Positions 1-64,000 of a stretch of DNA of 64,000 nucleotides are shown here, piece by piece. This stretch comes from Balanoglossus misakiensis (Eukaryota > Animalia > Hemichordata). The notes beneath the pieces were generated by a model. It did no database searches, was not told where the DNA came from, and was given only the letters and a program-made list of their open reading frames with translations. The stretch spans positions 4,386,303 to 4,450,302 of the forward strand of contig CM082582.2 of the NCBI GenBank assembly GCA_040954595.2. Reading direction: 5' to 3'. The translations under genes and the position numbers were made by a program. The first letter of the stretch is position 1, and each line of letters opens with the position of its first letter.

Positions 1-138
1 TTTCCCAGTATTTTAGAATCTGCCATTTATGAAGACGTACATTGTGTGTACCATACACTTGGAAAGGCAAGTTTGATTTCTGGTGAAATACTTGTCGCGC
101 ACACAACTATAAAACATCACAATCAGTTGATTACATAC

Positions 139-3100
139 CTACAAGCGACTTCTGCGCAACTTTTTCTTTTGTTGCTACAATGATTTCTGGAAGTTTGGAG
201 ATTGGCACACACACATCAGTTGACATGCCCTACATGAAAATGAAAAGGCAAGAAAATTATTATTGTTAACTGTAAAATCATTCTTCAGTGATTTGCTGCA
301 GTTTTTAGGATTTACAATATTTAAGTATTCGTAACATTGACTTGAAATTACACTTCCCCAAATCGTAATCCCTTTCAAGGGGCATGGTCAAACATCATCC
401 ACTATGCTGGTTTCATTGAAAAACATTTGCAATATGACATCAACATTTGCCCTTTTTTAAACACACAACCAGTCTCACAAACACTCACAAACATTATATA
501 CATGTACCAGTACACATATCTGCATGCATGGTAACACACACATGTACATTTGTACACACTGACACACACACCCACACACATACCAAGGGAAAAATCCTTA
601 CCCTACATCCTGGTCTGAGAGCTATACACGCATAAAACAGATCATGGCGAGCTTTCCACAGTTTATTTCTCTCCTGCAAATCTTTTGCCCACACAAATTC
701 AGAACCACCATTACCCTTGGCAATCTCACCTGAAACAGTTGCAATTTTGTCAATTATAAACATGTTAAAATAGCATCCGATTTGAAGACGTGATCAACTC
801 ACATGGTTTTCCACCAGAATATTAGAAAAAAAATTTCACTAGATTGATTTCTCACACAAACTCAATGGCACCACCACAGGGATCATGATTAAATTCTTAC
901 CAACAGCTTGGGCGTTTTCCTCAACCAAGCTCTCTGATCCATGGAACTCAAGAAAGAGGGTAGGGGCAACTTTGTTGTCTAACTTGGAATATCTATTTAC
1001 AGCATCTATGGAAGCTTCATCCAGAAATTCTGAAGGAAAAAACAATGATGGATGAAACAGAAATAAAAGGGAAGTCGATCACTCTCATGTTCAGATAAAG
1101 TCATTTTCAAACTATTCCCCTTTTCACCTACTAGGCCCATAACTACACTGCAGATCTTTGAAATTGCACATGAAGTTATCTCCAGGGTTGGATCAAATCA
1201 ACGTTATCCTTGTACAATGAGGGACAAGCAAATGTAGTTGATGCACAAAACAAAAATATAGAAGAAATAGTGTCAGTGACATTGTGCTCCTATTTGATCA
1301 GAAATAATACATTAAAAACATCAAAAAGTGACATATATAATACACATTATTTCAAGACTCATTCTAATCAGACAGGAATTTTCTGGATTTACAAAGTGAA
1401 AACATGAATGAACCTAATCATGACCGCATCATCCATGTTCTATGGCCAGTGTCACACTGCGAAATGAACAGGGTCTGAAAATGGAGACTATCACATACCC
1501 TGAGTAAAGCATGCATGCACATCTACGAGAGAGTCATTGATCAAAAACACATACCTATACGTGCCATAGGAATACCAGATTGCATTACTTGCAACACTGT
1601 ATCAACTGCTGCATGTACTGTCTCAAAGGAACACACTGCTGACACTATCTACAATTGAAAAACATTGAAACTTTTCTTAGATTACCTTAAAGGTGGTCAC
1701 CCCTTATTTACATATGCCCATATGTGGTCAAAAGGGCGTGTCTAAGTCTTTGAATGATCATATTGTGGCCATGGCACACGTTTTTCACGTCCCGGGGATT
1801 ATTTTCATAATAATGTAGGTGGCTTAAATTAACTTGTTCAGGAATTTACAAGTCTAGTACTTTTCAATGCAATGCATTGCAAGGGCTGGTGTACAAAAAC
1901 TAAAAAGCTAACTCTAACTTAATAACCAAAGTTAACCCATCTTCCATATTAGACATATAGTCTAATATCACTTACAGATTCTGGTATTCCATGAAGTCTG
2001 ATGGTTGCCTTGGTAATGAATCCCAGAGTTCCTTCAGAACCCACAAACAAATTTGTTAAATTGTATCCAGCTGATGTTTTCCTGTAATGAAGGACGTTGA
2101 GTTTCAATACTATAATATCTCTGTGTGCTCTTGTGAATTGTGGTACAGGAGTTCCTGTGTTAGTGTCAGACTATTGAGATCGGGGAGATGGAATTATAAA
2201 TACCAGCAATGAAAACATGTCTGGAATACACATTTTAGTAATTTCCCCTTTGTGTCTGAAAGCGTTACTCTGTGTAGTGTATTATTTAATGTTTAATGTT
2301 GATTGTCTCTTTCATGTTCAACTAGTTAATGATGAAATTTAAAGACTACAATTTTATTAATGCCTGAAATTCTGCCTGTACTGGCCAGCAGTCACACCCC
2401 TATACAATATATGACACTAAAACAATAAATATCATATCCACATTATTGTGCCAATGCCAAGAATGTGCATAATAATTCTCACCCATAATTTCTCTGTAAT
2501 TCTCACCTTGACCTTTTACCTTTGCCCGCTGTATGAATAACTGTCCCATCAGGCAAGACAACTTCCAAGTTCAAGACATTCTCTCTCATTGTTCCGTATC
2601 GTACAGCGTTTGTACCGGAAGCACTGGTTGCACACATTCCACACACACTGGCATCCGCTCCAGGATCTATTAAGGTAGATGGGAACATCCAGTTTTTCTC
2701 TATATGTCTGTTTTTAACATTCATTGACACACAATATATATATAAAAATCAGGAAAATGACAATAGTCTAAATTTTGTGCAGTCCACTACCTTAAAGTGC
2801 AAAAAATATCATTGTAATAACAGACTAAAAGTAAAATATGTGAAATAAACTTACCCACTGGAAACCAAAGGCCCTGGTCTCTTAGATACTCATTCAGCAT
2901 TTTCCTGGTTACACCAGGTTCTACTGTCACGTCAAAATCATCACTGTTAAGACTGACTACAGTGTCCATCCTTGTCAAGTTCACGCACACACTACCAGGC
3001 TGAAAAGATTATTGTATAACCATAGTTCAACACAAATGTAACAGAGAAGCATGATTTGGTCATTTATTTATTTGCATATTTATTTATTTGCAACATATCA

Positions 3101-3788
3101 ATATACTCTTGTTTATTTACTTATTTGCAGCCTATAAATTTTTTGAACATGGTACTTTGCTTTACGTAAATTGTAAGGTTTATAACTGCAAAAAATAATA
3201 AGCCAAAGTTATTGTCACAATCTCTGTCTTCATGTATTCACCCTTTCACCCCCAGTTCCCTCTTTAGAGGTCCAACCTTACCATATAAAACATTAGGTTT
3301 GGACTGAACCATGGTGGTGATAGGGTTAATGGAATGCAAAGGAGTTCATACCTCTGTTGGTAGGAAGCCTCCTTCTATCCCTGTGCCAGTGCCAAATGGA
3401 ATCATGGGAAGGTTGTTTGCATAACATAGTTTGGCAACTTTGCTGACTTGTTGTGTGGTCTCCGGCCAAACAACGATATCTGGAGCGTAAGACCTGATGA
3501 CAAGAAAAGGATGATGAACACAACAGGGATCATAACATGCCTCAATGTGAGTGCAAAATCAATGGATTAAATAAATTTGAATAGGCAATATCTGGGAATG
3601 TAGTGTGGGTCAGTGAACGTTGTGTAGACTGGTTGCCATGGCAACCAAGTCAGATGAAACTAGTCTGATGAGGCATGGCAGTGATAAAAATATTATTCAG
3701 TCATATTACCATCACCACCACCACCACCACCACCACCACCATCATCACCATCATCATCATCATCACCACCACCACCACCACCACCACC

Positions 3789-3819
<31 letters not shown>

Positions 3820-3860
3820 CCACCACCACCACCACCACCATCATCACCACCACCACCACC

Positions 3861-3891
<31 letters not shown>

Positions 3892-3905
3892 CCACCACCA
3901 CCACC

Positions 3906-3939
<34 letters not shown>

Positions 3940-4034
3940 TCATCACCACCACCACCACCACCACCACCACCACCACCATCATCATCATCATTACCACCAT
4001 CGTCATCATCATCACCACCACCACCACCACCACC

Positions 4035-4068
<34 letters not shown>

Positions 4069-4076
4069 TCATCACC

Positions 4077-4110
<34 letters not shown>

Positions 4111-5720
4111 TCACCACCACCACCACCACCACCACCACCACCACCATCATCATCATCATTACCACCATCGTCATCATCATCACCATGCACCATCATTACC
4201 ACCACCACTGAACATCACCAGCATGATTATCATCATTCACCATCAACAGCTCCATTGACTGGTCTTCTGATATCACAGTAAAATAGAAATAAAGTACACA
4301 GGTACGTATTATCAAAAGAACAGGCCAAGAGCTTGCAGAGGGGATCATAATCTCTTCTCATCAAATACCGAACAGGAAAATTAACTCACGTGTAGTAAGA
4401 TTCACTTTGTGCATGATGGTCTCTGACAGCTTGTGATGTGGCGACATTACTTTCACTCAGTACAGCCTTCAATGCATCTATCACATCACTGCCAATGTTC
4501 ACAGGTTTCTGAAAAGGTATGCAAAAAATTAACACATATCACATTCTGATACAATTAATGACATTTAGAAATCCAGACACAAATTCAATTTTCAATGGAG
4601 CTAATGCATATGTCTTTAAAAATATAAGTTTCATCATTACAGCAGGGCTAGTTATACTTTGCGAAACAACGAAACAGCGAAACGATGAAACCATTATTAA
4701 AATAGGGGCCAGTCATCAAGACGGTGGCGTATGATTTTTTTAAAAGTTTCCAAATTAAAACGTAAGCGAGCCAAGAAAATTACAGGTCACATAAATTGTT
4801 TTCTCGGAAATTCAACATTAGAATTTGGCGTTGGAAACAAACGGCGGGTCGCCAGTTCCTGGTCTGCGGCCTGGTACTATGTAGTGGTAGAGTCGACGTC
4901 GTGTGCGCGCAAACGATTCATGCCAAACTGCTACATATACACAGTGAATATACGCGCGCGCACAACGAAACCACAAAAGATCGAAACCTCAAAATGCGGC
5001 AGCAACTGACACTATTTCCTTAAATACCACAAGGCGGGGAGGCATGAATTGCAATTAAGATAATAAAGAAATTTCGACAATGATACTGTGTTGTGTGAGT
5101 TACACGTGTTTCTATATATAACTACTACTCTTACCCCCCATCAGTGTTTGACCCTCGAAAGCTTACGGACACTACTGCTTTTTTTCAACTAATCCTTAGC
5201 CCTGTGAATATACTCGTACATTGACCTTTTGGGGCGGGATTCTTTTTTGGCGCGCAACCACTAGTACCAGGCCGCAGACCAGGAACTTATTTGGAAACTT
5301 TTAAAAAAATAATACGCCACCGTCTTGATGACTGGCCCCTATTTTAATAATGGTTTCGTCGTTTCGCTGTTTCGTTTCGCTGTTTCGTTGTTTCGCAAAG
5401 TATAACTAGCCTTACAGCAGTTATCAATGGAACTTGTTTTCACAGCCAACGGTGGCGGCGTGAAAGGTCATTGAACTGTGAAGGGGACCCACTTATGACC
5501 CACTTTCCCAGGGAGAGTCGTTATGCTATGGTTTAGCCACACACGACAGCAGATACCGGTCGATCTACTGTTTATAACGGTTTACCTGATGTTGCTGTCG
5601 AGTTTGTATTTTCTGAGCATGACCCAATGTTGCCACGGCGCTGTCATTTCTTCTTGCTCCGAGTTTCAGCAGCTTGGTTGCAAAATTTGCGAGACCAGCG
5701 ATTCTTTTAGTATACATCAT
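139..5720 (-). CDS. LDHD: Mitochondrial D-lactate dehydrogenase (FAD-linked oxidase), 5' portion; further 3' exons lie outside the window
   Basis: Ten phase-compatible GT-AG exons: 5586-5720 ([24 protein letters not shown]..., basic transit-peptide-like), 4390-4508, 3352-3493 (PDIVVWP...[12 protein letters not shown]), 2855-2999, 2507-2666 ([32 protein letters not shown]), 1976-2081 ([20 protein letters not shown]), 1555-1648, 901-1029, 602-729, 139-229 ([13 protein letters not shown]). Confidence 0.95.
3241..3325. mobile_element. ~85-bp MITE with CCCTTTCACC...GGTGA(A/T)AGGG ends (piggyBac-like, family A)
   Basis: Terminal inverted repeats with TTAA at the right flank; related copies at 29965-30036, 37434-37518, ~43593-43677 and 43749-43833. 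Confidence 0.75.
3706..4207. repeat. Compound (CAC/CAT)n trinucleotide array in an LDHD intron
   Basis: About 500 bp of alternating CAC and CAT blocks; source of the poly-H/T/G/V ORFs. Confidence 0.97.
4646..5411. mobile_element. Non-autonomous TIR transposon with 9-bp TSD (Mutator-like) in LDHD intron 1
   Basis: Roughly 110-120 bp TIRs (GGCTAGTTATACTTTGCGAAACAACG... / ...CGTTGTTTCGCAAAGTATAACTAGCC). Exact TSD TTACAGCAG at 4637-4645 and 5412-5420. A second inverted pair lies at ~4854-4878 / ~5263-5288. Confidence 0.9.
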
Positions 5721-7391
5721 AAGTATAAGAATTCATCGCATTACATATCCACGATGAAATCTATATCCCTTTGTTTCAACTGCCATCCACCATGCACTGC
5801 AACTTTGTCGCTTTTGAGCCACAGTCTCGTGTCTGCTGTGTACATTATTATGACCTGTGTCAGATCCAAATCGAGTTCGGGCAGACCTCCAGCGTCAGTA
5901 TAGGGATGGACCATTTCATATCCTTGGGGGGGGGGGGGTCAGGAAGATCGAGAATGTGGAATTTAAACAGCATCTGTAGTTTAGTGTTATCTTGTATGTG
6001 TTTCAACAAGACTAACATATTACAGTTTACAGGTACATGTACCATTAAAACTCAGTTAACTATTACTATACACACAGTGCCAAATAATACATTACTGGAA
6101 CAAAGTGTTTACACTAGATACCTCGTAGTCATACGTGTCATAAAATTAATTTAATAGTCTGTAATGTGTAGGGTATGTTTTGTTGTGTGTTGTGATATGA
6201 TCAATCACATGTAAAGTGATCATAAAATAATAAATTTGTTGAAATACTGACAATTTTTCCACAATTGTGTCACTTTTGTCACCGGGGGGGGGGGGTCGTA
6301 TTTTTTTCCTAATCTCAGGGGTCATACTTACTGGCTCCACACTGGGGGTCGACCAGATTTTACAATACACTGGTGATGTGTAAATCCTGAAAAAAAAATG
6401 CCAGGCACCCAAAACTAGGGAATTGGTACTGTTCCAAAAATTTATCTACAAGAGTTCATTACAGTTGTGTTGCATAGTAGTGATCATATCTGATACTAGA
6501 CAGGCATAGTTCTATAGAAAAGGTGGTTGTTGTTGTTTTTTCACTATACCAAGGTGTAATTCGAGGCATCATGCCTTGGGTAAAGAACAGTCACCAATGG
6601 GTGCTCCCGGCATGGACTGTCTCGTTTCCATCTGTCTTATTGGCTGAAAAACACTGTGACTGGCGCATATTTGACACAGGGAAAGAAGCAAGTAAAAAAA
6701 TTGACACGAAAAGGAAATTATGATAAATACATTTTATTACTAATTTTCCCAATAAAATTGAACATGAAATGTGGCTATATGCATGGTAAAGTGTGTGACA
6801 AAGCTTATAACTAGTGTGTACTTAGGAGTAAAGGTGGTTATAAATAGCACAATTGTACAGAACTGGCTTGGAGCCCCCGAAATAAGAAAAGTTGCAATGT
6901 ACACACATGGAAAATGAACATAATTGAAGATATATATGAAGATATTGTCCATTTACATTTAGCAGCCGAACCTATGCATATAGACACAGTCCCACAAGAA
7001 TGGACAATAAATTCAGTGAGGATTTGTTAATAAACGTACTGACTAGACATATTTGGGTAAAAGTATGACATCTGTCGCCCTTCAAGCATGGAAGTCACCA
7101 AAAAAGACATTATTTTTGGGACTTTACTACACATCTGCGAGTGAATGGTAATTTTTGCTTCTTATGCAATCAAAAAATCCGCATGTACTGGAAAATTTTG
7201 GAAAATATCTTTTTTATTCATTTAAAAAGCGAGAAAGTCTTGTAACAGAGTGATGACAGAGAAGAGAATGTGCTCCATTGTCACAGTTGGCGACAGATAC
7301 TGTTTCTTTCTGTAAAAAATGAGATTGTACATAAAGGCTGGTGGCCTAAAGTACTGAATAAAGCTTGTTATTATATAATAGTATTCCATTT

Positions 7392-9209
7392 TTAAAACCA
7401 TCTCAGTATTTTATTAAACTGACTGTATCTAAGCCAATTTCCGAAAAAATTCATCATGGTCCCATGACGAGTATGTCTTGATATGTCACATGCGGAACTA
7501 TCTTCAACTAATTCGGCACACCACAGACAAATCATAGCGACCCCAAAACACCATCTGTTGTATATGAAAACAACCCAGTACCTATGTGGCAAAATTGATT
7601 CATTGGTAATGAATGCCGCTGCGGCATACATTGCGAACCCTAAGTTCATCATATCTGCTAGAGTGAGTCCTGTAGGAACGATAAATCTATACGGTGATTC
7701 GCCTATATGATGCCCTCTCAAGGTCACGGATAATTCGTATCTTCCTTCCCTCCACAGTACAAATGATAAACGATGTGTTACGCCGTTTTCGCTGCTTTGA
7801 ACAAGTTTCAAGTCCAACACCTTTCCTCTAGGGTCGACCAGAACTGCTTTCAGCTCATCATTGCACCCATGAACGCTCTCGCCATCAAAGTTCTTGGCGT
7901 AAACAGTGAATTCTGCTATTTCACGGACTTCCTTCAGGCTTTTCGCGTTTTCGCATCTCAGTGTGGAGGTCGATGGCAATGCAGGTAATGACCAATTAGT
8001 AAAGTCTGCACGATCACTGACACATAATACGTCATAATTTGATTTGAAATCAGACGACATTGACAGAACCTCGTCGGCGTGATTCAACGCGACTTTACCT
8101 TCCAATACTAACTTCACATCTGTCTTAAGACTCATTACATTTTCCACGTGTAATAAAGCCCGTCGTGAACTGTCTTCTGTTTTCCTTAAGCGCCTGATAT
8201 CTCCCTGGATGTCTCTATTCATTCTAAAATATCGCCCTCTCAGATTTGGAAGAAGTTCTGGGGTGTTTGTTCTTGATCTTTCAGACTCCAGATGCTCGTA
8301 CTGTTCATCCAGTGAAACGCCGCACTCTGTCGCCTTTTTAATGCTCTCAGCAGTAACCATCCTTTTGTTGATCAACTGTTTACTTCGATCTTCAAGGTCA
8401 TTATAAACTATCAAAGCGGCTTCTTTTGGCATCTTGAACTTGTGCGACTCGGAGCCGTGCTCATCCTCTCGGCAAATCTCGCAAGTCAACTTTTTACATG
8501 TTTCACAATACTTATCCAAGTCCTTTTCATGATGCACACAGACTGGGTCAGGATTGTGAATCTTTTCAACTAACTGGGCGACAAGTTCACGCGCCGTTTG
8601 ATTTTGCACAGTGAGTTCCTCTACATGTCTTTGCATTTCCGCTAAAAATAATTTCTGTGTCTCCTTGTCCATACTTTCTTTCTTGAGTTTTTCTATATCA
8701 CTCCTCTTTGCACCAAGGCGTATTAATGCATCGCTAATTTCGCACCAAAGATTTTCAAAGGCTGAAGTGTCTATATTCGTATTGATCATGTGTGCCAAGT
8801 AATTTCTGTATAATTTCACTCGGACAATGTCAGCTTCCATACTATGGTCTTTCTTATGTGGTTGTTTGTCCCAACCAGTTCTCGGCTGTTGCAGGTTGCA
8901 AATGTTCCTGAAAAGGACCATAAACACAGTTATATCAAAGTCTGCTGACGTCACCGATTTTGGAGCTTTTGGGTACAGGATTTCCCACTCCTTTCTGCTT
9001 AATACTCGTCTCGTTTTGAGGTCGTTCAGCGTTCGTTTGTGACCCGGGTGAGCCAGACACGCAGCTAGTGTAGACGGTGGATTCATCTGATCGAAAACGG
9101 CTCTCAATGTTTTGTTTCCTCCGTCCGCGATGAGCCGCCATAGCCGAGCGTGGTTCGTCCTTTCAACAGTTGATCTAAGCTCGTCTGTGAGGTCAATAGG
9201 AGTCGCCAT
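7392..9209 (-). CDS. HEPN (DZIP3-like)-B-box-coiled-coil-filamin protein with C-terminal hydrophobic (predicted TM) tail; RING-less TRIM-like, 605 aa
   Basis: Single open exon from ATG 9209 (MATPIDLT). HEPN signature DFDITVFMVLFRNIC...TGWD...ADIVRVKLYRNYLAH; B-box CVHH..YCETCKKLTCEIC..EH; helical coiled coil; filamin-type ...EGRYELSVTLRGHHIGESPY; two hydrophobic stretches near the C terminus. Confidence 0.88.
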   Translation of the reverse strand: MATPIDLTDELRSTVERTNHARLWRLIADGGNKTLRAVFDQMNPPSTLAACLAHPGHKRTLNDLKTRRVLSRKEWEILYPKAPKSVTSADFDITVFMVLFRNICNLQQPRTGWDKQPHKKDHSMEADIVRVKLYRNYLAHMINTNIDTSAFENLWCEISDALIRLGAKRSDIEKLKKESMDKETQKLFLAEMQRHVEELTVQNQTARELVAQLVEKIHNPDPVCVHHEKDLDKYCETCKKLTCEICREDEHGSESHKFKMPKEAALIVYNDLEDRSKQLINKRMVTAESIKKATECGVSLDEQYEHLESERSRTNTPELLPNLRGRYFRMNRDIQGDIRRLRKTEDSSRRALLHVENVMSLKTDVKLVLEGKVALNHADEVLSMSSDFKSNYDVLCVSDRADFTNWSLPALPSTSTLRCENAKSLKEVREIAEFTVYAKNFDGESVHGCNDELKAVLVDPRGKVLDLKLVQSSENGVTHRLSFVLWREGRYELSVTLRGHHIGESPYRFIVPTGLTLADMMNLGFAMYAAAAFITNESILPHRYWVVFIYNRWCFGVAMICLWCAELVEDSSACDISRHTRHGTMMNFFGNWLRYSQFNKILRWF

Positions 9210-9690
9210 TTTGAAAGAACAATACGATTTATCCGGGGTCGTTGTTCGGGGACAACAGCGATCAAAGATCCACACCCGCCTTGGTAATGGTATATCTCGG
9301 TTGTATAAGGTCCACCTGATGTTACTCTAGCGTTGCAGCACTCCAAATATGACTTTTTACCACCTGCAAACAAAAGAGGATAGTGTATCTTTAAGCGTTG
9401 AAATCTGCACATTTTTGACGGAAACGTAGAGGTACCAGGCAAACACAAAGTACAGCGCTGCCTGCCAATGAATCTTGTTGTGAAAAGCTGTACTCCAAAG
9501 CATAATAGTCAGTGTATTATCCATGTACCTCCACAGGAGGCAGATTTCCCTTGGAGTGATAGTTTTACTTACAGATTGGGTTGCGTTCGGTCACTCAAAA
9601 CAATAAGTTTAGGATTTTGTTTTTGGGAACGTCATTGTATTGTGAGGGAATCCCCATGTATCCCACTGTGCTCTGCGCTGTAAGTTAAGC

Positions 9691-9710
9691 CATAGACTCT
9701 AGGGTCTATG
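9691..9710. mobile_element. 20-bp palindromic mini-insertion flanked by a 7-bp direct repeat
   Basis: GTTAAGC-[CATAGACTCTAGGGTCTATG]-GTTAAGC; the insert is self-complementary except for one pair. Confidence 0.55.
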
Positions 9711-10381
9711 GTTAAGCACGATCGCAGGAGGTGAATGTTTGGATATATGCTTATAAGGCTTTGGCCAAAACAAAACACTTTCCTGTTGGTTTTTCTCATT
9801 CGTTAGTAGGTTTAGAAATACGGGTTGGAGAAACAAAAATTGTAACCATAAGGTTATCTATGTGGCGCCCCCTGTACATGTACTGTCCTTCGTCAAAAGA
9901 ATGCATAGCCCCTCCAATCAACGTCACTCCACATCAGCCCGTACATTTAGCTTACCGATCTTCTGAACCCTCTTCTCGTTATTTGAGCACAGCTAAAGAT
10001 ATTTGAAACTGGGTGTGTGAGTGAAAAAATCGAAAGGACATACTTGGTATTTTGGTATAGGTTTGTGGACCCCCGGCTTTGAGCGCCCCCACTGGCCAAC
10101 TTCAATTTTTTCCCTTGTCCTCTGAATGACGTCTGATAATTACTGGTCGCAGCCCACAACACATATTCTTTACTATCAATCACGTTATCTGGCCATGTGA
10201 CCCACGGCGTTGTCATTTTCAGATGACGGGCAAGCAATATTTCGGCATCCAGAAAAAGATTTTCTGAGTATGTTTTTACTTTAGAGCCGCCAAACACATA
10301 ACATGTATCAGGTATGGTGCCTCGACGTAAAGTCCACGTTGCTGAAGTTGCCCTTTCGCATTCACATTTCCAGATGACGGG

Positions 10382-10869
10382 CATGGTGCAGTGGTGAGCT
10401 GAAAGCAGTTCTGGTCGACCCTAGAGGAAAGGTGTTGGACTTGAAACTTGTTCAAAGCAGCGAAAACGGCGTAACACACCGTCTATCATTTGTACTGTGG
10501 AGGGAAGGAAGACACGAATTATCCGTGACTCTGAGAGGGCATCATATAGGCGAATCACCGTATAGATTTATCGTTCCTACAGGACAAACTGTAGCAGATA
10601 AAGTGAACCTGTCGTTCGCAACATTTGCAGGAGCAGCATTCCTTACCAGTGAATCAATTACTCCACATAACTGGTATTTTTTCATATGCCACAGAATATG
10701 CTTTGCGGGCCTTATGCTTTGTGTATGGTGTGCCGAATCAGCTGTAGATAGTTCCGCATGTGACATATCAAGACATACTCGTCACGGGACCATAATGACG
10801 TTTTTCGGAACTTGGATTAGATACAGTCAGTTTCACAAATACTGGGGTCATTTTGTGAACAGTCTATAG
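10382..10869 (+). pseudogene. 5'-truncated inverted paralogue of the 3' end (half filamin + TM tail) of the 7392-9209 gene
   Basis: 10395-10584 matches the reverse complement of 7668-7857 with 5 mismatches in 190 nt, then a diverged but open tail to TAG at 10867-10869. No HEPN, B-box or start codon upstream. Confidence 0.85.
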
Positions 10870-12224
10870 TATACCCAAAACCTTGCATCGCTATGCGGAT
10901 CCTGATAGAGATCACTTTTGGCCAATCAGGCACTTTCATTACTAGGCCCAATCACACATCGAGTTTACCCTCTCAATGACAATGTAGCAATTTGTGCTTA
11001 TGTTATTACGTCCGTCTCATGTTCTTTTACAACTTTTGGAATTTTCCCGTCAGTTGGGTTCTAGCGGTTGAGTTATTACAGCAATAAACGTGCCTTTTGC
11101 ACTTAATGTTGGTCGTGCGTGTCAGACATCATTTAAGGAACCTTGTTCATCTAAAATACCGCAACAGATTTTTATAAATATATATATATATATATGGCGG
11201 AATATTGAAATAGTTTTCTAAGCTTTCTTGGAAAAAGTCGATAAATTAAAAGGCCATACAACATAAATCAATGATATATATATATGCTTAATTAAAGATT
11301 GTATTTTTGGACGATTCAGACATCGTCAGAGTCGAGCTACGAAGTTGGGTTATTTAAACATTTGTGCAATCACCAGGAAACATTAGTGATGATTGTGAAT
11401 TCAAAATAAGTTCTCTCGTCATACAACCTAGTGTAAAGGCGACCGTTACTGTCTATCCCAAACAACAGGTCAATTTTGGATTATTCATAGGTTGATGTTT
11501 TGAACTTGAGCCGCACTCCCCCCCCCCGTATGAAAATAGGGGGAGTACCCCCGGGTGTATCGGCTACGAATGACCCTGGAATGTCAGGTCAGAGTCTATT
11601 TTGTCAATCAACAATCTGTGTGCCCTGTTTAACTAAGTTGTAGCCTGGGTGCTTGCGCCGATCGGTCGATCATACAACGGATATGATCGTCATTTGATGG
11701 AAACCAGGACTGGTATGTAATATCTCTGAAACCTGATCATTAGTACTCAAAACTAGGCGAGGCACAGAACTATTTCAACAGACCTACCACAATGCATATT
11801 TCATCATATCCGGGTGTTATCAAGTCTGTCGCAGCGGTGTCATTCAGACTTTGGTCTTTGAATCCAGATCATGCAAAAGATATCGATCAACTTGTTGGTA
11901 ATATGGTAAGCTCATTTTAATGGGGCGTTGGAGACGGCATGCACAATGTTAGTAATATCATGATTGCACCATTACACAGATGTATAATTAACTTTTGTTT
12001 TCATTTTTGTCATTCCTTATATTCAGTTCGTTGATTTAGCTAAGTCGTGTTGATGTTATGAATCACGTTGTTGTTAAACCACCTGTTGGAATGTCCTACT
12101 GCAGACAGACAGTGTACTTGACTGTCCAGGCCCCGTCCAGGGTCGGTCTGTTTGAACCTGTCAAGAAAATTACCTATATGTGTTGTCACTATCTTTACTG
12201 CAGGCTGTCGACTTTTGAAACAAT

Positions 12225-14597
12225 ATGGCGTCAAACTTTGACCTGTCCGAACCCCTGGCAACGACAACTGAGAAGACAAACCATGACCGTCTCTGCAGAC
12301 TTGTCAAGGAAGGGGGCACCATAGCGCTTAAGGCCTTATTTGATCGTGTCAACCCACCAAAGCAACTGGCCACCAATCTAGCAGATCCCAACGTGAAGAC
12401 GATTCTACAGAGTGTTCTACGACGGAAACTGATCACACAGAAGCAACATATGATTCTATACCCAACTCCTTTGAGCGCGGTCAGTTCAGGTAACTTTGAT
12501 ATAACTCTATTGATGGTTCTACTCAGAAATATGTGCAATCTGAAGCAACCGAAAACAGGATGGGATAACCTTCCCCGACCTAGTGATGTCTCTATCGAGG
12601 CCGATATTTGCCGAATTAAGTTCTATCGCAACAAACTGTGTCACGGACAAACAGCGAGCGTCAGTAACAGTCATTTTAACGGTTACTGGGGTGATATATG
12701 CAGCGCACTCGTACGTTTGGGAGCTGACAGACAGGCCATTGACAGATTGAAAACTGATATCATGGACAGCGAATTAGAGCAACGAGAAACGGAGGAAGTG
12801 CTTGACAGGGCCAGAGAAGGCATCGCTGTGAAAGATCTGCTTCAGTCCATCTTGAAGTCAATCTTCACGAAGAAAATCGAGGAAATTACGTGCAGCGTTC
12901 ACGAAAATAATCCAATTGAGCTTTACTGCACAGACTGTCAAGTGCCAATTTGCTACACATGTGGACTGGGAAAACACAAAGAGTCCAAAGATCACGTTCT
13001 CATGGACTTGAAGGACGCCGCCCATAACTACAAAGACACCATTCTCATCGAATATGACGAGGAACTTAAAACGAAAGAGGCCGAAGTTGCCGAAAACATC
13101 GTCATCGCCAGAAAAAGCTACGACTCCCTCGAAGAAAACTTGACCGTTCAGACAAAGAAACTTGATAACCTGTCTGAATGCGAGGAAGTGAAGAAACATG
13201 AACTTCGAGAACAGCTTATCTCGCAATACAAGTCCTTGAGAGATGAAATGAAGACTGAAGTAGACAGATTCAGTAACCTTGCCCAAACCTTTAAACATAC
13301 GCGTGCTTTCATTAAGAGTCTTCTGCAAATTGAAAGCGAAGCTAAATTGATGTCTGAAAGCACTGTTCTAACGCAACAAATCAATGAAACTTTGCGTTTG
13401 GAAACCGAGATGGAAAAGAATTATGACGTCATCGGTGAAATCAGTTTGTCACCAACGCCCTCCATGTCTCTGCCTGCCCTGCCGTCGTTGACTTTCCTGG
13501 ATACATTTGATGTTCCTAAGCATATTGACGCCGGGGACACCATAACAATGGACATGGTGGCTTTAAATATTGACTGCGAAAAGGTCACAGACAGCGAACA
13601 CTTCGAAGCGGCGGTAGTCTATGGCGATAATCGGAGTGAGAGATTAGAGATAGTTTCGTCAGACGGCATTGAAGAAACTCATTTTATCTCTTTCACCGCA
13701 AGCAAATCCGGTAAACAAGAAATATCTGTGAAGTTGCGTGGAAATCATATTAAGGGATCACCTTTACAGATAGACGTGTTACCGACTTTGAAATTGTCCC
13801 GTATTCCTTGCAGACAATACGCACAACCAGATGGAGCGAAATTCGCCTGCAGTTTAACAACGGATAACCATGGCAACTTGGTGCTGGGAGACAAAACCTT
13901 GGGGCGGATACAGATAATCGAGAAAGATGGGCGTGAGAAAGGAAATTTCACAGTGTCGCTGGGAGTTGGATCATTCACTCCACAGGCTGTGGCGGTCTCT
14001 GAAGATGACGAGTTATTTTGCGTCAACCGCGGAAACAGAGCAGCTCCAGTAGTGGTGTGCGATGTGCGCGGGGCCGTCGTGCGGACATTTGGTCAGAACA
14101 AACTGAAGGGATATGCCACTGGCATCGCTATCGATAAATCCCGAGGCATTGTCTATGTGGGCGACGACGGAGCTTCAACCATACACGCGTTTCTAACCAG
14201 AGATGGCAGCTTTGTGAAATCGTTCGGTCACGTGACATTTCCAACTTCCATCTCTGTTAACAGCGCTGGTGACGTCATCGTTACCGACAGCAAGGAATCT
14301 AACGTCCAGGTGTTCAATTCGGACTGCGAGTTCCTCTTTGCCTTCGGTTATTTTGGCGTCAATGAAGGGGAATTTTGTCTTCCGGTTGGCTTGGCAGTCG
14401 ACAGGTTCGACAACATGTACATATGCGATACGGGCAACCATCGGGTACAGATGTTTGATCGAGAAGGAAAATTTCTCAAATTCTGCATCAAAATCGGAGT
14501 GCAGTATCCAGAATACATTGCGATATCAGATAACCGCGTTTTTGTCACGGATTCAGAAGACAAGTTCTCGGTAAAATATCTACACAACGAAGTATAG
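12225..14597 (+). CDS. HEPN (DZIP3-like)-B-box-coiled-coil-filamin-NHL protein; RING-less TRIM-NHL-like, 790 aa
   Basis: Single open exon. HEPN NFDITLLMVLLRNMC...TGWD...ADICRIKFYRNKLCH; B-box CSVH..LYCTDCQVPICYTC..KH; coiled coil; filamin ...GKQEISVKLRGNHIKGSP; NHL repeats (e.g. GEFCLPVGLAVDRFDNMYICDTGNHRVQMFD). Likely 5'UTR splice acceptor at 12202. Confidence 0.92.
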   Translation: MASNFDLSEPLATTTEKTNHDRLCRLVKEGGTIALKALFDRVNPPKQLATNLADPNVKTILQSVLRRKLITQKQHMILYPTPLSAVSSGNFDITLLMVLLRNMCNLKQPKTGWDNLPRPSDVSIEADICRIKFYRNKLCHGQTASVSNSHFNGYWGDICSALVRLGADRQAIDRLKTDIMDSELEQRETEEVLDRAREGIAVKDLLQSILKSIFTKKIEEITCSVHENNPIELYCTDCQVPICYTCGLGKHKESKDHVLMDLKDAAHNYKDTILIEYDEELKTKEAEVAENIVIARKSYDSLEENLTVQTKKLDNLSECEEVKKHELREQLISQYKSLRDEMKTEVDRFSNLAQTFKHTRAFIKSLLQIESEAKLMSESTVLTQQINETLRLETEMEKNYDVIGEISLSPTPSMSLPALPSLTFLDTFDVPKHIDAGDTITMDMVALNIDCEKVTDSEHFEAAVVYGDNRSERLEIVSSDGIEETHFISFTASKSGKQEISVKLRGNHIKGSPLQIDVLPTLKLSRIPCRQYAQPDGAKFACSLTTDNHGNLVLGDKTLGRIQIIEKDGREKGNFTVSLGVGSFTPQAVAVSEDDELFCVNRGNRAAPVVVCDVRGAVVRTFGQNKLKGYATGIAIDKSRGIVYVGDDGASTIHAFLTRDGSFVKSFGHVTFPTSISVNSAGDVIVTDSKESNVQVFNSDCEFLFAFGYFGVNEGEFCLPVGLAVDRFDNMYICDTGNHRVQMFDREGKFLKFCIKIGVQYPEYIAISDNRVFVTDSEDKFSVKYLHNEV

Positions 14598-15118
14598 ATA
14601 TTCCGCTTCTGGCGAACATCCAAAGCCCCCATCGAATATTATCCGGCGCAAACCGGTTTCCATCCATGGTTATCGTACTTGAAAACGATGCCATAACTGG
14701 CAATTTCTGAGGAGGGGGGGGGGGGGGGGGGGCAATTTAATACAAACACCAAGGATTAATACCTGTTAGAGTCTATTGGCCCCTCTGCTTATGACAACAT
14801 GATCTGATTAGTCTGACCACGTATCCAAACAACGAGTCATCAACATAAACATGGTAACCATGACAAACTTTAGAACGGACACCAAACGTAAACATTCTCG
14901 CTTCACGATTATTGTGAATATTATTCTTTCAATGTTTTCTGACCACTTATGTAATATGAGAGTGATCTCTATATCACTAGCATTACTACACATATGTTTA
15001 TTTTAGTGGCCACATCTGAGTTAACTAGTTCCACAAGATAAACAAAAAAAATGATCGTGTTTTCTCGATACTCATCCAGAGGGCATTAACGAGGCGTAGA
15101 AACAACGCCGCCGTCGCT

Positions 15119-17006
15119 ATGAATGGGTATGTATGAAAACGACTTGTATTAATTTTAAATATTTTGCCATCCAGAAACACAGAATTTCATACTTCTCAAT
15201 TTAGTATCATTCTATTTGATATCTATTAACACTGGGAACATTGATTTGGTAACTCGTTTTTCTCTTACTGTAATTTCCATGAGTTTGACTAAATATGTCT
15301 GTTATATACTCCAGTTTGGAAAATGGTCTACTAGTTTTCGGTCGAGTGGATTCTCGAATCACACCTGATTATCATAATATCGAATGGATTATACATGTAC
15401 TAACTTCTCTGATATGAATACATGCTAAAACTGAGTGTTTTCATTCTCTATTTTGCTCTGTGTTTTTCTCATAAAGGAAAAGTCTCAATCTCGGTAATAA
15501 TATCAACTGCAGGAACCTGTTTGTTTATCTTAGTGTAGTGACTGTTGTCACTTTCACAGTGTACATTTCTCAAATGAAAATACCTAGTAGGAGGGCGCCG
15601 CCAGCGTTTAGAGTCATGCAGGTACGTAGTGAGCGAAAAGCAATATGGCGGTCGAGTTGGCCGGGCGACACCTTCGGCCAATCGAAAAGTGACCGGGCCA
15701 TCTTTACATGACGTTCAGCGTTCACTGATTAAGAATCACAGCTGTAATACCCACACATCAGTCCACGTCATCACATTTTATATTTACTAATTGCATATCT
15801 CTTTGTCTCGTTCCTTTTGTAAAGTATAAAAGTATTGTTTTATACCATAATATTCTTATGTATATGAATAACTAAATATATTTTCTACAGAAAGTTGGAA
15901 AGGGCGGAGTGTCTATTGGGGATAATAAATTGTCAAACCAGATTGCGAGAATAGAAAAAGAGGAAGATGACAAGAAAGCCAAAAATTCAAACAGTGGCCA
16001 ATTGAATGAAAGTACGTTAACTCGCAATGATTCTCACAAAACTATGAATCTTGTGAAGAAAATAAGTCCAGACTCCAAAATAAACGGGAAAAGTACCACA
16101 TCTATGGCGTCGAGTACTGCCAACTGTAACGAGGTGAAGAATTATCCGGACGATTTTAAAAGTGGTAAAAAATGGCCCTCTCGGTCGAGTGTGGTCATGC
16201 CTGTCTATACATACGGAGGGGGGCCAAGCAATTTCTACAACATGTATAGATGGATGGTGAAATTCGCTATAGCTCATAGGGTTGGTGTTGCCCTTCCTTA
16301 CTTCAAGACGCACGGTACACAAGAGATGGGATCGAGAGGGCTTCGGATGTTCGCGGACACATTTGACGTCGAAAAGTTGAAAGAACTAATGCCTGTGATG
16401 TCCATCGAAGAATTTCGCGACCAGTGCAACGGTGTTATACAGGAGGGAAACCTGGTAGCTCCTGTAAAGCGACCAATGACTGAAATATGTTCTATTTATC
16501 ATAAGGCAGGGGGTTTCAACACGTGCAGCCTTCCTCTCGGTCTGGGCGCTAAGGCCAAATTTATAAGTGACCAAGACGATTACATCATATTGCCTGAGGT
16601 CCGCACTAACTATGAAGCTTTCGTAGACAGCCTAGAAAAGCAAACGGCTTCGGAGAAAAGGCACCTCGCTTTCTACTGCAAAGATCTCAACTACACATGT
16701 AACGTAGAAGTGGAATTCCTTCTCGATGAATACTTCATACGTGCGCCGTACATTCGCCAGATGGGCGAAGAGGCTGCTGGGAAGCTTTGCCGTGGCAACT
16801 ACGCAGTGATGCATTGGAGGAACAAGAGCGCGGAGGGGTTGTCAGGGTAAGTATGTGATGATCCGGGGGTGTAGTCGTATTTTCATTCAAGGGGGTGTGG
16901 CCATTGTTCAAAACATCAATCCATATACACTCCAAAAGTGGCCCACAGTCAGTCAGTCAGTCAGTCAGTCAGTCAGTCAGTCTGTCTGTCTGTCTGTCTG
17001 TATGTA

Positions 17007-17086
<80 letters not shown>

Positions 17087-18056
17087 ATTCTGTCTGTCTG
17101 TCTGTCTGTCTGTCGGTAAGTTATGAGTATGCACACTTCTTTGTTTCAGCAGGTGTCTCAAGCGAAATCCAAATAACAGCGAAACTGAGTGTCAACCGGC
17201 CCTGGCAACTTCCAAACTGCTCCATAACGCCACTCCCTCTATCGTCCGGGAAGTGGAACGAATAATGAAGATGCACAAACTTTCCTGTCTGTATGTCGCT
17301 AAGCCACTCTATCTTCAGGTGAGAACTGAAAGGTTGAACAAATAAGATTTTGCACAGTTGGAGCAATAATTTCCTCTTCCGCCTCATCTACTTCATCATC
17401 ATCATCACGACGACCACCACGACGACGACCACCACCACACCACCACCACCACCACCACCACCACCACCACCACCACCACCACCACCACCACCACCACCAC
17501 CACCACCACCACCACCACCACCACCACACCACACCACACCACCACCACCACCACCACCACCACCACCACCACCACCACCACCACCACCACCACACCACAC
17601 CACCACCACCACCACCACCACCACACCACACCACCACCACCACCACCACCACCACCACCACCACCACCACCACCACCACCACCACCACACCACACCACCA
17701 CCACCACCACCACCACCACCACCACCACCACCACCACCACCACCACCACCACCACCACCACCGCCGCCACCGCCATCATTCTTAATCGTTTTGTGCACCT
17801 CCAACAGACCATAGAACATTATCTCTCTGTGACACAACTCCGCGTCTACACAATCGTCGACTTAATTAAACTTGTTCCATCTTTGAAGAAGTACGAATTG
17901 GACAATTATGTCAAGTCACTGGTGGAACAAGAACTTGCTGAAAGTAAGAATTTCTGTTTAAATGCTGCAAGAAATGAAATGAATTTCAAATGATTGGATA
18001 GACATGGATGATCAATTAATTAATTGATTGACATTGATTGATTGATTGATTGATTT

Positions 18057-18110
<54 letters not shown>

Positions 18111-18363
18111 AGGCAGACAAACAAACAGAAAGACAGACAGACAGGCTGATTGATGATTTAACAGAACTCACTTACATCTCTAAACTTAAAATATATCTGT
18201 GGAATTTCTTATTACAGTTGCTCCGCTGTTCTTCAGCTCGAGAACATCCAACTGGTCATTCTACGTCGAGTTTACCAGAAACATTCGCAAAAGACAAACT
18301 GTGAGTGTCAGAGACTTTCCCGGAATTCCGAAAGAGTTGTTGATGGCAGGCGGGGGTCTATAA
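15119..18363 (+). CDS. Type II membrane GDP-fucose O-fucosyltransferase-like (GT-B fold) protein
   Basis: Phase-compatible exons 15119-15126, 15477-15621 (TM anchor LFVYLSVVTVVTFTVYI), 15891-16846 (YGGGPSNFY; NYAVMHWRNKSAE), 17150-17318 (CLYVAKP), 17808-17943 and 18218-18363 (SLVEQELAEIAPLFFSSRTSNWSFYV, matching the O-FucT C-terminal donor-binding motif). Confidence 0.8.
16946..17114. repeat. (CAGT)n/(CTGT)n tetranucleotide microsatellite, intronic
   Basis: Directly visible. Confidence 0.95.
17395..17775. repeat. (CAC)n microsatellite with CACAC interruptions, intronic
   Basis: Directly visible. Confidence 0.95.
18015..18110. repeat. (ATTG)n microsatellite, intronic
   Basis: Directly visible. 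Confidence 0.9.
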
Positions 18364-18607
18364 GAGACTGCGATGACCTTGCTATTAGTTTGTTCTAATT
18401 TTTAACCTCATTTCTTTGAATAATACAAACACCCGGTAATTCCATAGATTATGATGTGTAATTTGGTTCCCTTGGGATGTGGTGAAATGTTTACTTTACT
18501 CCGTATATTTTTTTTCTTCGTGGCGGCAACGTAGCAAAGTAATTCCACGTGTCATTGCCAAATTTTGTCTCGGTCCGAGATGGGTTGGTAGTCACTACGC
18601 ACGTGTT

Positions 18608-18810
18608 GAGGGGCGAACCATTTGATTTCTGAAGGTGGGTGGGGGATTTGGGTATTTTATCAGTCACTGTAACAAGAAACGTTGTTTTTATTGCCATTCC
18701 TACTTGTTTCTCAAGTCATTGCAAAAGATCGTTTTTCCTCCGCACCATCTTCAAACCCCCCCCCCCAAAAAAAACATCTTCCGCCTCTAGAAATCAAATA
18801 GTTCTCCTCT
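18608..18810. mobile_element. Degenerate ~200-bp MITE
   Basis: Imperfect TIRs GAGGGGCGAACCATTTGATTTCT / AGAAATCAAATAGTTCTCCTCT with internal G- and C-runs. Confidence 0.55.
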
Positions 18811-19876
18811 AAAGTTGTCAGCTGTCTTCAAAATACAACTAATACCCAGTCCCAGGCCTTTCTAAATTCATGTAAATGGCCTTATCCCGGGAGGTGCTAC
18901 CATTAGAAAGCGTATCAATTATGTACCGCAGTTTTGCAATTGACGCCTCCCCTTTCCATGGTGTATAGATTTTAAATCATAATGCATGAACTACTGACAC
19001 AACCCATCTACACATATGTTAATTTGGCCTTTGACGCATATATATCATTTTGTAAAAATGCAGAGATTTGACATGATTTGCCAAAAATGTACACTCTGTT
19101 CCCCAATCCCAAATGAAAAAGTGCAGATTTAGTGCATCGTAGTTTGAACTCATACATTCAGAGCCAAGTGTTCCCCGATCTTTACCTGACCGGTAAGTAG
19201 TTAATAAGTAGCACAGTCATTACACACTGGAGTGACTGTGTAAATAATGATCCCTCTAAAACTGAAAACGGCAATTCCTAATAACTTGAATTTGGATACG
19301 AAACAGATCAGTCTTTCATGAAAGCTTTCATAAAGTTGCATATCAATGTAACAGAATGGGATAATGGTAGTTTAATAATTACTTTCGTACTGAGTGCACA
19401 AAGAATTGTAAATCCCTGCGTTGACTAGACTTGCTCAAGGTCTAGGTCATAATAAATTAAACACATTTTTTCGGCAAAAATATTGTGCCGAGTGTGCACT
19501 GACCGCGTATGTCGTGGGTACCTAACTCACCCAAGGAAGGTAAACAAACGAGTAAAATCTTAGACCCTTCCTCTAGGGTCAATTGTAAAATTATAGAAAG
19601 TATGGTAAAATTAATAAAGAGCCAACAAATGACGCCAAACGGACTAGTGAACTTGTCTTGACCTCAGATATGATAAGAAGTCCCCGCAGCACTTGTGAGT
19701 TATTACCTGGTTAATGGTTAATTCAATTTCGAAACTTTACTTTCAAATCCGTTCTAATGTGCGAAACAAACAACAGGCGCTTAACTGGAGGTGTGAATCA
19801 AGGATTACTTTCAATCCCTCCTAATGTGTGAAACAAACAGGCGCTTGGAGGTGTGAATGGAGGATTATGAATACGC

Positions 19877-19970
19877 TATAAATGGAAGCAGGCGAAGGGG
19901 GGACATCAGTGTGGCCCACAACTCGACAGTGTGTGCAAGAAGACGCCAACCTTCGATTACACATCTCACG
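19877..19970 (+). promoter_or_regulatory. Putative TATA/Inr core promoter and non-coding first exon of the acidic secreted protein gene
   Basis: TATAAA at 19877, Inr-like TCAGT at 19906, donor GTGAGT at 19971, acceptor TTCAG ending at 20581 just upstream of ATG 20604. A duplicated ~50-bp block sits just upstream (19754 and 19822). Confidence 0.55.
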
Positions 19971-20603
19971 GTGAGTAGCTAGTCGCTTCCAGAATGTAGT
20001 AGTCATATCCGTAGTCTCTCACTATTTTCCACATTTTTGTTTCTCCACGAGTCTTTCCAAGTATTCCTAATACCAGCAGTGATGTGGCCGGACTGTTCAG
20101 ATTTACCGGCCAATTCTGACCACGGAGCTAGCTCCATGTTCAGACCGATCCAGTATTGGATATCGAATTACGTGTCGTGTATCACGATTCATTGAAACCT
20201 GATCGAATGAATAATTCGTAGAAGAGAAACTAATCTTATACTGGAAAAATTCCCCTTTCTTCACTTTGTCCATGGATAATGATAGCATGACTGAACAAGA
20301 AATTGTGATTACCAGACATTGCATAAGCGGTTCTTGTAAAACTGTTTTTCTTCGAATATTTTCGAAACCAGAAACCAAATTTCCGAATAAGTTCTAAACC
20401 GTGCACGCTTTAAGCAAATATTAATAACACTTTTTTTATACGGGTTGGCGGTACGACCGATGAGCACAATTACCACATTCAATGTCATGGACCCTTGAGT
20501 GAATGTACATCCCGGTGTCTTGTTGGTATGACATCATGCATCATTACGTTACAATATTTTGTTTCTCTTCTTCATATTCAGGTGATTCATTTGCATAAAC
20601 AAA

Positions 20604-21527
20604 ATGAAGTCTGCAATCGTTTTGGCAGTGTTTCTGCTCGCCGTTTCACACCTCAGCGACGGACGACCGACAGAAGAAAAGTTCAACACCACTGACGTCA
20701 ACACAAACGTCGAGAACCCCACAAAAGATATGAGTGACGTCACCGACGAAAAGATTTCTGAAGACAAGCCAGGAAAGAACTTGCTTGTTAAAATGGAAAA
20801 GGAGTTATACATCGTAGAAAAGTTGAAGGCTATCATCGAAAAGACCGAAAAGATTTATGGAGATATCTTTAGAGAAGAGGACGACGAAGAAAGCAGCGGT
20901 GACATGGATGTAAGTAAACGGCGATGCAACCATTTTGTAAACCCTCTCCATAAACTTGTCAGTGGTACGCAAAGCATTGTAAAACATGCGGATTGATAAA
21001 AATCAAGCGATACTTGATATCTGTGTCGTTTAATGCTGTGCTATCAATACGTAACGACTTGAAATCATGGAGGGGATACTAATATTTTACGCAGCACCAA
21101 GCTCTGGAAACTTGAACTTGTCGGGTTTCCTATAGTCTGCCATCTGTTAGTAGTAAAATGCATGCATACATTTTTGTATTTTGAGGAAATTTTCTCATAC
21201 ATTTTGGTTTGTTTTTCCTCACATTTGGCTGCATATTCTGCCAGACGTGCATTTGTCTTCCCACACTCTTGCTAACCCCTTTCCCAACCACTTTGGCAAA
21301 CTTTAATTCAGGTGAGCGAGGAGAGTAGGGAAAGCGAGGAGGATAAAGATGAGAGCGGGGAGAGTGAGGCAGACAGCGAAGACGAAAGTAGTGAAGAAAG
21401 CAACAGTGACGTTGATGTAAGTGAACAGCAATGCAACCATTTTGTATAGTAGGCCCCCTGAGCCTCTCCAAAACATGATACTGTACACAAAGCAAAACGA
21501 ACGACATCCTAAAACATGTGGATTGGT

Positions 21528-21562
<35 letters not shown>

Positions 21563-22502
21563 GCAATATTTGAAATAAACCATATCGGTTTTTAGTGCTA
21601 TCAACACGCAACGACTTGAAATCATGGAGGGGATACTAAGATTTTACTCAATACAAAGCTCTGGACAAGACGGAAACGTAATCAAACTTGAACTTGTTGG
21701 GTTTCCTAGTGTACGGTGCCACCTGTTAGAAGTAAAACGTATACATTTTTACTATGATATTTTGAGGAAGTTTCCTCATCCATTGCACTTTGTTTTTCCT
21801 TTCACTTGGCTGTATTTTGCAACAAGTGCATTTGTCTTCCCAAATTCTTGCTAACCCCTTTTCCAACCCCTTTGGCAAACTTTAATTCAGGTGAGCGAGG
21901 AAAGCAGGGAAAGCGAGGAGGATGAAGAACGCTTTCGACGGGATGTGAGCGGGGAGAGTGAGGCAGACAGCGAAGACGAAAGTAGTGAAGGAAGCAGCGA
22001 TAACGAAGAGAACAGTTCAGGGGAAGTTGTAGACAACGAGGAAACCGAAGACAACGACGAGGAAACCGAAGACAACGACGAGGAGACCAAAGACAACGAC
22101 CAGGAGACCGAAGAGAACGACGAGGAAACCGAAGACAACGACGATGAGACCGAAGAGAACGACGAGGAGACCGACGAGAACGACGAGGAAACCGAAGACA
22201 ACGACGAGGAAACCGAAGACAACGACGATGAGACCGAAGAGAACGACGAGGAGACCGACGAGAACGACGAGGAAACCGAAGACAACGACCAGGAGACCGA
22301 AGAGAACGACGAGGAAACCGAAGAGAACGACGATGAGACCGAAGAGGACGACGAGGAGACCGAAGACAACGACGAGGAGACCGAAGACAACGACCAGGAG
22401 ACCGAAGAGAACGACGAGGAAACCGAAGAGAACGACGATGAGACCGAAGAGGACGACGAGGAGACCGAAGAGAACGATGAGGAAACCGAAGAGAACAAGT
22501 GA
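20604..22502 (+). CDS. Secreted, highly acidic Asp/Glu-rich low-complexity protein (~340 aa)
   Basis: Signal peptide MKSAIVLAVFLLAVSHLSDG. Exons 20604-20909, 21312-21416 and 21891-22502 are joined by phase-0 GT-AG introns. Many S-x-E motifs, an RFRR furin-type site and 22 heptad repeats. Confidence 0.85.
22038..22499 (+). repeat. Coding 21-bp tandem repeat x22 encoding (E/D/Q)ET(E/D/K)(D/E)(N/D)D
   Basis: Unit GAGGAAACCGAAGACAACGAC and variants. Confidence 0.95.
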
Positions 22503-24527
22503 ATAATGCATAACTTGCCATATTTATTCACTGATCACTGCGTGTCATAGCAGCGCATGGTCACTGACTGAGGCGGGTTCCAGCCAAACAGTATCCACTG
22601 CCTCTGTTCGTCACGAGCCATTTTAGTCAAAAATAGTATTTAGTCTAGTAGCCAGCTTTGCATTTTTCTGACATTTACGTATACAAGCATTGCCTCTTTG
22701 AATTTACATTCTATTTAAGATTTGAAGGTGTTCATCCATTTTCATTCACGTCCTGATATTGAATTGCTGAATTTAACCCTGATTAAAATCATGTCCAAAT
22801 TTCAATCTGATAGGCAAATCATCCTGTGATTAAACACTGCATCAAAACGTGAATTACATGATGTAATAAAACTGTTTTTGTATCTATATTTTAATGTCTT
22901 GGTGATATTATTGTGTATGGGTATGTGCGTGTGAATGTATTTCAAATCATTCTCGTTTCAAATACTGGCTCGGAGTGTATGGTTCAAAAGGACACGCCTT
23001 TGTAACTGGCAAGGCCACTTCAAAAATCAATTATTATAATATCACGAAGTTATTATAAAGTCACGTTAGGCCTACATGAACAAATTCGGAATAACTTTAT
23101 AATAAAATTGATGTTTCGGCGCATCAACCTACACGTTGTCACCCTCTATCGTTTTCATCCCAGATATGAAGTTTTGACACTTTACAGTGATCACGAACTC
23201 CGGCCAGAAGTAAAGGCTGGAAATGGTTATTTCTGATGAGTCATGGAAACAGACCACCGGGAGCTGGACACTCCAGACCCAGGGGAGGAAAACTCCCCTG
23301 TTGAAGTTACCTTACTCTTTTTGGCGATTCCTCATACTCAAATTACAGTCCCACAGAAGAGGGGCCTTGCCCGAACACCCTTTCACAATCGATGCAGATC
23401 CAACACGCAATATATGAATACTATGCAATAAAAAAGTTTAAGAATAGAGAGGGAGAGGAAAAAAACCCCTCCACTACCAACACACATCCCAAAACTCTGT
23501 ATTGGAAATGGGATTCGCAGTTGGCTTTTTAAATAGTTGTGTGCCCGTTGTCTTGATTTGATGGTGAATTGTACTGTCAAAATATTTAAACTAGATGCCA
23601 GGTGTGCATTATTTTTGTTGATCTGTCAGTGACTGTGCTTTATTTTGACAAACCACTCACTATCACCAAATGTAGGCCTATTCAGATTATCATGAGCAAA
23701 AAAGTTTGTTGTACTCTCTGACATTTATACATAGAGACAACTAGGTTGCTTCGCATCAACATTTGCCTCCATTCCACTTTCCTCCATCCCCTCATGATCA
23801 CATCATATTATGATAACATTATAACATGATAACAGAACGCCCTCAACGATAGCTATCACCTGAATTTCCCAGGGTGCATGCCAAACTGTCATGGCGGCGT
23901 CCATGTAACAGAACCGCGGCTTTGAGACCACGCTTGTATCTCTTGTATGCTTCATTACAGGTTGGTAAGATTAATACAACATTCTTTTGAACTTTCGAAC
24001 GATTATGACATCTTTACTTTCATTTTGAATTCATAAAAGAGTTATGCACATACTTGAATGAATGAGAAACCAACGACTCGCGACTTCACGTTGACGTCGA
24101 GTACATAGTAGTACAACAAACAACAACCATAGACCAGTGTAAATACACCAAGCACGGTCACTTTACACACGGCCCGATTTTTCACCTGGCTGTGTACCTA
24201 AACGAAATTAATCTACCTTAGGGATTAGAAATTTAACCACCTGAAAATCTCATTAATGCGCAGAATTGATTTGTTTTGAAAATGCTGTGTCCTGATGATA
24301 TCCGTGACAATCACTATGGTTGCAGTCAGTGTGGTCAAGCAAGAGTCTTGCCTGTGTATGCTGTCAAACTATCTACAGGATGTGTGCATGCAATGCAGCG
24401 TACTTCCATGTTGATGCAGATGCACTTTGTGATAGAATGCCACAAGTTACAACAACAGGTGTTTACAATTGTCTGATTTTTTAAAAATCTTTACTTAAAG
24501 ATGACAGCCGTTTAGCAGAGCTGAATC

Positions 24528-44067
<19,540 letters not shown>

Positions 44068-46044
44068 GAATCGTATAATTCATATAATGTGCATAAAAGT
44101 ACAAGTCACTGGGACCAAGAGACAAGAACTTTTAAACAGTTGTGATAGACAACATACCCGGGTAGCCATACCTACTTACTGCCCATGAAATCATAAAAAT
44201 GTGTCTGAATAATTAATTTATGTGATATACATACATTTAGATGAGTCTATTATTTGCCTGTTTGTCTACATAATGCACTGAGCACTACTCAGCCAGACAC
44301 ATTTTGAGTTCACGACCGTCTGTTCCCCCAGCACATGGTGATGTCACCCCTGCAAAGTGACTTGTTTTGAACAAGCATATCAGATAAAGAATGTGTCTGC
44401 AATGTTAGACATCTAAAACAAATAATATCTGTTCTTTATTTTGTGGTATGTATAAGCATTCACAAAATGTGAATTTTTATGGAAAACCGCTTGCAATCAC
44501 ATGTTAAGTTGTAAGCTATGCCAGTGTTTATATTAAAATGATTAAAGACACTTACACTGCCGTAAATATCTGCAAATACAATTGTATTGAGTGTTTTCCC
44601 ATGAATAGAATGATATCGCTCCAACAGCAACTTAATTTTGGAAATTAGTCTTTACAGTATCATTTGGACAAAATCGTTTAAACATCTAGCTGTTGGTTGA
44701 TCTTTCAATTGATTCCGTTTGAAAATGATTCCTTTCTTTATAGCAGAAGGCTGACATGTACTATATTCAGCATGGTACAGTATTGAACTGAAAGAGAAAG
44801 AGTCCTTTGATAGAAGCCCAGGGATAGCAAAATCATAGAACCACTTCTATGACAGAACTTACTATATAGCTTATTGTGGAAATGTTTGTCCAGATTTTAG
44901 GCGTTATTGTACCAAACAGCTTTTTTTATTATGCAGGATTTCTGAATAAAACATGGCATTATGTTTCACAAGTACAACTGTCTACAGTGTCTTTGTGGTC
45001 GTCATTGTTACTGTGCTAATGTTATCACGTGGAACTCCAGTGACCAACATTTGTAAGTTGACAGCATCACCTGTCTGAACATAGGGTAGCGTAGCGCAGC
45101 CAGCGGTGGAATTGGGGCAGGGAACCAGACTAAACATAGGGGGCTCTCCCTCCGAGTTTTAGTGTGTATGTTTGTTGTTATTGAATGACATAATAAACAA
45201 AAATGTTTGTTTTTATTTTTTTTATAAATATGGTCACGTTTGTTGACATGGGAGTGATGCCATCCAAGTTTGCCGGGCAATTTTTAAAATCCACTTCCGG
45301 GTCGCAGGTCATAGGTCAAAGGTTTTCACAATCGTGGCAGTCTGAAAAAGTGTGCATGGATGGTTTCAGTGCAGTGACATTAATACTTTACCACCTGAAC
45401 ATTTTCTACTTGCATATATAAACAGACTCTCAACAGTGTTTTCATCCACAGCGGAGTATTATTTATAGAGTTTAATTCAGGTGAGTATGTTAAATTCAAA
45501 AACATTCCTCAACTCAGCCTGACCTGCATACACTTTACAGGTCTGTTCGTTCACGGGGGCTACAGGGCGGTCATGTGTTCGAGATCATGTGCTGTGCTTC
45601 AAGTTATGCATTGAAAATCCCAGTTTATACGCCTGAAATACCTTGCTATGTTAACATAGTGATCCCCTAGCTAGCTACACTTGGATTTAATTAAAACCCA
45701 CTGACAAAGAAAAGTAAAAAGTCGGCACCTCGCACTATGTGATTATTTCCCGCCAAAATATGCTAATTTTCACCTGAGACCGTGAGAGGTCTTATATCCG
45801 CAACCAAATACCCTCGCTAGCCGTTTATAACCTCTAAATATTTTAAGTTCATGACCGTCTGATTAAATGATTAACATTTTTAAATTTAAACTTCAAGGGG
45901 ACGCTAGTTTAGTTACAGAACAAATCCCTGCATGGGGTTTCAGGCTTTATATTGGCGCCAGTGGCATACATGAAGCTAGACGTAGTTAACACAGAATGTT
46001 ACATTTCATCTGATTGCATTTTTGTATGTTTGACAGCTCACACC

Positions 46045-46533
46045 ATGGAAGGCCGAACCATTGAACTTGACAGCCCTGAATTCAAGAACATCCTGAGAAG
46101 AGGGGAAAACCTTGACAGGAAATTAGCAAAATATTCCAACAAAGTCAGCGTTTCTTGTCAGCCATGCCGCCTTGCAAATAACGAAGAGATTCTTCAAAAT
46201 CTTCTTGCTGAATCAAAGAGAAGAAACAATACCGAAGAGACCGAAAAATTGAAGGGTTTGCTGTCTGTTCTGGGTGACCTCCAAGCACCGTACATAACTG
46301 AGGATGGTAGCAGGACTGTGACAAGAACCTTTATGACATTCAGCGAGGCTCATGAACTCTATCTTGGACATCACTCCCGTCATGTTGGTGGAACAGAAAC
46401 TGAAACTGACCGCAGTGCATTCACAGAACATCTTCTGCACCCACAGTACGGTCTGTGTGTTGTGATATGTACTGTGGGTGCAGAAAGATACGTCGTTTTG
46501 CGCTCGGATGACGTTGATTTTCTTGATCGATAG
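46045..46533 (+). pseudogene. Unidentified ORF remnant, probably transposon-associated
   Basis: Acceptor TTTGACAG at 46036, ATG in good context, and 162 protein-like codons (MEGRTIELDSPEFKNILRRG...LLHPQYGLCVVICTVG). Broken coding-like sequence continues to ~47050. It lies convergent with the PIF1 fragment. Confidence 0.4.
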
Positions 46534-47679
46534 CAGAAAGGGAAATTGAAACCACAGGAGGACTGCCCTCTGAGTTCTGACCCATGGAGAAGATAATAAA
46601 TACCTAGACTCTCTCACAGCCCCTCTCGTCGTCCATGCAGGCTTATGGACTGATTGCATGTGTGCCCACACAACACCAGACCGTGCTTCTCCCTTGCCAA
46701 ATGGTTGAGGGCGCGTAGCGAACCGTGGGCTGTGAGAGAGTCTAATAAATACCATGCATGGAAAGCGAGTGGGACAAAAAGGTAGCCAGAGTATTGATTT
46801 GTGCTGGGCGGTCAAGACCTCAATTAAAATCTCTCGGTATTAAGGACTGCAAAATAAACCAGTGGACATCAGAAATCACCGAAGTTGTACAAGAGCAGAG
46901 CAATGCTATGATGGCAGCAGAAGATTGAACACACCTGTGACTATACAGGCAAAAATAAGAGACCTCTATTTCATCAAACATTGAAGCAACTGATGGAAAA
47001 ATAAGAACCATGACAACAATCTGGAAAACCAGGAGAATTGATGAGATATAGCAGTACAAAAATAGACAATCATTTACAAAGAAACATTTATAAAATGCTA
47101 TTCCATTTTATTTCACAAAGCTTTTATAAATGACAAACTTTGCATACATATTTCAATGGTTTATTCAAAAACAAGAGTGTTAATCCGGAAGTAAGTAAAA
47201 CAGACAAACTGTCGACGTGGCAGAATTTTCGCGGCTCCAAACTCGACTATGATAAGTTGCTGTTGATTCTGGTTTAATTCTGATGATTTCTAGCGTGTAG
47301 TCGATGATGCGAAGTGGCCAGTCATGTAGAATTGTCAGCCTTTACTATTTATGATGGCCAATGTTTTCTTAAGGCTGCCACTTTGTTCCGCTTGTCTTTC
47401 TCTGTGGTAATCCTTTTTCTGTGTGCTTGAGTCTTCTTCACCTGCATTGTCCCTATTGTAGTCCTTTAAAAATTGACCTGCTCCCATGTTCATGTATCTG
47501 CAGGATACGATTCCATGGAAACACTTTCTTCACAGTCTCATGGTTGAAGCTGTTGTCTTGTCTTTGTGTGTACAGATTCGAAAAGGTTGTGAAGAGTTCT
47601 TCATTATGAAGTAGACTGTTCTTGGCAGTTTCTGCCAGTGACTTTGAATATTGGTGGAGATTACTGATCCTGAGTTGTT

Positions 47680-48238
47680 TTAATCGTTCTTAACATTCAC
47701 CTCTTCTCTGCAACACACTAGATACACATCAACATCACAGCTTGGAAGGGATGCATAAAATTTAAATGAAGCTATTTTATTAAGAGCAAGCATTCTGGTC
47801 TGTGTAAAACCAATCCACTTTATTGTCTCTGTTGATTTTGCCCTTGGCAGTGCTACATAAAGTTGGTCAGGAACAAATTCACTCCCAGCATGCACCACAA
47901 CACGTGGCAACGTCTGACCCTGTGACTTGTGGGCTGCTATTGGCCCAACATAATTTCAGAGGATGCTGGGAACGCCTACCGATCTCTTTGCCTGTATCAC
48001 TTTTCACAGTCCATGTTTTATGTGGGATTGTACACTGGATATTCTTGTCCATGAACATGACCACAGGATGTCCATCTTCATCGACTCCTCTAAATGTGCC
48101 AATGCATCCATTATGTAACTCCTGGGATAGATTGTATAGTAGCATTACTGGAGCTCCTTTTTCTACAAGCAACATCTTTGGAGCAGTGCAACCTTTCTTG
48201 ATTTCCTGATGGTTTCTTTCATCTATTCTAGGGAACAT
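47680..48238 (-). pseudogene. PIF1-family (SF1B) helicase C-terminal fragment, frameshifted
   Basis: GAPVMLLYNL..LHNGCIG, RSQHPLKLCWA, then a frameshift, then KSQGQTLPRVVVH..FVPDQLYVALPRA. These are PIF1 motifs IV-VI; no Walker A half is visible. Confidence 0.8.
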
Positions 48239-48927
48239 GTAGAATTTGCATGTTTATTCGTTCAGGCTTTTGTACATTTTTTAGTCTTGCAGATTGTATA
48301 CCAGTAAGCAAAACACATTATTTTTCACCTCTGTAACTTTTTCCTCCCACCAACCCGATTAACAATTATGTTGTTGATAGACCACACTTTGCAGAATTTG
48401 TATTTTCATGACTGCAATTGTTCTGTAGTTTGTATTTCAAATGTTTATATACTGTAACATATCCTTATAACTTGCCCGTTTCTTGTTATAGTTGGCTTGC
48501 AATTACTTGTAATTGGCCAGCAGGAGCCTTTCCATTACCTGATTAAACACAGGCTCTTGCCCTAACCTGCAAATCAGTTGTTCTGTGGAGTTTTATTTCA
48601 CCAGGTTACGACTAATTAATAGATTTGAACACGTGGTATTTATAAGTATTTACCAGGCATATTATCAAACTCACACATGTTGTAGAAGTCGGCATCTGTA
48701 TTGTTGAATGCGGGTTGAATTATGATATATCAGAGGGTACCATAATGTGATGAGAAACTGTCCCAGTAACTCTCTCTACTCTACATCACATCTGCCAATT
48801 CGTATTGAATTTAGGGCCTGGTTTATATTGTTTTGACTGTCCTGCTGTCTCTAAGTGGTATTCCGAAGAATGGTGTGGTAACTTTCCATAATGGGGATAA
48901 AATGCACACTCTCCGAGCAGAGGTTTC

Positions 48928-49059
48928 AAACGATTGCGCGTCAACTCTGTTATGTTATTTTATAACAAGGCGAGGCATGGTGTTTATATCGGCAGGCCTT
49001 ATGCAGTCAACGGCGTTCAGGTGATTTTCACTTTAATAGTTCGTAAACAGAGATACAAA
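48928..49059 (+). repeat. ~130-bp direct repeat, copy 1 (upstream of the nAChR-like gene)
   Basis: Shares GTCAACTC.GTTATGTTATTTTA.AACAAGGCGAGGCATGGTGTTTATATCGG...GTTCGTAAACAGA.ATACAAA with 54827-54960. Confidence 0.85.
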
Positions 49060-49385
49060 TGTTAAACATTACTTCAACAAAAGATACATTTCTTTATTTG
49101 TTCCATAGGTGTTAGGGGTTTTGTTTAACCACGGAAACAAATATTGACATCGAAGCAAATCTAATAGTGGATTCAGTAATGTAATGAAATATACCAGAAT
49201 CCATCAATTATTATAATAGATGTTAAACTTAGTTTACATTATCTTCTCAAACGGCATTGGGAACGTCACGTAGTATCTGTTTCCCATGGTTCTGTAGCAT
49301 GCCACATTGTCATAGCAACCAAGAGCCCATCCGCGCAGGTGGTATCAACGTTGTGATCATGCATTCAGGCTGTTTCTTCAAAAAG

Positions 49386-49540
49386 CGAGAGAGGGGGTAG
49401 GGGAGAGAGAGGGGGTGGGGAGGGGGAGAGAGAGAGGAGGGAGCGAGCGAGAGAGTGAAAAGAGAGGGGGGAGAGAGAAAGGGAGGGGGAGGGAGAGAGA
49501 GGGGAAGGGAGGGAGGGTGAGAGGGGAGGGGAGAGAGAGA
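49386..49540. repeat. Polypurine (G/A) low-complexity tract
   Basis: Almost pure G/A run. Confidence 0.9.
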
Positions 49541-50439
49541 CAAATTGAATTGAATAAGAAATTGAATTTCCAATCTGTTGGTCTGCCGTTTACGTACCTT
49601 CTGTTATCAGGGCATTGTCGCCAGGAATTCATTTATTTTTTATCATAGTTTCGGAAGGGAGTATGGTTCTGTCTAGACAAAGTCGAAAAAGTTTTGTAAA
49701 CCTGGCCTCCTCTTCGCAAGACTTTGTTTAAATATGAAAATTGTTCATGGTCGTTTGTTCTGAAATAGGTACATAGATACATTTAATACCGGAAACATGT
49801 TTAATCTTTGATATTAGGTAACCCTTTTAGCTTTTCATGAATCGATTTTTAAAAAATCCTCTGTTACACAAGTCACAATAAGCAAATAAAATTTTGCAAA
49901 TTACAATTTACTAATTGAACTTGTTAGCTACCGTTGCTGTAAACTTTGTCATTATGAATCAATCGATGACTTTAAATCAATAAAGCCTTTATATATACCA
50001 TATTTTAGTAAGGTTTCAAACCTAAGCACTCGGCAAAATATTCCGCCAGGTGTGAATTCATAAATTTTCATAATGCTCAATATAAAGTAGTGCCCGTGGG
50101 AGAAAAAGGTGTCATTTCTCACACAGCCAGGATGGAGAAGGTAGGGAGTAAGGAAGTACAGCGTTTAGAAATAGCTTAGAGGACATCGGGAGGGCTTTGA
50201 TTTTCGTCCCACACCCTCCCCGTCTACCATTTAGTCAATGGAGGATAGTTTGATCACGATATCATGCCTCAACAATGCTCGCACTCTGAACACAACAGGT
50301 AATATCATTGGGCAAAGTGATTAGGCTTTAAATAACGTTATGTTTATGTAGTAAGCGGTACGACCAATATAAAAAGCGGCGCCGGTCGATTCCCCCCGAA
50401 GATACTGCCGAGGGTCCGCAGAAACAAGTTGTTGAAACC

Positions 50440-54374
<3,935 letters not shown>

Positions 54375-54826
54375 CGTTTACACATCTTGTGTACTTTCGC
54401 GCGGTTGTGCTCCGCTCAGGAGACTATCTTCGCGTTTTGAAGTTCCCGGATGACAGACTTTTCTGATTGGCGTTGTTCTGAGATGTACCACCAATGGATT
54501 TTTTGATAGATCTAATTGTATTAAACTAGTCACATAATTTACTCTATTTATAATCTGAAAGATATATGTAATGAAAAACGTTTTACACCATGTTTTATAT
54601 GCCTGTTGTACTACATTGGAACGACCAATAATCAGCACTGTTATTGTTGAAAATTGAATTAAAGTCCGGACATAAATTCATTTGTCAACAATAACATTAA
54701 CAGTGGGCAGGCTTTATTGGGAAGCTAAAGACTAAACATTCCATAAAGCTACCCAGAGTAGAACAAGAAACCGAAGTTGATGCACGGAGAAATAAATAGC
54801 CAATAAATTATCATTACTGGAGCTTA

Positions 54827-54960
54827 AAACGATGCAATGCACGTCAACTCGGTTATGTTATTTTACAACAAGGCGAGGCATGGTGTTTATATCGGTAGGT
54901 CTTGTGCAGTCCAGATTCGTTCGGGTGAGTTTCACTTTAGTTCGTAAACAGACATACAAA
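54827..54960 (+). repeat. ~130-bp direct repeat, copy 2 (downstream of the nAChR-like gene)
   Basis: Homologous to 48928-49059. Confidence 0.85.
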
Positions 54961-55632
54961 GATTCACTGGCCTGTTTTTCTTTACCATTTTTTCTCTCGT
55001 TTGAACCATTAAAAAGACCGGAGTGTATTAATGCACAGACAACATGGCAAGGTCAGATATATTACATTTATTCCGTAAATAATTGCAATACCATATATTA
55101 TAATCAATGAACAAGACACAGGGAGAAATAGAAAGTAAATTTATAAATCGAGATTTTGTCTTCTAAACTTAAAAACGATCAGAGTTCAAACGACCAATTA
55201 AATGCCGTACACTAGAAAATTGAAATTTCAGAACAGAAAGTTTCTTGCAAAAAACTCCGTCTGCGACTTTACACCTTTCATTTCATCTTTCCACATTTTT
55301 AAAGACAGCACACATTCTATTAATCAGGTTGTTTTAGAAACATTGGCCGCAGAGTACCGAGAGCATGGGGAATTTCGTTTACAAACGTTCTTTTTATTCC
55401 GTCTACAATACATATTTAACTCTGGTGTGTGATCTTTTAAACATGAAATAATGTGATGATATTAAGTATACTGTACATTTTTGTGAACTAAAGTTACTAA
55501 AATCAAAGTTCGATATATTATGATATTATGACAATAAAGATATTCTAAACTATTCTATCCCATTCTATTTAAGCGATTAAATGTAATCGGGCATCGAATG
55601 CAATTAAGCGACAAGCAAATCATATGCATGTT

Positions 55633-56016
55633 TACAATACAATACAATACAATACAATACAATACGATACAATACAATACAATACAATACAATACAATAC
55701 AATACAATACAATACAATACAATACAATACAATACAATACAATACAATACAATACAATACAATACAATACAATACAATACAATACAATACAATACAATAC
55801 AATACAATACAATACAATGCAATACTTGTTCAATACAATACAATACAATACAATACAATACTTGTTCAATACAATACAATACAATACAATACAATACTTT
55901 ACAATAGTACACAATACAATACATGTACAATACAATACAATACAATACATGTACAATACAATACAATACAATACAATACAATACAATACAATACAATACA
56001 ATACAATACAATACAA
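55633..56016. repeat. (ACAAT)n pentanucleotide array
   Basis: Directly visible; source of the YCIVL/IQYNT ORFs. Confidence 0.97.
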
Positions 56017-56079
56017 CTGACTCTTTCACTCTTGACAAGCACATGTGGAGTGAAATGACAACAGTGATGTCTACACTGA

Positions 56080-58195
56080 TTATAAAGTTTCAACATTATC
56101 GGTAGCGGGAGTGTTCCTCTTATTGGAAACTACAGCACTGTCTCGCGGTTTCTCTCTACATTTTCTGGCGATTTTGACCGCGCCAAAAGCCAAAAACAGC
56201 AGTGCACCCTGTAGAGAATTTAATGTGGCCGAAATGTAACTGATTTCCTCTGCTTCCAGAACTATGTCAATCAGGGTAATGCTCCACGTCAGCCCCATCA
56301 AAATAAACGCCTTGGCACACATGACAAAGTGTCGCTTCCAAATGGCGCGCTTGCCGAGTTTGGCAGCGTTGGCCGACGAGCTGATGACGAACCACATGGT
56401 CAACGCGAAACAGCCTGCGTTGAAAACAAACGTCGCGGCCACAGGGCCGACGAAAAACACGAGCAGAGCCTGCTTGTTGCGAATCCAGCATATGTCGTCT
56501 CTGCCATAGCCAAGCTCGTATCCCCCCACCCCGCTGACATCCAAAAACACTGCAGTGCCCACCAGGGGCAGTGGTAATAACCACCCGGTCAGGCAGTACA
56601 CCACAAAAAGGCGCCGACCTTGACTGACGTACAGCGCCTGCTTGACAGATTGGAACGTGCGGAAAATGTCAAAACTCACAACTGACAGCCAAGTGAAATT
56701 TGCGGACCAAGCATAGTGCAAAAACACGGCTATGTAGAAGCACAAACTTGGTAGTTCATTCAGAATCATGCTTGAGAGAAGGGCTGACTGAGAAATCAAC
56801 ATGGAAACGACCATATTGACCATCAGTTTCCCGGGCATATTATGCATGGATTTGTTCAAACGGTAGACGGCAAGAAACGCAATTAGGCAGACGATAGACA
56901 AGGCGGAGAACACTACGGTCAACCACGAGAGTATGGCAGAGGGGCTTCCATTCAGGGGCAAACAGACTAGAGCAAAGGAATTATTACCGATGATTTTAAA
57001 GAATTTTGTCGCAGTGGTAATATTGAAAATTTGGAAAATAAGAATTTCGTTGTCCAGGTGGAAATCTCCGCGGCTTAAAATTAGCGGGCTTGCAGCTTTC
57101 GGACACTGGATAGAACTGTTTTCAAGTCCGTTTTCACTGTGGTTTAGGTGACCGGCAGGGACAACCGCTCTTCGCTCTCCCGTCAGGCCCACACAACCTT
57201 TCAGTGAGAGGTCATAGACTTGGTTTTCGGAACATGAAATTTCGCTAGTAAAGTTGACGGAAAAAGCGTTGTCCGATTCACCAGCAACACTCAGCCATGG
57301 CGTGCCACGCCTGCTGAGGTCAAACAACAAATGTAGCGAATATATCTTTCTGCCTATCGTCGGAAAGGGCTTCTTACCGCACAAGTCTGACGTCACAGAG
57401 ACACCATTGCACAAAGCACAATTTACATTCCCGTACAATAGTTTTCCCTGACTGTGGACTATGGTAATGGGGGAATAGTATGATTGGCATACACGTTGCA
57501 TTTCATTAAATTCCTCTTTTCTTTCGGATTCGTAGAGTGACGAGTTGCATGAGTCAACATACGGACTACACGATCTAACAGTTCCTCCAGTAATTTCTGC
57601 CATCGCCACGTCGGCATCGTCTGACGTTAGATCAGAGATCTCGACAATTTTCATATAGTTTGCGAATGTTTCGTTGAAGCTACCCAGCCTATGAGCGAAA
57701 GACTTAGTGAACATTACCATTACGTGCCACATCACAATTTCTGAGCTGTTTCGTCCGTTGCATATCGCACAGTATATGTTGCGATAGAATTCGGACTCTG
57801 CTGGCCACGTGACTGGTGTCGTCACAATCGATAGACCTGGAATGGAGTAAAGGAAGAACAATTTCAAGAATTTCTTTCCGTTTAGTGGTTTTTGGTTAAA
57901 TGTGTAAGTTAAGTTAAGTGCACCGTTCCCAGAATATTCATAGTAGACCTGCCCACAGCTGGGACATAAACAGATATGGGTCTAGCATGAGAGAGGCTCT
58001 ATTATGGATGGAAGGAGAGGGAGAGAGGGAGGGAGCGGTTGAAGACGGGGGGGGGGGCAGAGAGGATTGGAAAGAGAGGAGAAGAGTGGGACGGGAGAGG
58101 GAGTCTGATAGGAGGGAAACAGGAGAGGGCAAGGGAAAGGGGATAAATCTCGATAGCGATTGAGAAAGAGAAAGAGAGAGAGATTGTGAGAGAGG

Positions 58196-58258
<63 letters not shown>

Positions 58259-59067
58259 GGAGAGAGAGAGAGATTGAGATAGAGAGAGATTGAGAGAGAG
58301 AGATTGAGAGAGAGAGAGAGATTGAGAGAGAGAGATTGAGAGACAGAGAGATTGAGAGAGAGAGAGAGATTGAGAGATTGAGAGAGAAAGAGAGAGAGAG
58401 ATTGAGAGACAGAGACAGAGAGAGAGACTGGTAGACGGATATAAAGAGTTTGTATGGATTTGCTTTAAAGCATGCGATTTTTATGATATACAGCGGTCTC
58501 GTTTAGGTTGGTTTTGATTTGTCAGTTCCGTTGTCAAGTCACTCTGCAGACAAGCAGTCTTCGTAACAGATGTATACGACGTGCATATCAATACATATAT
58601 ACATGTGTACATGTAGGTTATTTCTTACCTAAGGGTGCTTCTGTTTCACATTTTTCCCTTGTAAAACTATCTCGCCATGTTTCGGGGCACTTTGCGATCA
58701 ACCAAACATGCGGGTCAAACCCCTGATCGGAGGTGGCGACGTGGACACAGCTCTGCCGATAATCTCTCGTTTCCGGTCCAGATGTACTCTGGGGGCCGGG
58801 AATTGTTGCGTTTGCGCAGACACTTTGGCGGTCAAAACAACAGTCACCGTACCGCGGGCAGTCGGAGTCACAGCGGCACATCCAGGGCTCTCGATTCTGC
58901 GCTTCGGCTTGGTAGTTGGAAAGTCTGCCGCAGTGGGATTGGCCGTCAGGGCGGGAACATGAGTCGGGGCAACAGAGCGTGTCGTTGCCATTGCACAGAC
59001 TATCTCGTACGTCATAACCAAAAATGTGCACACAAAAATGTACCAAGATCAGCTGAAGTAACAACAT
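56080..59067 (-). CDS. Family B (Methuselah-like/adhesion-like) GPCR with N-terminal somatomedin-B-like domain, ~731 aa
   Basis: Exon 58629-59067 (signal peptide; CRCDSDCPRYGDCCFD) is spliced in phase 1 to 56080-57836 (YRNIYCAICN and YGNVNCALCN Cys motifs; 7TM with HNMPGK, LHYAWSANFTWL, GWLLP, CWI, LMGLTW, LNSLQG). Confidence 0.88.
58160..58428. repeat. (GA)n/(GAGATT) microsatellite in the GPCR intron
   Basis: Directly visible. Confidence 0.95.
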
Positions 59068-59447
59068 TTTTCTGACAATGTCCTAGAAATAAGAATCAGA
59101 AGATTCGTTTTAATGAAAAATGCAATTTCACCAGAAACAAAATGCAATTTGAACAGATTACAGAAGACAAAACTAATCGTGATATCTGCATGTCAAACTA
59201 TTCTTTCTCTCTCCGTTTCCCAAACCTAAACAAAAATCACAAATTCTGTCTTCTACAGACAACTGCTGAAATCTGTCCGTTTCTACTTTTAATCATGGTA
59301 AATACTAGTTCTAACTAAAATGTGCAAGGCTTGAACGTTTTTGTCTTGACAATAGTTGAAGAAAATTATTTTCGTTTCCATATTTTTCTTGAAGGACACA
59401 TAGTTCTCAGGTTAGGTTTTCTGCAAAGTTCAGTAAACCAGTTTCTT

Positions 59448-60165
59448 AAACAAGTGACCTATCGGTCAAAAGAGCTCTGCTGACTTTAACAGTGTAACCT
59501 GGGCAATGATATGAATACCCTAGGTTTTAATTCATAACAATTGTATTCTATTGAACAAAACCAAACATAGACATCACAAGTATTTATCCAAATTCACCTT
59601 GATTCATTGTGCTAAAGAAAGAAAGAATTGAATCCTAAAGAACAACATCAAAAGGAAGCACCAAGGTTCTAATTTGCATATTCATGACCCCATCAAAATT
59701 CCAATTAACAAAATCAGGTAGGGGCACCATAACACACATTCCTACCAAATGTCAGCTCCATCGTACATGTAGTTAGGGAGAAGAAGATTTTTTACCAACA
59801 ATTCTATTTTTAGATCTAATTTGCATATTTATGACCCCATCATATCCAAATTAATCAGGTAGGGGCACCATAACACACATTCCTACCAAATTTCAGCTCC
59901 ATCGTACATGTAGTTAGGGAGAAGATTTTTTACCAAAAAATCTATTTTTAGATATAATTTGCATATTTATGACCCCATCATATCCAAATCAACAAAATCA
60001 GTTAAGGGCACCATAACACATATTCCAACCAAATTTTAGCTATATATGCCAAGTTGTTTTAAAGAAGAAGACTGAAATACCAAAAGTTGACGGACGCCGG
60101 ACGGACGGACACTTATCAACCTACTGCTACAGCTCGGCTGACACAAGTGACAGCAGAGCTAAAAA
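59448..60165 (-). mobile_element. Helentron-associated non-autonomous element (HINE/DINE-like) with internal tandem repeats
   Basis: On the minus strand: TTTTT-AGCTCTGCTG subTIR with a nearby inverted copy, a (GTCC)n microsatellite, three ~120-150 bp internal repeats (~59667-60070), then a 3' subTIR CAGCAGAGCT followed by the hairpin TGACCGATAGGTCA and CTTGTTT. Confidence 0.7.
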
Positions 60166-60623
60166 ACTATCGCTTAACTTACAGAGGGCATCATCTACAT
60201 TGACAATTTCCAGACATGAAAACTTGTTTTGTAAACCAATTTCTCTAAACAGATTTGACATATCATAAGACCAGATTTTTGGTTCTGACAACAAAATTAT
60301 CCCAAAAGAATGCAACTTTCTAGTCATTCTGCTTTAAATCAGACATATATGTATGTATAACTCTATTCCTAAATTTCGGAATATTCCATTTGTATCCAAG
60401 ACTTCAATGTAATCCAGCCAATATCTCCATTCATAGCAGGTTTAGGAGTAAATCTGTGTACACCAAGTAATTGCTATATTTTGCACAGCAGATTTGTCGA
60501 CTGAGTTAAATGTAAATCATATATGGCCACCGCCAGAGCGTGAGCTAGGACACAACCCTAAGTTCCCGAATTTGATCGATTTATCGCCTAAGATTTTCGA
60601 TCGCGACTGAATGATGTGATACC

Positions 60624-60773
60624 GAATATTAACTTGTTGTTTTTGTGTGCAGAATTTCTCTGAAAAAGTGGGATCTGAATATTAAATTGTTGTTTTTGTC
60701 TGCAGAATTTCTCTGAAAAAGTGGGATCTGAATATTAAATTGTTGTTTTTGTGTGCAGAATTTCTCTGAAAAA
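60624..60773. repeat. 53-bp tandem repeat, ~2.8 copies
   Basis: Unit GAATATTAAATTGTTGTTTTTGTGTGCAGAATTTCTCTGAAAAAGTGGGATCT starts at 60624, 60677 and 60730. Confidence 0.9.
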
Positions 60774-62192
60774 TTAACAGCTATGAGGGCTTTAAAGGAA
60801 TATAAGTGACTGGGTTTTAAATCTAATCGATATGCTTCGGTTCGGATGAAAATAACAGTGTACTTTTTCGCTTGTTGAGCAAGCCTCGAGAGAAAACACA
60901 AAATACGAAGACTGGACTTACCAGATATGTGATGATGTAGGAGAAACCTCTTTGTTGTCGATATGTAATCGAAGTGAGACAACTGTCGCTTGGCGTGAAC
61001 TTATATTTTCGCAGCGATGAGCATATGCAGTGGGCGATTCCCTATTGACGTCGTAAAATCCATTCTTGAAAATTCATGGTTGAATGATTAGATTTAACAG
61101 TTCTGAAGGCGTTACCGAGATGCATGTAAGACAAGTACGTCAGGCTAGAACAAAAGTCTCTCTGCGCAGCTGATAATTGTCATCATCACGGTAAGGATAT
61201 GTCTTGCGATCAGACGGATCATTCATCTTACAGGCCTTGAAAGTTAAGAACCGTTAACATGACATTAGAGAATTAAAACACAGTGTTAACACTTCAGGAC
61301 GAACTTATACATTTGTCACGTTTGCATAAGCTCTGGATTCATTTGATTTTTCACCGCCTGGTCGATTCAAAGACGCAGATGTCAACAGCACGCAGCGCCG
61401 ACTGTGTGTTAAAGGGCCACTTGTCAATTGTCTGGTAGACTAACAAGGCTGGGCTTCGTTCATTAAGTGTGAGATTGCACTACTTGTGTGAATGTCAGAC
61501 GCAATGGAAAACGGGACTCTTGACACCTGCTGCCGATTTTCCTACTTGTGTATCACGTGCGTGTATGGCGTTTTTGACACGTGACTTCGCCGTTTAGCAG
61601 GTGTTATTGTAAGAGAACAGTGACAATGGCAATGTACAGACATATAGGTTTGACAACATAAAAAAATCACGTTAAACAGGCTCCTATCACACAGGAGTGC
61701 GTTACAGACGGAATGATAAAATTACATTCGTAAAACATTCTCCCTACTCTCGGTACTCGAAATCTGCGGTCAGATGTTTCTGAACAAATGGATTTAAGGG
61801 GATACACTGCATCGATTTCCACAAAAGTTGGCGTTTGCCGTCAGAGGAAGCCGCCAACGGTTCATCTTTACCGATCTACCGGCATGACGATATCAACGCC
61901 GACAAATCTAGTACGGTGGGAATCGACACCTCCCTGAGTTGTTAAAAGTTTTAATAGGCATGATCTGAAGAAGTTGTGCGGATCCTCAAAGGTTTTACTA
62001 CAGAAATTCACAAGTGAGTTGACACTAGTGTTTTCAGAATAAAAAAATAAAATGTAGCTTTTCTTCCGAAAAGCAAAACACCTACGAGTTTTGTCTGTGA
62101 GTATGTTTTCCCTCGCGCGGTGAGTCGCTCATGCGTAGATATTATGCTGTATGCTTAAAGGGACAAAGTCTCTCCCTCACTGCCCTTTTTCT

Positions 62193-62471
62193 ATAAATTA
62201 TGTTTGATACAAGACACCATTTATGTTATTCTACATGTGGATATATAGTGAATCAGCCTTTGGCCACACACAACTTCCATCCCGTTTGTAGGATATGACA
62301 GTAAAAATCTCGCCAAAATGAATAAACGGTAGAGACCAATTATTCATTTTGGTGAGTTTTTCACTCTCGTGTCTACAAGTGGGATGGAAGTTGTGTGTGG
62401 TTGAATGTTGATTCACTATATATCCACATATAGAATAACATTAACAGTGTCTTGTATCAAACATAAATAAT
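62193..62471. mobile_element. Inverted-repeat element remnant (~60-bp arms)
   Basis: TATGTTTGATACAAGACAC...GTGGATATATAGTGAATCA pairs with TGATTCACTATATATCCAC...GTGTCTTGTATCAAACATA. The TTAAAGGGACAAAGTC terminus at 62155 is also seen at 25928. Confidence 0.6.
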
Positions 62472-62899
62472 GAAAAAAATACTTGATCTGTACCGCAGTC
62501 TTTTCAGCCTGCCCTGTCACCTTACTGTTTTTCCTGACCAGTACTTTCTGTAATAGCTTTTTTCTTTGTCAGTCTCACATATTGTATAATATTTACTTAC
62601 CCGATACTTTGGTGCCACAAACTCGACTAGTTCTTAGGAACTACCTTTGTGGCCCCTGCCAGAAATTGTCTTTATTTTCTATTGTATTCCCCCCGCTGCA
62701 AAGAGTCCATGTAATATTCACAATTCTTTCGCGCACGTCATGTTTGTAGTGAACAGAATTATCGTGATGGGCATATAGATGCCATGAGAACTTGGTTTGT
62801 TGCAACATTGCATTTTTCGGCAATTTTATCTATTTGGTCAAAAATCTGACGACAAGACAGGGACTTATTCAGGGAGAATAGAGAAATACAAATAAAGAA

Positions 62900-63211
62900 A
62901 GTGGTGGAGAAGATCTTGATGCAGTAATTTGTACTCACACTCAATGGTGATCAGCGCTTCACCGCAGAAATCGAGCGCGCGGTCGAATCTCTGCGACAAG
63001 TTTAAGGTGAGGAACTCGCCAAACATTTGATTGTCTTATTCACTAGAGCAGACCTCCTGGAAGATGACGAGAAGATGCTGGGAGAAGACGACGACTGCCC
63101 ACGTTACTTAAGAGACTTACTCACCGCATGTGACAATCGTTACATGCGTTTTGATAACAAATTAACAGATGAGAATAGAAAGTTAAGTCAGCAGATAAAC
63201 CTAGTCTGTAT
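62900..63211 (+). pseudogene. Decayed GIMAP (AIG1) GTPase domain, C-terminal half
   Basis: DLDAV / frameshift / VLTLNGDQRFTAEIERAVESLRQV*GEELAKHLIVLFTRADLLEDD...LRDLLTACDNRYMRFDNK; in-frame TAA at ~63003 and a further frameshift near 63210. Confidence 0.8.
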
Positions 63212-63537
63212 ATGATTAAGCAGGTGAAGGAGAAAGACACAAAAGGAAGCAAATATGATGGGTCGAGTAAGGGAACGTTTAAGACGGGTGATGAGTCTTT
63301 TCCGAGTGAAGGAAATACAGGATGTGGATGGCCTATGGCTACTCATACTGGAACAAGTGATTCGTAAGTTTGAATTCGATTTAATACGAGTACTTCTTTA
63401 TCATAAAATATAAAAAAAAATATGAAAAAAAGCAGCATTGCATTGTGTCATTAAACTTACTATTAAGTTGTTAGTGGTCTTTAGGAGTAATAGAATTATA
63501 TCTTTAAGACACTTTGTTTCCCTCTTTCTACAGGGCC

Positions 63538-64000
63538 ATGGCTAAAAGTCTGACGCTTGCTATAGTCGGTCCAGCAGGCAGCGGCAAGAGTGCCACATGC
63601 AACACTATACTGGAAAGAAAAGCGTTTACCAGTCGACGTTCAATGGCTTCAACTACCAAACAGACTGTGTCAGCAGAATGCATCAAAGGGAGACGCATCA
63701 CCGTAATTGACACACCGCCACTTCCAGACAGTCGTGGAGAGGTAACTTGCGAGACGCTGTCCAGAGAAATGAAACGTTGCATGGACATTGCAACAGAGGG
63801 AGACCGTAAAGGTCTTGACGCCATCATACTCACATTAAATGCAAATGATCGTTTTACGCAGGAAAGTATTAATGGTATTGAATTTGTTCGCAATTTGTTT
63901 GGGCAGAAGTTTGTCAATTTCTTGATTATAGTTTTTACAAGGAAAGATCAGTTTGATTCAGAGGATGTAAACCTTAGTCAGTCCTTGTACAGCGACGAAA
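63538..64000 (+). CDS. GIMAP/AIG1-family GTPase domain (partial, runs off the window end)
   Basis: Open frame MAKSLTLAIVGPAGSGKSATCNTIL (G1)...RRITVIDTPP (G3)...DRFTQE...IIVFTRKD (G4), preceded by a splice acceptor at 63533. It is absent from the ORF track because there is no stop codon in the window. Confidence 0.9.
   Translation, partial: MAKSLTLAIVGPAGSGKSATCNTILERKAFTSRRSMASTTKQTVSAECIKGRRITVIDTPPLPDSRGEVTCETLSREMKRCMDIATEGDRKGLDAIILTLNANDRFTQESINGIEFVRNLFGQKFVNFLIIVFTRKDQFDSEDVNLSQSLYSDE

Follow-up and report, generated by a model that had tools for sequence, protein, structure and literature searches.

In the acorn worm Balanoglossus misakiensis, we describe two divergent genes, A and B, whose products carry a DZIP3-like HEPN domain where a TRIM protein would have its RING, and which differ at the C terminus, with an NHL propeller in B and a hydrophobic tail in A. 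Our preferred explanation, which we hold with about even confidence, is that they are clustering-triggered defence RNases that would need two HEPN heads and whose TRIM body would control the meeting of those heads; we infer the activity, the trigger and the immune role. The window, the whole stretch of 64,000 nucleotides analysed, contains the two genes as follows.

7392..9209, minus strand: gene A, a single coding exon of 605 aa (HEPN, B-box2, coiled coil, filamin, hydrophobic tail)
12225..14597, plus strand: gene B, a single coding exon of 790 aa (HEPN, B-box2, coiled coil, filamin, NHL propeller)

The Pfam check named by the first-pass annotation, which had proposed a HEPN domain with an Rx4H motif in each protein, confirms the domain in both.

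8652..9167, minus strand: DZIP3-like HEPN of A (residues about 15–186), PF18738 E 2e-46, helical, pLDDT mostly 70–90
12279..12785, plus strand: DZIP3-like HEPN of B, PF18738 E 1.5e-48
8790..8807, minus strand: Rx4H motif of A, RNYLAH (residues 135–140), exact match
12627..12644, plus strand: Rx4H motif of B, RNKLCH (residues 135–140), exact match

The HEPN_DZIP3 matches span residues 45–186 in A and 45–187 in B, cover positions 1–142 and 1–143 of the 144 in the model, and score 157.8 and 164.7 bits against a curated cut-off of 27 bits. The region is all-helical in the single-chain models of both proteins. A sequence search for a solved structure related to the head found none, its matches being designed armadillo proteins, and whole-protein fold searches with the two models gave no HEPN structure, their lists being filled by other domains. 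The motif is kept in A and B, and RNxLxH is present in all six HEPN-TRIM proteins found; an Rx4–5H motif occurs in 55 of the 59 related HEPN domains compared, with those of A and B in the same column, and the spacing is Rx4H in the HEPN-TRIM family, while 46 of the remaining 53 domains have Rx5H. Asparagine at the phi position agrees with the consensus quoted in 10.64898/2026.05.28.728550. HEPN is also the best-conserved domain, with 47–58% identity between A and four relatives, compared with 21–26% for the coiled coil, 29–44% for the B-box and 31–42% for filamin.

The replacement of the RING by HEPN, likewise proposed at first pass, stands: no Pfam RING family matches A, B or the four relatives, and a RING pattern is absent from the first 230 residues of A and B, from those relatives and from six frames of the spacer between the genes. 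A hidden RING exon was considered and rejected, given the lack of a pattern in the spacer, the in-frame stops that precede both ATGs and the equivalent starting place of the relatives. The remaining domains form a TRIM body with two different ends.

8442..8540, minus strand: B-box type 2 of A, eight zinc ligands intact (Pfam and pattern)
12891..12995, plus strand: B-box type 2 of B, eight zinc ligands intact (Pfam and pattern)
8064..8429, minus strand: TRIM-type coiled coil of A, helix broken at 314–319 in the model
13008..13394, plus strand: TRIM-type coiled coil of B, helix broken at 314–321 in the model
7668..7973, minus strand: filamin Ig domain of A, Pfam E 3.7e-10, best Foldseek match the TRIM3 filamin 7o0b
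13476..13781, plus strand: filamin Ig domain of B, Pfam E 6.9e-6
13794..14594, plus strand: six-bladed NHL propeller of B, Pfam NHL E 7.6e-18
7395..7667, minus strand: hydrophobic tail of A with two segments borderline for membrane helices, end basic and aromatic, no match to any family

Pfam and the models bear out the suggested order of HEPN, B-box, coiled coil and filamin in both proteins, with NHL in B only and the tail in A. The B-box of A scores 24.0 bits, just below the cut-off of 24.1, and that of B 39.3 bits, and the pattern with eight zinc ligands recurs in 6 of 6 HEPN-TRIM proteins. A family profile matches the B-box and coiled coil of TRIM28 (E 1e-13, profile 212–389 aligned to TRIM28 89–267) and TRIM3 (E 5e-12) over the whole length of the profile, and in structural comparison the NHL domain of B aligns with that of TRIM2 (7qrv) with a Z of 34.5 and an rmsd of 2.7 over 266 residues. 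In the family alignment, indels of 5–12 residues fall in the centre of the coiled coil, the middle being 12 residues shorter in A than in the NHL-bearing member of Ptychodera, and the coiled coil folds back in the single-chain models of both A and B; its top structural match is an engineered hairpin mini-TRIM5 (Z 11.8, rmsd 3.0, 133 residues; the bar for helical bundles is Z 13). With these indels and the modelled fold-back, the usual TRIM geometry, in which heads are held apart until clustered, may not apply to A and B, and both features speak against the defence-RNase reading.

A and B lie head-to-head with 3,015 nt between their ATGs, both reading frames are unbroken, and pairwise comparison gives 32% identity across 543 columns (E 2e-81), in agreement with the first description of divergent single-coding-exon paralogues about 3.0 kb apart. 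Splice-acceptor-like sites stand just upstream of both ATGs (9364, minus strand, for A; 12203, plus strand, for B), so 5′ UTR introns are likely in both genes and the distance between promoters would differ from that between ATGs. By tblastn, the family members within the 64-kb window are A, B and a fragment, F, only. Their neighbours there are fucosyltransferase-like, ion channel and GPCR genes, none of them immune genes, which counts against a role in defence. The spacer is more than simple promoter DNA: it holds F, which had gone unmentioned at first pass, together with repeats.

10165..10323, no strand assigned: high-copy interspersed repeat (edges approximate), from contig depth, loose ends at 10164–10165 and 10323
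10382..10869, plus strand: fragment F, an inverted, 5′-truncated copy of the 3′ end of A (half of filamin plus the tail)
10877..11110, no strand assigned: moderately repeated sequence 3′ of F (edges approximate), depth 357–2,844, loose ends at 10877 and 10935

Contig depth in the bin of the first repeat reaches 43,285 and 189,558, versus 30–200 on the genes. Positions 10382–10844 of F are 87% identical, in inverted orientation, to the last 468 nt of A. The frame of F is open for 157 codons up to a stop, and F was rejected as a third whole gene for want of a start codon and for an in-frame stop directly upstream. Rfam returned nothing across 4300–17000, and a single island was not seen in the CpG profile of the spacer. 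The head-to-head position of A and B is most simply explained as what remains of an inverted duplication that took place locally long ago.

The tail of A comprises 91 residues, is helical in the model at a pLDDT under 50, and has Kyte–Doolittle 19-residue peaks of 1.31 and 1.62, which are borderline for membrane helices. It lacks a counterpart in the Ptychodera relative of A, a further point against a defence RNase, and compared with the local copy F it shows a dN/dS of about 1 (52 codons); judged by its sequence, the tail changes fast. A search with residues 170–605 of A found nothing at E 0.001 among 5,004 candidates, and the ESM Atlas gave no usable match for the tail or for residues 1–420 of B. 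A decayed NHL domain was considered as its origin and not established: A has no Pfam NHL match and at most a faint one-blade trace in the tail, where one blade aligns by eye with p 0.30–0.77 in pairwise shuffles. A generic blade profile (400 of 612 extracted blades) scores 0.4 and 1.3 bits on the tail, with p values of 0.016 and 0.010 that were selected post hoc, and with a profile built from the family's three NHL domains the p values are 0.29 and 0.99. No NHL remnant was found in other frames downstream of A.

Similar architectures had been expected to lie uncharacterised in databases, and four RefSeq proteins from two acorn worms show that they do: XP_070546620.1 and XP_070547319.1 of Ptychodera flava, and XP_077996586.1 and XP_077988330.1 of Glandiceps talaboti, all under automatic names only. 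Among the 150 rows listed in a search of 50% representatives, HEPN occurs in 5 and HEPN with a B-box in 4; this search was swamped by NHL-repeat proteins, and weaker members from other phyla may rank below the list. A profile search with alignment A2 gave 7 matches, none with a B-box; such word-limited searches missed known members, so absence is not demonstrated by them. Sequence comparison places A and B as long-separated paralogues within a small family that has so far been found only in acorn worms. A groups with a Ptychodera protein with support of 100/98, so the gene has been retained since that split, which the A lineage, according to this tree, predates; the A and B lineages diverged before it. 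In trees built without HEPN, only A and its Ptychodera relative are resolved. The six HEPN-TRIM heads group weakly (80/61), and together with five coral-type rows, and so do not demonstrate that the fusion arose once. Furthermore, in 38 of the 40 matches of B the HEPN head sits on a different body, most often that of an immune-type protein with NACHT, TPR or TRADD-N; such combinations have been reported from oysters and other invertebrates (PMC9646362, PMC8195603). In two of the four relatives no intact domain is left at the C terminus, and two members are seen per species, when immune receptors are typically largely expanded; both observations weigh against the defence-RNase reading.

If A and B are clustering-triggered RNases, the B-box and coiled coil would bring two HEPN heads together and switch the RNase on. 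The NHL face of B would bind a foreign or stress ligand, clustering would close the HEPN dimer so that RNA is cut, and the cutting would stop translation or viral replication; A would act likewise at a membrane or via another trigger, and each gene could act as a homo-oligomer. Other HEPN enzymes build one active site from two R-phi-xxx-H motifs, and the B-box and coiled coil of TRIM proteins cluster the N-terminal head. According to 10.1101/760058, cutting by Las1 needs both HEPN motifs, and in TRIM5 contacts made by the B-box are expected to gather RINGs in clusters and to promote RING dimerisation (PMC4936894). Invertebrate DZIP3-type HEPN domains, hundreds of them, have been termed putative RNases since 2013 (PMC3710099, PMC9646362, PMC8662601). 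In the literature searched, we found neither an experimental test of the invertebrate domains as RNases nor a report of RNase activity for any DZIP3-type HEPN, all statements being predictions.

It is possible, though we consider it unlikely, that A and B form a two-gene unit in which B senses via NHL, a membrane-tethered A is recruited and a mixed A/B HEPN site is formed, with a shared promoter region. Their close head-to-head position and complementary C termini argue for such a unit, as does the fact that lineages older than the Ptychodera split are still neighbours here. In Ptychodera the A-like and NHL-bearing members each lie on a contig of 23,068,089 nt, one NHL-bearing and one NHL-less member are seen in each of three species, and TRIM2 interacts with its paralogue TRIM3 by way of filamin and coiled coil (PMC9732051). 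However, the full catalytic motif is present in both partners, so there is no asymmetry of sensor and executor at the active site, and their coiled coils are just 21% identical. In Glandiceps the two members sit on separate contigs (21.4 and 25.0 Mb), although they do not form an orthologous pair, the NHL-less one falling outside the A lineage; moreover, two repeats and a gene fragment interrupt the spacer, and local duplicates often remain neighbours without interacting. The co-regulated, heterodimerising pair of the first-pass annotation is so far not supported, given the intact motifs, the separate Glandiceps contigs and the broken spacer. More speculative still, and in our view very doubtful, is that acorn worms split a ligand-gated TRIM RNase into an NHL sensor and a membrane-anchored localiser with a fast-changing tail, in which a coiled coil folded back like a natural mini-TRIM would allow the B-box contacts to assemble a mixed HEPN site; were this true, animals would have an equivalent of paired immune receptors whose output is RNA cleavage.

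We regard as quite improbable that B is a non-immune mRNA regulator of the TRIM-NHL type, in which NHL would bind transcripts and HEPN would cut them in development, the germ line or transposon control. Its body is closest to those of TRIM2/3/71, Brat, Thin and Mei-P26, the HEPN heads of the family carry a net positive charge (+1 to +9), and LIN41 and Brat bind RNA via the NHL top face (PMC5908797). By contrast, the NHL domains of three family members are net acidic (−3 to −5), and A and two relatives have none; two of the four LIN41 RNA-contact positions (R564, R581, R611 and K628 in zebrafish, with the register set by hand against TRIM71) are basic in B, and these two vary across the family's three NHL domains.

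That the proteins are by-products of HEPN shuffling with little or no catalysis, the head being a non-cutting RNA binder or dimerisation cap and A decaying with its tail as a leftover, would fit the dN/dS of the tail, the truncated relatives and the existence of non-catalytic HEPN domains (PMC3710099), but we think it hardly probable given the motif in all six proteins on the best-conserved domain, the intact frames of 605 and 790 codons, the coverage of both motifs by gap-free contig pieces from a sequenced sample, and an excess of silent differences within A (6 of 9 among those listed, 40 of 268 rows from a single sample; p 0.006 versus a neutral replacement share of 77%).

TRIM clustering is a known switch for ubiquitin ligation and, if the HEPN head is active, the same switch could also drive RNA cleavage. 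The shuffling of DZIP3-type HEPN onto many immune scaffolds is already known; in the literature searched we found no description of the HEPN-TRIM architecture. Single-exon genes and a scaffold with well-understood mutants make for easy cloning and a direct test of DZIP3-type HEPN activity.

Head-to-head paired NLRs of plants include RRS1/RPS4, RGA4/RGA5 and Pik-1/Pik-2. A and B share with them the arrangement of divergent related genes that are separated by a few kb and have unlike C termini, and differ in having no NB-ARC or NACHT, in the effector motif kept by both and in a conserved linkage, co-expression and joint function that are putative. Dimerisation of RNase L and Ire1 is ligand-driven, and the possible membrane anchor of A is reminiscent of Ire1. 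These two KEN enzymes, listed as HEPN members in PMC3710099, and Las1 (10.1101/760058) are RNases of the HEPN superfamily that dimerisation activates or that depend on it, whereas A and B have no kinase or ankyrin module, belong to another HEPN family and use a TRIM scaffold. The class VII TRIM-NHL proteins, as defined in PMC9732051 (TRIM2, TRIM3, TRIM71/LIN-41, Brat, Mei-P26 and Thin), show the same succession of B-box2, full-length coiled coil, filamin and six-bladed NHL; A and B differ from them in HEPN instead of RING, in an indel-rich coiled-coil centre, in a LIN41 RNA pocket that is partly matched (B) and in a hydrophobic tail that replaces NHL (A). The DZIP3/hRUL138-like HEPN proteins (PF18738), which include coral, bivalve and amphioxus receptors of the HEPN-NACHT-LRR/TPR/WD40 type, belong to the same HEPN family. 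Although the body of A and B consists of B-box, coiled coil, filamin and (in B) NHL rather than a STAND NTPase, they have in common with HEPN-NACHT-type receptors an oligomerising body with a C-terminal repeat domain, and at the N terminus an effector with an RN-x-H motif (PMC3710099, PMC9646362, 10.1101/2025.07.21.665930).

Two genes in the window join a DZIP3-like HEPN head to the body of a TRIM protein, a domain architecture that, judged from sequence, is real, conserved and apparently undescribed. Their start codons are separated by 3,015 nt, hereafter the spacer, and each gene is an unbroken frame:

7392-9209, minus strand: gene A, 605 aa, HEPN, B-box2, coiled coil, filamin and a hydrophobic tail
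12225-14597, plus strand: gene B, 790 aa, the same body followed by an NHL propeller

The first-pass annotation had described RING-less HEPN-B-box-coiled-coil-filamin genes with differing C termini and proposed a domain-profile check of both proteins. In Pfam, the N-terminal domain scores as HEPN_DZIP3 (PF18738) across the whole model (E = 2e-46 in A and 1.5e-48 in B), and by this profile the heads belong to the DZIP3-like HEPN family; a B-box and a filamin domain are found in both proteins, NHL repeats in B only and a RING domain in neither. The description thus stands, with all eight type-2 zinc ligands kept in each B-box and the Rx4H motifs present at the claimed coordinates (RNYLAH in A and RNKLCH in B, residues 135-140 of each protein). 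Across 543 columns, A and B are 32% identical.

The HEPN domain reads as the true N terminus of both proteins because the spacer holds no RING pattern, in-frame stops precede both ATGs and the relatives of A and B begin at the same point. The genes had been described as having single coding exons, which holds; 5′ UTR introns are likely in addition, since a splice-acceptor-like site precedes each ATG (9364 for A, 12203 for B). At 11903-12218 (plus strand), an upstream ATG at the donor of a predicted intron (11906-12203) starts a frame of five codons that stops 6 nt ahead of the start codon of B; if that intron is real, the frame could hold down production of a hazardous enzyme. One sequenced sample, either the window's source or another, has contigs that span A and B with about 1% difference, and gap-free pieces of these cover both motifs. 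In the part of A that encodes the coiled coil (8000-8468), 467 nt are skipped by one contig of sequencing run X1 and crossed without gaps by another; the skip marks either an allele with a deletion or sequence that has diverged.

That similar uncharacterized architectures might already sit in databases proved correct, with four RefSeq-type records from two acorn worms:

Ptychodera flava XP_070546620.1, 817 aa: complete B-type architecture, named 'TRIM2-like'
Ptychodera flava XP_070547319.1, 443 aa: chain stops within the filamin domain, named 'DZIP3-like'
Glandiceps talaboti XP_077996586.1: B's domain set, with two tandem B-box/coiled-coil units between HEPN and filamin
Glandiceps talaboti XP_077988330.1, 417 aa: chain stops behind the coiled coil

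When B was used as query, 40 proteins matched, one with the same domain set, 38 sharing the HEPN head alone (mostly on NACHT, TPR or TRADD-N bodies, with corals among the sources) and one sharing NHL alone. Among the 150 matches listed from a profile search across 1.84 billion representatives, at least five carry HEPN and at least four of these also a B-box; all four HEPN and B-box proteins among the matches listed are from acorn worms and, going by these best hits, the window probably is as well. In trees, A clusters with the Ptychodera protein of 443 aa (support 97/92 for HEPN, 100/98 for the stretch from HEPN through the coiled coil), and B clusters with the long protein of Glandiceps (96/93 and 81/84), which places the A/B split, on these phylogenies, before the Ptychodera and Glandiceps species splits. 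No description of HEPN on a B-box/coiled-coil/filamin/NHL body was found in literature on HEPN, DZIP3, TRIM-NHL, hemichordates and invertebrate immunity, with subscription journals mostly outside coverage. The accessible portions of PMC3710099, PMC9646362, 10.1101/2025.07.21.665930, PMC8195603 and PMC8662601 do not describe it, and of the 30 BBOX places in the supplements of PMC8195603, the 23 examined include none in an architecture that has HEPN.

The HEPN heads are probably RNases. The motif is conserved among relatives, with RNxLxH in all six family members (A, B and the four records), and Rx4-5H occurs in 55 of 59 DZIP3-like HEPN domains compared (54 distinct rows). HEPN is also the most conserved domain (47-58% identity vs 21-26% for the coiled coil), and six of nine sample differences within A are silent (p = 0.006; one sample, from the 40 listed of 268 rows). 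The HEPN consensus is given as R-phi-xxx-H, where phi is D, N or H, with a dimer required (10.64898/2026.05.28.728550), cutting by Las1 requires both motifs (10.1101/760058), and 194 of 202 such HEPN domains in pearl oyster keep the motif, RNase activity being a proposal there (PMC9646362). Separately, a coral-type cluster (P0123, P0190, P0191) carries three DZIP3-like HEPN domains in tandem on a single chain, the arginine missing in the first and Rx5H intact in the second and third, making it a candidate single-chain composite site.

The body behind the head matches TRIM proteins. Family profile 212-389 aligns over its full length with TRIM28's B-box and coiled coil (89-267), and also with TRIM3, TRIM72 and TRIM5; filamin and NHL match structures of TRIM3, LIN41 and TRIM2. 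The coiled coils of TRIMs dimerize in antiparallel fashion, a RING must dimerize to be active, and TRIM2 and TRIM3 interact via filamin and coiled coil (PMC9732051); in TRIM5, B-box contacts are expected to cluster the heads (PMC4936894). The fit of a dimer-requiring HEPN head to such a switch is the core of the best explanation, in which the head, like a RING, would be placed under TRIM clustering control.

A natural hairpin coiled coil in A and B appears doubtful. The middle of the long helix varies in length by 5 to 12 residues among five aligned proteins, and the helix is broken at that point in both single-chain models (built on 5- and 6-sequence alignments, pLDDT averaging 65 and 75). 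Structure comparison of A 222-383 ranks mini-TRIM5, an engineered hairpin, first (133 residues at rmsd 3.0); the Z of 11.8 falls short of the helical-bundle bar of 13, and that construct dimerizes via its B-box (PMC4936894). When a single subunit of a dimer is modelled, a helix may also fold back artificially, and the overall length is near that of TRIM28. Whether elongated or hairpin, the coiled coil would leave the B-box in control of when HEPN heads meet.

B's NHL is a complete six-bladed propeller and, as in its two relatives, has an acidic net charge. At the LIN41 RNA-contact positions, placed by our own count along TRIM71 sequences numbered as in PMC5908797, B has a basic residue at two of four and the two relatives vary. 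Such a variable face would be better suited to sensing a ligand than to serving as a constant RNA pocket. Low model confidence marks A's tail, in which two segments are hydrophobic to a borderline degree; sequence searches found no relatives of the tail, it is absent from the model of the 443-aa Ptychodera protein, and a trace of an NHL blade in it is possible.

The spacer contains, beyond what the first-pass annotation noted, an inverted fragment of A's 3′ end, F, between repeats:

about 10165-10323, no strand given: very high-copy repeat on one side of F
10382-10869, plus strand: F, of which 10382-10844 copies the final 468 nt of A in inverted orientation, 87% identical
from about 10877, no strand given: moderately repeated stretch on the other side of F

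F lacks a start codon and stays open for 157 codons. F has diverged from A in a mosaic pattern: 97% identity in the filamin half (62 codons, 4 silent and 1 replacement change, dN/dS 0.07), 75% in the hydrophobic part (52 codons, roughly 8.5 silent against 30.5 replacement changes, dN/dS 0.96) and 91% in the final 32 codons, with substitution density differing among segments (p = 5e-10). The hydrophobic segment changes fastest, yet remains hydrophobic and in frame (peak 1.88 in F and 1.62 in A). Either F descends from a differently tailed paralogue or allele, or its flanks have been homogenized by gene conversion. One contig of run X1 and one of run X3 join 7682 to 10712 on opposite strands, which a third version of the segment could explain.

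That A and B work jointly as a head-to-head pair is unlikely: these old paralogues are still neighbours, divergently oriented and with complementary C termini, yet repeats and F interrupt their spacer; each species seen has one member with NHL and one without, and the A-like and NHL-bearing Ptychodera members apparently share a contig, whereas the Glandiceps members lie unlinked on two contigs and are not an orthologous pair; and the catalytic motif is intact in A as well as B, while their coiled coils are 21% identical.

The neighbours within the window, as annotated, form no immune cluster:

16044-16850: O-fucosyltransferase-like frame, Pfam score below cut-off
52096-53169: Cys-loop ion-channel exon (Pfam)
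56080-57732: secretin-family GPCR (Pfam)

Nested inverted repeats at 4630-5427 (88 nt at 98%, 56 nt and 26 nt) resemble a folded-back or MITE-type element, and long triplet and short-unit tandem repeats at 3638-4258 and 21802-22521 produce spurious low-complexity ORFs.

A and B are not paired NLRs, and pair-like working after plant paired NLRs would be conjecture by analogy. They are built like class VII TRIMs, the TRIM-NHL proteins of TRIM2, TRIM3 and TRIM71/LIN41 type, but the RING is missing, and by their domain content they are not TRIM E3 ligases for that reason. By analogy, they likely work as class VII TRIMs do, with RNA cleavage as the putative output.

What the first reader, a model, noticed from the sequence alone, without database searches (positions are those of the whole stretch)
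7668..10869. Inverted spare C-terminal cassette: an inversion would swap the tail of the HEPN-TRIM gene
Seen: 10395-10584 (+) is an inverted copy of 7668-7857 with only 5 mismatches in 190 nt, and the first ~84 nt are identical. The rest of the gene (HEPN, B-box, coiled coil, splice acceptor at ~9364, candidate upstream donors at 9572 and 9955) lies between the two copies. A crossover in the shared filamin segment would invert ~2.5 kb and fuse the gene in frame to the alternative tail, which is still open to its own stop. Inference: this is either the scar of a past inversion/duplication or a shufflon-like or gene-conversion donor arrangement that diversifies the tail. No recombinase or specific recombination site is visible.
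Basis: partly seen in the sequence, partly recalled or inferred. Interest (0 to 1): 0.7.

Follow-up and report, generated by a model that had tools for sequence, protein, structure and literature searches.

The report
Inverted leftover of an immune-gene paralogue
An inverted copy of the last 460 bases of a HEPN-TRIM-like gene is really there, but it is likely the cut-off remnant of a sister gene in a variable gene family rather than a DNA switch, and flipping it would only exchange one version of the same tail for another.

Summary
The inverted repeat is real: 7668-7857 vs 10395-10584, 5 mismatches in 190 nt, first 84 identical. A crossover would give a 608-aa open frame. But the homology does not stop there. 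The arms run 7404-7867 vs 10385-10844 (87%), so the 'alternative tail' is a diverged paralogue of the gene's own tail (56 of 95 residues identical), not a different module. Identity is patchy: about 97%, then 75%, then 90%. The right arm starts exactly where a very high-copy transposon-like repeat ends. Public contigs (one sample, possibly the window's source) hold a second gene body joined in frame to the same filamin segment, a third core type and a second right-type tail. So this is a multi-copy, mosaic family. No recombinase or short site was found in the window. Orientation could not be tested, because the contigs cannot phase across the 84- and 54-nt identical runs. Verdict: most likely a 5'-truncated paralogue relic, kept similar in patches by ordinary germline gene conversion and earlier purifying selection. 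A rare homologous inversion is possible; a programmed shufflon is unsupported. Side result: the post-filamin segment varies strongly yet mostly keeps its frame.

The parts
7392..9209 (-). g1: single coding exon, 605 aa; HEPN_DZIP3 (45-186, Rx4H motif present), B-box (221-258), inferred coiled coil, Filamin (427-508), 91-aa hydrophobic tail with no database relative found
   Evidence: tail searches
7404..7867 (-). left arm of the full inverted repeat (3' half of filamin plus tail of g1)
7668..7857 (-). high-identity core of the left arm (5 mismatches in 190; longest perfect runs 84 and 54 nt)
9363..9390 (-). splice-acceptor consensus upstream of g1 (AG at 9365-9364); candidate donors at 9572 and 9955 unverified
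   Evidence: letters only
10165..10384 (.). very high-copy, transposon-like repeat: sharp left edge at 10164/10165, imperfect inverted ends 10183-10200 / 10362-10379; the right arm begins about where its right end would be expected (inferred)
   Evidence: (summed depth up to 8e4 in X1 and 4e5 in X2; many unlike loose ends before 10164/10165)
10385..10869 (+). right arm: 5'-truncated paralogue fragment, open frame 10378-10869 (163 aa, half filamin plus tail), no start codon of its own, in-frame stop at 10375-10377
10395..10584 (+). high-identity core of the right arm
10586..10735 (+). variable post-filamin segment (25% nt difference from g1; pN 0.27, pS 0.23); further variants in public contigs
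10735..10844 (+). distal conserved block (about 10% difference, with a 39-nt perfect run)
10856..11137 (.). moderately repeated sequence at the outer edge of the fragment (bounds approximate)
   Evidence: depth 700-5000 and loose ends
12225..14597 (+). g2: distant paralogue, 790 aa, HEPN-B-box-Filamin-NHL, 32% identical to g1, head-to-head with g1

Best explanation
The right arm is likely the 5'-truncated relic of a close paralogue of g1, left in inverted orientation within a multi-copy HEPN-B-box-filamin family, and its patchy similarity to g1 likely comes from ordinary germline gene conversion plus earlier purifying selection on filamin. Shown: the two arms are homologous over 464 nt, tail included; identity steps from about 97% to 75% to 90%; the fragment begins at the edge of a very high-copy repeat; other family members with intact bodies and other core and tail types exist. 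Inferred: a paralogue's 5' part was lost, or never copied, at the repeat; the fragment is not expressed on its own; sequence moves between copies by non-allelic recombination. A crossover in the core would invert 2.5 kb and swap about 40% of the tail residues, but it would be a rare homology-driven event, not a programmed switch.
For: The tails are homologous. The step in identity is not chance: change point at 10586, 0 of 2000 permutations, Fisher p 7e-8. One search shows a second gene body joined at 10387; its 30-letter loose end reads in frame and differs from g1 at 8 of 30 letters (hand count), right beside a segment shared by all copies. By bin arithmetic its depth is 26.3, the same figure as the contig that leaves g1 at 8000 and rejoins at 8468, so it is probably one mosaic paralogue or allele. 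A third core type shares 10409-10438 and then differs by 19 letters and a 6-nt insertion; a second right-type tail has 14 other letters and 3 one-base gaps within 10660-10733. A high-copy repeat abuts the fragment's 5' edge. The best + strand acceptor (10373) leads straight into a stop in the fragment's frame. The longest perfect run is 84 nt, below the 134-232 bp at which recombination fell 20-fold in mouse cells (PMC2583991, passages). HEPN_DZIP3 genes show copy-number change and rearrangement between haplotypes in pearl oyster (PMC9646362, passages).
Against: Conversion is not proven for the core. Synonymous difference in core vs variable segment is 0.082 vs 0.233 but not significant (p 0.11), while the non-synonymous contrast is (p 4e-10), so selection alone could give much of the step. 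The fragment's frame is open, also in the second tail type, and 4 of the 5 length differences seen among copies are multiples of 3; that fits use, or recent loss of use. PMC2583991 also reports recombination on matches under 50 bp when repeats lie about 5 kb apart, so an inversion here is not excluded. The MEPS figures are from mammals. The three runs are one sample that may be the window's own source.
Confidence: 0.68

Rival explanations
1. A full-length, working paralogue stood here until very recently and may still stand on other haplotypes. The core is conserved by purifying selection, not conversion, and the fragment is a fresh deletion allele.
For: Open frame; core pN 0.020 vs pS 0.082 (p 0.065); synonymous contrast not significant; a second intact gene body exists in the contigs.
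Against: An 84-nt perfect run and only 4 synonymous differences in 66 codons sit beside 23% synonymous difference. The second body differs at 8 of 30 letters right next to the shared segment. No homology upstream of 10385 (shuffle tests 234-285 of 1000). A stop-free tail has probability 0.14-0.30 under neutral substitution, so the open frame is weak evidence.
Confidence: 0.14
2. A segregating germline inversion: homologous recombination between the arms has flipped the 2.5-kb segment at least once, so some haplotypes express g1 with the right-arm tail.
For: The geometry allows it and the product is in frame, 608 aa. The arms are 2.5 kb apart. Both tails are open. Repeated flips plus allelic recombination would homogenise the core (inference).
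Against: An inversion alone cannot create two tails for one body, so a duplication or deletion is needed anyway. The perfect runs are short. No contig joint or 21 requires an inversion: the 7682-to-10712 'opposite strand' joint is a diverged third copy, seen as a same-strand replacement.
Confidence: 0.12
3. A programmed, shufflon-like or somatic conversion system that diversifies the tail within an animal.
For: Donor-like anatomy: 5'-truncated, with conserved blocks flanking a variable segment. Several variants of that segment occur in one sample. The domains are typical of immune gene expansions.
Against: One cassette only; no short site; no recombinase family among 40 of 63 ORFs. Only a handful of variant types appear, each at a depth like that of the flanking contigs, as expected for paralogues and alleles (depth is a weak guide).
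Confidence: 0.03
4. Assembly artefact: a false join at the high-copy repeat, or haplotype mixing, placed a paralogue's 3' end here.
For: The junction lies at a repeat of very high copy number.
Against: The right core and tail are found letter for letter in X1 contigs over 10449-10760, and in X2 on to 10862 with 3 other letters, so the sequence itself is real; only its place is unverified.
Confidence: 0.03

Closest known systems
Birth-and-death immune gene clusters of invertebrates with fragments, inverted repeats and conversion (amphioxus VCBP, PMC2632668; sea urchin Sp185/333, PMC3091723; passages read)
   Same: Linked paralogues in mixed orientation, gene fragments, repeats inside the cluster, patchy homogenisation ascribed to gene conversion.
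   Different: Different protein family; here a single half-gene faces its paralogue at 2.5 kb.
DZIP3/hRUL138-like HEPN gene expansions in pearl oyster (PMC9646362, passages)
   Same: HEPN_DZIP3 domain with Rx4H motif (g1 and g2); copy-number change and rearrangement between haplotypes.
   Different: The passages seen describe mainly NACHT fusions and do not mention a B-box-filamin architecture or this tail.
TRIM-NHL / TRIM45-like proteins (B-box, coiled coil, filamin, with or without NHL)
   Same: B-box and filamin order; g2 has NHL repeats and aligns over about 90% of residues 180-790 to RING-B-box-filamin-NHL proteins. The nearest Atlas cluster for g1 is TRIM45-like at 0.77, a lead only.
   Different: HEPN stands where the RING is; g1 has a hydrophobic tail in place of NHL, with no match to an NHL profile in any frame.
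Bacterial shufflons and silent-cassette antigenic variation (R64 shufflon, Neisseria pilS, chicken pseudo-V donors; features recalled, no paper read)
   Same: Constant 5' part plus an alternative 3' end in inverted orientation; a truncated copy with conserved flanks around a variable stretch.
   Different: No recombinase, no short sites, one cassette, homologous rather than unrelated tails; no evidence of directed or somatic exchange.

Membership tests
Shufflon (site-specific multiple inversion; features recalled) | dedicated site-specific recombinase next to the cassettes | tested here: not met
   No recombinase or integrase Pfam hit in 40 of 63 window ORFs of at least 120 aa; the rest are simple-repeat frames. 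A trans-acting enzyme elsewhere is not excluded.
Shufflon (site-specific multiple inversion; features recalled) | short repeated recombination sites bounding unrelated cassettes | tested here: not met
   The arms are 464-nt homologues including the tails.
Shufflon (site-specific multiple inversion; features recalled) | several alternative 3' cassettes | tested here: not met
   tblastn of g1 finds only g1, the fragment and g2 in the window.
Shufflon (site-specific multiple inversion; features recalled) | both orientations coexist in one clone or individual | not testable with these tools
   Only short-word contigs were available; they cannot phase across 84- and 54-nt identical runs.
Silent-donor gene conversion system (features recalled) | 5'-truncated donor with conserved blocks flanking a variable region | tested here: met
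   About 97% / 75% / 90% blocks; no start codon; in-frame stop upstream.
Silent-donor gene conversion system (features recalled) | directed transfer of donor tracts into an expressed locus within an individual | not testable with these tools
   No raw reads and no tissue pairs.
Silent-donor gene conversion system (features recalled) | many donors | tested here: inconclusive
   One in the window; other core and tail types in contigs cannot be placed; no genome held.
Mosaic multigene family with paralogue fragments | three or more related copies | tested here: met
   Left, right and third core types; two gene bodies.
Mosaic multigene family with paralogue fragments | patchwork identity between copies | tested here: met
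   Change point significant, 0 of 2000 permutations; abrupt switches in the third copy.
Mosaic multigene family with paralogue fragments | conversion shown at synonymous sites | tested here: inconclusive
   pS 0.082 vs 0.233, p 0.11.
TRIM (RING-B-box-coiled coil) | N-terminal RING | tested here: not met
   No RING hit; HEPN_DZIP3 at residues 45-186. An upstream coding exon is not excluded.
TRIM (RING-B-box-coiled coil) | B-box | tested here: met
   PF00643, E 4.5e-5, 24.0 bits against a cut-off of 24.1 in g1; E 7e-10 in g2.
TRIM (RING-B-box-coiled coil) | coiled coil | not tested
   Inferred from position and composition only.

The most novel reading that the evidence does not exclude
The fragment is an active silent donor and inversion partner that swaps a hypervariable, helical, probably membrane-associated tail onto a HEPN RNase-TRIM sensor, in the germline at high rate or somatically: a pilS-like or shufflon-like diversifier in an invertebrate innate-immune gene with an undescribed architecture.
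Probability: 0.07. Interest if true: 0.78.

Novelty: new member of a known kind. Interest (0 to 1): 0.27.

Why it matters
As best explained, it is an ordinary product of turnover in an invertebrate immune-type gene family and matters little. Two things keep some value. The pair is a compact test case (2.5 kb, PCR-able) for whether short inverted paralogue fragments flip or convert in an invertebrate. And the HEPN-B-box-filamin protein with a variable, mostly frame-preserving hydrophobic tail had no relative for the tail in the searches run and no relevant paper in one search. If exchange proved somatic or very frequent, it would be a new route to receptor diversity outside vertebrates.

Tried and rejected
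No whole genome is held, so paralogues could not be placed. No RNA holder was listed; this says nothing on expression. No contig was laid on 10366-10382, so the repeat-fragment junction was not seen; records are filtered, so the hole proves nothing. Two depth models (haploid about 16 with six copies, or about 28 with three) fit the shared piece equally (84.4 vs 84), so copy number and the right core's upstream partner stay open. The 7682-to-10712 'opposite strand' joint was rejected as an inversion junction: it is a diverged third copy. The 10233-to-10396 joint is unresolved and probably concerns the repeat's own inverted ends. The 8000-to-8468 skip first looked like a deletion allele; it more likely marks a diverged stretch of the second gene body. 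Terminal-exon reading rejected: the best acceptor leads into a stop, and the others have weak pyrimidine tracts. Retrocopy reading: no poly(A) within 30 nt after the stop. Tail as a decayed or antisense NHL propeller: no hit to a 14-sequence TRIM-NHL profile in six frames, none in Pfam. AlphaFold on two sequences gave pLDDT 43, unusable beyond a hint of three helices. Homology beyond the arms: none inward; outward only a weak signal (8 of 1000 shuffles at 220 nt, not at 60 or 120). No Rfam family in 7000-12300. Earlier-findings look-ups were empty. Paper searches for shufflons in animals and HEPN+TRIM+filamin+NHL listed nothing relevant; only listings were seen for those.

Full report
OBSERVATION. 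The repeat is as described: 5 mismatches in 190 nt, the first at position 85, with 2537 nt between the cores. g1 (9209-7392, minus strand, 605 aa) carries HEPN_DZIP3, a B-box and a Filamin domain. An in-silico crossover in the core gives a 608-aa frame. BLASTN aligns 7404-7867 with 10385-10844 at 87% over 464 nt, and the two tails share 56 of 95 aligned residues. An inversion would therefore exchange two versions of one module. Inverted pairs of this size are not rare here: 5 pairs of at least 100 nt lie in the window.

ANATOMY. Identity runs in blocks: about 97% up to 10585, 75% over the next 147 aligned nt, 90% over the last 113. The step is significant (0 of 2000 permutations; Fisher p 7e-8). 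By codon: core pS 0.082, pN 0.020; variable segment pS 0.233, pN 0.267; distal block pS 0.136, pN 0.074. The non-synonymous contrast is strong (p 4e-10), the synonymous one is not (p 0.11), so conversion and selection are not separated by these two copies alone. The longest perfect runs are 84, 54 and 39 nt. The fragment has no start codon and an in-frame stop at 10375-10377; the best + strand acceptor (10373) leads into that stop. Directly upstream lies a very high-copy repeat with a sharp left edge at 10164/10165 and imperfect inverted ends at 10183-10200 / 10362-10379; I read it as a transposon relic cut at the fragment (inference; no family assigned). No homology to g1 continues inward. 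g2 (12225-14597, plus strand; HEPN-B-box-Filamin-NHL; 32% identical) sits head-to-head with g1. g1's tail matched nothing in Pfam, the Atlas, 1.84 billion representatives (139 hits, best stretches essentially on the filamin part) or the word-indexed collection (0 of 542 candidates).

OTHER SEQUENCE DATA. Three DNA runs hold the stretch, all one sample and one study, kept as contigs. The sample may be the window's own source, so it is not independent support. Laid on the right arm, X1 has the right core and tail with no other letters over 10449-10760, and also the left core. It further has (i) a third core type, sharing 10409-10438 and then differing by 19 letters and a 6-nt insertion; (ii) a tail replaced by 147 letters where the window has 141; (iii) a second right-type tail with 14 other letters and three one-base gaps in 10660-10733, whose frame stays open (3 of the 14 letters match g1, the rest match neither arm); (iv) a second gene body joined at 10387, whose 30-letter loose end reads in frame and differs from g1 at 8 of 30 letters and 5 of 10 residues (hand comparison). 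Bin arithmetic gives that contig a depth of 26.3, the figure of the contig that leaves g1 at 8000 and rejoins at 8468; they are probably one record, a mosaic paralogue or a very diverged allele. Tables were cut (8 of 17 X1 records shown), so more types may exist. Of 5 length differences seen among copies, 4 are multiples of three; the fifth is the 1-nt gap near 10833 that changes only the last few codons. Contigs built from short words cannot link body to tail across the 84- and 54-nt identical runs, so orientation is untested.

MECHANISM. Shown: homologous arms, block-wise identity, truncation at a high-copy repeat, several family members with abrupt switches between near-identity and strong divergence. 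Inferred: the right arm is what remains of a close paralogue, or a partial duplicate of one; non-allelic recombination among family members moves tracts between copies in the germline; earlier purifying selection held the filamin half. An inversion alone cannot give one body two tails, so a duplication or deletion is needed in every model. A crossover in the core remains possible. In mammalian cells recombination fell 20-fold when perfect homology dropped from 232 to 134 bp, yet events on matches under 50 bp were seen between alpha-globin repeats 5 kb apart (PMC2583991, passages; PMC3966225 passages give over 200 bp for mouse cells). The open frame is weak evidence of use: 14-30% of neutral simulations stay stop-free. 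Whether an inverted state would be expressed depends on where g1's promoter lies, which is unknown.

COMPARISON. It resembles the fragment-rich, conversion-shaped clusters of amphioxus VCBP (PMC2632668, passages) and sea urchin Sp185/333 (PMC3091723, passages), and the haplotype-variable HEPN_DZIP3 expansions of pearl oyster (PMC9646362, passages). It fails the shufflon tests that could be run: no recombinase in 40 of 63 ORFs scanned, no short sites, one cassette. It meets the anatomical feature of a silent donor but none of the dynamic ones could be tested; those systems are recalled, not read here. g1 works like a RING-less TRIM with a HEPN domain bearing the Rx4H motif; RNase activity is predicted only. 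Six paper searches listed no description of this architecture or of an animal shufflon; the library lacks most subscription papers and no supplements were read.

VERDICT. Observation confirmed, interpretation partly supported. Most likely a 5'-truncated paralogue relic in a mosaic immune-type family (0.68); fresh deletion of a working paralogue 0.14; germline inversion polymorphism 0.12; programmed switch 0.03; misplacement 0.03. Interest 0.27.

Noticed in passing
window 12225-14597 (+): Intact single-exon HEPN_DZIP3-B-box-Filamin-NHL gene (790 aa): a TRIM-NHL layout with HEPN in place of RING, Rx4H motif present, acceptor at about 12203.
   Followed up: partly
window 7495-7667 and 10586-10735; contigs: The roughly 50 codons after filamin vary strongly among at least four sequence types while mostly keeping frame; pN is about equal to pS between the two window copies.
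   Followed up: partly
window 8001-8467; One contig type leaves g1 at 8000 and rejoins at 8468: a diverged or replaced coiled-coil stretch in a second gene body.
   Followed up: partly
window 53218-54134: Two nested near-perfect inverted repeats (133 nt at 100%, 155 nt at 99%) just after a single-exon ligand-gated ion channel ORF (52096-53166).
   Followed up: no
window 28428-28621 and 39765-39957: 194-nt inverted pair at 93%, 11 kb apart; probably a dispersed repeat.
   Followed up: no
window 47882-48253 (-): Pif1 helicase 2B-domain fragment (E 5e-5, just under the curated cut-off); possibly a Helitron-type relic (inference).
   Followed up: no
window 63508-63999 (+): AIG1/GIMAP-family GTPase ORF running off the window's end (E 7e-32).
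   Followed up: no
window 56083-59082 (-): Secretin-family 7TM ORF (633 aa) with an upstream Somatomedin-B-like ORF, separated by a GA-rich repeat.
   Followed up: no
window 20586-22500 (+): Secreted-looking acidic protein with duplicated exon-intron units of about 560-590 nt and a 21-nt tandem array.
   Followed up: no
window 37601-38026 (+): Exon that resembles CPSF1 (name recalled, no call supports it; no Pfam hit).
   Followed up: no
window 3237-3329, 29960-30037, 37429-37522, 43589-43838: A 93-nt dispersed element with inverted ends in five copies, MITE-like.
   Followed up: no

Follow-up and report, generated by a model that had tools for sequence, protein, structure and literature searches.

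HEPN-TRIM-NHL is a real and conserved protein design which, judged from sequence and predicted structure, represents a recurrent swap of a predicted nuclease for the ligase on the TRIM scaffold. One such protein, P0001, is encoded by a single open reading frame of 790 codons at 12225-14597 on the forward strand of the 64-kb stretch of DNA analysed here (the window). The frame has no internal stop, and the window contains no undetermined bases (N). The features of P0001 and of two neighbouring loci are as follows.

12225..14597, + strand: HEPN-TRIM-NHL gene P0001, 790 aa, one coding exon
12252..12782, + strand: DZIP3/hRUL138-type HEPN domain in the RING position, residues ~10-186 (PF18738 E 1.5e-48; model pLDDT 93.5)
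12627..12644, + strand: predicted HEPN catalytic motif R135-x4-H140 (alignment with 82 relatives)
12879..12995, + strand: B-box 2 zinc finger, residues 219-257, 8/8 Cys/His present (PF00643 E 7.4e-10)
13008..13394, + strand: TRIM-type coiled-coil region, residues 262-390 (predicted helices 262-314, 321-367 and 372-390)
13482..13781, + strand: filamin Ig domain, residues ~420-519 (PF00630 E 6.9e-6; Foldseek)
13788..14588, + strand: six-bladed NHL propeller, residues 522-788, with a neutral, paralogue-variable top face (AF2 model, Foldseek, slot counts)
7392..9209, - strand: paralogue P0002, 605 aa, HEPN (Rx4H intact), B-box, coiled coil and filamin, with a ~90-aa tail instead of NHL (Pfam)
10385..10869, + strand: inverted partial copy of the P0002 3' end (end of filamin plus tail) without a HEPN of its own (87% identity over 464 nt)

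The earlier note had read this frame as intact, with the order HEPN, B-box, coiled coil, filamin and NHL propeller, and the absence of internal stops, the Pfam matches, the AF2 model and Foldseek all bear this out. Pfam assigns HEPN_DZIP3 to residues 45-187, zf-B_box to 219-257, Filamin to 450-514 (E 6.9e-6) and NHL with E 7.6e-18; among the 11 Pfam families matching at E up to 0.1, no NTPase (NACHT/STAND) was found. In the full-length AF2 model (35 sequences; mean pLDDT 87, pTM 0.48), the B-box leads into helices spanning 262-367, interrupted at 315-320 in the monomer, and the six-bladed propeller is complete at 522-788. The top Foldseek match is the filamin-NHL region of zebrafish LIN41 (6fpt, E 2e-25), and the nearest solved folds to the body are the filamin-NHL or NHL domains of LIN41, TRIM71 and Brat. 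Solved NHL domains align by sequence mostly at residues 622-779, which agrees with the divergence of the N-terminal blades remarked on in the earlier note.

The succession of B-box 2, coiled coil, C-terminal filamin and six-bladed NHL is shared with class VII TRIM-NHL proteins (TRIM2/3, TRIM71/LIN-41, Brat, Mei-P26), whereas in P0001 the HEPN stands for RING and B-box 1. The N-terminal RING by which class VII TRIM (RBCC) E3 ligases are recognized is absent: Pfam gives no RING match on P0001, and since residues 1-220 contain no CxxC, the protein is regarded as RING-less. A RING cannot be supplied by an exon spliced at AG 12202-12203, the sole obvious acceptor upstream of the ATG, because an in-frame TGA (12216-12218) lies between the two.

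The HEPN motif, R135-N-K-L-C-H140, fits the pattern Rx4-6H with an asparagine after the arginine (N136), and across 82 aligned relatives the arginine is conserved in 79 and the histidine in 74. The domain scores 164.7 bits against PF18738 (cut-off 27; Atlas features 0.97), and its separate model reaches pLDDT 93.5. When this model was searched with VIA against 48,161 chains, HEPN RNases took the first two places, Csm6 with Z 7.0 (115 aligned, rmsd 4.0) and AbiF with Z 6.1 (151 aligned, rmsd 6.8), although all Z-scores stay below 8, are interspersed with unrelated helical bundles and are modest for a helical domain. Foldseek returned no match for the HEPN-only model, and no sequence relative with a solved structure was found. 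The catalytic arginine and histidine are intact in all 35 HEPN-TRIM-like proteins (near-duplicates counted), spaced by four residues in seven acorn-worm-type proteins and by five in the remaining 28. The P0001 HEPN is likely an RNase and is predicted to be active. For DZIP3-type HEPNs as a whole, the literature searched contains predictions only and no report of RNase activity; a structural similarity of Cas13an HEPN domains to the DZIP3 HEPN is noted in PMC12165695. Outside TRIM proteins, the usual place of a DZIP3 HEPN is the N-terminus of a NACHT/STAND receptor, both among the Pfam-scanned relatives and in the account of PMC9646362.

Relatives and origins of the fusion

The HEPN-TRIM-NHL architecture is recurrent in acorn worms and expanded in stony corals. 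A homologue search with whole-length P0001 was dominated by bacterial NHL repeats. With residues 1-300 as the query there were 34 matches, two of which have the full architecture: the RefSeq gene models XP_077996586.1 of Glandiceps talaboti and XP_070546620.1 of Ptychodera flava. These two make it probable that the window itself comes from an acorn worm. The acorn-worm-type proteins are 35-36% identical to one another. A profile search gave 5,160 proteins, and 47 of the 150 listed were Pfam-scanned; three of these are short forms with HEPN and B-box from Glandiceps talaboti or Ptychodera flava, and two are HEPN-filamin-NHL proteins, one of them from the coral Stylophora pistillata. When the second HEPN-filamin-NHL protein was used as the query, HEPN was joined to B-box, filamin or NHL in 24 of the 120 proteins listed (183 matches), including Acropora digitifera, Orbicella faveolata and at least 12 proteins of Oculina patagonica, which are spread over four scaffolds and of which at least 10 have an NHL. 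In RefSeq such proteins carry names like TRIM2-like, TRIM71-like, NHLRC1-like or ncl-1-like.

The number of fusion events was addressed with two trees. For the filamin-NHL tree, 43 proteins were represented by their C-terminal 390 residues, with near-duplicates and truncated rows excluded. The three acorn-worm-type bodies form one clade (98/92), which groups with two HEPN-less Ptychodera TRIM2-like proteins (96/88), separately from the coral clade. A single origin, with acorn-worm and coral bodies forced together, is rejected on this tree at AU p 0.0009, a value to be read with the facts that the group was picked after the tree had been seen, that branches are long and that sampling is thin, with no true TRIM2/3/71 orthologues. 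The first AU test (p 4e-9) was set aside, because it was confounded by HEPN-less rows within the coral clade. On the 75-row HEPN tree, the HEPNs of coral TRIMs nest among non-TRIM HEPNs (support 95), away from those of acorn worms, and a single origin is not rejected (AU p 0.106). It is likely that HEPN was fused to a TRIM body twice, independently.

The N-terminal position is also occupied by other domains. Across the coral clade of the filamin-NHL tree, the N-terminal domain has been gained or lost at least six times, and the RING-bearing bodies P0398 and P0416 are nested inside the clade. PNP domains are known as immune effectors in other systems. In P0318, a RefSeq isoform model from Acropora palmata, a PNP/UDP phosphorylase precedes a B-box-filamin-NHL body that has no HEPN and is identical at 527 of 571 positions (92%) to the body of the HEPN-bearing P0314 of A. 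digitifera; this single isoform model is possibly a recent effector swap, or a gene-model fusion of two genes. Ten coral-like rows of 588-611 aa that have neither HEPN nor RING come mostly from unannotated contigs, and as an upstream exon may be missing, they were not counted as natural effector-less forms. An interchange of N-terminal domains on near-identical bodies is seen in the Acropora records.

Some further arrangements were recorded among the relatives. In P0123 (Glandiceps talaboti) the B-box and coiled-coil unit is tandemly duplicated between HEPN and filamin. In P0281 a DZIP3-type HEPN shares the chain with a kinase and with a Ribonuc_2-5A domain of the RNase L/Ire1 type, so that HEPN-like RNases of two kinds are combined, and DZIP3-HEPNs are fused with Tudor domains in P0134 and with an eIF4G/eIF5 W2 domain in P0164.

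The top face of the NHL propeller

In the structure of LIN41 with RNA, 14 contact residues are named (PMC5908797), and 13 of them occupy four slots per blade: both sides of the repeat proline and two positions after the conserved aspartate. The resulting 24 slots were mapped by hand, from the repeat motif and the blade order in the 6fpt alignment, rather than by superposition or computed surface potential, and one of them is imperfectly aligned in the coral rows. Over these slots LIN41 has +9/-1 and P0001 +3/-3, with four aromatic slots in P0001. The top-face charge, which the earlier note had singled out for checking, is thus neutral by slot count, neither LIN41-like basic nor acidic. Only two of the eight basic LIN41 contacts (R564, R581, R611, K628, R676, R707, R752 and R770; zebrafish numbering) are basic in P0001, one of the eight in the Glandiceps protein and none in that of Ptychodera, so that the basic top-face pocket which marks LIN41/TRIM71-type RNA-binding NHL domains, and in which P0001 differs from class VII proteins of this type, is missing. 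Net charges of +5 or more occur in only two of 19 HEPN-TRIM-NHL rows, the coral P0323 and P0328.

The same slots are the least conserved part of the proteins compared. Among 10 Oculina paralogues, identity is 0.86 in the HEPN, 0.60 in the bottom loops and 0.17 in the top-face slots; among the three acorn-worm-type proteins, the corresponding values are 0.52, 0.37 and 0.07, and none of 2000 random position sets was as low as the top-face slots. High HEPN identity combined with low top-face identity suggests that the sensor varies while the effector stays constant. In one coral subclade (seven rows), however, the top-face slots are conserved (0.77 vs 0.73 elsewhere); this argues against a fast arms race there, and because of it the top face behaves as a lineage-specific binding site. 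As the top faces of non-immune human TRIM-NHL paralogues differ as well (PMC9634614), variability alone is no proof of immunity. The top face looks like a putative lineage-specific binding site, unlike the LIN41-type RNA pocket.

The earlier note had proposed that P0001 could join RNA recognition and RNA cleavage in one chain. One half of this stands, namely that a HEPN RNase, probably active, is joined to a TRIM-NHL body in a conserved fusion; the other half, that the NHL recognizes RNA and aims the nuclease, finds no support in the neutral slots, the two retained basic contacts of eight and the two rows of 19 with strong positive charge. It is unlikely that P0001 is a self-targeting RNase whose top face would bind a specific RNA sequence or structure and present it to a HEPN dimer. 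The nearest solved folds are indeed the RNA-binding domains of LIN41, TRIM71 and Brat, the four aromatic slots and the strongly basic P0323 and P0328 would suit such a function, and NHL domains have evolved several unrelated modes of RNA binding with which acidic patches are compatible (PMC5908797): the modelled surfaces of Mei-P26 and Wech carry acidic patches according to the same source, and Mei-P26 is described as an RNA binder. Against this stand the charge difference from LIN41, the 7% identity that leaves no conserved surface among the acorn-worm-type proteins and the grouping of the body with Ptychodera TRIM2-like proteins, the NHLs of human TRIM2/3 being judged in PMC9634614 unlikely to bind RNA in the manner of Brat. 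Binding of RNA in another mode is possible for the P0001 NHL, charge alone being indecisive; a protein or glycan ligand, which the earlier note had named as the alternative, fits the evidence better.

A proposed mechanism and its rivals

We give an even chance to the reading that a TRIM-NHL protein with HEPN replacing RING is an innate-immune sensor which binds a target other than RNA, and whose predicted RNase would fire upon clustering. In the proposed scheme, antiparallel dimerization through the coiled coil would keep two HEPNs apart. The NHL top face would bind a repetitive ligand, e.g., a viral capsid, a microbial surface or an aggregate. Clustering, possibly helped by the B-box, would then allow HEPNs of neighbouring dimers to pair into a composite active site, and the RNase would cleave nearby RNA (tRNA, rRNA, mRNA or viral RNA), leading to a translation block or cell death.

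The geometry of this proposal is borrowed from known TRIMs. HEPN RNases are reported to require two juxtaposed motifs (bioRxiv 10.64898/2025.12.03.690598; PMC13017515), and in the antiparallel rod of TRIM21 the RINGs lie at least 150 A apart and are paired by target clustering (bioRxiv 10.1101/2020.07.28.225359). Since a HEPN needs a juxtaposed pair and the TRIM rod would separate the N-termini, a nuclease at the RING position would stay off until a multivalent target brought several copies together. The main helices of P0001 span 106 residues, ~160 A if straight; because the helix is interrupted at 315-320 in the monomer model, whose pTM is 0.48, the canonical antiparallel rod was taken from knowledge of the family. 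The proposed logic resembles that of TRIM21 and TRIM5-alpha, in which the copies of an N-terminal enzyme that requires dimerization are kept apart by an antiparallel rod until clustering on the target turns the enzyme on. The output of these proteins is ubiquitination and their sensor PRYSPRY, whereas RNA cleavage (proposed) and NHL would take these roles in HEPN-TRIM-NHL. A second parallel is RAZR, a bacterial zinc-finger-HEPN antiphage RNase described as being activated by clustering through assembly on a multivalent viral structure, with its specificity set by the most variable domain (PMC13017515); its HEPN family (DUF4145) and scaffold are different, and the parallel is one of analogy only.

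Other HEPN proteins share parts of the design. RNase L senses 2-5A through ankyrin repeats, and neither it nor DZIP3 is known to have a B-box, filamin or NHL. RNase L is described as a dimerization-activated HEPN-type immune RNase (PMC13017515), and human DZIP3/hRUL138 combines the HEPN family found in P0001 with a RING (table in PMC3710099). The HEPN-NLRs of corals, bivalves and amphioxus (DZIP3-type HEPN with NACHT and LRR, TPR or WD40) have the same N-terminal Pfam HEPN family with an intact motif, and a C-terminal repeat sensor and lineage-specific expansion are seen in both groups; they use an NTPase switch and LRRs where P0001 has the TRIM B-box and coiled coil with filamin-NHL. Reports of HEPN-NLRs cover pearl oyster, amphioxus, corals and Aplysia, and their RNase activity is likewise no more than a prediction (sources including PMC9646362). 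HEPN-TRIM-NHL is a member of none of three groups, the RING-type TRIM ligases, the LIN41-type RNA readers and the HEPN-NLRs, and borrows parts of each. In the literature searched, which did not extend to most subscription papers, figures and the pearl-oyster architecture tables, no description of HEPN-TRIM proteins was found. The eLife 2021 paper on TRADD-N, in the parts consulted, treats HEPN, B-box and propellers as alternative TRADD-N modules and not as a HEPN-TRIM fusion, and no such fusion was found in 12 of its 13 supplements.

A broader reading is offered tentatively, as somewhat short of even odds. In marine invertebrates the TRIM rod may be a plug-in platform for killing enzymes, on which a HEPN RNase (in Acropora, a nucleoside phosphorylase) would have replaced RING independently in acorn worms and stony corals. 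The outcome would be RNases that clustering activates and whose NHL sensors have diversified, comparable to RAZR but in animals, and to HEPN-NLRs but on a TRIM scaffold. TRIMs are known for ubiquitin ligation or for the regulation of RNA, and a nuclease effector, if true, would be a new output of TRIM clustering. It would also add an arm to the innate immunity of invertebrates, reef corals included, where the family has expanded under misleading names. With the compact single-exon P0001 one could ask directly if the DZIP3-type HEPNs so abundant in animals are real RNases.

It is doubtful, and decidedly so, that the HEPN serves mainly as a docking or RNA-binding module that would pair with HEPNs on NLR-type receptors or on further HEPN proteins, with the TRIM as adaptor or co-sensor and any nuclease formed as a heterodimer. 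The nesting of coral TRIM HEPNs among those of non-TRIM proteins, the paralogue HEPN identity of 0.86, as expected of a shared interface, and a second, NHL-less HEPN-TRIM (P0002) lying head-to-head in the window would all be in keeping with such pairing, but the catalytic residues retained in 35 of 35 proteins would be unneeded in a pure adaptor. We regard as very unlikely a housekeeping or developmental role with no part in defence, in which the protein would be an RNase for host transcripts, constitutive or controlled by a signal, comparable to the RING-less TRIM-NHL regulators. TRIM-NHL proteins do act as developmental RNA regulators, as described in the sources consulted, and two acorn-worm genera share the architecture; the acorn-worm-type proteins are, however, just 35-36% identical, and multi-copy scaffolds in Oculina, truncated paralogues, at least six N-terminal changes in the coral clade and the PNP variant are typical of conflict genes. 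That P0001 is an unexpressed retro-copy or a decaying duplicate is barely credible, for although it has a single coding exon and a gene fragment 1.4 kb upstream, its 790 codons are open, the B-box ligands and HEPN motif are intact, the propeller is complete and RefSeq gene models of the same design exist in two related species.

Neighbouring loci in the window

The paralogue P0002 is divergently oriented with respect to P0001, head-to-head, and the two are 32% identical over 543 columns. Its tail of ~90 aa is rich in Cys, Trp and Phe and moderately hydrophobic; a transmembrane reading of the tail is weak, the hydropathy maxima being only 1.3-1.6. On the HEPN tree, the P0002 domain clusters with P0157 and P0159 of Ptychodera, and the NHL-less lineage that P0002 represents may be old.

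The locus at 10385-10869 is likely a gene fragment; it matches 7404-7867 in inverted orientation and lies between P0002 and P0001, 1.4 kb upstream of the latter. Compared with P0002, its filamin part has four synonymous and one non-synonymous change over 62 codons (dN/dS 0.07), and its tail 11 synonymous and 39 non-synonymous over 86 codons (dN/dS 0.9). Gene conversion may explain this contrast, as may a C-terminal module that changes fast, the numbers being small.

When the 64-kb window was searched by tblastn with 11 proteins, only the three loci at 7.4-14.6 kb were found, and no further HEPN or TRIM pieces. The window is gene-sparse animal DNA. A 324-codon open frame at 15876-16850 (+) has a weak O-fucosyltransferase match (E 0.0045), a segment or exon of a Cys-loop ligand-gated ion channel lies at 52096-53169 (+), and a long single-exon segment of a secretin-family (7tm_2) GPCR at 56080-57981 (-). 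Simple-repeat tracts at 3.6-4.3 kb, 17.3-17.8 kb and 22.0-22.5 kb give rise to spurious low-complexity ORFs.
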